DNA of 64,000 bases from contig JBGARZ010000005.1 in NCBI GenBank assembly GCA_044229975.1, positions 1 to 64,000 of the forward strand, given 5' to 3'. The number at the start of each line of letters is the position of its first letter. Position 1 is the stretch's first letter. A model generated the notes under the pieces. It ran no database searches and was not told the origin of the DNA. It was given only the letters and a program-made list of their open reading frames with translations. Both the position numbers and the translations under genes were made by a program. This DNA is from Polyangiales bacterium (GTDB lineage Bacteria; Myxococcota_A; Polyangia; Polyangiales; Ga0077539). Below, piece after piece: positions 1 to 64,000 of this stretch.

Positions 1-37
1 GCCCTCACCCCAGGCAATAACAGGCTGGGGTGAGGGC
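1..37. terminator. 13-bp hairpin (terminator or REP-like) downstream of the RND transporter
   Basis: GCCCTCACCCCAG (1-13) pairs perfectly with CTGGGGTGAGGGC (25-37); 55 bp past the mdtB stop codon. Confidence 0.5.
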
Positions 38-92
38 CAACGCCCGAACCCCAGCGACGCCAGACGGACCAGAGCGTCTTCCCAAACGCCCT

Positions 93-3000
93 TCACGCCT
101 TCCCCCGCCACGGCCTGCTCGCGACCCAGGCGCGGCCGCGCTCCATGTAGAGGTAGATCACCGGCGTCGTGAACAGCGTCAGCAGCTGCGACACCAGCAG
201 CCCCCCGACGATCGCCACGCCCAGCGGCCGGCGCAGCTCCGACCCCGTGCCGTGCCCGAGCGCCAGCGGCAGCGCGCCCAGCAGCGCCGCCAGCGTCGTC
301 ATCATGATGGGCCGGAAGCGCAGCAGGCTCGCCTTGTGGATCGCCTCCTGCGGCGAGAGGTGCTCCTCGCGCTCCGCCTCCAGGGCGAAGTCGATCATCA
401 TGATGGCGTTCTTCTTCACGATGCCGATGAGGAGGACGACGCCGATGAGGGCGATGACGCTGAAGTCTGTTCCCGTCACGAGCAGCGCCGCGAAGGCACC
501 AACCCCCGCCGATGGCAGCGTCGACAGGATGGTGATCGGGTGGATGAAGCTCTCGTAGAGCACACCGAGCACGATGTAGACGGCGATGAGCGCCGCGAGA
601 ATCAGCACCCCCTGGCTCGCCAGCGACTCCTGAAACGCCTGCGCCGCGCCCTGGAACTGCGCGCGGATCCCCGACGGCATCCCGATGCGCCGCTCGGCCG
701 CGTGGATGGCCTCCACCGCGTCGCCCAGCGACTCGCCCGGCGCCAGGTTGAACGACAGCGTCACCACCGGAAACTGCCCCTGGTGCATCACCGCGAGCCG
801 CGAAGGCCGCTCTTCGAACTGGCAAAACGCCGACAGCGGAACCATCCCCCCGTCCTGCGCCCGCACGTACAACCGCTCCAGCGCGCGGGCGTCTCGCTGG
901 TGCTCCGGGGTGAGCTCCAGAATCACCCGGTACTGGTTGAGCTGCGTGAAGATGAGCGACGCCTGCCGCTGCCCGAAGGCGTCGTAGAGCGTGTCGTCGA
1001 TGGCCTGCGCCGTAACTCCCAGGCGCGACGCCGTGTCGCGGTCGACGGTCACCGCGAGCTGGAGCCCGGTGCCCGTCATGTCGCTCGTGAGGTCACGCAG
1101 TCCGGGTAGCGCGGCCATGATGCGCGGGGTCCACTCGGCGAGCTCATCCGGGTCGGAGTCTTCGAGGGTGTACTGGTATTGCGTTCGAGCGGTGCGGGTG
1201 TCGACCTGGAGGTCTTGCACCGCCTGGAGGTAGACGGTCATGCCCTCGACGCGCGAGAGGCGTCTCTGGAGCCGGGCGATGATGGTCTCCACGTCGGCGT
1301 TGCGGTGTTCGCGCGGTTTGAGCGTGATGGAGAGGCGACCGTTGCTCGTCGTCGCGTTGGTCCCGTCGGCGCCGATGAACGACACCACGCTGGCCACGTC
1401 GGGGTCGGTCCGCACCGCGTCGGCGACGGCCTGCTGGCGCTCGGACATGCGCTCGAAGGACGCGTCGGAGGCGCCCTCGGTGACGCCCACGATGAGCCCG
1501 GTGTCCTGCTGCGGGAAGAACCCTTTGGGCACCACCACCGCGAGCGCCGCCGTGAGCCCCACCGTCGCGAGCGCGATGACCATGGTCGTGCGCTGGTGGG
1601 CGAGCACCCAGATGAGCCCGCGGTCGTACGCGTGGAGCACGGCGTCCCACCCGCGCTCCGACACCCGGTAGAACCACCCGCGCTGCTCGGGCGGAGGTTC
1701 GGGCTTGAGCAGGTAGGCCGCCATCATCGGCGTGAGCGTGAGGGACAGCACCGCCGACACCGCGATGGCCGCCGCGAGCGTCACCGCGAACTCACGAAAC
1801 AGCCGCCCGATGATGCCGCCCATGAAGAGCAGCGGGATGAGCACCGCCACCAGCGACACGGTCAGCGACACGATGGTGAAGCCGATCTGCCTGGCGCCCT
1901 TGAGCGCGGCCTCGAAGGGCTCTTCCCCTTCCTCGATGTAGCGGGCGATGTTCTCGGTGACGACGATGGCATCGTCCACGACGAAGCCCGTCGAGATGGT
2001 GAGGGCCATCAGCGTCAGGTTGTTGAGGCTGTACCCGAGCGCGTACATCACCCCGAAGGTGCCGACGAGCGACAGCGGAACCGCCACCCCCGGGATCACC
2101 GTCGCCCTGAAATTCCTCAGGAACGCGAAGATCACCAGCACCACCAGCCCGATGGTGAGCACCAGCGTGAACTCCACGTCCTCCACCGACGCGCGGATGG
2201 TCTCGGTGCGGTCGCTGACGATGGCCACCTCGACGCCCTGCGGGAGCGCGGCCCTCAGGCGAGGGAGCATCTCCTTGATGCGATCGGTGACGTCGATGAT
2301 GTTGGCGCCGGGCTGGCGCTGCACGTTGAGGATGATCGCGCGCTGCCCGTTGGCCCAGCCCGCGAGCTGGGCGTTCTCCGCGGCGTTTTCGACGTTGGCG
2401 ACCTCGCGCAGCCGGATGGGTGCGCCCTCGCGATAGGCCAGCACGATGGAGCGGAAGCCCTCCGCGTCGGTGATCTGGTCGTTGGTGGCGAGGGTGTAGT
2501 TCTGCGCCGGGCCGTCGATGTTGCCGGCGGGCTGGTGCACGTTGGCGACGGCGATGGCCGAGCGGACGTCCTCCAGCGTGAGCCCCGTCCCGGCGAGCGC
2601 GGCCGGGTCGACCTGCACGCGCACGGCGGGCTTCTGACGGCCGTTGAGCGTGACGAGGCCGACGCCGACGACCTGCGAGATCTTCTGCGCGAGGATGGAG
2701 TCGGCCTGGTCGTCGACCTGCGTGAGCGGGAGCGAGCGCGACGACACCGCGAGCGTGAGCACCGGCGTGTCGGCGGGGTTGCTGCGGCTGTACGTGGGTG
2801 GCGAAGGGAGCGTGCGCGGGAGCAGGCTCGACGCGGCGTTGATGGCCGCCTGGACGTCCTGCTCGGCAGCCGAGATGGGTCGGTCGAGGCTGAATTGCAG
2901 GGTGATCTGCGACGTCCCGAAGCTGCTCATGGACGTCATCTGCGTGAGGCCGGGCATCTGGCCGAGCTGACGTTCGAGGGCGCTGGTGACCGACGAGGTC

Positions 3001-3179
3001 ATGGTCTCGGCGCTCGCTCCGGGGAGCGACGTGGAGACGACGATGGTGGGGAAGTCGACCTGCGGCAGCGGCGCGACCGGGAGCTCCCGAAACGCCACGA
3101 GGCCCGCGAGGAGCAGGCCCACCATCAGCAGCGAGGTCGCCACCGGCCGCCGGATGAACGGCTCCGAGATGCTGCTCAC
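93..3179 (-). CDS. mdtB: RND multidrug efflux permease, MdtB/MuxB-like
   Basis: 1028 aa; N-terminal FIRRPVATSLL and PLPQVDFPTI; GFVVDDAIVV, GIVKKNAIMMIDFA and LRFRPIMMTT motifs of the AcrB/MdtB family. Confidence 0.93.
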   Translation of the reverse strand: MSSISEPFIRRPVATSLLMVGLLLAGLVAFRELPVAPLPQVDFPTIVVSTSLPGASAETMTSSVTSALERQLGQMPGLTQMTSMSSFGTSQITLQFSLDRPISAAEQDVQAAINAASSLLPRTLPSPPTYSRSNPADTPVLTLAVSSRSLPLTQVDDQADSILAQKISQVVGVGLVTLNGRQKPAVRVQVDPAALAGTGLTLEDVRSAIAVANVHQPAGNIDGPAQNYTLATNDQITDAEGFRSIVLAYREGAPIRLREVANVENAAENAQLAGWANGQRAIILNVQRQPGANIIDVTDRIKEMLPRLRAALPQGVEVAIVSDRTETIRASVEDVEFTLVLTIGLVVLVIFAFLRNFRATVIPGVAVPLSLVGTFGVMYALGYSLNNLTLMALTISTGFVVDDAIVVTENIARYIEEGEEPFEAALKGARQIGFTIVSLTVSLVAVLIPLLFMGGIIGRLFREFAVTLAAAIAVSAVLSLTLTPMMAAYLLKPEPPPEQRGWFYRVSERGWDAVLHAYDRGLIWVLAHQRTTMVIALATVGLTAALAVVVPKGFFPQQDTGLIVGVTEGASDASFERMSERQQAVADAVRTDPDVASVVSFIGADGTNATTSNGRLSITLKPREHRNADVETIIARLQRRLSRVEGMTVYLQAVQDLQVDTRTARTQYQYTLEDSDPDELAEWTPRIMAALPGLRDLTSDMTGTGLQLAVTVDRDTASRLGVTAQAIDDTLYDAFGQRQASLIFTQLNQYRVILELTPEHQRDARALERLYVRAQDGGMVPLSAFCQFEERPSRLAVMHQGQFPVVTLSFNLAPGESLGDAVEAIHAAERRIGMPSGIRAQFQGAAQAFQESLASQGVLILAALIAVYIVLGVLYESFIHPITILSTLPSAGVGAFAALLVTGTDFSVIALIGVVLLIGIVKKNAIMMIDFALEAEREEHLSPQEAIHKASLLRFRPIMMTTLAALLGALPLALGHGTGSELRRPLGVAIVGGLLVSQLLTLFTTPVIYLYMERGRAWVASRPWRGKA

Positions 3180-4444
3180 GGCGCTGGCGCCCCGGCCCCT
3201 CGCACGCCCCCGTCTCCCTGCCTGCGACCGCCTCGGCGACCGCCTCGGCGACCGACACCGCCGTCACCGCCGCGACCGCCACCCGCTCCGTCGCCCGACG
3301 CGCCGACCGCGCGCGGCTGCACCCTCGCCCCGGCGCGCAGCCTCCCCTGGCCCTCGGTGACCACGCGATCGCCCGCGCCGAGACCCTCGGCGATGATGGC
3401 CTGCTGCCCCTCGATGCGCGCCACGCGGATGGGCCGCATGGACACCCGCTGGTCGGCCGAGATGAGGTACGCGAAGGTGCCTTGCGGGCCGCGCTGCACC
3501 GCCGCAGCGGGCACCACCAGGGCGCCGCGCAGCGTCATCAGCAACAGCCGCGTCTTCACGAACTGGTCGGGCCACAGCGCCCGCTCGGGGTTCGGAAACA
3601 CCGCCTTCAAGCGCAGCGTGGCCGTCGCCTGGTTGATCTGGTTGTCGATGACCGCGAGCTGCCCCACGCCGAGGCGCGTCTCGCCATCGCGACTGAACAC
3701 CTCCACCGGCAGCGCCCCGCGCGCCATCTGCGCGGCGATGCGCGGGAGCTCGTCCTGCGGGAGCGTGAAGAGCACGGCGATGGGGTCGATCTGGCGCACC
3801 ACCACGATGCCGTTGGTGTCCGTCGGGCGGACGACGTTGCCCACGTCGACCTGCCGCAACCCGGTGACGCCATCGATGGGCGACGTGATGCGCGCGTAGT
3901 CGAGGTTGAGCCGCGCGGCCGCGATGGACGCCTCGTCGGCGCGCACGCCGGCCTGCGCCTGATCGGCGAGGCCCTGGGCGGTGTCGACGTCCTGGCGGGC
4001 GTTGAGGTTCTGCGCGAAGAGGGCGCGGTTGCGGTCGAGGGTGACGCGGTTGGACGAAGCGAGCGCGCGGTCACGCGCCGCCACGGCCTCGGCCTGCCTG
4101 AGCTGGATCTGAAACGGCCGCGGATCGATTTGCGCGAGCACATCGCCGCGGTGGACGGTCTGCCCCTCCTCGAAGCGCACGGCGTCGAGGCGCCCTTCGA
4201 CGCGAGGCCGGATGGTGACCGTGTTGTAGGCCGTGACGGTGCCGAGACCCTCCAGGTAGATGGGGACGTCGCGCACCTCGACCGTCGCGACGAGCACCGG
4301 GACGGGGCGATCTTGCGACGCCGCGCCGTCACGCGCGGAAGCATTGCCGCGCTGCTGGGCCGACGCACGAAAGCGCAGCGCCAGCACCAGCCCGACGAGG
4401 GCGAGCACCCCAAGGAGAACGACGCCCCAACGCCGTCTTGGCAT
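3176..4444 (-). CDS. mdtA: RND efflux periplasmic adaptor, MdtA/MuxA-like
   Basis: GLGTVTAYNTVTIRPRVEG, ITSPIDGVTGLRQVDVGN and DNQINQATAT motifs; stop overlaps the start of mdtB. Confidence 0.9.
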   Translation of the reverse strand: MPRRRWGVVLLGVLALVGLVLALRFRASAQQRGNASARDGAASQDRPVPVLVATVEVRDVPIYLEGLGTVTAYNTVTIRPRVEGRLDAVRFEEGQTVHRGDVLAQIDPRPFQIQLRQAEAVAARDRALASSNRVTLDRNRALFAQNLNARQDVDTAQGLADQAQAGVRADEASIAAARLNLDYARITSPIDGVTGLRQVDVGNVVRPTDTNGIVVVRQIDPIAVLFTLPQDELPRIAAQMARGALPVEVFSRDGETRLGVGQLAVIDNQINQATATLRLKAVFPNPERALWPDQFVKTRLLLMTLRGALVVPAAAVQRGPQGTFAYLISADQRVSMRPIRVARIEGQQAIIAEGLGAGDRVVTEGQGRLRAGARVQPRAVGASGDGAGGGRGGDGGVGRRGGRRGGRRQGDGGVRGAGAPAP

Positions 4445-4644
4445 ACGCTAGGCGGGCCTCGTGGGGACGTTCAGTGAGGCAGGATGCGGCAGCGGAAGGG
4501 GTGGTGGTCGGTGCATGAAAGCGCTTTCCTCAAAGGCGTTTCTGGCACCAACCCCCTCGCGCCGCCAGAGGGTACCGACGATGTTTCGTCGCGGTCGGTG
4601 ACGGGGCGTCGGCTGCGGGTTCGATGGTATCCCTGCGGCCGACC

Positions 4645-5340
4645 ATGAGCCGCACCCTCGATGTCTTTACCTCCACCATGGCGAGCGTCGCACGCTTCGG
4701 CCACGGCTGGACCGTCGCCCACACCGGCCCTCGCCCCGAGAAGCTGCTGGAGCTGTACGAGTTCGAGGCGTGCCCCTTCTGCCGCAAGGTGCGCGAGATG
4801 CTCTCGGTGCTCGACCTCGACGCGAGGATCTTCCCCTGCCCCGCCGGCGGGACGCGCTTCCGACCGACGGCGAAGGAGCTCGGTGGTCGCTCGATGTTTC
4901 CGTACCTCGTCGACCCCAACACGGGCACAGCGCTCTACGAGAGCGACGACATCAACCGCTACCTCGCGAAGACCTACGGTGATGGGACGGTTCCGCTGCC
5001 GTTGCGGTTGGGGCCGCTGACGGTGTTGAGCTCGTCGCTCGCGTCGGGTTGGCGGGCGACGCGGGGCCGTCGCGCGCGACCGGGCCGGGCGCCCGAGCAG
5101 CCATTGGAGCTGTACAGCTTCGAGGTGTCGCCCTACTCGCGGCTGGCGCGCGAGGCGCTGTGCGAGCTGGAGATTCCGTACGTGCTGCGCAACGTGGCGA
5201 AGAAGTCGCCGAAGCGCGAAGCCTTCAAGGCGATGAGCGGGAAGATGATGGTGCCGTACCTCGTCGACCCCAACACCGGGACGTCGATGTTCGAGTCGGC
5301 GGAGATCATGGCGTACCTAAACCGAACCTACGGCGCCTGA
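4645..5340 (+). CDS. Glutathione S-transferase N-terminal (thioredoxin-fold) tandem-domain protein
   Basis: Two repeated domains, LELYEFEACPFC...PYLVDPNTG and LELYSFEVSPYS...PYLVDPNTG. Confidence 0.85.
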   Translation: MSRTLDVFTSTMASVARFGHGWTVAHTGPRPEKLLELYEFEACPFCRKVREMLSVLDLDARIFPCPAGGTRFRPTAKELGGRSMFPYLVDPNTGTALYESDDINRYLAKTYGDGTVPLPLRLGPLTVLSSSLASGWRATRGRRARPGRAPEQPLELYSFEVSPYSRLAREALCELEIPYVLRNVAKKSPKREAFKAMSGKMMVPYLVDPNTGTSMFESAEIMAYLNRTYGA

Positions 5341-5341
5341 G

Positions 5342-6670
5342 ATGACCATCTCGTTCGCCGACGTTCGCGCCCGCGTGCTCTCGCAGAAGGAGCGGCTCCC
5401 CTCGCTCTACGGCGGCTTCGACTTCGACGCGCTGCCCGAGCGCTACACCGACGACGCCTCGTTGTCGGACCTCCACAACAGCCCCTTCGCGGGCGTTGCG
5501 GTGCGCGACGAGGACCGTGAGCTCGTGCGCCACTACACGATGCTCGGCGACGTGGTGGCCGACGCCTACGCCGCCCTCCTGCCGCGGTACGGGTTCGGTC
5601 GCCTCGTCGAGATGCTGGTCACCGCGTGCGCGCGCGGCGTCGAGGCGGTGAGCGACGCGCCGCCCGAGCTCGCGGCGTTCATCGGTGCGATGGAGGCGAC
5701 GCCCGCGTGGGTCGACATGGAGCTCGTGCGCGAAGGAGCCCGGCTGATGCTCAACGACGCCGCCAACATCGCGCCGCTGGCGATCCGTGGGGCGTTTCTC
5801 GCGACATTTCTCAACAAGTACTCGGCGCTGCCGATGGCGCTCACGGGTGCGCTCGGACATGCCTCGGCGGCGCGGCGGGTCAACGAGACCGCGACCTTCT
5901 TCGCCGTCACCACGCTGCCCGGCGCGCTGGAACGTCACGGCGAAGGCTTCAAGGCCGCCGCGATGGTTCGCCTCATGCACTCGATGGTGCGCGTCAACGC
6001 GATCCGCTCGGGGCGCTGGGATCGCGCGGTCTACGGCGTCCCGATCCCCCAGGTCGACCAGATGCCGGCCGGGTTGATGTGGGTGTTCTTGCGGGCCTTC
6101 CAGATGCGCCGCGAGGGCCGCGAACACTTCACGAAGACGGAGCGCGCGCAGGTCGAGTTCGCACGCTACCGCTGCTTCCTGCTGGGCCTGCCCGAAGACC
6201 TGCTCGCCGACACGCCCGACGGGGTTGTTCGTCTGATGATCGCGCGGGGCGCGACGCTGCGCTCGGGCTTCGACGACGCCACCTGCGGGGCGCTCATCCG
6301 CGCGACCCTGTCGGCCTACCTGCCGCCCGACAAGTCACTGCGGTACCGGGCCTTCGACGCGGTCGAGCGGCGCTTCTCGACGGGCTTCTTCGTGCAGTAC
6401 TTCCTCATGGGGGATGTCGCGCGCGCCACCGCGATGGGCATCGAGCTCTCCAGCGTGGACCGCGTGGTGTTCATGGCGCTCGCGCCGTGGCTCATGGGCC
6501 GGATGGCCTTCTACGACGCGGTCCGCCGCATCCCTGGCCTGAGCGGCCCCGTCGACGATCTGTTGGTGCGAAGGATTCACGGACTGCTGGCGCGGTATGG
6601 GCACGCGGAGTTCGTGAGCAACGCGACGCAGTACCGGCCCACCACGCACGCGGCGGCAGCTCCGGCCTGA
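5342..6670 (+). CDS. MpaB/Lcp-like (DUF2236) heme oxygenase-family protein
   Basis: PAWVD, RRVNETATF, VRLMHSMVR and WD...YGVPIPQVDQ motifs; starts 1 nt after the upstream stop. Confidence 0.75.
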   Translation: MTISFADVRARVLSQKERLPSLYGGFDFDALPERYTDDASLSDLHNSPFAGVAVRDEDRELVRHYTMLGDVVADAYAALLPRYGFGRLVEMLVTACARGVEAVSDAPPELAAFIGAMEATPAWVDMELVREGARLMLNDAANIAPLAIRGAFLATFLNKYSALPMALTGALGHASAARRVNETATFFAVTTLPGALERHGEGFKAAAMVRLMHSMVRVNAIRSGRWDRAVYGVPIPQVDQMPAGLMWVFLRAFQMRREGREHFTKTERAQVEFARYRCFLLGLPEDLLADTPDGVVRLMIARGATLRSGFDDATCGALIRATLSAYLPPDKSLRYRAFDAVERRFSTGFFVQYFLMGDVARATAMGIELSSVDRVVFMALAPWLMGRMAFYDAVRRIPGLSGPVDDLLVRRIHGLLARYGHAEFVSNATQYRPTTHAAAAPA

Positions 6671-6696
6671 AGCGCATCTCCGCGGCCTTCAGGCCG
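6663..6696. terminator. 10-bp hairpin between convergent genes
   Basis: CGGCCTGAAG / CTTCAGGCCG inverted repeat at the stop of the oxygenase gene. Confidence 0.4.
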
Positions 6697-6733
6697 CGGA
6701 GTCAGGTGCGACCGATGCGCCCTCGCCCCCGCC

Positions 6734-8173
6734 CTACCGCTCGCGCACGCAGTGCCGCGCGAGCACGTCGGCCACCGTCGCCGTCAGCCGCTTGCAGGTC
6801 GGGATGTGCAGGTACTCGTTGGGGCCGTGCGCGTTGCTCCCCGGGCCGAGCACGCCCGTGATGAGAAACTGCGCCGCGGGAAACTTCTCCCCCAGCATCC
6901 CCATGAAGGGAATCGTTCCGCCCTCGCCCATGCTCATCGCGGGCGCTCCGAAGAACGTCTGGCTCGCGGCCTCGATGGACGACTCCAGCCACTTCGCAAA
7001 CGGCGGAGCGTCCCAACCCGGACCGCCCTTCTCCGCCTCGAAGCTCACCTTCGCCCCGTACGGCGGATCACTCTCCAGCGCCGTCTTCACCGCCGCCGTC
7101 GCCTTCGCCGGATCAACCCCCGGCGGCAGCCGCACCGACAGCTTGAAGCTCGTGTACGGACGCAACACGTTGCCCGCGTTTTGCAGCGTCGGAAAGCCCT
7201 CGACGCCCGTCACCGAGAGCGTCGGTCGCCACGTCCGGTTGAGCACCCGATCGGCCCCCGTCTCGCCCATCGGGCGCATCCCCTCGACGAAGGGAAACTT
7301 CCCCCACACGACCTCGCCCAGCGCCGCCGCGGCGGCCTCGGCCTGCGCCTGCCGCGCCGACGGAATGGGCACGTGCAGCGCGTCCAGCTTGATGCGACCC
7401 GTCGACTCGTCCTCGATGCGCGAGAGCAACTGGCGCATCACGCGGAAGCTCGACGCGACCACACCGCTCGCATCGCCCGAGTGAACGCCCTCGCGCAGCA
7501 CGTCGACGCGGAGCGTTCCGCCGAGCAGGCCGCGGAGCGATGTGGTGATCCAGAGCTGGTCGTAGCTGGCGCAGCCGGAGTCGAGGCACACCACGAGCGA
7601 TGGTGATCCGATGCGGGCGGCGAGGTGATCGATGTACGCCGGGAGGTCGGTGCTGCCGCTCTCCTCGTCGGCCTCGATGAGCACCACGCAGCGAGCGTGC
7701 GGGAGACCCTGCTCGTGCAGCAGACGGATGGCCGTGAGCGACGCGAAGGTCGCGTAGCCATCGTCCGCGCCGCCGCGCCCGTAGAGGCGATCGCCTTCGC
7801 GCACGGGCGTCCACGGAGAGAGGCCGTCGCGCCAGCCGGTCATCTCGGGCTGCTTGTCGAGGTGACCATAGAGCAGGACGGTGTCGCCCTCCGCGCCGCC
7901 CGTCGCCGGGATCTCCATGAAGATGACGGGCGTGCGCTCTTCGCCGCGCTCGTTCTTCAGGCGAACGACCTCCACCGTGAGCCCGGGGATCTTCTGCGCG
8001 CGGGACCATCCTTCGAGGAGGGCGACGGCGCGGTCCATGTGGCCGTGGGCCTTCCACTGGGCGTCGTACGCGGGCGACTTGTTGGGGATGAGGATGTAGT
8101 CGTGGAGGACCGGGAGGATGTCGGTCTCCCAGGTGTGTTCGCAGGTCGCGCGGGCAACGTCGGGCTTCAGCAT
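6734..8173 (-). CDS. M20/M25/M40 family metallopeptidase (dipeptidase-like)
   Basis: YGHLDKQP, YGRGGADDG, EADEESGS, GGTIP and NAHGPNE motifs. Confidence 0.92.
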   Translation of the reverse strand: MLKPDVARATCEHTWETDILPVLHDYILIPNKSPAYDAQWKAHGHMDRAVALLEGWSRAQKIPGLTVEVVRLKNERGEERTPVIFMEIPATGGAEGDTVLLYGHLDKQPEMTGWRDGLSPWTPVREGDRLYGRGGADDGYATFASLTAIRLLHEQGLPHARCVVLIEADEESGSTDLPAYIDHLAARIGSPSLVVCLDSGCASYDQLWITTSLRGLLGGTLRVDVLREGVHSGDASGVVASSFRVMRQLLSRIEDESTGRIKLDALHVPIPSARQAQAEAAAAALGEVVWGKFPFVEGMRPMGETGADRVLNRTWRPTLSVTGVEGFPTLQNAGNVLRPYTSFKLSVRLPPGVDPAKATAAVKTALESDPPYGAKVSFEAEKGGPGWDAPPFAKWLESSIEAASQTFFGAPAMSMGEGGTIPFMGMLGEKFPAAQFLITGVLGPGSNAHGPNEYLHIPTCKRLTATVADVLARHCVRER

Positions 8174-8265
8174 CGTGGGCGGTCTCCGGGTGCGAATGGG
8201 GGCCGCGACGCTATCACGGGTGCCGCACGGCGCTCCGCCCGACCATCGGCTACGCTCGCGTCACC

Positions 8266-9414
8266 ATGGGTGACTACCGCGACGAACGGGAGGCCGCGCT
8301 CAAGCGCGCCGAGAACCTCGCGCAGGAGAACGCGCAGCTCCACCGTGAGCTCGACGCCCTGCGCGGAGGCAACACCAGCGCATACGTGGCGAAGCCCGTG
8401 CGAGCGACGAGCAGGGTCCCGATGGTGATCGCACTGGCCCTCGGCGCGGTCGTGGTGATGGGCGCGGTCAGCGGCTTCTTCTTCGCGGTGCGATCGGGGG
8501 GCGTGGCCCCGCAGGCGGAGACGCTCACGCTGCGCGGCGAGTGGTCGCCGCCCGCAGTGGTTGCCACAGGGGCGCTGCGAGGCGCGGTGCGCGCGGGCGC
8601 CGGAACCTGGGCCGTCGGCGACCGCGGAACCATCATGTACCGCAGCGAGAGCAGTGGTCCGTGGACAGGCATATCGAGCGGAACCGACGTCAACCTCCGC
8701 GCCATCGCATCAAGCGTCGCGCTCATCGCGGTGGGCGACCGCGGCGTCGCGCTTCAGTTCGCCACGAGCGAGCGGCGATGGTTCACGGAGCCGACCGGGG
8801 TCACCTCCGACCTCCACGCGATCTACGCCTCCGGCGAAGAGATCTTCGTCGCGGGATCGGGAGGCACCGTGCTGCGACGCGACCGCTCCGGCGTGTGGAC
8901 GCGGTTCACGTCGGGCTTCTCGGACGACCTGTACGGCATCGTGGTGTCGCCGACGTCGCACGTGGTCACGGCCGTCGGCGCCAACGGCATGATCTTGAGC
9001 GGTGCCGCCTCCGGCAGTGTGCTCACTCGGCAGGCGTCTGCCGTCGCCACGACCCTCCGCGCCGTCGCGGAGTGGAACGGCAGCCTCCTCGCCGTCGGCG
9101 ACGGCGGCATGATCGTCGCCACCTCCGACCGCTCTCCGTGGGTCGTCGTGGACAGCGGCATCGCCTCCGATCTCTTCGTCGTCGGCACCGCGGAGATCTC
9201 CTATGAGGAGCGCCGCGCGAACTTCTCCAGCTCCGGCTCGGGCACCGGCTTCGTCGCCGCGGGCGCGGGCGGAACCGTCCTCGTCGAGCGCCTCGGGTCG
9301 ACGGTGGGCTGGCGCTCCGTGCGCAGCGGCGGCGCGGCCATCCGCGCGATGACCGCCGACCCGTGGACCTTCTTCACCGAGGGCGGAACGTCCATCGAGT
9401 TCACCGCGCGCTGA
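8266..9414 (+). CDS. Membrane-anchored YCF48/WD40-like beta-propeller protein
   Basis: N-terminal coiled coil, one TM helix, repeated AVGDxGxI...W...SG...DL blades. Confidence 0.7.
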   Translation: MGDYRDEREAALKRAENLAQENAQLHRELDALRGGNTSAYVAKPVRATSRVPMVIALALGAVVVMGAVSGFFFAVRSGGVAPQAETLTLRGEWSPPAVVATGALRGAVRAGAGTWAVGDRGTIMYRSESSGPWTGISSGTDVNLRAIASSVALIAVGDRGVALQFATSERRWFTEPTGVTSDLHAIYASGEEIFVAGSGGTVLRRDRSGVWTRFTSGFSDDLYGIVVSPTSHVVTAVGANGMILSGAASGSVLTRQASAVATTLRAVAEWNGSLLAVGDGGMIVATSDRSPWVVVDSGIASDLFVVGTAEISYEERRANFSSSGSGTGFVAAGAGGTVLVERLGSTVGWRSVRSGGAAIRAMTADPWTFFTEGGTSIEFTAR

Positions 9415-9448
9415 CGAACCCGCGACGACGGGGCTGCATCGTGGCCAC

Positions 9449-10111
9449 CTACCGGCTGCGCTGGACGACGCCCTTCAGGATCGCCAGCACCAACGCCGAC
9501 TCGAACCGACCCTCGTACTCGCGCGAGACGGTGAGGTCGAGCGTCAGGCGCGGCGGGTCGTTCGACGGCGCGGCCAGACGCCCGCGTAGGAAGGTCCACG
9601 TGTCGGCGACGGTGAAGCAACCAAACACCTCCGCGGGCACACCGCGGCTGACGCGTTGCAACCCGACGGCGAGCATCGACCCCACGCACTGAGCCATCGG
9701 GTCTTGCGCATCGACGCCGCGCTTCGCCTCGATCACGAGCAGATAGGGCTCGGCCGGCAGTCCCGCCTCGTCGAGCGCGAGCGCCCCGTCGACGACCCCG
9801 CGCAGCTCCAAGTCACCCGGCGCCCAGCGCGCGAGCAGCGGCGCTTGCGCCCACGCGATGATGTCCTCGGACTCCGCCAGCATGAGCAGGGGGTAGATGG
9901 CACGAGACCACAGCGTGGCCTCGTTGGCGCGCGTCGAGTGGAAGCGCTTGAGCCGCTCCGCGTTGGACGCCAACGTGACGCGATCGGACTCGGTGATGGG
10001 CGTCTGCTCCAGGGCGCTCCACAGCGCCTCGTCCCGAGAGCGCGTCAACGTGTGACCCGTCTCCTGCCCAAACAGCTCAAGTGAAAAGCTGGACAGGGAG
10101 ATCGTTTGCAT
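9449..10111 (-). CDS. Hypothetical protein with a PD-(D/E)xK restriction-endonuclease-like motif
   Basis: GVVDG...LLVIEAKRG...AQCVGSM...FGCFTVADTWTF pattern; start placed at MQTISL. Confidence 0.55.
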   Translation of the reverse strand: MQTISLSSFSLELFGQETGHTLTRSRDEALWSALEQTPITESDRVTLASNAERLKRFHSTRANEATLWSRAIYPLLMLAESEDIIAWAQAPLLARWAPGDLELRGVVDGALALDEAGLPAEPYLLVIEAKRGVDAQDPMAQCVGSMLAVGLQRVSRGVPAEVFGCFTVADTWTFLRGRLAAPSNDPPRLTLDLTVSREYEGRFESALVLAILKGVVQRSR

Positions 10112-10260
10112 CGCCGCGCGAGGGTACGCGCACGCCGGGATGGTCACAACCACGCAGGCCGCAGGGCGTCGGAGGTGCATGGTCGGCGACGGTCACAGAG
10201 CCGTCGCACGCAGGGCATCGGGCGCCCACCGCGGCACGCTTGCTGTACAGGCGACCCGCG

Positions 10261-11331
10261 ATGTCGGCCTGGAACCCCATTGCTCTCGCGCATCGTGCGG
10301 TGTCGCTGCGTCCCTTCGGACGCGTCGTGGTGGCAGCGTGGACCCGCCTCGCGTTCGTCGTCGCGCTCGCGGCCTGCACCCGCACGCTGCCGCCCCCGCA
10401 GGCGCCGTCACCCCGCACGCCCGAGTGCGTCGCAACGCCAGCTCCGACCGAACCTCCGCCGCCCGAAGAGGCCGTCGCCGAACCGAGACCTCGCGCGTCG
10501 CGACCTCCCGAGATCGAGGCGATGATCGCCACGCTCGACGAGCTGCGAGCCGTCAGGGAGGACGTCGGCGACGAGCTCCCCACCGCGGCCAGTTCCCTGG
10601 TCGCGAGGATGCGGGCGCAGACGCGGGCCTGGGTCGAGCACGTCGTCGAGCGCGAGTGGCAACGGGGCACGATCGACCTCCCCGACAAGATTGTCGGCCC
10701 GCTGCGCGAAGCCGGCCTCGTTGGGTGCGCGAGCGAGGCGTGCGACGAGCAGGACGACCTCGAATGGGGGGCTATCGGTCGCCTGGAGGTGACGCGCACT
10801 GGCGCGGACGAGCGGCCGCCGTACGTCATCGTGGTGGTCGGCCTGCGGCTCGGCGTCAGCACCGACGAGGCGGTGTATGTGTTTGCCGAGGACGCCCCGG
10901 GAAACCACCGCGTGATCGCGTGGGAGCAGCCGCACCTCGCACGCGCCATCGACGGTCGGACGGAGCTGGCGTTCCGCCTGGTGCGGCGGGGCCAGCACCT
11001 GCTGCTGGTCGTCGAGGCGACCCACCTGCGCTCGATGTCGCGGTGGCAGCGGCGTGTGTGGACGCTGGTGACCGGCGCGCTCGACGGCAGCGGCTCTCGC
11101 GAAGCGGTGGTCTACAGCGACTCCTTCGACATCCAGGGCGTGTGCGGCAATCGCGGCGAGTCGAGCGGCTACGGCGCGGCCCCGTGGCTCGACCCGGACG
11201 GTCTCACCACCATGGGCTGCTTCTATCGTCGTTCGCGCAACGGCGACTGGGGCTTCTGCGAGCGTACGTCGCGCTTCCGCTGGGTGGGCGCGCGCCTCGT
11301 CCCGGCGGGACGTCGCGAGGTCTGCCGGTGA
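10261..11331 (+). CDS. Hypothetical lipoprotein
   Basis: Lipobox-like ALAAC followed by a Pro-rich linker; GC3-biased codons; start uncertain. Confidence 0.55.
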   Translation: MSAWNPIALAHRAVSLRPFGRVVVAAWTRLAFVVALAACTRTLPPPQAPSPRTPECVATPAPTEPPPPEEAVAEPRPRASRPPEIEAMIATLDELRAVREDVGDELPTAASSLVARMRAQTRAWVEHVVEREWQRGTIDLPDKIVGPLREAGLVGCASEACDEQDDLEWGAIGRLEVTRTGADERPPYVIVVVGLRLGVSTDEAVYVFAEDAPGNHRVIAWEQPHLARAIDGRTELAFRLVRRGQHLLLVVEATHLRSMSRWQRRVWTLVTGALDGSGSREAVVYSDSFDIQGVCGNRGESSGYGAAPWLDPDGLTTMGCFYRRSRNGDWGFCERTSRFRWVGARLVPAGRREVCR

Positions 11332-11957
11332 GCCGTCTGCTCTGGGCGATGCTCGTGGCGTTGGCGCTGCCGAGCGTCGCTTGGACGCAGCCGCGACCCG
11401 ACCAGACGACGTGCCTCGCGGTCGACGCCGAGGGGGAGGTCACGTTGGAGGGCGAGCTGGGCTACGGGGTCGAGGTCTTCGACGACAACCCGGTACGGTA
11501 CCGCTACGCGCAGCTACGACTGAGCACGCCGCGTTGCGCGCGGTACGACGACGGGTCGGAGGAGACGATCACGGAGGTGCACGCGATCTTCGTCGGGCCC
11601 GCGCGCGCACCGTGGTGGCTGCGGCAGGGGACGTGGCGACGGGTGCGGCTGAGGGGACGACCGATGTCGGCCTGGACGCGCTTCCATCACGGCAACGTCA
11701 TCTTCATCGTGCGATCGACGACGGGTTCAGCGGTCGCAGGTCGCGATGTCGGTGAAGCTGAACCAGTACATCGGATGGATCATCCCCATGCCGTAGGTAC
11801 CCGTCGACCGCGACGCGCGGCCACGATCGACCGTCGCCCACTTCGACGTCGGTCGGCGCGTCATCCCTTGACCGTCACGAGCGGCGACAGGCGCGCGACG
11901 CGGCGGGCCACCCCGGCGTCCTCCACCGTCTGCACCACCGGCGTGATGCTCTTGTAG
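11328..11957 (+). CDS. Secreted hypothetical protein (DUF4431-like), 3' end probably disrupted
   Basis: GTG overlaps the upstream TGA; signal peptide; VTLEG...RVRLRG...TRFHH pattern; reading frame runs on into the antisense of rtcB. Confidence 0.45.
   Translation: MSRLLWAMLVALALPSVAWTQPRPDQTTCLAVDAEGEVTLEGELGYGVEVFDDNPVRYRYAQLRLSTPRCARYDDGSEETITEVHAIFVGPARAPWWLRQGTWRRVRLRGRPMSAWTRFHHGNVIFIVRSTTGSAVAGRDVGEAEPVHRMDHPHAVGTRRPRRAATIDRRPLRRRSARHPLTVTSGDRRATRRATPASSTVCTTGVMLL
11727..11814 (-). pseudogene. Frameshifted remnant of the C-terminus of a paralog of the 46666-50037 Cys-rich protein
   Basis: 72 of 87 nt identical to 46666-46752 plus a 1-nt insertion; encodes GTYGMGMIHPMYWFSFTDIATCDR* versus GVYGMGALHPIYWFSFTNITTCDR*. 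Confidence 0.8.
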
Positions 11958-13405
11958 GCGCCGGGCGCTTCTTCCATCAAGCGACGGCGGTGGCGCCCGA
12001 TGATGTCCCTGCGCCCCTTCACCTGCGGCGCGTCGGGATCGATCGCCGTGATCACCCGCAGCGGCGCCACCTCGCGCTCGTAGGTCCCTTCGGGGGCGTG
12101 CGCCGCCTGTGATCGGGTGAGGCCGCGACCGGCGCCGTGGCACGCGCTGCACAGGGCGCCTTCGTTGCCCTCGCCCGCGAGCACGTAGCTCGCCGAACCC
12201 ATGGAGCCCGGGATGATCACCGGGTGCCCCGTGTACTCGAAGGCCCCGAGCGACGGACCCATCGCGGGGCACGCGCCCTTGCGGTGGATGTATCGGTCCG
12301 AAGCGCCACCGCCGGGCTCCCAGATCAGGTTGTGCGGGGCGTCGTAGACCAGGCTCGACGCGACGCTCCGACCCAGCACCTCGCTCAACGCGCGCACGGC
12401 CATGAGCCCAAGGCACAGCCGGTTGGCGAAGGCGAAGTTGGCGGCGTTCCTCATCGCGTCGAGGTACTCGGCCGCAAGCGCGCGGTGCGGCCCGCCCGTC
12501 GGCAGCACGTAGAACCCGTGGGCCGGATGCGGCGTCTTCTTCGGGTAGAGAGAGTGCGCCTTGCCGACGTAGTGGCCGCCCACCATGTGCCCGAGCCCGA
12601 GGCTCCCCGAGTGGGCCATGATCGAGACGCCGCCGCGCGCGAGTCCCCACGCGTGGGCCGTCGGTCCGTCGCACACCTCGTCGACCGACTGGAGCTCGAC
12701 GAAGTGGTTGCCGCCGCCGACGGATCCGATCTGCGGGTCGCGCCCGTCCTCGTTGCCGCTGGACTTGATGTAGTCCGCGAACGCGAAGGTTCCGGCCGCG
12801 GGGAGCACGCCCTGGAAGTGGACGCGCAGGAGGTCGTCGGCCTGCTGCCGCGGGTCGTAGTAGCGCCAGAGGCCGGTCGACGCGTTGGCGCCGAGGGTGG
12901 CGTGGAGACCCCAGAGCCCGTCGCGCAGCGTGGCCTCGCGCTGCCGCGGCGACATCGGGATGTTGCGCTGGCCCTGGAAGAAGATCGCCCGCAGCCGGTG
13001 CCCGAGCGCGTCGAGGTGGGGCGCGAGCTCGTCACGGCTCACGTCGGTCATGAGCAGGCGCATCCCGCAGCAGACGTCGTTGCCGATCGCCGCGGGGATG
13101 ACGAAGCCGCGCGCGTCGACGACGACACCCACGGGGATGCCTCCGCCCCGGTGGAAATCGGGGGTCACGACCACCGAGTCGATGCGGCCTGGAGCGTCGC
13201 CCCAGAAGGGATCGACGCGGCCCGCGCGCTCGTGGTCGTAGAGGCGCGCGAGCGTCTCCTGGAGCCCGAGAAACTCGTCGAGCTGGTCGAGTCCCTCGGG
13301 CTGGATGGGAACGTCTTCGCGGGCGAAGACCGTGACGGGAACGTCGGGATGGTTGTAGCGACTACGAACGGCGTCGAGCCGCTCAAGGCGGGAAGTGTGT
13401 GACAT
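11861..13405 (-). CDS. rtcB: RtcB family 3'-phosphate/5'-OH RNA ligase
   Basis: PDFH, GNDVCCG, GGGNHF, HSGS, HN, HRKGA, HGAGR and EEAPGAYK motifs. Confidence 0.93.
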   Translation of the reverse strand: MSHTSRLERLDAVRSRYNHPDVPVTVFAREDVPIQPEGLDQLDEFLGLQETLARLYDHERAGRVDPFWGDAPGRIDSVVVTPDFHRGGGIPVGVVVDARGFVIPAAIGNDVCCGMRLLMTDVSRDELAPHLDALGHRLRAIFFQGQRNIPMSPRQREATLRDGLWGLHATLGANASTGLWRYYDPRQQADDLLRVHFQGVLPAAGTFAFADYIKSSGNEDGRDPQIGSVGGGNHFVELQSVDEVCDGPTAHAWGLARGGVSIMAHSGSLGLGHMVGGHYVGKAHSLYPKKTPHPAHGFYVLPTGGPHRALAAEYLDAMRNAANFAFANRLCLGLMAVRALSEVLGRSVASSLVYDAPHNLIWEPGGGASDRYIHRKGACPAMGPSLGAFEYTGHPVIIPGSMGSASYVLAGEGNEGALCSACHGAGRGLTRSQAAHAPEGTYEREVAPLRVITAIDPDAPQVKGRRDIIGRHRRRLMEEAPGAYKSITPVVQTVEDAGVARRVARLSPLVTVKG

Positions 13406-13549
13406 GACCGCGAGCTCTCGTTCGGGGTTCGCGCCTCCCGATGAAGGGGAGAAAGGCGAAGCCCGGAATCGGGGATGGTGAGGGCGTTGGTCGAGTGCCC
13501 TCCTGCTCGCAGCAGTCGCCGCGTGGGGTACGCCCATCGGGGACTCCGG

Positions 13550-14566
13550 TCAATCGCGCAGCTCGAAGCCCCGCGCGACGTCCCAGAAGAGCGCTGTCGC
13601 GGCGAAGCGGTCGCTCATCGTGTCGAGCGTCGCGACGAACTCGGCCACGACCTCGTCCTCCCGCCGCAGGTCCGTTGCCTCTGCCAACGCCGCCACGAGG
13701 CGCGCTCGCAACGCGCGCCGGAAGGTGCTCAGGCCGTCGCTCATCGTGAGCAGGACGAGCGACAACGGCGCCCACTCGGACACGTTCGACGAAGGCGTGA
13801 TGGCCGCCGCGACACGGTAGGGCCGCGGTGCTTCCAAGGGCGCCGCGGTCACCTGGGATGGCTCGACGGCGTCGAGCAGCGCACGCTCGATGATCCCCGA
13901 CTCGACGCGGGAGGCGCCGTGGGCTCGACGCACGTCGATGCTCTGCGACGGCTCCTGGAGGGTCGTCCGGCCGCCGTCCTGCGACCAGACGAAGTGCCGC
14001 ACCACGCGCATCTCGAGGGCGCCGCGGCCGACCAGGTCGAGCAGGGCGGCGACCACCGCGCCGTCGACCTTCGCGATCATGTCGACGCCGCACTGTTTGC
14101 TCACGACGCGCCGGAGCGCCTCGTAGTGGGCGAAGGCCTCGACGCCGCGGAGCGCGTTGGGAGGTACGACGATCGGCGCGCCCGCCGTGCGTCCGCCGCC
14201 ACGACCGCGGACCACGCGGCCCGGTCGGGTCACCGCGGTGGCGTCGGGTTCGCCGTCGACGGAGTGCGTCCACTCGCGCTCCAGCAGGGCGCCGACCACG
14301 CTGAGCCAGAGCAGCGCGAGGCCCAACACGCCGGTCACGAGCACGACCGCCGCGCGGCCGAAGACACCGAGGCTCGCGTCCGGCAGGCGCGCGATCGATA
14401 CCGCGAACCCCACGCAGAACAGGCCGCCCACCAGGCCGCCCACCCCGGCGACGAGGTTGCTCGCGCTGAGCGGAGAGCGTTGCCATTTGGGCGGCGCGGC
14501 GTTGCAGATCGGGCAGCATCGCCCTCCCCTGAACAGCACACCGCACGTCGCGCACACCGGGAACAT
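13550..14566 (-). CDS. Hypothetical membrane protein with N-terminal zinc ribbon
   Basis: MFPVCATC...CCPIC followed by two TM helices. Confidence 0.6.
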   Translation of the reverse strand: MFPVCATCGVLFRGGRCCPICNAAPPKWQRSPLSASNLVAGVGGLVGGLFCVGFAVSIARLPDASLGVFGRAAVVLVTGVLGLALLWLSVVGALLEREWTHSVDGEPDATAVTRPGRVVRGRGGGRTAGAPIVVPPNALRGVEAFAHYEALRRVVSKQCGVDMIAKVDGAVVAALLDLVGRGALEMRVVRHFVWSQDGGRTTLQEPSQSIDVRRAHGASRVESGIIERALLDAVEPSQVTAAPLEAPRPYRVAAAITPSSNVSEWAPLSLVLLTMSDGLSTFRRALRARLVAALAEATDLRREDEVVAEFVATLDTMSDRFAATALFWDVARGFELRD

Positions 14567-14611
14567 CGACCACCTCGCGGGCGCGAGCATGGCCCCATCG
14601 GCATCGCGTGA

Positions 14612-15172
14612 CGAGGTGCAGTCCGCCGCCGGGCGCGACGCGACAACGGCCCTTGCGCCGCCCCCCGGCTTCGCGCTTCCTACGTCCAATGGCTCACCAC
14701 GCCGGGGTCGCTCCGGTGCGTCACCGGGACGACCTGCCTGGAGGGCATCTGCCGCGTCGACGGAGCGATCAGGGGGAGGTGTCGTGGAGACCGACCCGAC
14801 GACCCCGACCGCTGCGACCCAGGGCTCGCCTGTCACCAGCAGCTCACGCGGTGCGTGACGGCGATCGCCGTCGGCGCGCGCTGCGCAACGACGGATGCGA
14901 ACTCCGAGTGGGTCTCCGGCGCGTCCTGCCGACCCGATGCCATGGGGATGGGCGTCTGCGTCCTCAACGGCACCGCGACCGGGCGATGCCACACCGCCGG
15001 CGGAACGCTGCCCCTCTGTGATCCGGGCCTGTCCTGCGTCCCGGAGTTTCCCAGCGACGTATGTCGACCCGACGGCGACCTCGGCACCCCGTGTCGGACG
15101 ACCGAGCCTCCCTGCAACGCGCCCTTGCGGTGCCGCGACGCGGGCCGTCCGGGCTTCCTCTGCGTCCCCTGA
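14612..15172 (+). pseudogene. 5'-truncated Cys-rich repeat protein
   Basis: Open frame with repeated C...GRC...CDPGLxC units; no start codon or signal peptide before 14855. Confidence 0.45.
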
Positions 15173-15257
15173 AGCGCGTCGCGCGCGGTCGTAGCGCGCT
15201 GGGCACATCAGGTCTTGCGGCGCCGCGGGAGGTCTGCCAATCCTCGACGCTACGTCT

Positions 15258-15896
15258 ATGGGCCTGGAGGTAGCGGTCGGATCATCCCCTGCGACGGTGC
15301 GCGCCGGGTCGCTCACCAAGGACGTCGCGTGGGCTTCGCCAAACAACCCGGTGTTCTGCGTGGTGAGCCCCATCGCCCCGGCGCGGCTGTGGAACCAGGT
15401 GGCCGAGACGGTGCTCGTGACCGTCGAGCGCACGCTGGGCGACGGGCAGAAGGGCCTCGCGGCGCTGGAGCGCGCGGTGGGCGCGGGCGCCACTGCGGTG
15501 GGTCGCTTGCGCTCGGTGCTCATCGAGCCGCACCTGGGCCTCGACGCGCAGATCGTCGCGATGGTCATCGTCGGCGACCAGGCGCACATCGCCATCTCGG
15601 CGGGCATGCGGGTGTACCGCGCCCGCAACGGTGAGCCCCAGCGGCTGCTCAACCACGCGCACCGCACGCCGGGCATCACCCACGGCGGCATGCTCGTGAC
15701 CACCGAGCGCCTCACGCGCGGTGACCTGTTCGTTTTTGGGAGCCGCGACGGCTTCGGCATGCGCTCCATCGGCGCCATGGCCGCCGTGCTCGCCCAGCGC
15801 CCCACCTCGTCGGCCAAAGAACTCTGCGACGCCGTGCTCAAGCCGTGTCGCGCGCAGGGCATGTCGACGGGCATGGTGGTGCTGCGGGTGCGCTGA
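15258..15896 (+). CDS. Degenerate PP2C/SpoIIE-like fold protein
   Basis: AHIAISAGMRVYRAR and LTRGDLFVFGSRDGF resemble PP2C strands, but the metal-binding Asp residues are largely missing. Confidence 0.5.
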   Translation: MGLEVAVGSSPATVRAGSLTKDVAWASPNNPVFCVVSPIAPARLWNQVAETVLVTVERTLGDGQKGLAALERAVGAGATAVGRLRSVLIEPHLGLDAQIVAMVIVGDQAHIAISAGMRVYRARNGEPQRLLNHAHRTPGITHGGMLVTTERLTRGDLFVFGSRDGFGMRSIGAMAAVLAQRPTSSAKELCDAVLKPCRAQGMSTGMVVLRVR

Positions 15897-15901
15897 CCGC
15901 C

Positions 15902-17122
15902 GTGGACGCCAACGCTCCCGAGACCCCGACGGTGGTGCCGGTGGTGCAGGTGCGACTGCGCCGACCACGCACCGCTCGATTGCTTGGCATCAGCGCGGTG
16001 ATGTTCGCCGCGCTCACGATCGACAGCGCGGCGTCGACGGGTCACTGGCTGTCGACGTTCTTGTGCTTGATGGGGACGATGGTCTCGCTCGCGCTGGCGG
16101 TGTGGTTCGGGCTGGGACGCCAGCTCAAGGGCGCGGTCTCGGTGGACGCGCGCGACCTGCGGGTCGGCTCGCTACGCTTCGCGCGGGCTGGAGTCTCTGA
16201 GGGGATGGCGATCCCGAGCGCCCTGTCGCGGGCGCAGCTCACGCTGCGAGACGGTTCCGTCGTCGAGGCGACGGTGGCCTCGCTGGAGGAAGCCGACGCA
16301 CTGCTCGACCACGTTTCGCTTGAGCCAGGCCAACGAGCGATGCGCTTCCCGGCCCGGTCGATCTGGAAGCAGGCCGCGGGCGCCGTGGGCGGCTCGATGG
16401 TCGGCGGCTACATCGGTTTCTACCTGGGGCTGATCCTCGCGGCCTCGGCGGGGGTGCCGTACGTGATCGTGCTCGCAGCGCCGCTCGCGGCCGTATTCGC
16501 GGCGATGGGCTGGGTGAGCACGCGCCCCATCGAGATCCGCGTGGGCACCGACGGCATCACGCTGCGCGGCGCCTTCAAGACGCGCTTCATCCCCTTCGCG
16601 GACCTCTCCGGCGTCGGAGAAAACTCCGGCGACCCGATGCTCTACTTCCGCGACGGTCACACCGAGGTGATCTGGAACTGCGCCGTCTCCAACCGCCCCG
16701 AGCTGCTCTCCGCGCTCCAGCACCGGGTCAACGGCGCCCTCGCGACCAACGCCGAACACGACGGCCTCATGGCGCGCGCGGCGGTCCTCGCGCGGCTGGG
16801 CCGCCCGCTGGCGACGTGGCAAACGGAGATCGCGCGGGCCGTCGACCCGACGCAGGGCTATCGCAGCACGGGGCTCTCGCGCAGCGACGCCGAGGCCGTG
16901 CTGGACGACGCGCGCTCGCCCGTCGATCACCGCATCGGGGCGGCGATGGCGCTGCGCTCGCTCGACGCGGCCGAGGCGTCGACGCGCGTGCGCATCGCGG
17001 CGGCCGGGTGCGCGAGCCCGGAGCTGCGCGCGGCGCTGGAAGACGCGGGCGACGGAACGCTCGACGAGGCGACCGTGGCGCGCGCCGTGGCCGCGGTGGA
17101 GAAGGGTCGCGGCTGGACCTGA
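15902..17122 (+). CDS. Hypothetical membrane protein (bPH-like domains, helical C-terminus)
   Basis: Four TM helices; IRVGTDGITLRG...RFIPFADL; start uncertain. Confidence 0.6.
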   Translation: MDANAPETPTVVPVVQVRLRRPRTARLLGISAVMFAALTIDSAASTGHWLSTFLCLMGTMVSLALAVWFGLGRQLKGAVSVDARDLRVGSLRFARAGVSEGMAIPSALSRAQLTLRDGSVVEATVASLEEADALLDHVSLEPGQRAMRFPARSIWKQAAGAVGGSMVGGYIGFYLGLILAASAGVPYVIVLAAPLAAVFAAMGWVSTRPIEIRVGTDGITLRGAFKTRFIPFADLSGVGENSGDPMLYFRDGHTEVIWNCAVSNRPELLSALQHRVNGALATNAEHDGLMARAAVLARLGRPLATWQTEIARAVDPTQGYRSTGLSRSDAEAVLDDARSPVDHRIGAAMALRSLDAAEASTRVRIAAAGCASPELRAALEDAGDGTLDEATVARAVAAVEKGRGWT

Positions 17123-17152
17123 TCGGGTCTGTGGGTGACTGCGACCTCGGGA

Positions 17153-17378
17153 CCGGAGTTCGCGTGACCCCATCGCAGGGGCGTGCAGTCGCTCACTCCG
17201 GGCTATTTCAAGTTGTCACCTCGCTACGCGAGGTTGCAGGAACTCTCGGCTGGCGATGAACGAGTCGATGGGCTGATCATCAAGGCCCGCGCTGCAACCT
17301 CGCGTAGCGAGGTGACAACTTGAAATAGCCCGGAGTGAGCGACTGCACGCCCCTGCGATGGGGTCACGCGAACTCCGG
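17153..17378. repeat. 87-bp perfect inverted repeat with 52-bp spacer (REP doublet or MITE-like)
   Basis: 17153-17239 is the exact reverse complement of 17292-17378; intergenic between convergent genes. Confidence 0.9.
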
Positions 17379-17395
17379 CCCACGGCCGCAGCGAC

Positions 17396-18091
17396 CTACG
17401 GCCGCTCGCGCCGCGGGATGCGCGGGTCGGCCTGCGCCACGCGGAGCACCACGATGCGGCCCGTCGGCGTGTCGATGGTCTCGACGTGCGAGCAGCGAAA
17501 CTCGCTGAGCACCGAGGCCGCCTCGGCGAGCTCCTCGTCGGCGCGCTGCCCCTTGATGAGCAGCACGCGACCGCCCGGCTTCACGAAGGGGACCATCAAC
17601 GGGACGAGCAGCGCGATGCGCCCCACGGCGCGCGCGGTCGCGACGTCGAAGGCGGTGTGCAGGTCGCTACGACCGGCGACCTCGGCCCGCTGGGCGCGCA
17701 CCCAGAGGTTGGTCAGCGGCAGCACCGACGCGAGGCCCGTGAGGAAGGCGGCCTTCTTCTGCGTGGCCTCGACGAGCGTCACCTTCAGATCGGGCCGCGC
17801 GATGGCGAGCGGGATGCCCGGCACGCCGCCGCCAGAACCCACGTCGACCACGCGCGCCTTGGCGGGCAGATCGGCGAGCAGCGGAACCACCGTGAGCGCG
17901 TCGAAGGCGTGGCGCGTCCAGACCTCGGAGGGGTCCTTGATGGCCGTGAGGTTCATCAGGGAGTTCATCGCGAGGAGGCGGCCGAGGTAGTCGGTGAGGC
18001 GCGCGAGGGCGGGCGCGTCGAGGGTGATCCCGAGGGCCGCGAGCCGCTCGGCGAAGTCCGCGGGCGGCGTCAGCGGAACGGGGTCGGGCAT
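17396..18091 (-). CDS. rsmG: 16S rRNA m7G527 methyltransferase (GidB)
   Basis: MNLTAI, RHAFDAL, VDVGSGGGVPGIPLAI, KKAAFL and ARAV motifs; alternative start at 18121. Confidence 0.93.
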   Translation of the reverse strand: MPDPVPLTPPADFAERLAALGITLDAPALARLTDYLGRLLAMNSLMNLTAIKDPSEVWTRHAFDALTVVPLLADLPAKARVVDVGSGGGVPGIPLAIARPDLKVTLVEATQKKAAFLTGLASVLPLTNLWVRAQRAEVAGRSDLHTAFDVATARAVGRIALLVPLMVPFVKPGGRVLLIKGQRADEELAEAASVLSEFRCSHVETIDTPTGRIVVLRVAQADPRIPRRERP

Positions 18092-18236
18092 CGGCAGGGC
18101 CTGTCGCGGCGTGTGGCTCATGGCGGCGCGCACCCTAACAAATCCTCTCCCCCCACGGCGGGACCGATTCCACACCCGCGGTCGAGAACCGCCGCGCGGG
18201 CATCGTTGTCAGTGCGCCTTCGTGGAGGTGTTTCCC

Positions 18237-18797
18237 ATGAGCACGGCGATTCTGTCGGTCACCCAACGCATGCAGATCCAGCGGGCGGTGCGCGCCAACA
18301 AGCAGCGAGCGTCCCGCGACGAAGGGGGCGAGCTCAACGTCATCCCCTTCCTCGACATCGTGATGAACGTCTTGATGTTCGTGCTCGCCACGTCGGCGAC
18401 GGTGTTCACCGCGACCATCACGCCGACGAGCGGAGGGTGCTGCGTCCGCGGGGTGGTTCCCGACGTGCCGACCCTGCACATCACCCGCGGCGGCTACGTG
18501 GTGGCGGCGCGCGCGGGCTTCGTCGCGCCCGACTGCCGATCGCTCACCGCGGGCGGTCAGGTGACGGTCCCACTTCGAGACGGTCGTCACGACGCCGCGG
18601 GTCTGACCCGCTGCCTCGCCACGCTGCGTCAGGCGGCGGGCGCGTCGAGCCCCTTCCGCACGCAACGCACCCTCCAGGTGAGCACCGTCGACCACGTCGC
18701 GTACGGCGAGCTGGTGCGCGCCCTCGACGCCGCCCGCGAGACCCGGCCCGGCGCGGGCGACCTCTACCCCGAGGTCTCGCTCGGCGTGCTGCACTAG
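18237..18797 (+). CDS. ExbD/TolR family protein (myxobacterial AglS-like)
   Basis: GELNVIPFLDIVMNVLMFVL TM motif with the conserved Asp; YGELVRALDAAR. Confidence 0.8.
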   Translation: MSTAILSVTQRMQIQRAVRANKQRASRDEGGELNVIPFLDIVMNVLMFVLATSATVFTATITPTSGGCCVRGVVPDVPTLHITRGGYVVAARAGFVAPDCRSLTAGGQVTVPLRDGRHDAAGLTRCLATLRQAAGASSPFRTQRTLQVSTVDHVAYGELVRALDAARETRPGAGDLYPEVSLGVLH

Positions 18798-18914
18798 GCA
18801 ACGGCCGTTGCGGAGAAAGCTCCACACGAAGTGTCGCGACGACGCGACAGCATTCGGGGAGTGCCCGTGCATAATCGCGCCGTACCCGTTCACCCCGGAG
18901 TGAGGAGCGACGCG

Positions 18915-20672
18915 ATGAAGAGGCTGTTGGCGGCCGGTGCATTCATGACCTTGTTCGTCGGCTGCGGCGGCGACACGGCGACCCCGACCCCAACGCCCTC
19001 GTGCGTGCCCGACCGCGCCGTGTGGGACGCCTCGATGCGCGCCACCGTCGAGCGCTCGTGCGGCGCCTGTCACGGCGCGACGCCCAACTACGGCGCGCCG
19101 TACTCGCTGCTCGACTACGACTTCATCACCCGACCGATGGGCGCGCAGCGACCCGTCGACCGGATGCACGCGCGGCTCATGGACGGCACCATGCCGCCCG
19201 CCGGGACGCCCGCCCCGACCTTCGCCGACTCGCAGAGCATCGTGAACTGGGCCTCCTGCGGCACGCGCACGCTCGTCGACGACAACCGCCTGCGCTCGAC
19301 GGCGCCGCTCTTCGTCGCGCCCGCGTCTCCTCCCCCGGGCACCACCTCGATCGAGCTGCGCGCGAGCAACTTCGAGGTGCCCATGGTGAGCGACCGCTAT
19401 CAGTGCTTCGAGTTCACCGACCTGGTGCAGGCCGACCGCTTCGCGCGTCGCTTCGACATCATCCTCGACCACCCCGAGGTGCTGCACCACGTCGTGCTCT
19501 TCAAGGCCATCGGGGCGACCAGCGAGGGGCAGAGCTACGAGTGCCAGGGCTCGCCGCCGGACACGCTCTACACGTACACCTGGGCGCCGGGGCAGGACGC
19601 GTTGCAGTTCCCTGAAGGGGGGCTGCGCATCCGGCCGAGCGACCGGTACATCCTCCAGTTTCACTACAACAACTCGCGCAACCTCGCGGGCATCCGCGAC
19701 CGCTCGGGCGTGCGCCTCTCCGTCGGCGAGGCGACGGGCACCGAGTACGGCATGGTGGCCATCGGCCCGCTGGGCTTCTCCATCCCCGCGCGCTCGCAGC
19801 AGCGCGTCGCGAGCGCCTGCACGCTCCCGGCGGGGACGCGGCTGCTCGCGTCGATGCCGCACATGCACGAGGTCGGCAGCGGCTACGAGCAGACGCTGCT
19901 GCGCGGCGGCGCGCGCACGCCCATCATCGGCATCACCAACTGGCAGTTCGAGTCGCAGTACTTCTACGAGCACTCGCTGACCATCCAGGCGGGCGATCGC
20001 ATCGAGACGGCGTGCACGTTCAACAACACCACGAGCCGCGTGGTGACCAACGGGTCGCGCACCACCGACGAGATGTGCTTCGGGTTCACCTACGTGACGC
20101 CGCCGCCGCCGTCGGAGTACTGCAACGAGCCGCTGGTGCCGACGATGCCCACCACCGACCTGGCGTACACGCCGGGGATGTGTTCGCCGGCCGACGCGCC
20201 GCGCACGCTGCCGCTGGTGACGGGCGGGCTGCGCGTGGGGACGCCCGAAGCGCTGGCGGGTGGGACCATCCCCGACGCTCGCTGGGAGCTCTCGAACATC
20301 GAGTACCTGCTCAACATGACGATGACGCCCTTCGGCAACATCGACGCGATGGCCTCGACGCTCCACGGCCGCGGCCAGGTGTGGACGAGCGCCGGGCGGG
20401 TGCGCGCCGACATCGTCGGGGCGATGGGCCTGGTGCTCTCGATCGGCACGCGCATCGACCGCGCGCTGCCGCAGATCAACTTCAACAGCACCTACACGGC
20501 GTCGGGCAGCACCATGACGCTCACTACCGAGTGCACGTCGGGCGCCGCGGCGCAGACGCCGACGATGCTCAACTACGAGGTGCGCGGCGACGACCTCATC
20601 GTGGGCCTGGCCGGTCAGAGCCTCGGATCGGTGACCATCTCGCCGCGGTACACCTTCCACCGGGTGCCGTAG
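18915..20672 (+). CDS. Lipoprotein with c-type heme domain and copper type II (PHM/DBH-like) monooxygenase domains
   Basis: Lipobox FVGC; CGACH...MPP; HHV, QFHY, PHMH and DEMC copper-ligand motifs; RBS GAGGAG. Confidence 0.8.
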   Translation: MKRLLAAGAFMTLFVGCGGDTATPTPTPSCVPDRAVWDASMRATVERSCGACHGATPNYGAPYSLLDYDFITRPMGAQRPVDRMHARLMDGTMPPAGTPAPTFADSQSIVNWASCGTRTLVDDNRLRSTAPLFVAPASPPPGTTSIELRASNFEVPMVSDRYQCFEFTDLVQADRFARRFDIILDHPEVLHHVVLFKAIGATSEGQSYECQGSPPDTLYTYTWAPGQDALQFPEGGLRIRPSDRYILQFHYNNSRNLAGIRDRSGVRLSVGEATGTEYGMVAIGPLGFSIPARSQQRVASACTLPAGTRLLASMPHMHEVGSGYEQTLLRGGARTPIIGITNWQFESQYFYEHSLTIQAGDRIETACTFNNTTSRVVTNGSRTTDEMCFGFTYVTPPPPSEYCNEPLVPTMPTTDLAYTPGMCSPADAPRTLPLVTGGLRVGTPEALAGGTIPDARWELSNIEYLLNMTMTPFGNIDAMASTLHGRGQVWTSAGRVRADIVGAMGLVLSIGTRIDRALPQINFNSTYTASGSTMTLTTECTSGAAAQTPTMLNYEVRGDDLIVGLAGQSLGSVTISPRYTFHRVP

Positions 20673-20777
20673 CGGCGCGGCGTCACTCGTCGTCGCGCTC
20701 GCGGCGTCGTCGGTACGCCATCCAGGCGAAGCTTACGCGATGAGCCCCGAGACGGACGCCGTCGAGTGCCGCAAACC

Positions 20778-20951
20778 GATCTCGACCCGATGTCGAGGGT
20801 GGTATCCGGTCACTCAAACCAATCTCCACCCGGTCCCGATACCGGTCCACCATCGGTTCCAATCAATCTCCACCCGGTGTCGACACTGGTCCACCATCGG
20901 TTCCAACCAATCTCCACCCGGTGTCGACACTGGTCCACGAATGGTTTGACC
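20778..20951. repeat. Non-coding 44-bp tandem repeat array (about 4 copies)
   Basis: Unit AATCTCCACCCGGTGTCGACACTGGTCCACCATCGGTTCCAACC starts at 20821, 20865 and 20909; degenerate copy at 20778. Confidence 0.88.
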
Positions 20952-21181
20952 AACCCCATCAGCCCTTACGGCCCCAGCCGAAACGTCGCTCCCATCAGAA
21001 CCGAGTGCCGCACGTACTCCTGGTCGCCCGACTCCGCATCGCTCGCTTACCCCAACCCCTGCCCCACCTGCGACGTCGGCCAGTCTAGAGCGGGGTTCAC
21101 CGGCGTCCATCACCGCGACGATTGGCCGCGCCCCCGCGGCGATTGACCCCCCGCGGTCACCCCACTAGGGTCCGACCCGAC

Positions 21182-23848
21182 ATGGAGACTTCCTCGTACG
21201 ACGCGGGCATCCCGGCCTTCGGAACCGGCGTTCTCTACGCGTTTCTGGTGACGGCGGCGGTGTCGCTCTGCCTCGGCGTGCTCGCGGGCACCGACCGTCG
21301 CGGCGCCGCCCCCCGCCTCCTGCGCGCGGCCCGTCTGTCCGCCCTCGGCACCTGCGCCCTCGTCGGACTCGACGTGATGCTGCTGCTGTACGCCTTCCTC
21401 TCGCACGACTTCCGTCTCCGGTACGTCGCCCACTACTCCGACCGCTCGATGCCGACACACTACCTGGTCACCGCCCTCTGGGGCGGCCAGGACGGCTCGC
21501 TCCTGTGGTGGACCTTCCTGCTCTCCATCTACACCAGCGTGTGCGTGCTCACGCTGCGCGCCCGCCACAAGGAGCTCGCCCCGTGGGTCATCTCGACCCT
21601 CATGGGCGTCATCGTCTTCTTCGGCATCTTGATGGCGTGGGCGGCCAACCCCTTCTCCGCCAGCTTCGTGGGCGCGCCCTCCGAAGGCGAAGGGCTCAAC
21701 CCCTCGCTCCAGAACTTCTACATGGCCATCCACCCGCCCTCCCTCTACATCGGGTTCGTCGGGTGCGCGGTGCCCTTCGCGTGGGCCGTCGCCGCGCTCG
21801 TCACCGGGCGCCTCGGCGAAGAATGGACCGTCGCCGCGCGCCGCTGGGTGCTCTTCGCGTGGATGTTCTTGAGCATCGGCAACGTGCTCGGGATGCTGTG
21901 GGCCTACGAAGAGCTCGGCTGGGGCGGCTTCTGGGCGTGGGACCCGGTCGAAAACGCCGCGTGCCTCCCGTGGTGGACCCTCACCGCCTACCTCCACTCG
22001 GTGATGATCCAGGAGAAGCGCGGCATCTTGAAGGTCTGGAACGTTGCCCTCCTCCTCTTCTCCTTCTTCCTCACCATCTTCGGGACGTTCCTCACGCGCT
22101 CGGGGCTCATCTCCAGCGTGCACTCCTTCGCGCAGAGCGGCATCGGCATCTACTTCGTGTGGTTCATGGGCTTCCTGGCCCTGTTCACCGTCGGGCTCGT
22201 GGTGTGGCGACTGCCGCTGCTCCGGAAGGCCGCCGAGATCGACGCGCTGCTCTCCCGCGAGGCGATGTTCGTCGCCAACAACTGGATGCTCCTCGGCATC
22301 TGCGTGTTCATCGCGCTCGCCACGACGTGGCCCAAGGTGAGCGAGTGGCTCTGGGACGAGCGCCTCACCGTCGGCGCCACCTTCTACAACGCGTGGCTCG
22401 CCCCGGTGGCCGTCGCACTCCTCCTGGTGATGGCCGTCGGCGTGCTCACGCCGTGGCGCAAGGGCTCGACCGACCTGCTCCTCAAGAACTTCCGCGGCCC
22501 CCTCGTGGCGGGCCTCGGCGCGGGCCTCGCGCACGCCGTCTTCGGCCGCGCCATCGGCTTCCCCGCGGTGGTGAGCATCGCGCCGATCTACGACGTGGTG
22601 ACGCGCGTCCACCTCGGCCCGCTGACCCTCGGGCACATCAACGTCGGTCGCACCGTGGCCTGGCTCGACGGGCACCTGCCCGCGGTGGCCACCGGGCTCG
22701 TGGCGCTCAACGTCGCCGCGCTCGCCCAGGAGTACTGGCGCGGGACGCGGGCGCGCATGGCCTCCAAGAGCGAGTCGGCCCCGGTGGCGCTCACCCGCCT
22801 CGTCGGCAAGAACCGCCGACGCTACGGCGGGTACATCGCGCACCTGGGCTTTGTGCTGATGATGGCCGGCTGGGTCGGCGCCGCGTACCGCCAGGAGGTC
22901 GAGGCCGTCGTGTCGCCGGGCGAGAGCTTCCGGCTGGGTCACTACACGCTCCGCTACGACGGCCCCGAGATGCGCCGTGACATCACCAAGCGGGAGATCC
23001 ACGCGAAGGTGACCGTCCTGCGCGACGGACGCTTCTTCGCGCGGGTGAGCCCGGCGCGCTTCATCTACACGGCGCGACCCGACCAGCCGACGAGCGAGGT
23101 GAGCATCACGTCGGGCCTGCGCGAAGACCTCTACGTGGTCATGAACACCATCGACCCGCAGACGCGCGTCGCCCACCTCAAGGCCTTCGTGAACCCCCTC
23201 ACCCTCTGGATCTGGCTCGGCGGCGTCATCGTCGTCCTCGGCGTCGTCGTCGCCATGTGGCCCGACGCGTCGAAGGCCGCCGCGCGCGCCACGCGCCCAT
23301 CGAGCGCCCGCCCGCTCTCCCTCGCCGGGCAAAACACCCTCCTCACGGTCGCCTTCCTCGCGGGGGCGACCGTGCTCGTCGCGACGTCGAGCGCGCAGGC
23401 CCAGCACCAGATGACGCCGTCGTCGGTGGCCAGCGCCCGCCAGTCGACGCCCGCCGAGCGCCGGGTGTTCTCGCAGCTCCGGTGCATGTGCGGCGGGTGC
23501 GCGCGCGAGCCGCTCTCGACGTGCACCTGCGGCGTGGCCGACGCCCAGCGGCAGCGCATCGGCGAGCGCATGGCGCGCGGCGACGACCCCCGCGCGATCA
23601 TCGACGACTACGTGCGGGTGTACGGAACGGAGTCGCTGGAGGTTCCGCCCGACCGCGGGGCCAACAAGGCGCTGTACATCGTGCCGGTGGCGACGATGGT
23701 GGCGGGCGCGGGCCTCGCGGTTAGCCTGGTGCGCCGCTGGGCGAAGCGTCCGGTGGAGTCGAAGCCCGTCGAGGCGAAGACCGAGACGAAGGCCGACACG
23801 GACTACGACGCGCGCATCAACGAGGAGCTGCGGGGCCACGATGAGTGA
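21182..23848 (+). CDS. ccmF: Cytochrome c heme lyase CcmF fused to a C-terminal CcmH-like domain
   Basis: WGGQDGSLLWW, GLNPSLQN, IHPP, WAYEELGWGGFWAWDPVEN and SVHSFA; C-terminal LRCMCGGC...IIDDYVRVYG. Confidence 0.92.
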   Translation: METSSYDAGIPAFGTGVLYAFLVTAAVSLCLGVLAGTDRRGAAPRLLRAARLSALGTCALVGLDVMLLLYAFLSHDFRLRYVAHYSDRSMPTHYLVTALWGGQDGSLLWWTFLLSIYTSVCVLTLRARHKELAPWVISTLMGVIVFFGILMAWAANPFSASFVGAPSEGEGLNPSLQNFYMAIHPPSLYIGFVGCAVPFAWAVAALVTGRLGEEWTVAARRWVLFAWMFLSIGNVLGMLWAYEELGWGGFWAWDPVENAACLPWWTLTAYLHSVMIQEKRGILKVWNVALLLFSFFLTIFGTFLTRSGLISSVHSFAQSGIGIYFVWFMGFLALFTVGLVVWRLPLLRKAAEIDALLSREAMFVANNWMLLGICVFIALATTWPKVSEWLWDERLTVGATFYNAWLAPVAVALLLVMAVGVLTPWRKGSTDLLLKNFRGPLVAGLGAGLAHAVFGRAIGFPAVVSIAPIYDVVTRVHLGPLTLGHINVGRTVAWLDGHLPAVATGLVALNVAALAQEYWRGTRARMASKSESAPVALTRLVGKNRRRYGGYIAHLGFVLMMAGWVGAAYRQEVEAVVSPGESFRLGHYTLRYDGPEMRRDITKREIHAKVTVLRDGRFFARVSPARFIYTARPDQPTSEVSITSGLREDLYVVMNTIDPQTRVAHLKAFVNPLTLWIWLGGVIVVLGVVVAMWPDASKAAARATRPSSARPLSLAGQNTLLTVAFLAGATVLVATSSAQAQHQMTPSSVASARQSTPAERRVFSQLRCMCGGCAREPLSTCTCGVADAQRQRIGERMARGDDPRAIIDDYVRVYGTESLEVPPDRGANKALYIVPVATMVAGAGLAVSLVRRWAKRPVESKPVEAKTETKADTDYDARINEELRGHDE

Positions 23849-24449
23849 CGCGCAGGAGCCGACGATGCGCTACACGGCGGCGATCGCGGCCGCGGTGGTG
23901 ATCGTCGTCGCGGTGCCCGTCGGGATCGTGAAGGGCGCGCCCGCGGTGGTGCTGTGGCTGGCGTTCACGATGCTGTCGGGGGCGGTGCTGCTCTTCTGGG
24001 AGACGCTGCGGCTGGTGCTCGACCCGTCGCAGCCGGGGGACGCCGACGAGGGCGACGACGACGGCGCGGCGCTGGGCGCGCTGGAGTCCCGCAAGCGGGC
24101 GGCGTTGCAGGCGCTGCGCGACCTGGAGTTCGAGCGCTCCATCGGGCGCATCGGCGAGGAGGACCACCACGCGCTGGAGGCGAGGTACCGCGCCGAGGCC
24201 CGCGATGCGATGAAGGCCATCGACGAGGGCATCGGACCGTGGCGCGCGAGGGCCGAGGCGATGCTGGCCGAGGCCGAGGGAAGCGCCCCCGCCAAGACGC
24301 AGACCATCGATGCGCCGACCGGGGCATCGACCGAGGCGAAGGCCGCGGGCGTGTGCCCGAAGTGCGAGACGAACAACGACGACGACGCGGTGTTCTGCAA
24401 GCGATGCGGTCACCGGATGAAGGAGGAGGTCGGCGATGCGACGGCCTGA
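23841..24449 (+). CDS. CcmI-like membrane protein with C-terminal zinc ribbon
   Basis: LRDLEFERSIGRI...YRAEA; CPKC...FCKRCG; overlaps the ccmF stop. Confidence 0.7.
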   Translation: MSDAQEPTMRYTAAIAAAVVIVVAVPVGIVKGAPAVVLWLAFTMLSGAVLLFWETLRLVLDPSQPGDADEGDDDGAALGALESRKRAALQALRDLEFERSIGRIGEEDHHALEARYRAEARDAMKAIDEGIGPWRARAEAMLAEAEGSAPAKTQTIDAPTGASTEAKAAGVCPKCETNNDDDAVFCKRCGHRMKEEVGDATA

Positions 24450-25785
24450 GCTTCGCGCGATGGCGCTGGTGCTGCTCGCGGCCGCCTCGGCGCAGGCGCA
24501 GGACGCCGCGGTCGCCGGTGATGCTGAGGTGCGGGTGGCGCCGCCGGGTCCGGTCGATCCGACGCAGCCGCTGCCGCCGGGGCACCCGTCGATGGGCGCG
24601 GGCGGGGGCGATCCGCACATGGGTGGCAGCGCGGCGGTCAACCGCGCGGCGATGCCGCAGTCGTTCTCGGAGGAGACGCCGGGCATCCCCGAGGGCAGCG
24701 TGCACGTGCGCGTGGTCGACAGCCGCGGGACCCCGGTGGAGGGCGCGACGGTGCGGCTCGGGGCGATGCGCGAGGGCGAGCGCGACACGCCGCGTGAGGC
24801 GCGCACCGGGAGCGACGGCGTGGCCCGCTTCGAGGGGCTCACGACGGGCGGCAACGTGGCGTACCGCGCGAGCACCGAGCTCGACGGGGCGAAGTTCGGG
24901 GCGCTGCCCTTCCAGCTCGCGCGCAGCGCCGGGCAGCGGGTGCAGCTCGTGCGCTTCGACGTCGAGCACGAGGGCCGCGGGGTGTTGCTCTGGGACAGCC
25001 GCACCGAGATGCGCTTCCGCGACGACCGCTTGCTCGTGGTGCAGCGGCTGCGGCTGGCCAACCTGTCGGCGCTCGCGCTCGGCGACGAGCAGCCGACGCC
25101 GCGGGCGTACGTTCCGCGCGAGGGGCTACGCTTCGAGCTGCCGCCGGGCTACACGGCCTTCACGTCGCAGCCGACCATGGACGACGTGCGCATCGTCACC
25201 GAAGGCGACGTGGCGATCTTGCGGGGGAGCATTCCGCCGACGCTCGACCAGCCCATCGAGGTGGTGTTTCAGTTTCAGGTGAAGCTGAGCGGCGGGGACG
25301 TCGCGCTGCGCATCGGCATGCCGCTGCCGGTGGTCAACTCGCTCGTCGCCATCGAGGCGCCGCGCGGTCTCGCCATGTCCGTCGCAGGCATGCCGGCCGC
25401 CGAGGAGCGCGACTCCCACGGCGAGAAGATCCTCCTCACGGGCCTGTCACGACAGCCCACCGACGCGCCGCTGCGGGCGCTCGACATCCGGCTGACGGGC
25501 ATCCCCTCGCCCGCGGGTCCTGCGCGCACCGTGGCCACGGGCACGATGGCGCTGCTCGTCGTCGGTGGTCTCTACGCGGGCCTGCGCCGCGGCAATACGA
25601 CGACGGGCAAGCGCACGAAGGCGGACATCGAGGCCGAGCGCGACCGGGTGCTCGCCGAGGCGAGCGAGCTGTCACGGAGGCACGCGGCGGGCGACGTGGG
25701 CCCGGTCACCTACGCGCGACGCAAGCGCGAGCTGACCGAGTGGCTCTCGACGCTGCTGCGCGAGCTCGACGAGGCGAGCGCGTAG
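24436..25785 (+). CDS. Secreted carboxypeptidase-regulatory-like domain protein with C-terminal TM (ccm operon-associated)
   Basis: Signal peptide AQA-Q; LPPGHP motif; RVVD.RGTPVEGATV...TGSDGVARF; overlaps the upstream gene. Confidence 0.7.
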   Translation: MRRPELRAMALVLLAAASAQAQDAAVAGDAEVRVAPPGPVDPTQPLPPGHPSMGAGGGDPHMGGSAAVNRAAMPQSFSEETPGIPEGSVHVRVVDSRGTPVEGATVRLGAMREGERDTPREARTGSDGVARFEGLTTGGNVAYRASTELDGAKFGALPFQLARSAGQRVQLVRFDVEHEGRGVLLWDSRTEMRFRDDRLLVVQRLRLANLSALALGDEQPTPRAYVPREGLRFELPPGYTAFTSQPTMDDVRIVTEGDVAILRGSIPPTLDQPIEVVFQFQVKLSGGDVALRIGMPLPVVNSLVAIEAPRGLAMSVAGMPAAEERDSHGEKILLTGLSRQPTDAPLRALDIRLTGIPSPAGPARTVATGTMALLVVGGLYAGLRRGNTTTGKRTKADIEAERDRVLAEASELSRRHAAGDVGPVTYARRKRELTEWLSTLLRELDEASA

Positions 25786-25792
25786 CGAGGCC

Positions 25793-27406
25793 TCACCCAC
25801 CGTCGTTGTCGAACACCACCGCGAGCGCGCGACCACACACCAGCACCAGCGCTGCCATCGCGAGCCCCGTCGCCGCGCCCGACAGACCGGCGCCGCCGCC
25901 GTTGACGCCGCACACGATCGCCCAGGCCGCGAGCAGCACCGTCACCGACGTCGCCGCCCAGCGCGCCGAAGTGCCCAGCGCCACCGCGCCCATGATGAGC
26001 GCCGGCACCGAGCCGTAGGACCAAGGCGCCCCGACGCCGCCCGGCATCAGCGTCGCTCCGACGGTGAGCGCGATGCCCGGGACCAGCAGCATCCGTCGCA
26101 GTCCGAGGCGATCACCGGACACCCACGCCCCGGCGGGGAAGAGCACCAGCGCGCCCGTCAGCACGGCCGCCCCGACGCGGGAGAGCGACGCGATGGAGAG
26201 CGCCTCCTGCGCGAGCGCGGGCAGCGCGACCAGCAGGAGCAGCAGCGCTCGCATGGACAGGGCGCCGAAGCGCGCGAGCAGCATGAGGGCCGCAGCGCCC
26301 GCGGCCGCGCGGAGGGCGACGGCCATCGGGGCCGACCGCAACGCGACGGCGGCCGAGAGCACCAGCAGGGCGCCGCCGATGGCCCACCAGCCGAAGCTGC
26401 GGGTGACGGGCGGCGTGGCACGGCGCGAGGGCGGCGCGCGCAGCGGGGTGTAGGCCGAGAGCTGCGAGGCCCGCACCATGGACTCGTCGACGAGGGGCTC
26501 GTCGCCCTCCAGCACGAAGGCGGGCGGACGTCGCGAGGTGATCGCCACCGAGTGATCGTCGGGAGGAGGCGGTTCGTTGGAAGGCGGCGGCCAGGTGGCC
26601 ACGGGGGGCGGCGGTTGCGTGCTGCGCACCAGCGGAAAGGCGTCTTCCTCCTCGGACTCGTCGGAGGGCTCCGGCGCAAACTCGCGCGCCAGGGGCAGTA
26701 CGCCCGCCACCGTCTGGCGAAACGCCGACCGCCCGGACGTGGTGCGGCCCTCGATGGTCGGCGCATCGGCGGCCGGAGGAATCGCGCCAACGGTGGCGAG
26801 CGCGACGGGCGCGGGGCGAGCGGCGACGCCCATCGCCGTGCGTCGAAGCGAGCGCGGGTCGAGCGCGCCCGGCGGCGGGGCGCCGGAGGGGGTGGCGTGG
26901 TCGATGTTCCAGGAGAGCGGGTCGAACTGGGCCGTGGCGCGGAGCGGATCGACCGGCGGCGCGCCGACCCTCGCGGCCGCGGCGGGCGGCGCATCGACCG
27001 CCGGATCGAACGGCATCACCGCGGCGCGGTCGACCCCGAGGGCCATGGTGGAGCGAAGGTTCTGCCGCGCGGCGACGGGCGACGGGACGACCGGAAAACC
27101 CGTGGGCGCGGGCTGCGGCGCGGCGCGGCGGTCGGGCGAGGCCGCGGGGGTGGCGCCTCCGTCGGGGAGGTCCCACCGGTCTTCGGCGGCCTCGCGGGGC
27201 GGTCGGCTCGACAGCGGCGCGAGCGGCGGGCGCGACGACTGCGTGTTGGGCTGGTACGTCTGAAACGAGAACCCCGACAGCGACCGCCGCCGCTTGTTGC
27301 CGAGGGCCGCGCGACAATGCGGACATGCCGCGCCGATGAACCCCTCGGGCAATGGCTGCTGGCACTGTGGACAGGCGTTGCGGACGGTCACACCAACCTC
27401 GGGCAC
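25793..27406 (-). CDS. Hypothetical protein: zinc ribbon, Pro-rich region, multi-TM C-terminus
   Basis: CPQC...CPHC; several hydrophobic helices at the C-terminus; start uncertain. Confidence 0.6.
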   Translation of the reverse strand: MPEVGVTVRNACPQCQQPLPEGFIGAACPHCRAALGNKRRRSLSGFSFQTYQPNTQSSRPPLAPLSSRPPREAAEDRWDLPDGGATPAASPDRRAAPQPAPTGFPVVPSPVAARQNLRSTMALGVDRAAVMPFDPAVDAPPAAAARVGAPPVDPLRATAQFDPLSWNIDHATPSGAPPPGALDPRSLRRTAMGVAARPAPVALATVGAIPPAADAPTIEGRTTSGRSAFRQTVAGVLPLAREFAPEPSDESEEEDAFPLVRSTQPPPPVATWPPPSNEPPPPDDHSVAITSRRPPAFVLEGDEPLVDESMVRASQLSAYTPLRAPPSRRATPPVTRSFGWWAIGGALLVLSAAVALRSAPMAVALRAAAGAAALMLLARFGALSMRALLLLLVALPALAQEALSIASLSRVGAAVLTGALVLFPAGAWVSGDRLGLRRMLLVPGIALTVGATLMPGGVGAPWSYGSVPALIMGAVALGTSARWAATSVTVLLAAWAIVCGVNGGGAGLSGAATGLAMAALVLVCGRALAVVFDNDGG

Positions 27407-27473
27407 GCTCTCGACGATCGCCGCGGCACCTTATCAGACTCTGCGAAGCTGCCTGCGGAGTACCGACCCGACA

Positions 27474-28514
27474 TCACCGAACGGTCTGCTCGGTGCGAAC
27501 CGTTCGTGGCACCCGCGGGCGAATGGCCCCTGCACCCGAGATCATCACGCGGCGCGTGCGTGCGTCGGCCATCTCCGACGGCGACGGGAGCGGTGCGTAC
27601 GGCGGCAGCGACGCCTCGCCCGCGATCTGCGCGAGGCCCGCGAGCAGCTCTGGGAGGCCGGAGACCCGCCGCGGGGGCTGCACCGACACCGCCGCGCGCA
27701 TCGCTGACTCCAGCGCGGTGCCCAGGTCGGGCGCCGCGAACTCCGCCGACGAAGCCCGCGCCGGGTCGCCCGTGAGCAGCTCCGAGGCGAGGGCCCCGAG
27801 CGCGAAGAGGTCGGCGCCCGCGTTGACCTTGCGACCGGCGCGCAGCTCGGGGGCGATGTACGGCCACACTTCTGGAGCGCCCTCGACGCGCTCGACGAAG
27901 CGGCGCGGCGGCAGTGATGCTGCGAGGCCCGGGTCGAGCAGCACCACGGCGTCGGCGGTGACGGCGATGTTCTCGGGGTACACGGCCCCGTGGGAGGCCA
28001 TCGCGTGCAATCCCCGCAGGGCGTCCGCGGCGCCGCGCAACACGCCCAGCACCTGGTCGCGCTCCAGCCGACGGTCGGCCGCCCGGTACGCGCGAACGAT
28101 GGACCGCAGCGACGCGCCGTACACCCACGCCGAGGCCACGAAGACCACCTCGCGATCGATGCCGACCTCGACGGGCAGGGCCGCGCACGCGAGCGTGCGA
28201 CCCGCGAGCTGGCTGTAGAGGTCGACAAACTCCCGCCGCTCGGTCTCACCCGGAAAGAGCGCGGCGGGCAGCACCTTCACGGCCATGGTCCGGCCGCCCG
28301 GATCGCGCGCCCGGTAGGTGGTGCCGAGGGGGCCGGATCCGTGGGCTTCGATGATGCGGTAGCGCCCGACGACCTGATCGCCCGAGGCGTAGGGAGAGGG
28401 CGGCCGCGCGAGGGTCTCGACGGGCGCGTCGCCGAGCTTCACCACCGGCGTCCCGCATCGCGGGCAGAGCCGCATGGTGGACGTCACGCGGCTCTGGCAG
28501 TGGGTGCAGCGCAT
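27474..28514 (-). CDS. Zinc-ribbon Ser/Thr kinase-like protein (probable pseudokinase)
   Basis: CTHC/CPRC; AVK, YIAPE and ADLFALG retained; catalytic loop is HGAVYPENI and DFG is DPG. Confidence 0.75.
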   Translation of the reverse strand: MRCTHCQSRVTSTMRLCPRCGTPVVKLGDAPVETLARPPSPYASGDQVVGRYRIIEAHGSGPLGTTYRARDPGGRTMAVKVLPAALFPGETERREFVDLYSQLAGRTLACAALPVEVGIDREVVFVASAWVYGASLRSIVRAYRAADRRLERDQVLGVLRGAADALRGLHAMASHGAVYPENIAVTADAVVLLDPGLAASLPPRRFVERVEGAPEVWPYIAPELRAGRKVNAGADLFALGALASELLTGDPARASSAEFAAPDLGTALESAMRAAVSVQPPRRVSGLPELLAGLAQIAGEASLPPYAPLPSPSEMADARTRRVMISGAGAIRPRVPRTVRTEQTVR

Positions 28515-28611
28515 CGACACCGATGGACGCGACGCTAACACGCGACGACGCCAGCGCGGCGCTTGACGGGCCGGGCGACCCCGTGCGACCCGGTCAGCAC
28601 CGATGCGTTCC

Positions 28612-29619
28612 ATGGCTGCACGATGGCTCCCGCTGGTGATGGTGGGCTTGCTCTCCCCGGTGCCCCTCGCGGCCCAGCCGCACCCGACGGCCGACGCCGG
28701 CGCCCTGTCGCCTGCGGAGACCACGCGCCGCGCCGCGGCGGTGGCGCGCGTGGGCGATCAGGTCATCACGGTGGGTGAGCTCGAAGACATGCTCAACGAG
28801 GCCCCCGCCCCCGTGCGGCAGACCTACCTCGCGCCCGCGCGTCGTCGTGAGTTTCTCGAACACCTCGTCACCACCTACCTCCTCGCCGCCGAGGCGCGCC
28901 GGACGGGCGTCGACCGCAACCCCGACGTCGCCGCGGCGGTGCGTCGCATCCTGTCGCAGCGCCTCGAACAGCGCGCGGTGCTGGAGTCGGTGACCCCGGA
29001 GTCCATCCCGCTGACCGAGGTGGCGACCTACTACCAGGCGCACCTCGCGGACTACCAGCAGCCCGAGTACCGCCGCGCCACGGTGATCGTGACGACCGAC
29101 CGCGCGACGGCCGATCGGGTCGTCACCGAGGCCCGCGCCGCGCGGGGCGACCTGCGTCGGGTGCGCGCGCTCGTGCAGCAGCACTCGGCCGACGACGCGT
29201 CGGTGGCCCACGAGGGGGACGTCTTCTACTTCCAGCGCACCGGGGCGCCCACGGGGGACGGTCTGCCCGTCGATCCGGCGCTGGCCGCGGCGGTGTTCGG
29301 GCTCGCGCGCGAGATGGACGTCACGGCGCCCGTCGCCCTCGCCAACGGGCGCTTCGGAGTGGGCGTTCTCACCGGCACGCGTCCCGCGCTGCGGCGCGAG
29401 GTGACCGACCCGGGCGTGGTGGCGACCATCCGCGGGTTCTTGATGCGCGAGCGGCGCACGCAGCGCACCGACGCGATGCTCCAGGCGGCGCGCGACCGGC
29501 TGCACCCGGAGGTCCACGAGGAGCACCTCGGGCTCATCCATCTGCCGCCGGGTGAGCTGGGCAATCTGCCGCCCTTCGATCCGGCCAACCCGCAGCGCCC
29601 GGCGCACGCGCCGCACTGA
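28612..29619 (+). CDS. Periplasmic parvulin/PpiC-type peptidyl-prolyl isomerase or chaperone
   Basis: Signal peptide; VARVGDQVIT; YYQAH..DYQQPE; HSADDASVAHEGD. Confidence 0.8.
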   Translation: MAARWLPLVMVGLLSPVPLAAQPHPTADAGALSPAETTRRAAAVARVGDQVITVGELEDMLNEAPAPVRQTYLAPARRREFLEHLVTTYLLAAEARRTGVDRNPDVAAAVRRILSQRLEQRAVLESVTPESIPLTEVATYYQAHLADYQQPEYRRATVIVTTDRATADRVVTEARAARGDLRRVRALVQQHSADDASVAHEGDVFYFQRTGAPTGDGLPVDPALAAAVFGLAREMDVTAPVALANGRFGVGVLTGTRPALRREVTDPGVVATIRGFLMRERRTQRTDAMLQAARDRLHPEVHEEHLGLIHLPPGELGNLPPFDPANPQRPAHAPH

Positions 29620-29621
29620 CG

Positions 29622-31112
29622 ATGCCGACGCTGCGCGCCCAGGGTCTGCGGAAGGCCTACGGGGACTGCGTGGTGTTCGACGGGGTGTCGCTCACCCTCA
29701 CGCCCGGCCGCGTGCACGCGCTCGTCGGCGAAAACGGCGCGGGCAAGAGCACCCTCATCCGCTGCCTCTGCGGCCTCGTCGCCCCCGACGAAGGAACCAT
29801 CTCCCTCGACGACGCCGAGCTCCCCCGCGGAGACACCCGTCGCGCGCTCGCGGCGGGCATCGGCGTGGTTCACCAGCACTTCATGCTGGCCGAGGCGCTC
29901 ACCGTCGCCGAAAACGTCGTGCTGGGCGCCGAGCCCCGTCGCGGCCCCGGCGGTCTGCTGCTCGATCGACCCGCGATGGACGCGCGGGTGCGCTCGCTCG
30001 GCGAGGCGCGCGGACTGCCCGTCGATCCGAACGCGCGGGTCTCGACGCTCGGCGTGGGCGAGCGGCAGCGGGTGGAGATCCTGAAGGTGCTGCACCGCGG
30101 GGCGACGGTGGTGCTGCTCGACGAGCCGACGGCGGTGCTCTCGCCCACCGAGGTCACCGGGCTGCTCACGTCCATCCGCGCGATGGCCCAGCAGGGCTCG
30201 GCGGTACTTCTGGTGAGCCACAAGCTCGACGAGGTCTTCGCGACGGCCGACGAGATCACCGTGCTGCGCCGCGGGAAGGTGGTGCTCTCCTCGGCGATCA
30301 CGGAGACGACGCGCGAGGCCGTGACCACGGCGGTGATCGGCGACGGGCAGCATGTCGGGTCGGGCGGCGCTCCGACGGGCGACGTGGCGGGCGACGTGGT
30401 GCTGTCGCTGCGCGGGGTGCGCGGCGGGGGAGCGGGTCCCTTCGACGTGACGCTGCGGGCGGGCGAGGTGCTCGGTGTCGCAGGTGTCGAGGGCAACGGG
30501 CAGCGGGCGCTGTTGGAGCTCATCGCGGGCCTGCGCCCCTGCGAGGCGGGGACGATCACCCTCGCGGGCGCGGACATCACGACGGAGGGCGTCGCGGCGC
30601 GGCGGGCGCGCGGCGTGGGCTTCGTCCCGGAAGACCGCGAGGGCAGCGGGCTCTTCGGCGCGCTCACGGTGGCGGAGAACCTCGCGCTCGGGGACGTGGC
30701 CGTCGCGACGCGCGGCGGGCGCTTCGACGGGGCGAAGGCGCGGGCCGAGGCGACGGCGGCCATCGAGCGCTTCGACGTGCGCCCATCGGATCCGGACGCC
30801 GCCGTGTCGTCGCTCTCGGGCGGCAATCAGCAGAAGGTGCTCGTGGCGCGGGAGCTGGCGCGCGCGACGCGGGTGCTGCTGGTGGCGCAGCCGACGCGCG
30901 GGGTCGACCTGCTGGCGGCGGCGGTCATCCGCGAGGCGCTGGGGTCGCTGCGAGCGCAGGGCGTGGCGGTCGTGCTGGTGACGTCGGAGCTCGACGAGCT
31001 GCGGGCGCTGAGCGGGCGCGTGATGGTGCTGCGCAGCGGGGCGATCGTGGGTGAGGTTCCGGTGGCCGAGGCGACGGACGCGGTGCTCGGGGCGTGGATG
31101 GTCGGCGGCTGA
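29622..31112 (+). CDS. Tandem-domain sugar/nucleoside ABC transporter ATPase
   Basis: GENGAGKST, VHQHFML, LLDEPT, PEDR, LSGGNQQK and QPTRGVD. Confidence 0.92.
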   Translation: MPTLRAQGLRKAYGDCVVFDGVSLTLTPGRVHALVGENGAGKSTLIRCLCGLVAPDEGTISLDDAELPRGDTRRALAAGIGVVHQHFMLAEALTVAENVVLGAEPRRGPGGLLLDRPAMDARVRSLGEARGLPVDPNARVSTLGVGERQRVEILKVLHRGATVVLLDEPTAVLSPTEVTGLLTSIRAMAQQGSAVLLVSHKLDEVFATADEITVLRRGKVVLSSAITETTREAVTTAVIGDGQHVGSGGAPTGDVAGDVVLSLRGVRGGGAGPFDVTLRAGEVLGVAGVEGNGQRALLELIAGLRPCEAGTITLAGADITTEGVAARRARGVGFVPEDREGSGLFGALTVAENLALGDVAVATRGGRFDGAKARAEATAAIERFDVRPSDPDAAVSSLSGGNQQKVLVARELARATRVLLVAQPTRGVDLLAAAVIREALGSLRAQGVAVVLVTSELDELRALSGRVMVLRSGAIVGEVPVAEATDAVLGAWMVGG

Positions 31113-31129
31113 GAGAAGTGGGCGAGGGC

Positions 31130-33244
31130 CTACGGCAGCACGCCGTCGAGCACGAGGAAGTTGTCCGCGAGCAGGTGACCCCACGCCCCCGCCGAGGCGT
31201 CTCGCACCATCACCCGCAGCGAGCGCCCCGCGTACGGAGACAGGTCGACGCTGACGAAGCGGAGACTCTCGGCGTTGCGACCGCCCCAGGTGTTCACGGT
31301 CTGCCCGTCGACGAGGAGGTCGACGCCGACTTCGGGCGTGGCCCCGCCGCCCACCATGAACACCAGCGTCGTCGATGCGACGCCCACCCAGGCAGGCGAC
31401 AGCGCCGTCCCCCTCGCCGCGTCGCCGCGCGTGGGCGACCACGTGCTGAGGAGACGATCGCCGATGACACCGCTCAGCGGAAATTGCCCCGGCGCGGGGC
31501 GGTCGTCGCGCGGTTGCCCCTGCATCGCTTCGCCCGAGAGCTCCCAGCCCGCGAGGCCGTCGGGGCCCTCGAAGGTTCCGAGCGCGCGGCTCGTGACCAG
31601 GCGCCCGGCGACGCGGATCTCATTGCGGAGGCGGTCGAAGCGCACCGTCCCTCGCGCGAGCACCGAGTGCGCGCCGGAGCGAAACACGGGCTGGTAGTCG
31701 GGCAGGTAGTACTCCGCCGACTCGGGCCCGCTCGCGGACTCGTCGGCCGTGACGAGGTAGCGGGGCGGGCGCTCGGTGAGCGCGCGGGCGTCCTCGGCGA
31801 GCCAGTCGTGGCGGCGGTAGGCGCGGGCGTTCCAGGCGATCCACGGCGTCCAGAAGAAGCGTGACGGCGAGCGACGATGCGCCACGGCGTACATCGCGGG
31901 CTCGAAGTTGCGCAGCGCCACGGTGTCGGCGGGCGACGTGTGCGCCTCCAGCCAGCGGCCGATGGTCTCCTGCGCGGCGAGGTCGTAGTGGGGAATGGCG
32001 ATGGACGCGAGGTAGGCCGCCCGGTCGATGCGCCCGCGGGCGTACTGCCAGGCGGGCGTCGCGCGGCGCTGGTAGCCCTCGATGGGCTCGCAAGCGCGCC
32101 ACGGGAGCGTGACCGCGAAGAGCATGAGCGCCGACGCGAAGGCCGCCCCGAGCGCCGTCGAACGGAGGTGCAGCCTCGCGCCGCGCGCGAGGTCGTCGGC
32201 CGCGAGCGCCACGGGCAGCGGCAGCCAGAGCAGCACCGCACCCCAGTGGTACGGAAAGAACTTCCGCTGCACGACGACCCCGAGCGTCGCGAGCACCAGC
32301 ATCGTGAGGGCGCCGCCGTAGCGCCGTGCGAGCGCCCACGAGCGGGCCCCGATGGCCGCGCCGAAGCCCATCAGCGCCGCGAGCGTGGGCGTGAGGAGCA
32401 GCGCGAGGTGGAGCGTCGCCCAGGTCGCGACAGCGCGGACGTCCTCGGCGCGCGAGTGGCTCGCCGCCTCGTTGGCGACGTAGTAGGCGTTGCAGCGCAC
32501 GAGCACGTCGTAGGCTGCCGTGAGCGCGCCGCGATGCACCCCGAGGTACGCGACGAAGAGCGCGAAGGGGGCGAGCGCACCGAGCGCGAAGCGGAGGCCC
32601 GTGACGACAGCCCCGCGGAGACGCGGCGCCACAGCGAACCCGCGCGCGACGGCGAGCACTCCAACGGGCAGCGCGAGCAGCGCACCCGTGGGCTTGGCGA
32701 GCACCGCGAGGCCCGCGAGGAGTCCCGCGACGACGGTGGCTCTGGGGTCGGGCGCGCGGCGATGGACGAGGGCGAGCGCGACGATGGCGAGGCCGCTCGC
32801 GCCCACCTCGCACTGGGCCGTATGCCAGAAGTCCAGTGTGCCAAAGTAGGCCAGCGCGACGAGGAGGGCGGTCGCTCCATGCATACCTGGGAGCGCTCGC
32901 TCACCCCGCGGTGTCGCGACGGCGGCGAGGGCGACGCCCACAGTGAGAACCCAGGCGACCTCCACCACGCGAACGCTCCAGAAGTGCTCGCCGAAGAGCG
33001 CCTGCGCGAGGCCGTAGACGAGGAAGATGACCGGGGTCTTCTGCTCCATCACGTCGCGGTACGGGACCGCTCCGCGCAGCCACTCGCGGCCGACGTAGTG
33101 ATAGAGCCCGTGGTCACGCCCGAAGGGGTAGAGCAGGGCGGGCGCGGCGAAGCACAAGGCCGCGGTGAGCAGGAGCAGATCGAGCGCGTGGCGTCTCAGC
33201 CAGGGACGCGCGCGAAGGACGATCTCGGTCGCGGAAGGAAGCAT
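31130..33244 (-). CDS. GT-C (ArnT/PMT-like) membrane glycosyltransferase with C-terminal beta-sandwich
   Basis: RDHGLY...GAVPYRDVMEQKTP; LAKP motif; many TM helices. Confidence 0.8.
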   Translation of the reverse strand: MLPSATEIVLRARPWLRRHALDLLLLTAALCFAAPALLYPFGRDHGLYHYVGREWLRGAVPYRDVMEQKTPVIFLVYGLAQALFGEHFWSVRVVEVAWVLTVGVALAAVATPRGERALPGMHGATALLVALAYFGTLDFWHTAQCEVGASGLAIVALALVHRRAPDPRATVVAGLLAGLAVLAKPTGALLALPVGVLAVARGFAVAPRLRGAVVTGLRFALGALAPFALFVAYLGVHRGALTAAYDVLVRCNAYYVANEAASHSRAEDVRAVATWATLHLALLLTPTLAALMGFGAAIGARSWALARRYGGALTMLVLATLGVVVQRKFFPYHWGAVLLWLPLPVALAADDLARGARLHLRSTALGAAFASALMLFAVTLPWRACEPIEGYQRRATPAWQYARGRIDRAAYLASIAIPHYDLAAQETIGRWLEAHTSPADTVALRNFEPAMYAVAHRRSPSRFFWTPWIAWNARAYRRHDWLAEDARALTERPPRYLVTADESASGPESAEYYLPDYQPVFRSGAHSVLARGTVRFDRLRNEIRVAGRLVTSRALGTFEGPDGLAGWELSGEAMQGQPRDDRPAPGQFPLSGVIGDRLLSTWSPTRGDAARGTALSPAWVGVASTTLVFMVGGGATPEVGVDLLVDGQTVNTWGGRNAESLRFVSVDLSPYAGRSLRVMVRDASAGAWGHLLADNFLVLDGVLP

Positions 33245-33278
33245 CGGTGCGGTGCGACAGAGCACACCGCGCGCCGAC

Positions 33279-33998
33279 TCATGCAGGCTTGTGCGCGATC
33301 ACGAGGACGTAGCGCTGGTAGGGCGCTGGGAGCACGTCGCGCCGCACCTCCACGGAGAGGCCCGCGGCCTCCAACAACGCCTTCGCCCGCGGCAGCAAGA
33401 ACGTCAGGTAGTACATGACGAAGGGCGGGCTCCAGAGCGCGTTGCGCACCCTCATGGCGGCGTTGAAGGCGCGGGCTTGCAGCACGCGCGGCGCGAGGGG
33501 TGAGACGTGCTCGGCGGTGACGAAGACGAAGCGACCGCCGGGGCGCAGCGCCTTCGCGACGGAGGCGACGAGGCGCACTTCGTCGTCGTCGACGATGTGG
33601 CCGAAGGCACCGAAGCTCACGGCGAGGTCGAACTCGCGCGCGAAGGGGAGGTCGAGCGCGTCGCCCTTCACGAAGACCATCTCGGCGGTGCCGGGGTCGT
33701 CGGCGTGGCGTCGGCGCGCCTCGTCGAGCATCGGCGCGGAGAGGTCGACGCCCACGACGCGGTCGCGGCAGAGCGGGCGGAGAAAGCGCATGGCCGCGCC
33801 GGTGCCGCAGCAGACGTCGAGGGCGTCGGCGATGGAGCCGGGCGGCCCGACCTGCGCGGCGACGGCGGCGAGCAGGGTGTCGGGCGTGCGGTAGGGCGTG
33901 TGGTCGAACTTGGGCGCGAGCAGGTCGTAGCCGCGCTCCACGGAGGAGAGCGCCTGCTGCGCGAGCTCGAAGAGGGTCGGGCCGTCGGGATGGAACAC
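33279..33998 (-). CDS. Class I SAM-dependent methyltransferase
   Basis: LDVCCGTG, GVDLS..ML, GDALDLPF and LRPGGRF. Confidence 0.9.
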   Translation of the reverse strand: MFHPDGPTLFELAQQALSSVERGYDLLAPKFDHTPYRTPDTLLAAVAAQVGPPGSIADALDVCCGTGAAMRFLRPLCRDRVVGVDLSAPMLDEARRRHADDPGTAEMVFVKGDALDLPFAREFDLAVSFGAFGHIVDDDEVRLVASVAKALRPGGRFVFVTAEHVSPLAPRVLQARAFNAAMRVRNALWSPPFVMYYLTFLLPRAKALLEAAGLSVEVRRDVLPAPYQRYVLVIAHKPA

Positions 33999-34000
33999 GT

Positions 34001-36070
34001 CTACGGACCGACGCCTGCCACGAGGGGAAAGCGCCAGAGCTGGTCGCTCAGCGCCACGCCCGATCGGTTGATGACCAGGTGCTGCCAGGTCTCCACGTCG
34101 GCGCCGTCCTGCGTCTGCATCGTCTGGAGGTTTTGCGCGTACTGCCGGTGCAGGTAGTCGGCGAGCTCGCCCGCGCGCACCGCGCCATCGTGGTTGTTGT
34201 CCGACTCGGCGACGCCGCGCCGCAGGAAGTACGAGAGGTACCCGCCCGCCTGGAAGCGCTGCGCCACCTGCGAGAGCACGTCCTCCTCGGAGCTGTACAT
34301 CCCGAAGCGGTTGCGCGACGAGCCGAACGACCGCTCGAACCCGCCCGAGTAGCAGCTGTCGAGCGCGAGCATGTTCACGTCAGCGCGCACGCCGTCGAAG
34401 AGGGTTGCCATCTGGTGCGCTGTGATCTCGCCGTCACGCAGCACGATGGACTCCACGTAGCCGTCGGGGTCGGCCGCCGTGTCCTGCGACACCGCGCGAC
34501 TCCCGTGCCCCGAGTGGAAGAACATGAACACGTCGTTGGGCCCGACCCGCGACGCCATCGTCCGAAACGCCTGGCTCACCGCGCCCGTCGTCGCCTCGGC
34601 GTCGGTGAGCACGACGAAGTTCTGCGCCGAGCCGAGGTGCGCGTTGATGTACGACTGCGCGAGCTGGCGCGCGTCGTCGGCGCACCCGTACAGGTTGCCG
34701 CGGCCACCGTAGTCGCTGATGCCGACGAACACCCCGTACATGTTGCCCTGCCCCGCGCGGCCCGCGACGTTGCCCGCGGGGACCCCGTTGGCGGCCACCG
34801 TGGGACGCGCCGATGACGTGTACGACAGGCTGAACGGGCCCGTCGCACCAGGCCGGTACGACGACACCTCGACGCGGTAGCTCCCAGCCGTGGGGAGCGT
34901 CATCGTGATGGTGCTGTTGGTGTCCTGGGGGGTGGTGTCGTCGTTGTTCCAGCGCTGGCCGTTGGGGGCGATGAGCGCGAGCGTCGGGTCGAAGCCCGTC
35001 GACGTCAGCCGCAGCGTGACCATGTCGCCCTGCCGCCCGTCGAGGCGGTACGCGCGCACGAAGCGACCGCCCGACGACGGATCACCCGGCGTCAGGTACT
35101 CGTTGACGGGGGTGCCGGGAACGATGGTTCCACCAGGGCCGGTCTGCGCGTCGGGGGCGTTGTTGTTGGCCCCGGTGACCATGAGCCCCTGGCCCGGCGC
35201 GCCCGCGCTCACCTGGATGGTGTACGCGCCCGCCGTGCCCGGCGTGTACGAGGTCGCGACGATGCGATAGCGGCCGTCGATGGGCGCCGTGAAGTCCACG
35301 CGCGAGTTGAGATCGTCGCGCGAGACGTCGTCGTTTTCGACCGCGTCGCCCGTCGGCGGCTCGACGCGCAAGAGCGTGTCGAACTGCGGGCTCTGCATCG
35401 TGATGGCCACGCGCGAGCCGCGCTGGAGCGAGACGAAGTGTTCGTTCTGGAAGCGCCCCTCGGTGTCGCGCCCCGAGGTCGGACCGAGCGTCCCCTGGAA
35501 GGTCTGCGCCACCGCGCCGGTGCCCGTCGGCTGCGCCGTGGGCGCGGGCGCGCTCGGCCGCCCGTTGGGCGCAGGGATGGGGACCATCGTCACGCCACCG
35601 TTGTTGCCCGCGGGCGCCTGCCCCATCGGCTGCATCGATGGCTGCCCCATCGGCTGCATCGATGGTTGCCCCATCGGCTGCATCGACGGCGCCGCGATGG
35701 GCTGCATCGGCGGGAGCGGCGTGATGGAGAGCCCCGGCGTGGGCGGCGCGATGGGGATGACCGTCCCAGCGGGGTACGGGTTGTTGGGCTGACCCGTCGG
35801 GTACCACTCGGGGTGCACGCGGTGAAGGTCTTCGTTGTCGTTGGGCTTGTCGTCGGGCGGCTTCGGTCGCCCCTCGGTGACACCCACCGCGAGGCCGACG
35901 CGCCCCGGTCGCGCGGTGGTCGGCGCCTCGGCCACGCGAGGTCGGCCGTCGGGACCGAGCGCGTTGGGACCCGCCTGAACCGGCGGCGGCGCGGGCGACC
36001 GGTCGCGCTGACACGCGAGGCCCTGCGCCGCGAGGAGGGTGAGCACGAGCTGCGTCGGTCGGTGGTTCAT
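34001..36070 (-). CDS. Lipoprotein with two PPC-like domains and a C-terminal caspase-family (C14) peptidase
   Basis: Lipobox GLAC; FD..L...NDD repeats; VGISDY, LYGCADDA, HSGHG and DSCYSG His/Cys dyad. Confidence 0.85.
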   Translation of the reverse strand: MNHRPTQLVLTLLAAQGLACQRDRSPAPPPVQAGPNALGPDGRPRVAEAPTTARPGRVGLAVGVTEGRPKPPDDKPNDNEDLHRVHPEWYPTGQPNNPYPAGTVIPIAPPTPGLSITPLPPMQPIAAPSMQPMGQPSMQPMGQPSMQPMGQAPAGNNGGVTMVPIPAPNGRPSAPAPTAQPTGTGAVAQTFQGTLGPTSGRDTEGRFQNEHFVSLQRGSRVAITMQSPQFDTLLRVEPPTGDAVENDDVSRDDLNSRVDFTAPIDGRYRIVATSYTPGTAGAYTIQVSAGAPGQGLMVTGANNNAPDAQTGPGGTIVPGTPVNEYLTPGDPSSGGRFVRAYRLDGRQGDMVTLRLTSTGFDPTLALIAPNGQRWNNDDTTPQDTNSTITMTLPTAGSYRVEVSSYRPGATGPFSLSYTSSARPTVAANGVPAGNVAGRAGQGNMYGVFVGISDYGGRGNLYGCADDARQLAQSYINAHLGSAQNFVVLTDAEATTGAVSQAFRTMASRVGPNDVFMFFHSGHGSRAVSQDTAADPDGYVESIVLRDGEITAHQMATLFDGVRADVNMLALDSCYSGGFERSFGSSRNRFGMYSSEEDVLSQVAQRFQAGGYLSYFLRRGVAESDNNHDGAVRAGELADYLHRQYAQNLQTMQTQDGADVETWQHLVINRSGVALSDQLWRFPLVAGVGP

Positions 36071-36127
36071 GGTGTGGGTCGTCTCCGGACGCGATGATAC
36101 GTCGCCCAGCCTGACGGCATCACGAGC

Positions 36128-37798
36128 TTACGGGCGACGCGCGCAGCGAAACCCGATGCTGCGGCTGCGCACCGTCTCGGTGTGCCGCCCGCGCGTGGCC
36201 GCGCGCAGCGACGTCGGAACGCTCATCGCCCAGCTCCCCCCGCGAAACACCCGCAGCCCATCGGGGCTCGCCGCGGGACCGATCGGGTCGACGGACACCG
36301 CCGTCCCAGGCGTGCCGTACGACGGCGCGTAGAAGCTGCTCGTCCACTCCGACACGTTGCCCGCGAGGTCGGCCACGCCGGTCGAGGTGCGGTCGCCGCG
36401 CTGGGCACCGACCGCACACGTTCCGATGCGCGGTGAGTCGCCCGACCAGCAGGGCCGCGCGCCGGGGCCTTCGCTCCCCCACGGGTACCGTCCGCCCTCG
36501 GGGCCGCGCGCCGCGAACTCCCACTGCGCCTCGGTCGGCAGAGCCCTCGCCCCGCCCGCGTGACCCGTCCACGCGCAGTACTCCTGCGCCTGGCGCCAGT
36601 CGATGCAGTTGACCGGGTGCTGCCCGCGGTCGGCCCGACCCCAGTTGCAGTTGAGCCCCTGGTCGGGCGTGGCCTGCGGACGAGCGCCCGTGGCCCTCCA
36701 ATAGCGGGTGTACTCGCTGATGGTCACCTCGGTGCGGTCGAGGCAGAAGCCCGTGATGTTCACGACGTGGCGTGGGTGCTGGTCGACGTCACCGCGCCCC
36801 TCGCGCGTGCCCATCATCGTCTGACCACCCTGGATCCACGCCATGCCCGCCGGGCACCGCGCCGGCGCCACGGTCGGGGGCGCCTTCGACGCAGCGCGAA
36901 TCGATCCCACGGCGGCACGCGCGCCCACGGTCCCCTGGACCACGACCGCGGACCCGGCCAGCACCACCACCACCGCCACCGTCGCCGCGGCCCAGCGAGC
37001 GCGCGACGTGCGCACCGGGGCCTCGGCCACCGACTGCTCCCACGCGGCCTCAGCGTCGGCCGCGCTCGCGAAGCGCCCCGCCGACTCCGGCGCGACGCAG
37101 CCCTCGAACCACTCGTCGAACCACGTCGGCAGCGTGACGTCCGTCGCGCCGACCTCTCGCAGCCGCTCGCTCGGGGCGACGCGCGCCTCGCCCAGATCCA
37201 CCGCCCGCAGCACCGACTCGAAGGCCACGCGACCGCCCGACAGCATCCACAGCGTGAGCGCGCCGATCGCCCTGACGTCCGCCGCGGAGGACACCGCGAC
37301 CGCACGCCCGCGAGCGCCCTCCTGCCCGAAGCCCACCACGGTCACCCGGGCCCCGCCCGGACGTCCCGCCGACTCCACGAAGAGACACCCCGGCGTGAGC
37401 GCGCCGTGCACCCGCCCGACCTCGTGCGCCGACGCCACCGCGTCGAGCGCCTGCTGCACCACCGACGACACCAGCGCGAGCGGCACCGGCCCGACCTCGG
37501 CCACCAGCTCCGTCAGCGGTCGACCCGTCACGGGCTCCGTCACCTGCCAGGCCATGCCCCGCTCGAAGTCGTAGCCCGACCGCCACACCGTCGCCACGTG
37601 CGCGCTGTGCATCTCCGCGAGGCCCCGTTGCGCGGACCCATCAGGGCGAGGCGATGACGCCGCGTGGAGCGTGCCGTGCCGCCCGCCGTCGCGCGCCCTC
37701 ACCCGATAGAGCTGGAGCGGCCCCGCCTGCGCAAACGCAGACACGACGATGTACTCACCGCCCACCTCCATTCCAGGCTCGTACCGCCAGGTACCCAT
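36128..37798 (-). CDS. Pseudokinase-TM-FGE/SUMF1 (C-type lectin fold) domain protein
   Basis: Degenerate kinase (VHGALTPGCLF); TM; CLDRTEVT, LPTEAQWEFAARG, DLAGNVSEW, RGGSW and IGFRCA. Confidence 0.85.
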   Translation of the reverse strand: MGTWRYEPGMEVGGEYIVVSAFAQAGPLQLYRVRARDGGRHGTLHAASSPRPDGSAQRGLAEMHSAHVATVWRSGYDFERGMAWQVTEPVTGRPLTELVAEVGPVPLALVSSVVQQALDAVASAHEVGRVHGALTPGCLFVESAGRPGGARVTVVGFGQEGARGRAVAVSSAADVRAIGALTLWMLSGGRVAFESVLRAVDLGEARVAPSERLREVGATDVTLPTWFDEWFEGCVAPESAGRFASAADAEAAWEQSVAEAPVRTSRARWAAATVAVVVVLAGSAVVVQGTVGARAAVGSIRAASKAPPTVAPARCPAGMAWIQGGQTMMGTREGRGDVDQHPRHVVNITGFCLDRTEVTISEYTRYWRATGARPQATPDQGLNCNWGRADRGQHPVNCIDWRQAQEYCAWTGHAGGARALPTEAQWEFAARGPEGGRYPWGSEGPGARPCWSGDSPRIGTCAVGAQRGDRTSTGVADLAGNVSEWTSSFYAPSYGTPGTAVSVDPIGPAASPDGLRVFRGGSWAMSVPTSLRAATRGRHTETVRSRSIGFRCARRP

Positions 37799-37887
37799 CG
37801 GAGCGGCTTGGATACCACCCCTCCGTGGTCCGCCGAAACCCCTGCGTGGACCGATCCCATCGTGTGGTACCTCCTCGGCGCTCACCG

Positions 37888-38349
37888 ATGAGTCGCGACC
37901 CACTCCAGGACCCTGTTCTGCTCGATGCGCTCGACGCCGCGGACGTCGAGCTCGCCACCGACCTCGCGAGCGAGGCCGACCCTGGCACCCCTGGGCGTCG
38001 CCCGAAGCTCCTCGACCCCGCCCTCGCGGCGCTCTTCCCCGACGCCATCGAGGCCGCCACTGCGCGCGTCTCCGAGGCCGCCCGCCACTGGCGCGAGGCC
38101 ACGGCCCGCGAGGCCCCCTCCGTCGAGCGCCTCGCCACCGGCGGAACCCTCGACCGCGTCAACGTCGACCTCGTCTCAGGCTACCTCGCCGTGGTCACCG
38201 CCGAGGAGACCTGGTGGGCCTTCGTCGAGCGGCCCCACCTCGCGACCATCGTCGCGTTGCTGCTGCGCCGCCCGGTCGTCGAGGTCGAGGCCGCCATCGC
38301 GGACGGCCCCGCCACCCTCAAGCCGACGGCCGCGGCTCCGCCGACTTGA
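37888..38349 (+). CDS. Hypothetical protein
   Basis: 153-aa ORF with GC3-biased codons filling the gap between flanking genes. Confidence 0.5.
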   Translation: MSRDPLQDPVLLDALDAADVELATDLASEADPGTPGRRPKLLDPALAALFPDAIEAATARVSEAARHWREATAREAPSVERLATGGTLDRVNVDLVSGYLAVVTAEETWWAFVERPHLATIVALLLRRPVVEVEAAIADGPATLKPTAAAPPT

Positions 38350-40513
38350 GCTCCGCCCGCAGCGCGTCGAGCTCGTCGCGGGTCAGCGCGTCGTCGCCGA
38401 AGCGCGCGGCCGCGTAGCGCTCGGACACTCGCGTCACCAGCGGCGCGAGGGGGTCTCCCCGGCGCGTGAGCTCGCGCGCCCACGCCTGCGGCGAGCGGTT
38501 GCCCGGCCGCGGAACACCCCGCTCCGTCAGCAACGCGTCGAGGGCCCGCGCGAGGTCTTGCGCCGCCCGCACCGACTGCTTGACCGGCAGCCGCGCGCCG
38601 CCGGTCGCGATGCGTCGCCACGCGACGAGCTGCCACGCCACCGCGCCCAGCGTGAGCGCGAAGAGACCGAAGCCCGCCACCCGACGCCACGGAATCGAGG
38701 GCCCCGCCGCCTGCACCACGGCGTGGCCGCGCTGGATGATGCGACCCGACACCCGGTCGTGGCGGCGGCGCTGCTCGACGAAGCGCCACACGCGCTTGGC
38801 GATCTCCGCCTGCATCCCGAGGTCGAAGTCGACCACGTAGAAGCGCCAGCGCATGCGGATGGCCTCGACCGCGGCGTCGGCCTCGGCGAAGAGACCCGTG
38901 CGCAAGAGCGGCAGCTCGCCCGCCGGGGGCGTCGGGTCGAAGGTGACCCAGCCCTCGGTCTCGTCCCACACCTCGACCCAACTGTGCGCGTCGCCCTGTC
39001 GGACGGCGTAGAAGCGGCCGTAGCGGTTGAAGGTACCGCCGAGGAAGCCCGTGACGTTGCGCGTGGGGATGCCGACGGTGCGGAGCATCACGGCCATCGC
39101 CGTCGAGAAGTACTCGCAGTGCCCCGCGTGCGTGCGGAAGAGGAAGTCCTCCAGCGGTTGATCGGCGCGGCCGCTCTCCAGCTCCAGGGTGTAGCGCCAG
39201 CGCGAGAGGTGGCGCTCGATCGCACGGGCCTTGCCGAGGCGGGTCGTCTCGCCGCGGGTGATCTGCTCGGTGAGCTGCTGCACTCGCGGGGACATCCCCT
39301 GAGGGATCTGCACATAACGGCTCGACGCCCCGTCGCGCTGCTCCTCGGCTCGCAGCGCGCGACGCCCCACGCGCTGACGCCCCGAGAGGTACGCCGTGTA
39401 CACGAGCCCGATGCCGTCGTTGCTCGTGTAACGAACGCCCTCGTCGTGGTCGACGGTGAGCTCCGTGAAGCGGGGGAAGCCGCCCTCGAAGCGCGGGTCG
39501 ATGCGAAACCCGACGGCCCCTTCGAGCACCGGGACCACCGGCGGTTCGAGCGGGTCGAGCACGATGCGGACAGGGATGTCGTTGGCGAGGTCGGGCTCGC
39601 GCCGGAGGGTGTAGAGCGGTCCCGCGCGCTCCATGCGCTGGCGGTCGTTGGCGTCGGTGCGCCGCGACCACTGGCGGCCGTTGTACGTGTCGAAGGTCGT
39701 CCCACGCAGGCGAAACACCCGCACCGCGGGCGGGTCTTCGGGCATGTCGGGCGGCTGCACCCGCAGCACGATGGTCTGGTCGCTGCGGATGGTTCCGTGG
39801 CCGCTCAGGTCGACGCTGTTGCCGAAGCCGGCCATGACGGTGTCGGAGCGCGAGCGCACCGTCAGGATGCCGAGCCCGATGCGCGGGAAGAGCACGAAGA
39901 TCACCGCGGTCAGCATGAAGATCGGCACCGCGAGCACCGATGATCCCGCGAGCAGGCCGACGCCCACCACGCGGCGCGACCGCAGGATGCGCGCGACGTC
40001 GATGGGAACGCCCGCCCGCCCCGCACGCGCGTCGGCGAGGTAGTTGCCCTCGATCTCGCGGCGCAGGTGACCGAGCGTCATGGCCCACGGCGTGGCGATG
40101 ACGAAGCCGACGAAGCAGAGCGCGTAGGAGAGGCCGCCGCCGAGCACCGTCGCCGCGATGAGCTGGAGGATCGCGAGCAGGGTGATCTGCTGGTAGTCGC
40201 GCGCCGTGCGGCGGTTGGCGAGGCGGTTGACCTGGAGCAGCGCCGCGAACTCCACGATGGTGAGCAGCGCCTCGGCCCCGAAGAACACCGCGCGCGCCGT
40301 CTGGGCGGCGAGGGCGACGACGAGGGCGATGTTCCAGGCGCGGGCGTAGCGCTCGGAGTGGAGGAGGTCGCCCTCCACCCACCAGCTCGCGGCGACGCCG
40401 ACGGCGGTGAGCCCGACGCTGAGCACGGGCATCTCGCCGCCCGCCCCGAGTGCCACGAGCCCGAGCCCCGCCAGCGTAAACACCGCGAACTTGTGGACCT
40501 GCGAGAACCTCAC
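38318..40513 (-). CDS. tgpA: TgpA-like membrane transglutaminase (DUF3488 + TGase + DUF4129)
   Basis: N-terminal TM bundle; GHCEYF, GIPTRNVTGF, AHSWVEV, FDPTP and YAAARFG. Confidence 0.9.
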   Translation of the reverse strand: MRFSQVHKFAVFTLAGLGLVALGAGGEMPVLSVGLTAVGVAASWWVEGDLLHSERYARAWNIALVVALAAQTARAVFFGAEALLTIVEFAALLQVNRLANRRTARDYQQITLLAILQLIAATVLGGGLSYALCFVGFVIATPWAMTLGHLRREIEGNYLADARAGRAGVPIDVARILRSRRVVGVGLLAGSSVLAVPIFMLTAVIFVLFPRIGLGILTVRSRSDTVMAGFGNSVDLSGHGTIRSDQTIVLRVQPPDMPEDPPAVRVFRLRGTTFDTYNGRQWSRRTDANDRQRMERAGPLYTLRREPDLANDIPVRIVLDPLEPPVVPVLEGAVGFRIDPRFEGGFPRFTELTVDHDEGVRYTSNDGIGLVYTAYLSGRQRVGRRALRAEEQRDGASSRYVQIPQGMSPRVQQLTEQITRGETTRLGKARAIERHLSRWRYTLELESGRADQPLEDFLFRTHAGHCEYFSTAMAVMLRTVGIPTRNVTGFLGGTFNRYGRFYAVRQGDAHSWVEVWDETEGWVTFDPTPPAGELPLLRTGLFAEADAAVEAIRMRWRFYVVDFDLGMQAEIAKRVWRFVEQRRRHDRVSGRIIQRGHAVVQAAGPSIPWRRVAGFGLFALTLGAVAWQLVAWRRIATGGARLPVKQSVRAAQDLARALDALLTERGVPRPGNRSPQAWARELTRRGDPLAPLVTRVSERYAAARFGDDALTRDELDALRAELKSAEPRPSA

Positions 40514-41598
40514 GGCGCCTTCGACCTCCGCTTGCCCGCAGCCTCTGGCTCGTCGGGCGCCACCGGCACCGGCGGCAGCCGCGCGAGAAACGACAGCACC
40601 CTGTCCGCCGCCGTCGACGACGGCCGCGCCTGCATCGTCGCCGTCCCCTCGGCGGGCGCCACCTGCGCCACGAGGTGCACCGACGAGCCCAGCTTCAGCG
40701 CGTCGAGCGCGGCGCCCGCGGCCCGCCGGATCTCGTCCTCCACCCGCAGCGCCGACACGCGGCGCCCGGTCTCGTCGGCGCCGTCGCTGTCGCTCAGTCG
40801 GTTGGCCACCTCGATGCGTACCGCGCGCGCCCCGTCGCGTCGCCGCTCGCGCGCCACCAGCTTGCCCATGGAGGCAGTCTTGGCCCAGTGGATGTCGCGC
40901 ACCGGGTCACCGTCCGCCAGCTCGCGCACGCCGTCGACCTCGCCGTGCCCGCGCTCTTCGCGCGACACCTGCTCACCCACCACGACCATCGGCGCCCGCT
41001 CGGCGCGCGACCGGAGGGGCGACGGGTACACGAGCTGATCTTCGGGCATGACGACCTCGCGCCACTTCTCGAAGAGCCCGAAGGGGAAGCGCGTCGCGAC
41101 GCGGAGGGCGAGGTACTTCTCGGTTCCGCGGGTGGGGGCGACGCGACGGTAGGCTGCCGTCTGCCGCGCGCCGGCGCTCACCTTGAGGAAGTAGCAGCGC
41201 TTGTCGGTGCGGCGGTTTTCCAGCCGGTCTTCGACCTCGATGGAGTAGCTGGGCGCGTACTTCTTGCGGTTGTGCACCTCGATCTCGACCAGCGCAGGCG
41301 CCCCCGCATAGGCCCGTCGGGGAAGTCGTCGGCGGAACTCCAGGCCGCGCAGCGCGATCTCCGACAGCACGCCGCTCAGGATCACCAGCGACAGGAGAAG
41401 ACCCAGCACGAGGTAGAGCAGGTTGTTGCCGGTGTTGACCGCCGCGACCCCGACGCCAAACGTGATGCCGATGAAGACCTTGCCCTCGCGGGTGAAGCGG
41501 AGGCGGCGGGGCGGTCGAGCGACGTTCCAGGCGAGGCTACGGAAGGCAGCGACCACCCGCCTCGGAAACCGCCGCCACGCTGCGCCTGCGCTCGCCAT
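40510..41598 (-). CDS. DUF58 domain protein
   Basis: AAVNTGNNLLYL, TRFPFGLF and GDPVRDIHWAKTA; overlaps the tgpA start. Confidence 0.9.
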   Translation of the reverse strand: MASAGAAWRRFPRRVVAAFRSLAWNVARPPRRLRFTREGKVFIGITFGVGVAAVNTGNNLLYLVLGLLLSLVILSGVLSEIALRGLEFRRRLPRRAYAGAPALVEIEVHNRKKYAPSYSIEVEDRLENRRTDKRCYFLKVSAGARQTAAYRRVAPTRGTEKYLALRVATRFPFGLFEKWREVVMPEDQLVYPSPLRSRAERAPMVVVGEQVSREERGHGEVDGVRELADGDPVRDIHWAKTASMGKLVARERRRDGARAVRIEVANRLSDSDGADETGRRVSALRVEDEIRRAAGAALDALKLGSSVHLVAQVAPAEGTATMQARPSSTAADRVLSFLARLPPVPVAPDEPEAAGKRRSKAP

Positions 41599-41648
41599 CA
41601 ACGACCGCGCCGAGAGTACCACCGCGGGCGAAGCGATATGATCCGCCG

Positions 41649-42389
41649 ATGAACTCCGTGCTGATTCTCGGCGCCACCTCTGCCATCGCCGCCGAGGCCG
41701 CCGTCCTCTACGCCCGCCGGGGCGACCGCTTGCACCTGGTCGGCCGCAACCCCGCCAAGCTCGCCGACGTCGCCCGCCGCTGCGAGGGGACCACCGTCAC
41801 CACGGCCGTCGCCGACTTCGCCGCGCTCGACGCCAACGAGGGGGTCGTCCGCGACGCCGTCTCCACCCTGGGTCGCCTCGACCGGGTGCTCATCGCGCAC
41901 GGCGACCTCGGCGATCAGCTCGCGAGCGAGCGCAGCTTCGACGACGCCGAGGCCATCCTGCGGGCCAACTTCACCAGCGCGGTGTCGCTGTTGGTTCCGA
42001 TTGCGAATGTGCTGGAGGGGCAACGGAGCGGGCGGTTGGGGGTCATCACGTCGGTCGCGGGCGACCGGGGGCGGCCGCGCAACTACACGTACGGGGCGGC
42101 CAAGGGGGCGCTGTCGATCTACCTCCAGGGGCTACGGACGCGGCTGTACCCGACGGGGGTCACGGTCACGACGCTGAAGCTCGGGCCGGTGGACTCGCCG
42201 ATGACGCGCGACCACGCGAAGCACCCGCTCTTCGGCAAGCCCGCGGCGGTGGCGCGGGGCATCGTCGCGGCCGTCGATCGTGGGGCGGCGGAGGCGTATG
42301 TGCCGGCGTTCTGGGGGGCGATCATGCCGCTGGTGAAGGCGACGCCGGAGCGGGTGTTTCAGTGGCTGCCGTTCTTGTCGGGGCGGTGA
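41649..42389 (+). CDS. Short-chain dehydrogenase (DprE2-like)
   Basis: ILGATSAIA; SVAGDRGRPRNYTYGAAK. Confidence 0.88.
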   Translation: MNSVLILGATSAIAAEAAVLYARRGDRLHLVGRNPAKLADVARRCEGTTVTTAVADFAALDANEGVVRDAVSTLGRLDRVLIAHGDLGDQLASERSFDDAEAILRANFTSAVSLLVPIANVLEGQRSGRLGVITSVAGDRGRPRNYTYGAAKGALSIYLQGLRTRLYPTGVTVTTLKLGPVDSPMTRDHAKHPLFGKPAAVARGIVAAVDRGAAEAYVPAFWGAIMPLVKATPERVFQWLPFLSGR

Positions 42390-42450
42390 GTCGGAGGCCG
42401 AGCACCGAGAGACCTTGAGGCGGGGGTGGCGCTCATCTGCCGCGAGGGCG

Positions 42451-42622
42451 CCCCGGGACATCCCGGCGCGGGTACTCGTCCGACACGAACCCGCCCCGGG
42501 ACATCCCGGCGCGGGTACTCGTCCAACACGAACCCGCCCCGGAACGTCCCGGCGCGGGTACTCGTCCAACACGAACCCGCCCCGGAACGTCCCGGCGCGG
42601 GTACTCGCCCGACACACGGCAG
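42451..42622. repeat. Non-coding 43-bp tandem repeat array (4 copies)
   Basis: Unit CCCCGG(G/A)AC(A/G)TCCCGGCGCGGGTACTCGTCC(G/A)ACACGAACCCG at 42451, 42494, 42537 and 42580; last copy degenerate. Confidence 0.92.
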
Positions 42623-42753
42623 CCCCAGGACACCGTTTCTCGCCCTCGTGTCGAATTCGTCCTCGATCCCGCAACTCCGCCCGGTGGTCGTTCCGAAGAG
42701 AGCGCGTTCCAGGCACTGCGCATGGTGCGCCCCGCCCGGAACGGAGTTCTTCC

Positions 42754-43470
42754 ATGGATCAGTACATCGACAACAACGAGACCCAGACCTACGGCGACCG
42801 CTTCACCAGCAACCTCCGACTGATCTTCGGGGCCGACGCCCCGGAAGCCGTCCGCACCATCATGGTATGGTGCGCCGACCGGGTCGCCACCTCCACCCTC
42901 GCGATGCGCACCGCGATGGCCTCCAGCCGTGGGGCCCTCTCCGCGCGTAGCCACACCTCGGAGGAGAAGCTCGCCGCGGTCGTCACGGCGCGCCACGAGC
43001 TGCGATCCTTCGCGCTCCACCTCGCCGCATCCAGGTCCGACCAGCGCAACCCCTGGAACGGCGATCCCAACCTCTTCTTCCCTGGCGGCCGCTCCAGCAT
43101 CGGCGAGGGCGCTCGCAACGTGCGCGACGCCACCGCCATCGCCCGCAACGCCCTCGAAGGCGACCCCACGGTCCCTGCTCGCGCCGCGTGGTCCGATCGC
43201 CTCGACGCGCAGGTGGCGGCGCTCGACCCGTTGGTCGCTCGCGGCGACGAGGCGGAGCGCGCGGGCCGCACCACCCTCTCCGAACAGTCGTCGGAGAAGC
43301 GCGCGTGGCTCCGCACCTACCGCGGCGCGGCCCTCGTGCTGGAGGGATTGCTCCTCATGGTCGGTCGCGAGTCCGAGTACACCGCCGCGGTCCCCCACCT
43401 CACCGCGCCCAACACCCGCAAGCGGCGCGACGGCGTGCCCAACGCCCCCATCCCGACGCCCGTCGGCTGA
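42754..43470 (+). CDS. Hypothetical, apparently helical cytoplasmic protein (238 aa) downstream of the repeat array
   Basis: GGAG RBS 7 nt before ATG; GC3-biased codons; no recognisable family. Confidence 0.75.
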   Translation: MDQYIDNNETQTYGDRFTSNLRLIFGADAPEAVRTIMVWCADRVATSTLAMRTAMASSRGALSARSHTSEEKLAAVVTARHELRSFALHLAASRSDQRNPWNGDPNLFFPGGRSSIGEGARNVRDATAIARNALEGDPTVPARAAWSDRLDAQVAALDPLVARGDEAERAGRTTLSEQSSEKRAWLRTYRGAALVLEGLLLMVGRESEYTAAVPHLTAPNTRKRRDGVPNAPIPTPVG

Positions 43471-43697
43471 TCGCTCCGTCCCCTCCGCGCGCTGCTGATC
43501 TCACGCGGCGCGCGGGTTGACCCTCCCCTCCCCCGCAGCGCTACGGTCCGTGCCCACGAAGACTGGCAGCCTCACGGTCGCTCCCCCTCGCTCACGCTCT
43601 GGGTCTGGCTCCGCGTTCTGGGACGTCGCGGTCGAACCGCGCGCGGACCAGACCCGACCGTCCCCCGCTCTAAGGTCGCGGGCGCGACGTGTGAACG

Positions 43698-44576
43698 TCA
43701 CCCATGGGGCTGCGCCGCCATGAGCCGCGCGATGCGCTCCTCCAGTGGAGGGTGCGACGCGAAGAGCCTGGCGATGTTGCCGCCGCGGATACCAAACGCC
43801 GTCATGCTCTCCGGGAGCTGCGTCTGCTCACCCGCGCGCCGCAGCGAATCGAGCGCGCCCGCCATGTCGCGGGGACTGGTGAGCGACGCCCCGCCCGCGT
43901 CGGCGCGAAACTCCCGGTAGCGGCTGAACCACGCGACGATGAGCGACGCGCCAAGCCCCAGCACGATCTGCGCGATGGTCACCGTGATGACGTACCCGAT
44001 GCCGCCGCGCGAGCGCTCGCGGTCGCCGCCCGAGAGGGCCGTGTCGACGACGGTTCCGATGACGCGCGAGAAGAAGATCACGAAGGTGTTGAGCACGCCC
44101 TGCACCAGCGTGAGGGTGACCATGTCCCCATTGGCGACGTGGGCCACCTCGTGGCCGAGCACCGCCGACACCTGCTCGGGGCGCATCGCGTTGAGCAGCC
44201 CCGTGCTCACGGCGACGAGGGCGCTGTTGCGGCTCCACCCGGTGGCGAAGGCGTTGGGGTCGGCCGAGTCGTAGATGCCCACCTCGGGCATCCCGATGCC
44301 CGCGCGGCTGGCGTGCGCCTGCACCGTCTGGACGAGCCACGCCTCGGACTGCGAGCGCGGCGCCTCGATGACGTGCACGCCCATCGACCACTTCGCGATG
44401 ATCTTGGAGAGCAGCAGCGACACGAAGGAGCCGCCGAAGCCGAAGACCGTCGCCATCACGAAGAGCCCGGCCCACTGCCCCTCCGGCAACACGCCCGCGA
44501 TCTCCAGGCCGAGGAACACCACACCCAGCAACAGCGAGACGGCGAGGTTGGTCGCGATGAGGATCAGAAGTCTCAT
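43698..44576 (-). CDS. htpX: Zinc metalloprotease HtpX (M48)
   Basis: PNAFATG, HEVAH..NGDMVT, FSRYREFRAD and SHPPLEERI. Confidence 0.95.
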   Translation of the reverse strand: MRLLILIATNLAVSLLLGVVFLGLEIAGVLPEGQWAGLFVMATVFGFGGSFVSLLLSKIIAKWSMGVHVIEAPRSQSEAWLVQTVQAHASRAGIGMPEVGIYDSADPNAFATGWSRNSALVAVSTGLLNAMRPEQVSAVLGHEVAHVANGDMVTLTLVQGVLNTFVIFFSRVIGTVVDTALSGGDRERSRGGIGYVITVTIAQIVLGLGASLIVAWFSRYREFRADAGGASLTSPRDMAGALDSLRRAGEQTQLPESMTAFGIRGGNIARLFASHPPLEERIARLMAAQPHG

Positions 44577-44651
44577 GGTGGTTGTGCCGAGCGTGGCGAG
44601 GCCACGCCGATGAGTCAACCATCCGCTCCATCACGGGTATCCTCCCGCTCC

Positions 44652-46655
44652 ATGCGCCGCGCCCTGCTCCTCGCCCCGCTCGTCCTCGCCGCCTGCGACA
44701 CACCCGACGAGGCGACGCCGCCGGGCGTCGAGGGTCCGACCGTTCGCATGGACTTCACCCGCCAGGATGGATTCTTCCGCGCGCCCTTCCCGAGCGAAGA
44801 CCTCCGCACCACCACCGGCATCGACCTCTCGCGCTGGCCCAACCCCGCGCGCCAGCGGTACGTGCAGGCGCTCATCGACCTCGCCGCGGGCACCCGCGGG
44901 TTCGCCACCTCCGCGACCATCTACCTCCCGCTCTCCGACGAGCCCGACGCCGCCCAGCTCCCCTCCCCCGCGCAGAGCGTCCGCGGTGAGAGCCCCGTCT
45001 TCGTCTGGGACCTCGATCGCCACGAGCGCGCCCCCGTCACCGTCCGCTGGATGCCCGACGGCGGACCCTATGGCGCTGACAATCTCCTCACGCTCGTCCC
45101 GGTGCAGGGCATTCCGCTGCGCGCCAACACCCGCTACGCCGCCGTCGTCCTCCGCACGCTGCGCCTCGCCCGCGGCGGAACCTTCTCCACCGCCCGCGCC
45201 GTCACCGAGCTCGCCGCCGGTCGATCGGCCGGCCTCGCCGAGCTCCCCGCGACCGCCTACCGCTCCGCCCTCGCCGACCTCGCGCGCGCCAACCTCCACG
45301 CCGCCGACCTCGCCGGGCTCGCCGTCTTCCGCACCGGCGACCCCGTCACGGAGCTACGCACCTTCCTCGACGACGCCCGCGCCCGACCGCTCCCCACGCC
45401 GATGACGGCGCTCGCTCGCACCGACGTCTTCCCCACGTACTGCGTCTATCAGGCGACCATTCGTATGCCGTCGTACCAGCACGGCGTGCTCCCCTTCGGC
45501 TCGTCGGGTGGCGGATGGACCCTCGGGCCCGACGGTCGCCCGCTCTTCGCCCGCGACGAGGAGAGCCGCCTCGTCGTGAGCATCCCGCGTCGACGCGCCG
45601 CTGCGCCCGGAGCGCTGCCCGCCGTGCTCTTCGTTCGCACCGGCGGCGGCGGCGATCGACCCCACGTCGACCGCGGCATCCGCTCGATGCCCGGTGTGTC
45701 ACCCATGCAACCCGGGACGGGCCCCGCCATGGAGTTCGCCCGCGTCGGCTGGGCGGGTGTGTCGTGGGATGGGCCGCACGGCGGACCGCGCAACGTGTCC
45801 AACGGGGATGAGCAGTTCTTGATGTTCAATCCGGGCAATCCCCTCGCGCTGCGGGACAACGTCCGGCAGAGCGCCCTGGAGACCGCGCGCATGTACGACG
45901 TCGCGAGCGCGCTGCGCCTCGACGTGAGCGACTGCCCCGGCGCCTCCGCATCGGACGGCAGCACCACCGTGCAGATCAACCCGTCGGTGCTCATGGGCCA
46001 CTCCATGGGCGCCACCATCGCGCCGCTCGCGCTCGCCGTGGAGCCGCGGTTTCGCGCGGCGATCCTGTCGGGCGCGGGCGGGAGCTACATCGCCAACGTG
46101 ATCCACAAGCTGCGCCCGCTGGCCGTGGCGCCGCTGGGCATCGTGCTCGTCGGCTACTCCGGGTCGGGGCGACGCTTTCGCGAGGACGACCCGGCGCTCG
46201 CGCTGTTGCAGTGGTCGGTCGAGTCGTCCGACCCGCAGGTGTACGGGCGCCACATCATCGACGAACCGCTCTTGGGTGACCCGCGGAGCGTGTTCGTGAT
46301 CCAGGGCATCACGGACCACTACATCCTGCCGCCCATCGCCAACGCGGTGACGCTCTCCATGGGCCTCGACCTCGCGGGCGAAGCGCTCGACCAGAGCAAC
46401 GACGAGCTGCGGGCGTTTACGTCCTTCGTCGACCTGATGCCGCTGCGCAACGGGATGCGACGGATGTTTCCGGTGTCGGCCAACCGCAACGGGGTGCTCG
46501 CCGCGGTGGCGCAGCTCCCCGGCGACATGCTGGAAGACGGACACGAAGCGGCCTTCCAGACCGAGGAGCCCAAGCGGCTCTATCGGTGTCTGTTGCGGTC
46601 CATCGCGGGGGGTCGGCCCGAGCTGCCCGGGCCGGGAGTGGAGTGCGGGGAGTAG
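44652..46655 (+). CDS. Lipoprotein, Ig-like domain plus alpha/beta hydrolase
   Basis: Lipobox LAAC; PFPSED, RDNVRQ and GHSMG nucleophile; C-terminal GH. Confidence 0.8.
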   Translation: MRRALLLAPLVLAACDTPDEATPPGVEGPTVRMDFTRQDGFFRAPFPSEDLRTTTGIDLSRWPNPARQRYVQALIDLAAGTRGFATSATIYLPLSDEPDAAQLPSPAQSVRGESPVFVWDLDRHERAPVTVRWMPDGGPYGADNLLTLVPVQGIPLRANTRYAAVVLRTLRLARGGTFSTARAVTELAAGRSAGLAELPATAYRSALADLARANLHAADLAGLAVFRTGDPVTELRTFLDDARARPLPTPMTALARTDVFPTYCVYQATIRMPSYQHGVLPFGSSGGGWTLGPDGRPLFARDEESRLVVSIPRRRAAAPGALPAVLFVRTGGGGDRPHVDRGIRSMPGVSPMQPGTGPAMEFARVGWAGVSWDGPHGGPRNVSNGDEQFLMFNPGNPLALRDNVRQSALETARMYDVASALRLDVSDCPGASASDGSTTVQINPSVLMGHSMGATIAPLALAVEPRFRAAILSGAGGSYIANVIHKLRPLAVAPLGIVLVGYSGSGRRFREDDPALALLQWSVESSDPQVYGRHIIDEPLLGDPRSVFVIQGITDHYILPPIANAVTLSMGLDLAGEALDQSNDELRAFTSFVDLMPLRNGMRRMFPVSANRNGVLAAVAQLPGDMLEDGHEAAFQTEEPKRLYRCLLRSIAGGRPELPGPGVECGE

Positions 46656-46665
46656 GCGGGAGGAG

Positions 46666-49600
46666 CTATCGGTCGCAGGTCGTGATGTTGGTGAAGCTGA
46701 ACCAGTAGATCGGGTGCAGCGCCCCCATGCCGTAGACGCCGTCGACGGCGACCTGTGAGGTGGACTGCGGGAAGGACGAGTAGTCCACCCAGCGGCCGTT
46801 GTTGTTCACGTCGGAGAGGATGCGGTACGTCGCGCCCGCCGTGATGCTCCAGCTGGGAGTGAACACGAACGACGGCGCGCCCGCGGGCACCGCCACCGTC
46901 GCGAGCGTGGTGCCCGCGCCGTCAGTCAGCCGGATGGTGTCGGCCTGGCCCTGGTTCTGGAAGCGCACCGACGTGATGGTCGCGTTGCGCAGCGCGCGGA
47001 ACTGCATCCCCGACGTCGGCCACCCGTTGATGTTGTTGGTCAGCGTGGGACCGGCCACGGCGCCGCAGACGCCGACGCACGTCCCGGCCGTGCAGGTGAG
47101 GCCCGCGCCGCACGCGCCGCCGCAACGACCGCAGTTGGCCGTCGAGGTGCGGAGGTCGACCTCGCACCCGTTGGCCGGGTTGCCGTCGCAGTCGCCGAAG
47201 TTGGAGTCGCAGGTGAAGCCGCACACGCTGCCCGCGCAGGTGGCGGTCGCGTTGGCCCGCGGCGGGCACGCGTTTCCGCACGCCCCGCAGTGGCTCACGC
47301 TCGACGTCAGCGCCGTCTCACACCCGTCGGCGCGCGAGGCGTTGCAGTCCCCGAAGCCCGAAGCGCACACGAACCCGCAGGTGCTCATCGCGCACGCCGC
47401 GCGCGCGTTGGTCGCCGCCGGGCACACGGTGCCGCAGGCCCCGCAGTTCGTCGGATCGACCGCCGTGCTCGTGCAGGCGAGCCCGCACGCGGTCAGCCCC
47501 GCGCCGCAGCTCACCTGGCAGGAGCTCGCCGAGCACACCTGGCCCGACGGGCAGGTCACGCCGCAGGCGCTGCAGTTGAGCCGATCGTTGGTCAGGTCGA
47601 CGCAGCGACCGCCGCACACCGTCTGCCCCGACGGGCACACCAGGGTGCACACGCCGGACGTGCAGACCTGACCGGCCACGCACGCCGTCCCGCACGCGCC
47701 GCAGTTGGCCCGGTCGGTCTGGAGGTCGCGGCACACGCCCGAGCACGCGATGAGGCCCGTGGAGCACGACAACACGCAGGTGCCGCCGGTGCAGACCTGA
47801 CCCGCGGCGCACGCCATCCCGCACGCGCCGCAGTGGGCCCGGTCGGTCTGGAGGTCGCGGCACACGCCCGAGCACGCGTTGAGGCCCGCGGCGCAGCTCA
47901 CCACGCAGGCTCCGCCCACGCACACCTGGCCGCTCGCGCACGCCATCCCGCACGCGCCGCAGTGGGCCCGGTCGGTCTGGAGGTCGCGGCACGACCCGGT
48001 GCAGTTGGTGAGCGATCCGCCGCACGACACGGTGCAGGCGCCCGCGGTGCAGAGCTCGCCCGCCGCGCACGCGCGGCCGCACATCCCACAGTTGGTCGGG
48101 TCGGTCTGGAGGTTGCGGCAGATGCCGCTGCAGTTGGTGCCGGGCGTTCCGCACGACACGATGCAGGCCCCGGCCGAGCACACCTGACCAGCGGCGCAGG
48201 TCACCCCGCACGCGCCGCAGTTGGCGCGGTCGGTCTGGAGGTCGCGGCACGACCCGGTGCAGTTGGTCTGCGACGCCGGGCACGACACCTCGCATCGGCC
48301 CGCGGTGCACACCTGGCCCGCCGCGCACGCCATCGCGCAGCCGCCACAGTTGGCGCGGTCGGTCTGGAGGTCACGGCACACGCCGCTGCACGCGGTGAGC
48401 GCGCCGTCGCACGAGATCACGCACACGCCCGCGGCGCACACCTGGCCCGCCGCGCACAGGATCCCGCACGCGCCGCAGTTGCCACGGTCGGTCTGGAGGT
48501 CGCGGCAGGTCGTGCCGCAGGTGGTGAGCCCCGTCGGGCACGAGACCACGCACGCGCCGTTGGTGCACACCTGACCCGCCGAGCAGGTCGTTCCGCACCC
48601 GCCGCAGTTGGCCCGGTCGGTCTGGAGGTCGCGGCACGAGCCCGCGCACTCGGTGAGGCCCGCCACGCACGACGTCACGCACGCCGAGCCGGAGCACACC
48701 TGACCCGCGGCGCACGCCATGCCGCAACCGCCACAGTGGGCGCGGTCGCTGGTGAGGTCACGGCACGAGCCGCCGCAATCCGTGAGGCCCGCCACGCACG
48801 ACGTGACGCACATGCCCGCCGAGCACACCTGGCCCGCCGCGCAGACGCGCCCGCACATCCCGCAGTGCGCGCGGTCGCTCTCCAGCTCGCGGCACGAACC
48901 GCCGCAGTTGGACTGACCCGCCGGGCACGACGTCACGCACATCGCGCCCGAGCACACCTGGCCCGCCGCGCACGCCGTCCCGCAAGCGCCGCAGTTGGCG
49001 TTGTCGCTCTGGAGGTCGCGGCACGACCCCGAGCAGCTCGTCTGACCGACCACGCACGACGTCACGCAGGCGCCCGCCGAGCACACCTGGCCGGTCGCGC
49101 AGGCGGTGCCGCAGGTGCCGCAGCTCGCGCGGTCGCTCTGGAGGTCACGGCACGCGCCCGAGCAGGCCGTCTGCCCCACCGGGCAAGAGGTCTGGCAAGC
49201 GCCCATCACGCAGGCTTCGCCGGGCATGCACGCGACGCCGCAGCCGCCGCAGTGGAGCCGGTCGGTCTGCGTGTCACGGCACGCGCCCGAGCAGTCGACC
49301 TGACCCGTGGGGCACGAGGTCACGCACGCCCCCGCGGAGCACGCCTGACCGGCGGCGCAGGTGGTCCCGCAGGCGCCGCAGTTGGCGCGGTCGGCCTGGA
49401 GGTCGGCGCACACGCCCACGCCCCCGTCGGCGGTCGCGCCGCACACGGTGAAGCCCGGCAGGCAGCTCACCACGCAGCGGCCCGCCTCGCAGGCGCGCCC
49501 GGCGCCGCAGGCGTTGTTGCACGCGCCGCAGTTGACCGGATCGCTGGAGAGCATCGCGCAGCGGCGCACACCACCGGCGCTGGTGCAGGTCTCCAGGCCC

Positions 49601-50037
49601 GTCTGGCAGTTGGAGGCGCAGGCACCGTTGGAGCACACCTCACCGGGGCCGCAGCGACGGCCGCACGCGCCGCAGTGGTTGCCGTCGGTCTGGAGCAGCA
49701 CGCACACCTGCGCGCCGCCATCGCCTTCGAGCGCGCACGCCTGCTGCGCCGACGGGCAGGCGGTCTGGCACTGACCAGCGACGCAGCGGTCGCTCCCGGT
49801 GCAGCGGCGGCCGCACGCGCCGCAATTGTTGTCGTCGGTCGCGGACGTCACGCAGCGGCCGTCACAAAGGAGCTGGCCCGCCCCGCACGTGAGGCCCTGG
49901 TCGACGGCGATGTCTACTGTCACGTCCTCCCCCGCGTCATTGCCGCTGACCACGGAGTTGGACGAGGTACAGCCTGTCGCCCACAGCGCCGCCATCATCG
50001 CGGCGGCGATCAATCGATATCTTGCTGGTTGTTGCAT
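46666..50037 (-). CDS. Giant Cys-rich repeat lipoprotein (MXAN_6577-like repeats) with C-terminal beta domain
   Basis: Lipobox ATGC; about 21 copies of a ~43-aa unit (129-bp period) C.DLQTDR.(N/H)CG.CG..C..GQVC..G.C. Confidence 0.9.
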   Translation of the reverse strand: MQQPARYRLIAAAMMAALWATGCTSSNSVVSGNDAGEDVTVDIAVDQGLTCGAGQLLCDGRCVTSATDDNNCGACGRRCTGSDRCVAGQCQTACPSAQQACALEGDGGAQVCVLLQTDGNHCGACGRRCGPGEVCSNGACASNCQTGLETCTSAGGVRRCAMLSSDPVNCGACNNACGAGRACEAGRCVVSCLPGFTVCGATADGGVGVCADLQADRANCGACGTTCAAGQACSAGACVTSCPTGQVDCSGACRDTQTDRLHCGGCGVACMPGEACVMGACQTSCPVGQTACSGACRDLQSDRASCGTCGTACATGQVCSAGACVTSCVVGQTSCSGSCRDLQSDNANCGACGTACAAGQVCSGAMCVTSCPAGQSNCGGSCRELESDRAHCGMCGRVCAAGQVCSAGMCVTSCVAGLTDCGGSCRDLTSDRAHCGGCGMACAAGQVCSGSACVTSCVAGLTECAGSCRDLQTDRANCGGCGTTCSAGQVCTNGACVVSCPTGLTTCGTTCRDLQTDRGNCGACGILCAAGQVCAAGVCVISCDGALTACSGVCRDLQTDRANCGGCAMACAAGQVCTAGRCEVSCPASQTNCTGSCRDLQTDRANCGACGVTCAAGQVCSAGACIVSCGTPGTNCSGICRNLQTDPTNCGMCGRACAAGELCTAGACTVSCGGSLTNCTGSCRDLQTDRAHCGACGMACASGQVCVGGACVVSCAAGLNACSGVCRDLQTDRAHCGACGMACAAGQVCTGGTCVLSCSTGLIACSGVCRDLQTDRANCGACGTACVAGQVCTSGVCTLVCPSGQTVCGGRCVDLTNDRLNCSACGVTCPSGQVCSASSCQVSCGAGLTACGLACTSTAVDPTNCGACGTVCPAATNARAACAMSTCGFVCASGFGDCNASRADGCETALTSSVSHCGACGNACPPRANATATCAGSVCGFTCDSNFGDCDGNPANGCEVDLRTSTANCGRCGGACGAGLTCTAGTCVGVCGAVAGPTLTNNINGWPTSGMQFRALRNATITSVRFQNQGQADTIRLTDGAGTTLATVAVPAGAPSFVFTPSWSITAGATYRILSDVNNNGRWVDYSSFPQSTSQVAVDGVYGMGALHPIYWFSFTNITTCDR

Positions 50038-50129
50038 GGACACTCCCGTCGGCCGCGAGCTGCAGCCGACGACGAACGTATCGCAACTCGGACCCAGGGC
50101 CCCTGACGGTTTGAAGCGACGTCCTCGCG

Positions 50130-50702
50130 CTACCGCCCCGCGTTGGCCTCGCCGGGCGTCGGTCGGTTGACCGCGAACTCACCCGTCCCATCGGGCAGCC
50201 GCCCCCACGAGCTCCCCTCCGGCGCCGCGTTGGGCGGGTACATCGCGCTCGTCGACACGACGTGGTCGCGCCCGATGAGGAAGAGCCCCTCGCCTCTCGC
50301 CGCGCTGATGCCGAAGCGCGCGTGGTAGCAGGTCATCGGGCCGTCCACGCCGAGGCAGGTCATCTGCGCGCCGACGCCCGCGTCGCTCACGTCCGCGAGC
50401 ACCAGCAGGCGCTGCCCCGGCGCGAGCCACGTCGCGGCCGGAAACTCCACGCCCTCCTCGACGCGCGGAACGTTGCCGTTGGTGTCGGTGTCCGCGAGCA
50501 CCATGCCGCCGAGGTCGACGGGGCCTTCGCCGACGTTCATCAGCTCGACCCAGTCGTCGGTCGTGGCGCGCAGCTCGTTGATGACCACGCGCCCGACGGG
50601 GACGTCACCCATCGCCACGTCGCGCGCCACTCCTGCGTCGGAGGTCGCGGCGCCACCCGAACACCCCGCCACCACCACCAGACTCCAGCACACCCATCGC
50701 AT
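50130..50702 (-). CDS. Lamin-tail domain lipoprotein
   Basis: Lipobox VAGC; VVINE...DWVELMN, SWGRLPDGTG and PTPGEAN. Confidence 0.85.
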   Translation of the reverse strand: MRWVCWSLVVVAGCSGGAATSDAGVARDVAMGDVPVGRVVINELRATTDDWVELMNVGEGPVDLGGMVLADTDTNGNVPRVEEGVEFPAATWLAPGQRLLVLADVSDAGVGAQMTCLGVDGPMTCYHARFGISAARGEGLFLIGRDHVVSTSAMYPPNAAPEGSSWGRLPDGTGEFAVNRPTPGEANAGR

Positions 50703-50719
50703 CGTCGGACCTCGTCCCC

Positions 50720-51784
50720 TCAATACACGCCGCGCGTCACGAGCCTGAACTCCCATTGATCGGTCCCCGGCTGCAACGCGTCGGCGGTGGCCCCGGCGAA
50801 CTGTCGGCTGACCGCGGCGAAGACCTCCAGCGGGTCGAGCACGCGGTACCCGACGGTGCCGAGGATGGTCGTCACGTGGTTGTCGTCGGCGCGGTGATCG
50901 CGCTGCCACCACGAGACGCGCAGACCCGTGAGCAGGCGCTCGACGGGCTCCACCCGCGCGAAGGCTTCGAGCACGTACGAGCGCTGCCCCGCGTCGGCGC
51001 CGACGCCCCACGCGATGGTTCCGGTGACGCCCGCGCGCACGGCGTCGCCCTGCCAGAGAACAGCCCCGGTGAAGCGATCGGCGCGCGTTGCGAGGGCGCC
51101 CGTCGAGCCGATCGTGTACGACGCGAGCACCGCCAGCGGCTGCATCGGACGCCACGGGACGGGGTGCACCGAGGCGGCGACCTCGACGTTCTTGCCGCGG
51201 TTGAGCTCGCGGTTGTTGTAGCCGTCGCCGTTGTACGCGCCGACGCCCACCCACCCGAAGGTGCGCGGCAGGTCGAAGCGAACCGTCGCGCCGAGGTCGG
51301 CGGGCGAACCGAGGGTCGTCTGCTCCAGCGGGGTTGGGGCCACCGCGCGCAGCCGCCAGGTGCCCTCGATCTCGGGGACGGTGAGCGTCGGGACCACGCC
51401 CGCCTGGATGCGGAGCGAGCGGCCGTTCCAGCCGACGTAGGCTTCGCGCACGCGGAAGACGAAGCTGTCGCCGTCGATGCCCATGAGCGACCCGTCGGCG
51501 GCCGAGCGAACGGCTTCGAGCACCACGCGGGCACGAGCCTCGCGGTACTCGCCCGTGAGCGCGGCGTGGACGCGCGGGAGGTCGAAGCGGTGTGACCAGT
51601 CATTGCCCAGGAGGGCAGTGTCGGTGACGCGCGCGGCGTACTGGGCGAACACCTCGACGCCGGGACGAACCACGAGCCCGGTGTTGCCCGCCGCGGTGGG
51701 CGGCGCGGCGGCGGGCTGCGCAGCGGCGGCGGCGCTCGCGAGGAGCGTCACCAGAAACGCGCACGGTCGATGGGGGCAACGCAT
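50720..51784 (-). CDS. Outer-membrane porin-like beta-barrel
   Basis: Signal peptide; REAYV, ADLG and GAYNGDGY; amphipathic strands with terminal aromatic residue. Confidence 0.7.
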   Translation of the reverse strand: MRCPHRPCAFLVTLLASAAAAAQPAAAPPTAAGNTGLVVRPGVEVFAQYAARVTDTALLGNDWSHRFDLPRVHAALTGEYREARARVVLEAVRSAADGSLMGIDGDSFVFRVREAYVGWNGRSLRIQAGVVPTLTVPEIEGTWRLRAVAPTPLEQTTLGSPADLGATVRFDLPRTFGWVGVGAYNGDGYNNRELNRGKNVEVAASVHPVPWRPMQPLAVLASYTIGSTGALATRADRFTGAVLWQGDAVRAGVTGTIAWGVGADAGQRSYVLEAFARVEPVERLLTGLRVSWWQRDHRADDNHVTTILGTVGYRVLDPLEVFAAVSRQFAGATADALQPGTDQWEFRLVTRGVY

Positions 51785-51932
51785 GGTGGCGCGCATCATC
51801 GCGGCGGAGCGGGTGCGGCACCAGTGCGGGGCGGGCGAGGCACTGTATGCACGCGCGATACAGTGCTGCATCGGAGAGATCGATTCCCCATCCAGTGGGG
51901 ACGGAGCATGGTGGGGCTCACACGGAGACCCA

Positions 51933-53402
51933 ATGACCATTCGCCGCCACCGCCTGCTGCTCGTCGCCCTCCTGCCTGCCTGCGCCAACGTGGTTGTATC
52001 TGCGCCGGTCACGCCCGCGCCGGTGACACCTGCGCCAGTCACTCCGGTGGTGGTGACGCCGACGCCGACGCCCGTCCCCGCGGCGCTGGCGGCGTGTACC
52101 TCGGCGCGCGCGGACGGCACGGTGCTCATCGCGGTCGCGGGTGCCGACGTGATGGCGCTCGACGTCACCGGGTCGTGGCGCACCCTCGACGCGGCCGCGG
52201 TGACGACGCCTCCCGCGATCGTGACCAACGCGGTGATCTCGTCGGACGGGTACCTCGCGCTGTCTCGTCAACACCGGGTCAACAGCGCGGAGGCCGAGAA
52301 CACCTACGCGCTGCTCGCGCCCGACGGCACGGTGCGCTGGCGCCGCTCGCAGACCGTGCGCTACGGCGGATCGCCCTTCACCACGTCCATCGGGCTCCAG
52401 ACCCTCTACGTGTCGCCGGGCGGGGCCGTCGTGGCGAACCACACGTCCTTCGATACGAGAATCCACGCGTGGGCAGAGAGCATCTCTCCCGACGGGACGA
52501 GCCGCTGGGTCGCGGACGCGGCGGCGGTCGGACCGATCGACGAGGCCGGTCGTGTGCCGGTGGAGGACTACCCCAACAGCGCGACGGCGATTCGCTGGTG
52601 GTCACCAGAGAGCGGGGCCGTCGCGCCGCTCGGTGGGAGTGAGCGGGGCGGCGCCGTGGTGGCCGGGGCGTTTACCGTGGCGTGGGAGGTCGGCGATGCG
52701 GGCGTGTCGCTGGTGAGCCATCGTGGGACGCGCGTCGAGCGCTTCGCGCTGCCCTTCGCCAACGAGCGCGAGCTGTCGTTCGAGGGGGTTCGCGACGAGG
52801 GCTGGCTGCTGGTGGCGAGGCGCGACGAGGGGCGTGTCGTGCATCGTGTCGACCTGAATCGTAGAAGGTCCGAGGCGATCACGCCGCGCTACCCCGAGCG
52901 CTTCGCCGGAGCAGAGAACGGACGGCCCGGCATCGGTTCGGACGGCGCGCTCATGGCAGTGCTGAGCGACGGGGAGTGGGCGGAGCTGCATCGCTCGGAG
53001 GACGGCGTTGAGTGGACGCGCGTGGGTCGACCGGTGACGGGGACGCTCGGGATCGAGCTCCACGAGCGCGGCGGGACGTATGTGGTGCGCGCGCACAATG
53101 AGCTGTTCGGTGGACGCCTGTGGCCCGAGCAGGTGCGCGACGAGCCCGACGGGTTGCGGGGCGCCTCGTTGCACATCGCCCGTCCCTCGACGGGGCGCGA
53201 CGTGGTGGTGTACGCGGGCAACGCCGAGCGCGGGTTTGGCGGCGGGACGGAGGTGGCGATCGCTCCGACGGGGCGGTGCGTGGCGTGGGTGGAGACACGC
53301 GATGGGAGCAGCGTGGTGGAGGTCGCGAACATGGAAGACGGGACGCGACATCGAGCGCCGCTGCCGCGCGGGATGATGGCGGGGCGGGCGCAGTGGTTCT
53401 GA
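51933..53402 (+). CDS. Hypothetical lipoprotein (beta-propeller-like)
   Basis: Lipobox LPAC; PVT-rich linker; beta-rich repeats. Confidence 0.65.
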   Translation: MTIRRHRLLLVALLPACANVVVSAPVTPAPVTPAPVTPVVVTPTPTPVPAALAACTSARADGTVLIAVAGADVMALDVTGSWRTLDAAAVTTPPAIVTNAVISSDGYLALSRQHRVNSAEAENTYALLAPDGTVRWRRSQTVRYGGSPFTTSIGLQTLYVSPGGAVVANHTSFDTRIHAWAESISPDGTSRWVADAAAVGPIDEAGRVPVEDYPNSATAIRWWSPESGAVAPLGGSERGGAVVAGAFTVAWEVGDAGVSLVSHRGTRVERFALPFANERELSFEGVRDEGWLLVARRDEGRVVHRVDLNRRRSEAITPRYPERFAGAENGRPGIGSDGALMAVLSDGEWAELHRSEDGVEWTRVGRPVTGTLGIELHERGGTYVVRAHNELFGGRLWPEQVRDEPDGLRGASLHIARPSTGRDVVVYAGNAERGFGGGTEVAIAPTGRCVAWVETRDGSSVVEVANMEDGTRHRAPLPRGMMAGRAQWF

Positions 53403-53406
53403 CGGG

Positions 53407-54483
53407 CTACGAGGAGAGCGCGATGATCGCGGCGACCGAGGCGGCGGCGTAGAAGGCGATGACACCGAACAGCCAACGGGCGTGGGAGCGGACTGCGAGC
53501 GCGATGGGGTCTACGACAACGGGCTCGGTCGAGCGGTAGGGCGCAGCGAGCAGCGAGGCGGGCAAAGCCGTGGCGCGGACGCGGGCGAGGCTGCGACGCA
53601 GGAAGAGGAGAGCGAGGAGGGTCAGCGCGGAAGAGGAGGCGGCGAGGCGGTTGGCCTCACCGCGCAGGTGCGCGGGGAAGAGTGGGCGGGCGACGAGGTA
53701 CAGCGGGGGTGGGGGGCTGAGACCAAAGCGCGCGGGGTCGCACGTGGTCTCGCCGCGGACCTCGCAGAAGGTTGTGCGGCACGTGTACTCAGCGACGTGG
53801 TGGTCGGGCGAGAGGCGGAGTTCGACGGCGTTCGAGATGCTGTACGAAATCCTGGTCGGATCGTCTCCGCGGTCCGAGTAGTCGACGTGACCGCTACGAC
53901 ATTCCCAGCCAAAACCAGCAAAGCTGCTGTCTGATCCCCGGACGCCCGAGAACTCGCTGAACCCATAGGAGTCATGGTCGACAAAACGTCCGATCGGACA
54001 CTTCAACTGCGTGAACGTCGAGCCGGAGCCCGAGTGAGGTCCGTGGGAAGGGCCGTGATACGCGTCGGGATCGTATCCCTCCGGGATCACCTGACACTCC
54101 GCCGGATAGAGGGCCCGATCGCGGTCTCCCCTCACGGTCTGCCTCCGCGGCAGACTCGCCGCCTCCGCTGGCGTCAGTCGATCGACCCGCCGCTCTGAGC
54201 GCTCCACTCGATCGTTGACCACCTCGATGGGCGCCCGACGTAGCACCGTCGCGACGCCTGCCCACCCCACCGCGAACGCAATCATCACCAGCACCGCGAC
54301 CGCCGACACCACGCGCACACGCGTCGGCGCCCTCCGCGGGTCGAGCCAACGCGCCAACGCGCACGCCATCACGGTCCCAGCGCCCGCGAACAGCCACCAC
54401 ACATGCGCGTTCGGCATCGCAACGCGAGTGGACCTCTCCGCGTTCGTCGGCGTCAAGCGCGCCCTAACGTCGGCCAGCGTCAC
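53407..54483 (-). CDS. Hypothetical membrane protein with Cys-containing extracytoplasmic loop
   Basis: Four TM helices; GTG overlaps the upstream TGA. Confidence 0.55.
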   Translation of the reverse strand: MTLADVRARLTPTNAERSTRVAMPNAHVWWLFAGAGTVMACALARWLDPRRAPTRVRVVSAVAVLVMIAFAVGWAGVATVLRRAPIEVVNDRVERSERRVDRLTPAEAASLPRRQTVRGDRDRALYPAECQVIPEGYDPDAYHGPSHGPHSGSGSTFTQLKCPIGRFVDHDSYGFSEFSGVRGSDSSFAGFGWECRSGHVDYSDRGDDPTRISYSISNAVELRLSPDHHVAEYTCRTTFCEVRGETTCDPARFGLSPPPPLYLVARPLFPAHLRGEANRLAASSSALTLLALLFLRRSLARVRATALPASLLAAPYRSTEPVVVDPIALAVRSHARWLFGVIAFYAAASVAAIIALSS

Positions 54484-54674
54484 TTCTCCGGTCGGCCCGC
54501 GCTCGTCGGCTCACGCATCCAGCGCGCGTAGGCCCGACGCGCATACGCCAGGCGCTCGGCCCCGGTCGGATACCGTTGCGTGAACCACGCCACGAGCGCG
54601 CGCACCTCCGCGACCTCCATCTCGGTGAGCGGTGCGTCCGCCCGTCGGATGAACCCCGCCACGTCCACGGTCAC
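54480..54674 (-). CDS. Small hypothetical protein (64 aa)
   Basis: Amphipathic helical sequence LVAWFTQRYPTGAERLAYARRAYARW; AGGAGG upstream. Confidence 0.55.
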   Translation of the reverse strand: MTVDVAGFIRRADAPLTEMEVAEVRALVAWFTQRYPTGAERLAYARRAYARWMREPTSAGRPEK

Positions 54675-54899
54675 CGTCAGGACCCGCCAACGGGCCGTAC
54701 CTCCTGTGTACGGCGTGTCGTGGACTGCGAGCGTGACCGTCGCGCGCCGCGCTGACGCCGCGGCGTGGGCCCCGGGGACTGCGGACGTGGCGGACCCGCG
54801 TCGCCTATGCCGAACTCCGGGCTGTCACGAGCAGCCGTACCTTGACCATCTCCCTTGAGCCATTGGCCCTCTCGTCCGGTCTGGAGTACCTCCGCCCGA

Positions 54900-56327
54900 A
54901 TGGTCGCCACCGCCCGCCTCGCCCTCTTCGCTTCCCTCCTCGTCGCCTGCGCCCCGCGCTCGGTCGACGCGCTTCTCGACGTCCCGTCCTCGCGCGACGC
55001 CAGCACCGATCAGCCCGCCGCCGATGTGCCTCCATCCATCGACGTCCCGCCCGCCGTCGACATCCCCATCGCTGTCGACATCCCCATCGCTGTCGACATC
55101 CCCATCGCTGTCGACATCCCCATCGCTGTCGACATCCCCATCGCTGTCGACATCCCCATCGCTGTCGACATCCCACCCGCTGTCGACATCCCACCCGCTG
55201 TCGATGTTCCGCCCGCTGTCGACGTCCCGCCCGCCGTCGACGTCCCACCCGCTGTCGATGTCCCGATCGTCGTCACCACGCCCGTCGCCCAGGTCAGCGC
55301 GGGCTTCGAGCACACCTGCGCCGTCCTGCCCTCTGGAGTCGTGCGCTGCTGGGGCGCCAACGACCACGGCCAGCTCGGCGACGGAACCACCACCTCCCGC
55401 ACGCGCCCGACCCCGTTGCCCACGCTGAGCGGCGTCGCCGAAGTGAGCGGCGGGCGGGAGTTCTCCTGCGCGCGACTCACCGCCGGCGGAGCGCGCTGCT
55501 GGGGCCGCAACCAGTACGGTCAGCTCGGCGACGACGCGAGCACCGGGAGCCCCACGCCCACCACGGTGCAATCGCTCTCCGGCGCCGCCGAGATCGCCGC
55601 GGGCGGCTACCACGCCTGCGCGCGGGCCACCGACGGACGCCTGCGCTGCTGGGGCTACAACGCCGTCGGCGCCGTCGGCGACGGAACCACCCAGCCGCGC
55701 AACACGCCCACCCTCATCGCCGGCCCGACGGACATCGCGCAGGTGGGCCTCGGCAACTTCTCCTCCTGCGCGCGTCGCACCACCGGCGCGGTGGTCTGTT
55801 GGGGCGACAACGACTTCGGCCAGATCGGTGACGGCAGCCTCACGCAGCGTAACGCGCCCGCCACGGTCATGGGCCTCACCGGCGCCACGCACCTCGGGGT
55901 GGCCACGTCGAGCGCGTGCGCCGTGCGGGGCGACGGCAGCGTCTGGTGCTGGGGCCGCAACGAGTACGGACAGCTCGGCGACGGGAGCGCCACCAACCGA
56001 TCGACCCCGGTGCAGGTCGCGGGGCTCGCGGGCGTGGCCGCCATCGCGGGTGGCGGAGGCTTCTTCTGCGCGCGCATGGCGGACGCCACCGTGCGCTGCT
56101 GGGGCCGCAACACGGTCGGGCAGCTCGGCGACGGGACCACCACCAATCGCCGCGTTCCGACAGTCGTCCCGGGCCTGAGCGGCGTGGCGGAGGTCACCGT
56201 CGGCGACGCCCACGCGTGCGCGCGGCTCACCACCGGCGAGCTCCGCTGCTGGGGCGAAAACGAGCGCGGTCAGCTCGGCGACGGAACCACCACGGCCCGC
56301 CGCCAACCCACGCTGGTGGTGTTCTGA
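54900..56327 (+). CDS. RCC1-repeat lipoprotein with VNTR linker
   Basis: Lipobox LVAC; seven CWGxNxxGQLGDG blades. Confidence 0.9.
   Translation: MVATARLALFASLLVACAPRSVDALLDVPSSRDASTDQPAADVPPSIDVPPAVDIPIAVDIPIAVDIPIAVDIPIAVDIPIAVDIPIAVDIPPAVDIPPAVDVPPAVDVPPAVDVPPAVDVPIVVTTPVAQVSAGFEHTCAVLPSGVVRCWGANDHGQLGDGTTTSRTRPTPLPTLSGVAEVSGGREFSCARLTAGGARCWGRNQYGQLGDDASTGSPTPTTVQSLSGAAEIAAGGYHACARATDGRLRCWGYNAVGAVGDGTTQPRNTPTLIAGPTDIAQVGLGNFSSCARRTTGAVVCWGDNDFGQIGDGSLTQRNAPATVMGLTGATHLGVATSSACAVRGDGSVWCWGRNEYGQLGDGSATNRSTPVQVAGLAGVAAIAGGGGFFCARMADATVRCWGRNTVGQLGDGTTTNRRVPTVVPGLSGVAEVTVGDAHACARLTTGELRCWGENERGQLGDGTTTARRQPTLVVF
55020..55268 (+). repeat. In-frame 18-bp tandem repeat (about 14 units, D(I/V)P(I/P)AV)
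   Basis: GACATCCCCATCGCTGTC repeated six times identically, flanked by variant units. Confidence 0.92.
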
Positions 56328-57499
56328 TGGAGCGCGTGGCGAGCGCCCTCCTCCTCGTCGTGACGACCCTTGCGGGCTGCGCCAACACCGTCACCGTCAC
56401 CGACGCCTCGGCCGACGCCAGCGTCGACGATGCGACCGACGCCTCCGTCACCCCGCGGGCCGTCGCCCAGATCGCCGCGGCGGGCGCCTACTCCTGCGCG
56501 GTGCGTTCGGACGGACGCGTGCGCTGCTGGGGGCGCTACGGGATGGGCCCCGACGCGGGTGTCGCCGAGAGCGCGGCGCCCTACGAGGTGGCCGGCCTCA
56601 CCGACGCCATCGAGGTCACCGTGTCGCCCGACACACCGGGCAGCGCGTGTGCCCTCCGCGCGGGTGGTCAGGTCGTGTGCTGGACCATCCGCACGCGCAC
56701 CGCCCCCGAAGCCGTCGCCGAGCTGCCGGCCGTCGCGCACATCACGAGCGGGTCGGGCCATCGATGCGCGCTCACCACCGAAGGCGAGGTCCTCTGCTGG
56801 GGAACCAACCGCTTCGGCAAGCTCGGTCGCCCCACCGACATGACCGCGGAGACACCCGCGAGGGTGCCCGGGCTCGCTCCGGTGCGCGCGCTCTCTTCAG
56901 GCGAGGCCGAGACCTGCGCGGTGACGCGCGACGGTCAGGTGTGGTGCTGGGGACGTAACCACCGCGGTGCGCTCGGCGACGGCGTCACGAGTGGACACGG
57001 CTGCCCCGTCGAGGGGGAGGACTGCTCCTTCGCGCCGGTGCGCGTGGCGGGCCTCGACGCCGCGACGAGCGTGTCTGTCGGGCTCAACGGCGCCTGCGCC
57101 GTGCAGCGCGGTCGCGCCTGGTGCTGGGGCTGGAACAACAACGGCCGCCTCGGCGACGGCACCGACGTCGACCGCCCGACCCCGACGGAGGTCCGTACGC
57201 CGGGCGAGGTCGCGTCGGTGTACTCGGGCTACCTCACGGGCTGCGCCATCGGCGTCCGCGGCGCCCTGTGGTGCTGGGGCTACGACCAGGGCCCAACCGT
57301 CGATGGGATGACCCTCCGGGCGCTCTCTCCGACGACCGTCGCCGGGGTCGACCGCGCGGTCGAGGCGACGGGCGGCTGGTACCACCTGTGCGCGCTGCGC
57401 GACGACGGCGCGGTGCTCTGTTGGGGCGGCAGCGACTTCGGACAGCGCGGCATCGACGGCGATGCAGGCGCCGCCGCGACGCGCGTCCCCGGACTCTAG
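56327..57499 (+). CDS. RCC1-repeat lipoprotein
   Basis: TGATG coupling with the upstream gene; lipobox LAGC; seven CWG-type blades. Confidence 0.88.
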   Translation: MERVASALLLVVTTLAGCANTVTVTDASADASVDDATDASVTPRAVAQIAAAGAYSCAVRSDGRVRCWGRYGMGPDAGVAESAAPYEVAGLTDAIEVTVSPDTPGSACALRAGGQVVCWTIRTRTAPEAVAELPAVAHITSGSGHRCALTTEGEVLCWGTNRFGKLGRPTDMTAETPARVPGLAPVRALSSGEAETCAVTRDGQVWCWGRNHRGALGDGVTSGHGCPVEGEDCSFAPVRVAGLDAATSVSVGLNGACAVQRGRAWCWGWNNNGRLGDGTDVDRPTPTEVRTPGEVASVYSGYLTGCAIGVRGALWCWGYDQGPTVDGMTLRALSPTTVAGVDRAVEATGGWYHLCALRDDGAVLCWGGSDFGQRGIDGDAGAAATRVPGL

Positions 57500-58809
57500 C
57501 GGGTACAGGTCGCGAGCGCGGTGCCGTCGAGGGCCGGGGCGAGCGGGGCGCAGCGCAGCCCGGTGGGGCAGATCCCGTCGACACAATACCGGGTGCAGTA
57601 AGCCGCGCCCGCGGTCGACGGCTGGCAGGCGCCGGTCGCGCAGTCCGAGGCCCGCGCGCAGGTCGCGCCCACCGCGCCACGACCCCTCATCGTGGGGCGG
57701 CACACGAGGTACAGCGGACCGCTCTCGCCGTCGGGTCGCCACGGCAGGCACGACGAACCCACGGGGCACCCGCTCGCCGGGGTGCATCCCTGGACGCAGA
57801 CGTTTTCGCCGCTGTCGCACACACCGCTGTAACAGACGATGGCGCCACCGCTCGCGCCGCAGCTCTCGCCCAGCGCGTGGTTGCCCATCACGTCCCCGGC
57901 CCCCATCGGCAGGTTGGACAACGGCGGGACGCACACCATCTGCCCCCCGACGGCCTGACAACGATACGGCGCCAGGGCCACCGGACTTCCGGAGGCGTTG
58001 GCGATGCTCATGCGTCGCGGGCAGTCGGCGTCGGCGGTGCACGGCGACGAGCAGATGTTGTACCCGGCGCCGGTGGTGACGCAGAGCCCGGAGGCGCAGT
58101 CGCCCGCGACGGTGCAGCCGTGCTCGACGTACACGCAGAGGCGCGCGCCGATGGTGGTGTTTTCGCAGGCGTAGCCCGCCGGACAGTCCGCTCCGACGGA
58201 GCACTCGCGGGTGCAGTGCGCCGCTCCTCCGGTGCTGTTGGCGAGGCAGTGGCGCGCGCAGGCGCCCGTCGCTCTCGGGTCGCACGTCGCGCCCGTGTCA
58301 TCGGGAACGCATCGCCCGGCGCCGCACAGGTTGCCGTGGCCGCAGTCGGCGCTGGTCGCGCAGCGTCGGGTGCACCAGCGCGCACCCGCGGCGGTCGCGA
58401 GGCAGTCGTCGCTCGCGCAGTCGGCGTTGGTGGCGCAGGGGTCGAGGTACGCGGCGCGGCTGACGGACCCGACGTCGACGGGAGCGACACCACGGTCGGT
58501 GGGGACGTCGGGCGCGGGCGGCACATCGACGCCGCGATCGGGGGGCGGCGACGGAGCGTCGACCCCGACGTCGATGGGGACCGCGACGACATCGACGCCG
58601 CCATCAAGGGGAGTCGCGACGACATCGACGCCGCCATCAAGGGGAGTCGCGACGACGTCGACGCCCACATCGCCGGCCGGCCGATCGACGGTGACGAAGC
58701 CCGCATCAGGCGCTGCGTCTTCCGGCGCGCCGAGGTCGGTCGGCAGCGAGAAGCCGCGGGACGAACACGCCGCGACGAGGGTCAGCGCCAACCAGCATCG
58801 GTGGGTCAT
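57496..58809 (-). CDS. Cys-rich lipoprotein with Asp/Val/Pro linker
   Basis: Lipobox VAAC; 33-bp VDVVATPLDGG repeats; C..xxDC.SG.C...CTR.C modules. Confidence 0.85.
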   Translation of the reverse strand: MTHRCWLALTLVAACSSRGFSLPTDLGAPEDAAPDAGFVTVDRPAGDVGVDVVATPLDGGVDVVATPLDGGVDVVAVPIDVGVDAPSPPPDRGVDVPPAPDVPTDRGVAPVDVGSVSRAAYLDPCATNADCASDDCLATAAGARWCTRRCATSADCGHGNLCGAGRCVPDDTGATCDPRATGACARHCLANSTGGAAHCTRECSVGADCPAGYACENTTIGARLCVYVEHGCTVAGDCASGLCVTTGAGYNICSSPCTADADCPRRMSIANASGSPVALAPYRCQAVGGQMVCVPPLSNLPMGAGDVMGNHALGESCGASGGAIVCYSGVCDSGENVCVQGCTPASGCPVGSSCLPWRPDGESGPLYLVCRPTMRGRGAVGATCARASDCATGACQPSTAGAAYCTRYCVDGICPTGLRCAPLAPALDGTALATCTR

Positions 58810-58876
58810 CGGGGAGGTGGCCACGGCGCGAGACCGTCGCACGACCGTAGATGACGCCACAACATCGCGGCGCCTC

Positions 58877-60721
58877 CTACGCCTCGGCCTCCTGGTAGCC
58901 CTCCGCCTGGAGGCGATACATCCGCGCGTAGACGCCGTTCTTCGCGAGTAGTTCGGTGTGCGTACCAGTTTCGGCCACGCGCCCTTCGTCGAGCACCACG
59001 ATGCGGTCGGCGAGGCGTACCGAGCCGAAGCGGTGCGTGATGAGCACGGCCGTCCGGTTGGCCTTCAGCGCCGCGAAGCGCTCGAACACCTCGTGCTCCC
59101 CTTCGGCGTCGATGGACGCCGTCGGCTCGTCGAGGATGAGCACATCGCTCCGCCGCATGAACGCCCGCGCCAGCGCCACCCGCTGCCACTGGCCCACCGA
59201 GAGTTCTTCTCCGTCGAACCACCGTCCGAGCATCGCGTCGTACCCGTTCGGCAGCGCCTCGATGACCTCGTCGGCCCGCGCCGCCTTCGCCGCGCGCTCC
59301 ACCGCCGCGCGGTCACCGCGGTCGGGGATCCACCCGAGGCCCACGTTGTCCGCCGCGCTGAAGTGGTAGTGAACGAAGTCCTGGAAGACGATCCCGACGC
59401 GGCTGCGCAGCACGGCCCGGTCGAGCGTCGCGACGTCTTCACCCCCCACCACGATGCGCCCCGCCGTCGGCGCGTAGAAGCCCGCCAGCAGCTTCACCAG
59501 CGTGCTCTTGCCCGCGCCGTTCGGTCCCACCAGCGCGATGGTCTCGCCCGCGCGGATGGTCAGCGTCACGTCGCTCAACGACGGCGCGTCGGCGCCCGCG
59601 TACGAGAAGGTGACGTTCTCGAAGCGCACCTCCGGCGGACTCTCGCCGAGCGACTTCGGGTCGACGAAGACCGGCGCCGTCGCGTCGTCCTCGGGCAGCC
59701 CGAGGTACTCGAAGAGGTTGGCGACGTAGAGGTTGTCCTCGTAGGTGCGCGCCAGCACGCTCAGCGCCGACTGAAACGACTCCTGACCCTGGCGAAACAC
59801 CGTCAGGTACAGCGTCATCGCGCCGAGGGTCAGGGCGCCCGCGACGGCGCGCGCGACGATCCACCCGTAGATCACATAGAAGACCAGCGCCGAGGCGAGG
59901 CCCAGCAGCGCGACGGCCAGACCACGGCGCGCGGCGAAGGAGCGGTCCTGCCCATAGAAGCGAGCGGTGTACTCGCGGTAGCGGGCGATGAGCGTCGGGC
60001 CGAGGCCGAAGAGCTTGACCTCCTTGGCGTACCAGTCACTCGTGAGCAGCGATTGCAGGTAGTAGGACTGCCGCTCGTCCTGCGTGCGCCCCTGCTTGAT
60101 GGCGTACTGCTCGCCCGCGTACCGCATCTCCGCGATGAACGGCAGCGCCGCCAGCGCCAGCGCCAGCACCGCCCACCCGCTGAACTGCGCCAGCAGCAAG
60201 CCGAATCCCGCGAGCGTGATGGCGTGGCGGGCGAGCGTGAAGCCGTGCGTGATGATCTCCACCGGCCGCCAGCCTGATTCCTTCCGCGCGCGTTCGAGCA
60301 CGTTCATGAACTCGGGGTCTTCGAAGTGCTTGATGGAGAGCCGCTGCGCCTTCTCGAAGATGAGCGTGTCGACGTGGGCGCCGAGCTTCGCGCGCAGCAG
60401 CGACGCGAGGTACCCGCGGTACTGCCCCCCGAGGTGGCGGGCCGCGAAGAGCGCCAGCTCCAGCGCCACCCAGAGCAGCGCCGGCCCGGTCGCGCGCGGC
60501 CCCACGGCGTGCGAAGCGAGCACCACCTCGTCGACGATGCGCTTGCCCACGTACGCCACCAACACCGGCAGCAGCGCGTCGGAGAACGACATCAGCACAT
60601 AGCGGGTGACGAGCCCGCGATCGAGCCCCCAGGCGAGCCCGAGCGCGCGGCGGATGTTACCGACGACCATCCCCGCGCGGCGCCATGACACCGTCGGCGG
60701 CGGGGCGGCGGTGGGGCTCAC
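58877..60721 (-). CDS. ABC exporter, fused permease/ATPase
   Basis: AKEVKLFG, GPNGAGKST, LSVGQWQRVALARAF and LDEPTA; GTG overlaps the upstream stop. Confidence 0.9.
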   Translation of the reverse strand: MSPTAAPPPTVSWRRAGMVVGNIRRALGLAWGLDRGLVTRYVLMSFSDALLPVLVAYVGKRIVDEVVLASHAVGPRATGPALLWVALELALFAARHLGGQYRGYLASLLRAKLGAHVDTLIFEKAQRLSIKHFEDPEFMNVLERARKESGWRPVEIITHGFTLARHAITLAGFGLLLAQFSGWAVLALALAALPFIAEMRYAGEQYAIKQGRTQDERQSYYLQSLLTSDWYAKEVKLFGLGPTLIARYREYTARFYGQDRSFAARRGLAVALLGLASALVFYVIYGWIVARAVAGALTLGAMTLYLTVFRQGQESFQSALSVLARTYEDNLYVANLFEYLGLPEDDATAPVFVDPKSLGESPPEVRFENVTFSYAGADAPSLSDVTLTIRAGETIALVGPNGAGKSTLVKLLAGFYAPTAGRIVVGGEDVATLDRAVLRSRVGIVFQDFVHYHFSAADNVGLGWIPDRGDRAAVERAAKAARADEVIEALPNGYDAMLGRWFDGEELSVGQWQRVALARAFMRRSDVLILDEPTASIDAEGEHEVFERFAALKANRTAVLITHRFGSVRLADRIVVLDEGRVAETGTHTELLAKNGVYARMYRLQAEGYQEAEA

Positions 60722-61704
60722 CGCCCGCCCGTCTGCGCGCGCATGTAGCGGTCGACGGCGGCGATCCAGTCCGCGCGCCAGCGTCGCTCGTCGTACTGCG
60801 CGACGGCCATCGCGCGGCTCGCGGCGCCCATCTTCCGCGCGAGCTCGTCGTCGTCCAGCAGCAGCCGGCAGTACTCGCGGATCTCCGCCGCCGTGCGCCC
60901 CACGAAGCCGTTGTGGCCGTGCACCACGTAGCGCTCGATGCCCGGGATCGCGAAGCTCACCAGCGGCATCCCGGTCATCATCGCTTCGAGCAGGGTGATC
61001 GTGTACTCCTGCTCGCCGTCGTGGAGGTACACGCGGCTCCGGCGCAGCGCGCGCAGGATGCCGTCGTAGCCGAGCGTCTCCTTCGACGCGTCGAGGTGGT
61101 CGACGTGCAGCGTGGGCAGGTCGCGCATCGCCTCGACGTACGCGCCGTAGTGCCAGCCCCGCTCGCGGTACGAGTGGATGATGGACAGCACCGTGCGGTC
61201 TTCGCCCGTCCATGGTCCGTAGGCGTCGACGTCGAGCCCGAGCGGGATGTACGGAACCTCCACCCCGAAGGTCTCGCGCACCCACTCGACGGTGTTGGGA
61301 TAGAAGCTCACCACGGTGAAGTCGTCGCGCTGGAGGAGCTCGGCCCAGTCGTCGCGTTCGAGCTCGCCCACCTTCGCGACGCGGTAGAGCTTCGGGATGT
61401 TGCGCCGCTCGCGAAACAGCTTGAACTGCCAGTTGAACATCAACCACGCGAGGTCGAGCTCACCCGGAAACGGGAAGTGCTCACCCGAGTCGAGGAGCCG
61501 GGCGTAGTCGTGGGGTTCGTAGTCGAGGTGCGCGTCCTCGAAGGCGGGCAGCAGGTTGTGCACGTTGGCCGGCTGCGGCCGCCAGTACTTGAACTGATCC
61601 CAGTGCCCGAGGAAGTAGGTGGGCAGGCCCACGCGGCAGAAGTGGTACTGGACGCCTGGGTGCGTCGGGATGATCAGCGTCTTCCAGCCGTCGGCAGGTC
61701 TCAT
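60718..61704 (-). CDS. GT-B glycosyltransferase (GT4-like)
   Basis: IPLGLD, EQEYTITLLEAMMTGMPLV, HGHNGF and LARKMGAASR. Confidence 0.82.
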   Translation of the reverse strand: MRPADGWKTLIIPTHPGVQYHFCRVGLPTYFLGHWDQFKYWRPQPANVHNLLPAFEDAHLDYEPHDYARLLDSGEHFPFPGELDLAWLMFNWQFKLFRERRNIPKLYRVAKVGELERDDWAELLQRDDFTVVSFYPNTVEWVRETFGVEVPYIPLGLDVDAYGPWTGEDRTVLSIIHSYRERGWHYGAYVEAMRDLPTLHVDHLDASKETLGYDGILRALRRSRVYLHDGEQEYTITLLEAMMTGMPLVSFAIPGIERYVVHGHNGFVGRTAAEIREYCRLLLDDDELARKMGAASRAMAVAQYDERRWRADWIAAVDRYMRAQTGGR

Positions 61705-61781
61705 CGGGGGACGCGGACGATATAGTCGCCCCGGCGCGCGAACAATCGCGCGATGACTCTCTCCCCTCTGAGGCGCATCGG

Positions 61782-63053
61782 ATGAAGGTCGCGGTCTACG
61801 GTCTCGGCTACGTCGGCTCGGTCACGGCGGCCTGTCTCGCCGACGCGGGGCACCACGTCGTGGGCATCGACGTGCACCCCGGCAAGGTCGCCTCCATCGC
61901 CGCGGGCGAGAGCCCCATCGTCGAGCCCGGCGTGGCCGAGCGCGTCCGCGCCGCCGTCGCCGCCGGGACCCTCCGCGCCAGCACCCGCGCGGTCGACGCC
62001 GCCGACTGCGACGTTGCCGTGCTCTGCGTGGGCACGCCCTCGCTCCCCAACGGCGCGCAAGACCTCCGCGCGCTCGAACGCGTCTGCCGCGACGTCGGCG
62101 AGAGCTTCTCGTCGTCCGTGGAGTACCCGACGGTGATCGTTCGCAGCACCGTGCTGCCGGGGGTCTTGCACGGCCACCTGCGCCCCGCGCTGGAGGAGAG
62201 CTCGGGCCGCCACGTCGGCGAAGACCTCGGTCTCTGCGTCGTGCCCGAGTTTCTCCGCGAGGGCAGCGGCGTGGCCGACTTCTACGCGCCGCCGATGACC
62301 GTCATCGGCGCGGTCGACGCGCGCGGCGCCGACGCGGCAGAGGCGCTCTTCGGCGTCGAGGGTGCGCCCAGCAAGCGCGTCCACCCCGACGAGGCGGTGA
62401 TGGTGAAGTACGCCAGCAACGCGTACCACGCGCTGAAGGTGGCCTTCGCCAACGAGGTCGACGACCTCTGCGCCCGCCACAACGTCGACGGCCGCACCGT
62501 GATGGAACTCTTCTGCCTCGACGACAAGCTCAACCTGTCGTCCCGCTACCTGCGCCCCGGCTTCGCCTTCGGTGGGTCGTGCCTGCCCAAAGACCTCCGC
62601 GCGATGGTCCATGCGGCGCGCCACCGCGACGCCGTGGTGCCCGTGGTCGAGGCCATCATGCAGAGCAACGCCGCGCGGGTGCAGCGCGCCGTCGACGACG
62701 TGGTGGCGACGGGTGCCCGACGCGTCGCCCTCATCGGTCTCAGCTTCAAGCCCGGCACCGACGACCTGCGCGAGAGCCCGCTCGTCGCGCTCGCCGAGAC
62801 GCTGCTGGGCAAAGGCTTCGCGCTCCGCATCTACGACCCCTCGCTCACCCTCGACCGCCTCACGGGCGCCAACCGTCGCTTCATCGAGCAGGCGATTCCC
62901 CACCTCGAACGCCTCCTCGCGCCCTCGTCTGCGGCCGCCGTCGAAGACGCCGAGGTGGTGCTCCTCGGCCACGCGCGCCCTGCCCTGCGCGACGCCCTGA
63001 CGCTGCGCGACGACCAGCGCCTCATCGACCTCACGCGCCTGCCCGACCCGTGA
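61782..63053 (+). CDS. UDP-glucose/GDP-mannose dehydrogenase (AlgD-like)
   Basis: GLGYVG, CVGTP, RSTV, PEFLREG, GFAFGGSCLPKD and FKPGTDDLRESP. Confidence 0.93.
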   Translation: MKVAVYGLGYVGSVTAACLADAGHHVVGIDVHPGKVASIAAGESPIVEPGVAERVRAAVAAGTLRASTRAVDAADCDVAVLCVGTPSLPNGAQDLRALERVCRDVGESFSSSVEYPTVIVRSTVLPGVLHGHLRPALEESSGRHVGEDLGLCVVPEFLREGSGVADFYAPPMTVIGAVDARGADAAEALFGVEGAPSKRVHPDEAVMVKYASNAYHALKVAFANEVDDLCARHNVDGRTVMELFCLDDKLNLSSRYLRPGFAFGGSCLPKDLRAMVHAARHRDAVVPVVEAIMQSNAARVQRAVDDVVATGARRVALIGLSFKPGTDDLRESPLVALAETLLGKGFALRIYDPSLTLDRLTGANRRFIEQAIPHLERLLAPSSAAAVEDAEVVLLGHARPALRDALTLRDDQRLIDLTRLPDP

Positions 63054-64000
63054 ACGACCGCCTCCGGCGCTGCGGCCCGTCGCTGGCGGCGGTGGCGTTC
63101 TTCATCGCGCTCGCGGTCTTTGCCTTCGCGCCGCTCTTCGCGCACGGCGCGTGGTTCACGTGGGACGCGCCCGACGAGTACTGGCCCGACCTCCACTTCC
63201 TCTGCCGCTCCCTCCACGACGGCCATTGGCCCCTCTGGAACCCCTACGACCGCGCCGGTTACCCCTTCCACGCCGACCCGCAGTCGGGGATGTACTACCC
63301 GCTCAACTGGGGTCTCTGCGCGCTCGGCGGTCGCGACGTCGCCATCCAGTGGTCGCAGTGGCGCGTCGTCGCCCACTTCATCATCGCGGGCTGCGCGATG
63401 ACCGGCTTCCTCCGCACGCTCGGCCTGCGCTGGGGGGCGGCGATGGTGGGCGGGGTGGCGTTCATGTTTGCGCCGTACCAGCGCCGCATGTGGGAGGTGA
63501 ACCTCTCGTACACGGTCGCCTGGTTGCCCGCGCTGCTGTGGTCCGTCGAGCGCCTCGCCGCTCGCCCCGACGCCCGCGCCGCCGCGATGCTCGGCCTCCT
63601 CGCCGCCGTCACCGCCAGCGTCGGATCGCCCCCGTCGCTCTACTTCACCGTGCTCACCGTCGGCGTCTACGCGCTCGTGCGCTGCGGCCCGCGTCGCGAC
63701 ACCTGGTGGCCGCTCGCCCTCTCGGCGGTACTCGCCCTCGCGATGTGCGGTGTGATGGTCGTCCCCACGCTGGGCCTGTCCCACCTCTCGGTGCAGCAGG
63801 CGAAAGACTTCGCCAGCATCAGCGCGGGCGCGTACCCGCCGCGTGGCCTCGGCAGCCTCGTGTGGCCCGAGCACAAGCTGCTCTACCTGGGCGCACCCGT
63901 CATCGCGCTCGCGCTCGCCGGCGCCTTCTCGCGTCGCAGCCCCCTCACCCGCTCGCAGCGCATCACCTTCGGCTCGCTCGCGGTGTTCGCGCTCTTGATG
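63050..64000 (+). CDS. YfhO-like GT-C membrane glycosyltransferase (runs off the window; absent from the ORF track)
   Basis: GTG overlaps the upstream TGA; my translation gives WPLWNPYDRAGYPFHADPQSGMYYPLN and many TM helices. Confidence 0.82.
   Translation, partial: MNDRLRRCGPSLAAVAFFIALAVFAFAPLFAHGAWFTWDAPDEYWPDLHFLCRSLHDGHWPLWNPYDRAGYPFHADPQSGMYYPLNWGLCALGGRDVAIQWSQWRVVAHFIIAGCAMTGFLRTLGLRWGAAMVGGVAFMFAPYQRRMWEVNLSYTVAWLPALLWSVERLAARPDARAAAMLGLLAAVTASVGSPPSLYFTVLTVGVYALVRCGPRRDTWWPLALSAVLALAMCGVMVVPTLGLSHLSVQQAKDFASISAGAYPPRGLGSLVWPEHKLLYLGAPVIALALAGAFSRRSPLTRSQRITFGSLAVFALLM

Follow-up and report, generated by a model that had tools for sequence, protein, structure and literature searches.

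Upstream of a gene for a 238-amino-acid protein without a named family, the genome of a Polyangiales bacterium carries a tandem array of near-palindromic 43-bp units. This raises the question whether repeat and gene belong together, and what the repeat may be for. The window analysed here comprises the first 64,000 nucleotides of contig JBGARZ010000005.1. A prediction made from its letters (in the following, the original prediction) took the locus for a repeat-plus-protein system, either a pair of repeat RNA and protein as in type III toxin-antitoxin loci, or a series of phased sites for the adjacent protein.

Array, leader and gene at the locus

Both the array and the gene are real (Table 1). 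Tandem Repeats Finder recovers the four predicted 43-bp units as 3.9 copies at period 43 (95% matches, score 285), and the 14-bp dyad displays the variants described for units 1-2 and 3-4; unit 4 departs from the others in its final few bases. The two stems that had been noticed in every unit are both present, but they do not constitute separate features. The whole 43-bp unit is a near-palindrome, with 32 of 43 positions complementary in one alignment (1 of 300 shuffles was as good), and a near-palindromic unit in a periodic sequence has two axes half a period apart, so that the previously described dyad and second stem are one and the same feature. A scan of the array against Rfam found no family near its cut-off; matches to two microRNA-precursor models, both far below their cut-offs, were dismissed as hairpin matches. 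Two other repeats occur in the window. A second array at 20817-20938 (44 bp x 2.8) is of unrelated sequence and has no orphan helical gene beside it, and the region 46666-50043 encodes a cysteine-rich repeat protein of 1125 amino acids with a coding period of 129 bp (43 amino acids).

Table 1. Features of the module and its flanking genes (positions in the window)
Feature	Position	Strand	Basis and remarks
Tandem array, 3.9 x 43 bp, near-palindromic units, two dyad axes 21.5 bp apart	42449..42615		Tandem Repeats Finder and dyad alignment
Array plus decayed edges	~42421..42632		Lag-43 match, -333 to -122 relative to the start codon
14-bp dyad of unit 1	42453..42466		Axis between 42459/42460; second axis centred on 42481
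Leader between array and gene, 138 bp	42616..42753	+	Promoter/terminator consensus scan, folding
Shine-Dalgarno-like GGAG	42743..42746	+	Sequence
Gene of the 238-aa protein, no named family	42754..43470	+	ORF; predicted all-helical rod, two-fold homodimer
SDR gene (PF00106), flanking, outside the module	41649..42389	+	Pfam
htpX-like M48 peptidase gene, flanking, outside the module	43698..44618	-	Pfam

The module lies between the SDR and htpX genes that had been named as its neighbours, both confirmed by Pfam. A consensus scan of positions 42300-43800 returned 0 terminator-like sites, hence none in the 138 bp between array and gene, and no promoter consensus in this leader. The leader had been suggested to lock the ribosome-binding site, which the data do not support: it folds no better than its shuffles (z -0.54), the site is equally hidden in 13.5% of 200 control genes, and its median accessibility is 0.43 in 18 homologues versus 0.40 in controls. 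Over 112 bp the leader is about 78% identical to that of a 68% paralogue on contig C10 (L002). The array upstream of this paralogue is G-rich on the strand of the gene, despite the common leader, and matches the window unit at 24 of 43 positions in reversed and 21 of 43 in direct orientation (95th percentile of shuffles, 23), hinting that the array may have been inverted or replaced there.

Predicted structure of the protein

As originally stated, the 238-aa protein cannot be assigned to a family: searches of Pfam, NCBIfam and PADLOC gave it no match, and none of the families in these collections is common to more than 4 of 90 members of the homologous group, termed family A below. The predicted model (pLDDT 95, pTM 0.79, 90 sequences) is all-helical without any strand, with helices at residues 7-24, 31-95, 120-136 and 143-202, corresponding to two modules of a short and a long helix each. 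Sequence support for an internal duplication is weak (29% in family A, 67% in family F). Modelling of two copies yields a two-fold homodimer via residues 30-43 and 187-204 with a score of 0.69, compared to 0.00 for the best of 3 controls; contacts agree by at least 97% between runs, and the pLDDT of the partner is at least 83. In a benchmark, 20 of 30 proteins whose solved structures are pairs of one chain attained this mark, as did 1 of 23 whose structures hold a single chain; with the own alignment used here, these counts apply only roughly. The modelling supports a two-fold homodimer joined at one end.

Sequence searches of solved structures gave a best E of 0.014, and Foldseek found 0 matches at E 0.001 in the PDB and viral libraries. 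VIA-align returned only generic helical bundles for the 238-aa protein (best Z 9.9, rmsd 2.2, 103 aligned), which leaves room for a relative, and likewise for one family D protein (best Z 8.6). No known DNA-binding family or fold was matched in these family and fold searches. Despite conserved basic positions at 72, 80, 85, 182, 193 and 205, family A as a whole lacks a basic composition (median pI 6.5, median net charge -1); the median pI is 5.5-6.3 in families B-F.

Arrays and orphan genes in the host genome

The module is not unique in its host, a genome of 10 Mb with 71% GC. Tandem Repeats Finder lists 22 rows at period 43 there, compared to 2, 4, 3 and 1 at periods 41, 44, 46 and 47, and a lag scan with our own gene calls displays intergenic arrays at 41 bp (2), 42 bp (21), 43 bp (25) and 44 bp (3), in total 51. 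All 25 period-43 arrays are intergenic; some of the 42-bp rows are possibly coding repeats that the gene caller missed. The array sequences split into many unrelated families. Beside many arrays lie orphan genes of 220-300 amino acids, which form eight families (A-H) with 32 genes, six of them in family A. The genome hence holds at least 32 such orphan genes and some 50 arrays, none with a family name, and its relatives carry similar numbers of both. A match to six family profiles lies within 1.3 kb of 18 of the 51 arrays and the rest are solo, while two further arrays adjoin genes of families G and H. Inside the units, a sub-period of 10-11 bp appears as weak peaks only (0.04) in arrays of the host genome, and not at all in those of family A. 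Matches of two other orphan genes to a PQLLE family are far below cut-off, and the term was found in no paper searched. One family A member without an array (L004, G000:C32:860628-861974) has an open frame of 449 amino acids, about 200 longer. In four genomes (L006, L123, L124, L130), a family B orphan gene is the immediate neighbour of a CRISPR-like array with period 61; in L006 (G000:C11:441073-443337) the gene and a 43-bp array lie between cas1 and the CRISPR array.

Several of the solo arrays are 69-87% identical copies of gene-linked ones. There is 1 gene-less copy of the window array, there are 1-2 for five others, and there are 32 for one 42-43-bp repeat family (G000:C32:665623), mostly solo, with some downstream of family E, F or G genes. 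An occurrence of the window repeat throughout the genome independent of the gene had been named as evidence against a system; this applies in part, as the repeat is found once elsewhere without the gene of the module (L019, G000:C27:148200-148430, 79-81% identical). That copy lies upstream of an aminotransferase-like gene and adjoins 53-bp REP-like arrays. About 30 such separate tandem arrays of 53-54 bp exist in the host genome, several of them abutting 43-44-bp arrays, and at G000:C26:70460-72492 (L115, 87-578) a Y1 transposase of 163 amino acids (PF01797) lies between two inverted ones in a RAYT-like layout.

The gene-less copies may suggest that the arrays are footprints of mobility, similar to REPINs or repeat-bearing MITEs, with the repeat spreading along with the module and having no role as its partner. 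None of the 11 relatives examined has the module behind its SDR orthologue, and a close homologue occurs on a Planctomycetota record, as this explanation would have it. On the other hand, the 11 relatives also lack the other neighbours, so that the whole neighbourhood is unsyntenic and offers no clean empty site; none was found either among the short pieces obtained from four of the 17 DNA sequencing runs listed for the genome, in which it has small shares (no RNA run was listed). The module has no transposase or recombinase, in most pairs of a gene-linked and a gene-less copy the likeness stops within a few tens of bases outside the repeats, and BLAST displays no terminal repeats. The REP-like family of the host is a different repeat with its own Y1 transposase. 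Mobility would also leave unexplained why a fixed period goes with a free sequence, and we consider it quite unlikely.

Arrays beside homologous genes in other genomes

Family A has 102 matches among representatives at 50% identity. Of 301 genomes examined in the phylum, 18 contain a match, and of 30 genomes in the host's family, 22. From the best matches (up to 30 per search), 48 near-full-length loci were retained after three duplicates were dropped. An array of 41-44 bp lies within 500 bp at 18 of them (11 upstream, 6 downstream, 1 on both sides). Without the six loci of the host genome the count is 14 of 42, compared to 0 of 42 at seven control periods, which supports the predicted repeat-plus-protein system. 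A lack of arrays at most homologues had been expected to speak against such a system; this is partly the case, as 28 of these 42 loci have no detectable array. Part of the lack falls on a clade of 16 members with conserved flanks and 0 arrays, outside of which 14 of 27 loci have one (the clade was singled out post hoc). This clade (L005 and 15 relatives) belongs to one bacterial family and is divergently oriented to an ECF sigma factor-like gene, as read from the translation; it is possibly a domesticated copy. More distant family A matches have arrays at 9 of 18 loci.

For families B, C, D and F, homologues were taken from other genomes of the order where the flanks measured 300 bp or more on each side; a 41-44-bp array lies within 500 bp at 7 of 27, 18 of 27, 14 of 26 and 8 of 21 loci, in total 47 of 101 compared to 1 of 101 at control periods. 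Kin among these loci and those of family A are not independent, while the repeat sequences differ between loci. As background, 300 random genes give 1-2 arrays per side at lag 43/44. Within the host genome, 14 of 32 orphan genes versus 12 of 1803 genes have arrays, a comparison with a bias, since 20 of the 32 had been chosen for lying beside an array, so that the pairing rests on the counts from outside genomes instead. None of the other 12 reached a score of 25 at the tested lags; four scored 20-27 at 42-43.

The pairing of 41-44-bp arrays with genes for rod proteins is real, widespread and undescribed, with the period kept and the sequence free. In the literature searched (main texts, with few subscription papers) it is described nowhere. 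Once protein identity is under about 40%, units are no more alike than shuffles (means 25.3, 20.9 and 19.7; shuffles 19.7), and no sequence or structure is shared across the arrays. A neutral minisatellite beside an orphan gene by chance might account for units that vary and decay at the edges, as well as for the many solo arrays. This is contradicted by the period peak at 41-44 bp and by the excess of arrays that other genomes display next to five protein families, and appears very improbable.

Position, symmetry and polarity of the arrays

Of 73 arrays of the families examined, 50 lie upstream of the gene, ending 53-371 bp before the start, and 23 downstream, beginning 1-389 bp after the stop. 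A significant dyad of the whole unit is present in only 25 of 73, and the innermost pair is complementary in just 48%. Dyad mismatches on the strand of the gene are A.C in 127 and G.U in 59 cases for upstream arrays, and 26 and 16 for downstream arrays. The sense strand folds better in 14 and the antisense strand in 36 of the 50 upstream arrays. The arrays are also polar: upstream, 39 of 50 have their C-rich strand pointing to the gene; downstream, the sense strand is G-rich in 16 of 23. C-skew on the strand of the gene is +0.135 upstream (39/50 positive) and -0.051 downstream (7/23 positive), compared to +0.001 to +0.048 in ordinary intergenic DNA.

As this polarisation goes beyond intergenic skew, outward-transcribed RNA stays the main rival explanation. 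The array would then act as RNA, with its G-rich strand transcribed away from the gene, as a divergent transcript for upstream and as a 3' extension for downstream arrays, and the rod protein would bind the repeat RNA. The better folding of the antisense strand upstream is consistent with this, as is the strong fold of the window array as RNA (z -4.6), although any tandem palindrome yields strong folding. Neither a common sequence or structure across the arrays nor an Rfam family near its cut-off accompanies such an RNA, however, and the sense strand of downstream arrays has no excess of G.U. Periods cluster at helical multiples, which a single-stranded RNA does not need. We regard a function as RNA as rather unlikely.

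The periods could also reflect a helically phased control element for a host factor, such as a nucleoid protein or a regulator, with the rod protein merely encoded by the controlled gene. Among 43 non-independent arrays, host genome (p 0.007) accounts for the exact period no less well than protein family does (p 0.013), and arrays of 21, 32 and 33 bp beside full-length proteins correspond to about 2 and 3 helical turns, so that periods of some 2, 3 and 4 turns occur. A host factor would likewise agree with proteins that lack basic character or a DNA-binding fold, and with many arrays that have no such gene. One factor should impose one motif, however, and the arrays of the host genome fall into many unrelated sequence families; moreover, a third of arrays are downstream of the gene. 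Control by a host factor appears unlikely on this basis.

Kinship among the protein families

Profile comparison links families A and F (95%, E 1.8e-8, 194 columns) and families C and E (93%). Links of family A to B (58%), D (28%, E 6.5e-4) and C (9%) are weak and change with other alignments (75%, 19%, 41%). The profiles show only in part that the families are one superfamily. Pfam scans of families D (29 members) and F (24) found no shared family; of families B and C some host-genome members were scanned. Family D is DUF6261-like: one member passes the cut-off of PF19775 and has a 42-bp array, and the predicted model of the family displays a helix pattern related, though not identical, to that of family A. 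PF19775 has no match in the 238-aa protein or in the host genome, and is not among 25 of the 31 families listed for the 90 family A members. A weak lead in the Atlas points to a cluster of DUF6261 (0.89, with the family on 32% of members). The 238-aa protein is not a DUF6261 member.

A possible mechanism

Based on this dataset, we hypothesize, at a probability of roughly 0.45, that array and gene are the two parts of one module, with rod dimers arranged in a row along the double-stranded array. The predicted rod-shaped protein would bind its own array as DNA, and dimers would align end to end, one per 43-bp unit. The modelled dimer has its axis close to residues 36 and 194/195. A second two-fold contact, assumed for the opposite, pseudo-equivalent end (offset 106-113 residues), would extend the dimers to a chain. 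The axis spacing is then predicted as 67-78 A (from residue counts at 1.48 A per residue, not coordinates), corresponding to a period of 40-46 bp of B-DNA, and the axes of the array, 73 A apart at half a period, fall inside this range. A coated array beside the gene may serve as a self-regulating or DNA-organising tract, and gene-less copies may be extra loading sites or leftovers.

The choice of DNA rather than sense RNA rests on arrays on both sides of the gene, on the excess of A.C over G.U mismatches upstream and on the off-size arrays of 21, 32 and 33 bp. Phased sites on double-stranded DNA, which the original prediction had offered as its second option, fit better than an RNA antitoxin, while binding by the adjacent protein itself is put forward tentatively. 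Counting against coating are the non-basic proteins without a known DNA-binding fold, the array-less clade, and the fact that most arrays of the host genome have no gene. A strict ruler set by the protein agrees less well than helical phasing with the 21-, 32- and 33-bp arrays beside full-length proteins; the low share of arrays with a whole-unit dyad (25 of 73) and the grouping of the exact period by genome speak against such a ruler too. A purely two-fold lattice leaves the polarisation of the arrays unexplained.

A wider model, which we consider doubtful, would extend the coating to a superfamily reaching from myxobacteria to DUF6261, whose rod proteins build linear lattices on chosen tracts. 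Protein length would set the four-turn period, protein and repeat sequence would drift together, and a genome would hold dozens of locus-specific coating systems without a known DNA-binding fold. If the proteins do read their arrays, this would amount to a new kind of DNA recognition, by rod and period rather than by helix-turn-helix, and to a natural set of orthogonal protein-array pairs. It would also offer a first way into a large set of genes without annotation, perhaps with DUF6261 among them. The pairing of arrays with rod proteins is here extended to Myxococcota families without a Pfam entry, for which we infer the function.

Comparison with known systems

Type III toxin-antitoxin loci (ToxIN, CptIN, TenpIN), to which the original prediction had likened the module, have short tandem repeats upstream of one gene, and so has the window. 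The layout of array, hairpin and gene and a unit length within the range of such RNA antitoxins (31-46 nt for aligned ToxI; PMC3401426) are in favour of this comparison. In these loci, a terminator lies between repeats and gene, and the toxin is a Kid/MazF-like RNase (PMC3401426). The module has no terminator-like site, and its all-helical model differs from a Kid/MazF-like ToxN; the 238-aa protein has no ToxN, CptN or TenpN family or RNase fold, and the 90 homologues display no consistent toxin family. Arrays lie on either side of the gene, with 23 of 73 downstream, and most homologues have none. A toxin-antitoxin locus with an RNA antitoxin is hardly credible given these differences. Guide arrays of the CRISPR or TIGR kind differ as well, since the window units are 95% identical throughout without variable spacers, and the protein belongs to no Cas or Nop family.

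REP/REPIN-RAYT systems, too, have dispersed arrays of repeats, with copies that lack the gene. In Porphyromonas gingivalis, MITEPgRS contains a tandem 41-nt Repeat C between terminal inverted repeats (PMC2575886, PMC4596501), and resembles the arrays described here in its period as well as in dispersal with gene-less copies. The linked gene of the present module encodes no transposase, BLAST of the boundaries of solo copies identified no terminal inverted repeats, and one period is common to many repeats of unrelated sequence, unlike in REPIN-RAYT or MITE systems.

At the sopC site of the F plasmid, a 43-bp unit containing a 16-bp inverted repeat occurs in 12 direct copies, with SopB as the partner of the site (PMC3177203). 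An array of repeated dyads, as in ParB/SopB centromeres, is found at the window locus too, and both cases combine 43-bp tandem units carrying a dyad with an adjacent gene whose product could bind as a dimer. The present protein has no ParB or helix-turn-helix match, and its neighbours are an SDR and an M48 peptidase gene instead of a ParA, ParM or TubZ motor gene. Compared to sopC, the module is chromosomal and multi-copy, with 2-7 units rather than 12 and with a repeat sequence that differs per locus at a kept period. The DUF6261 proteins differ from the 238-aa protein, which has no PF19775 match and whose families have arrays downstream as well; they resemble it as orphan helical proteins of similar size beside an array of about four helical turns.
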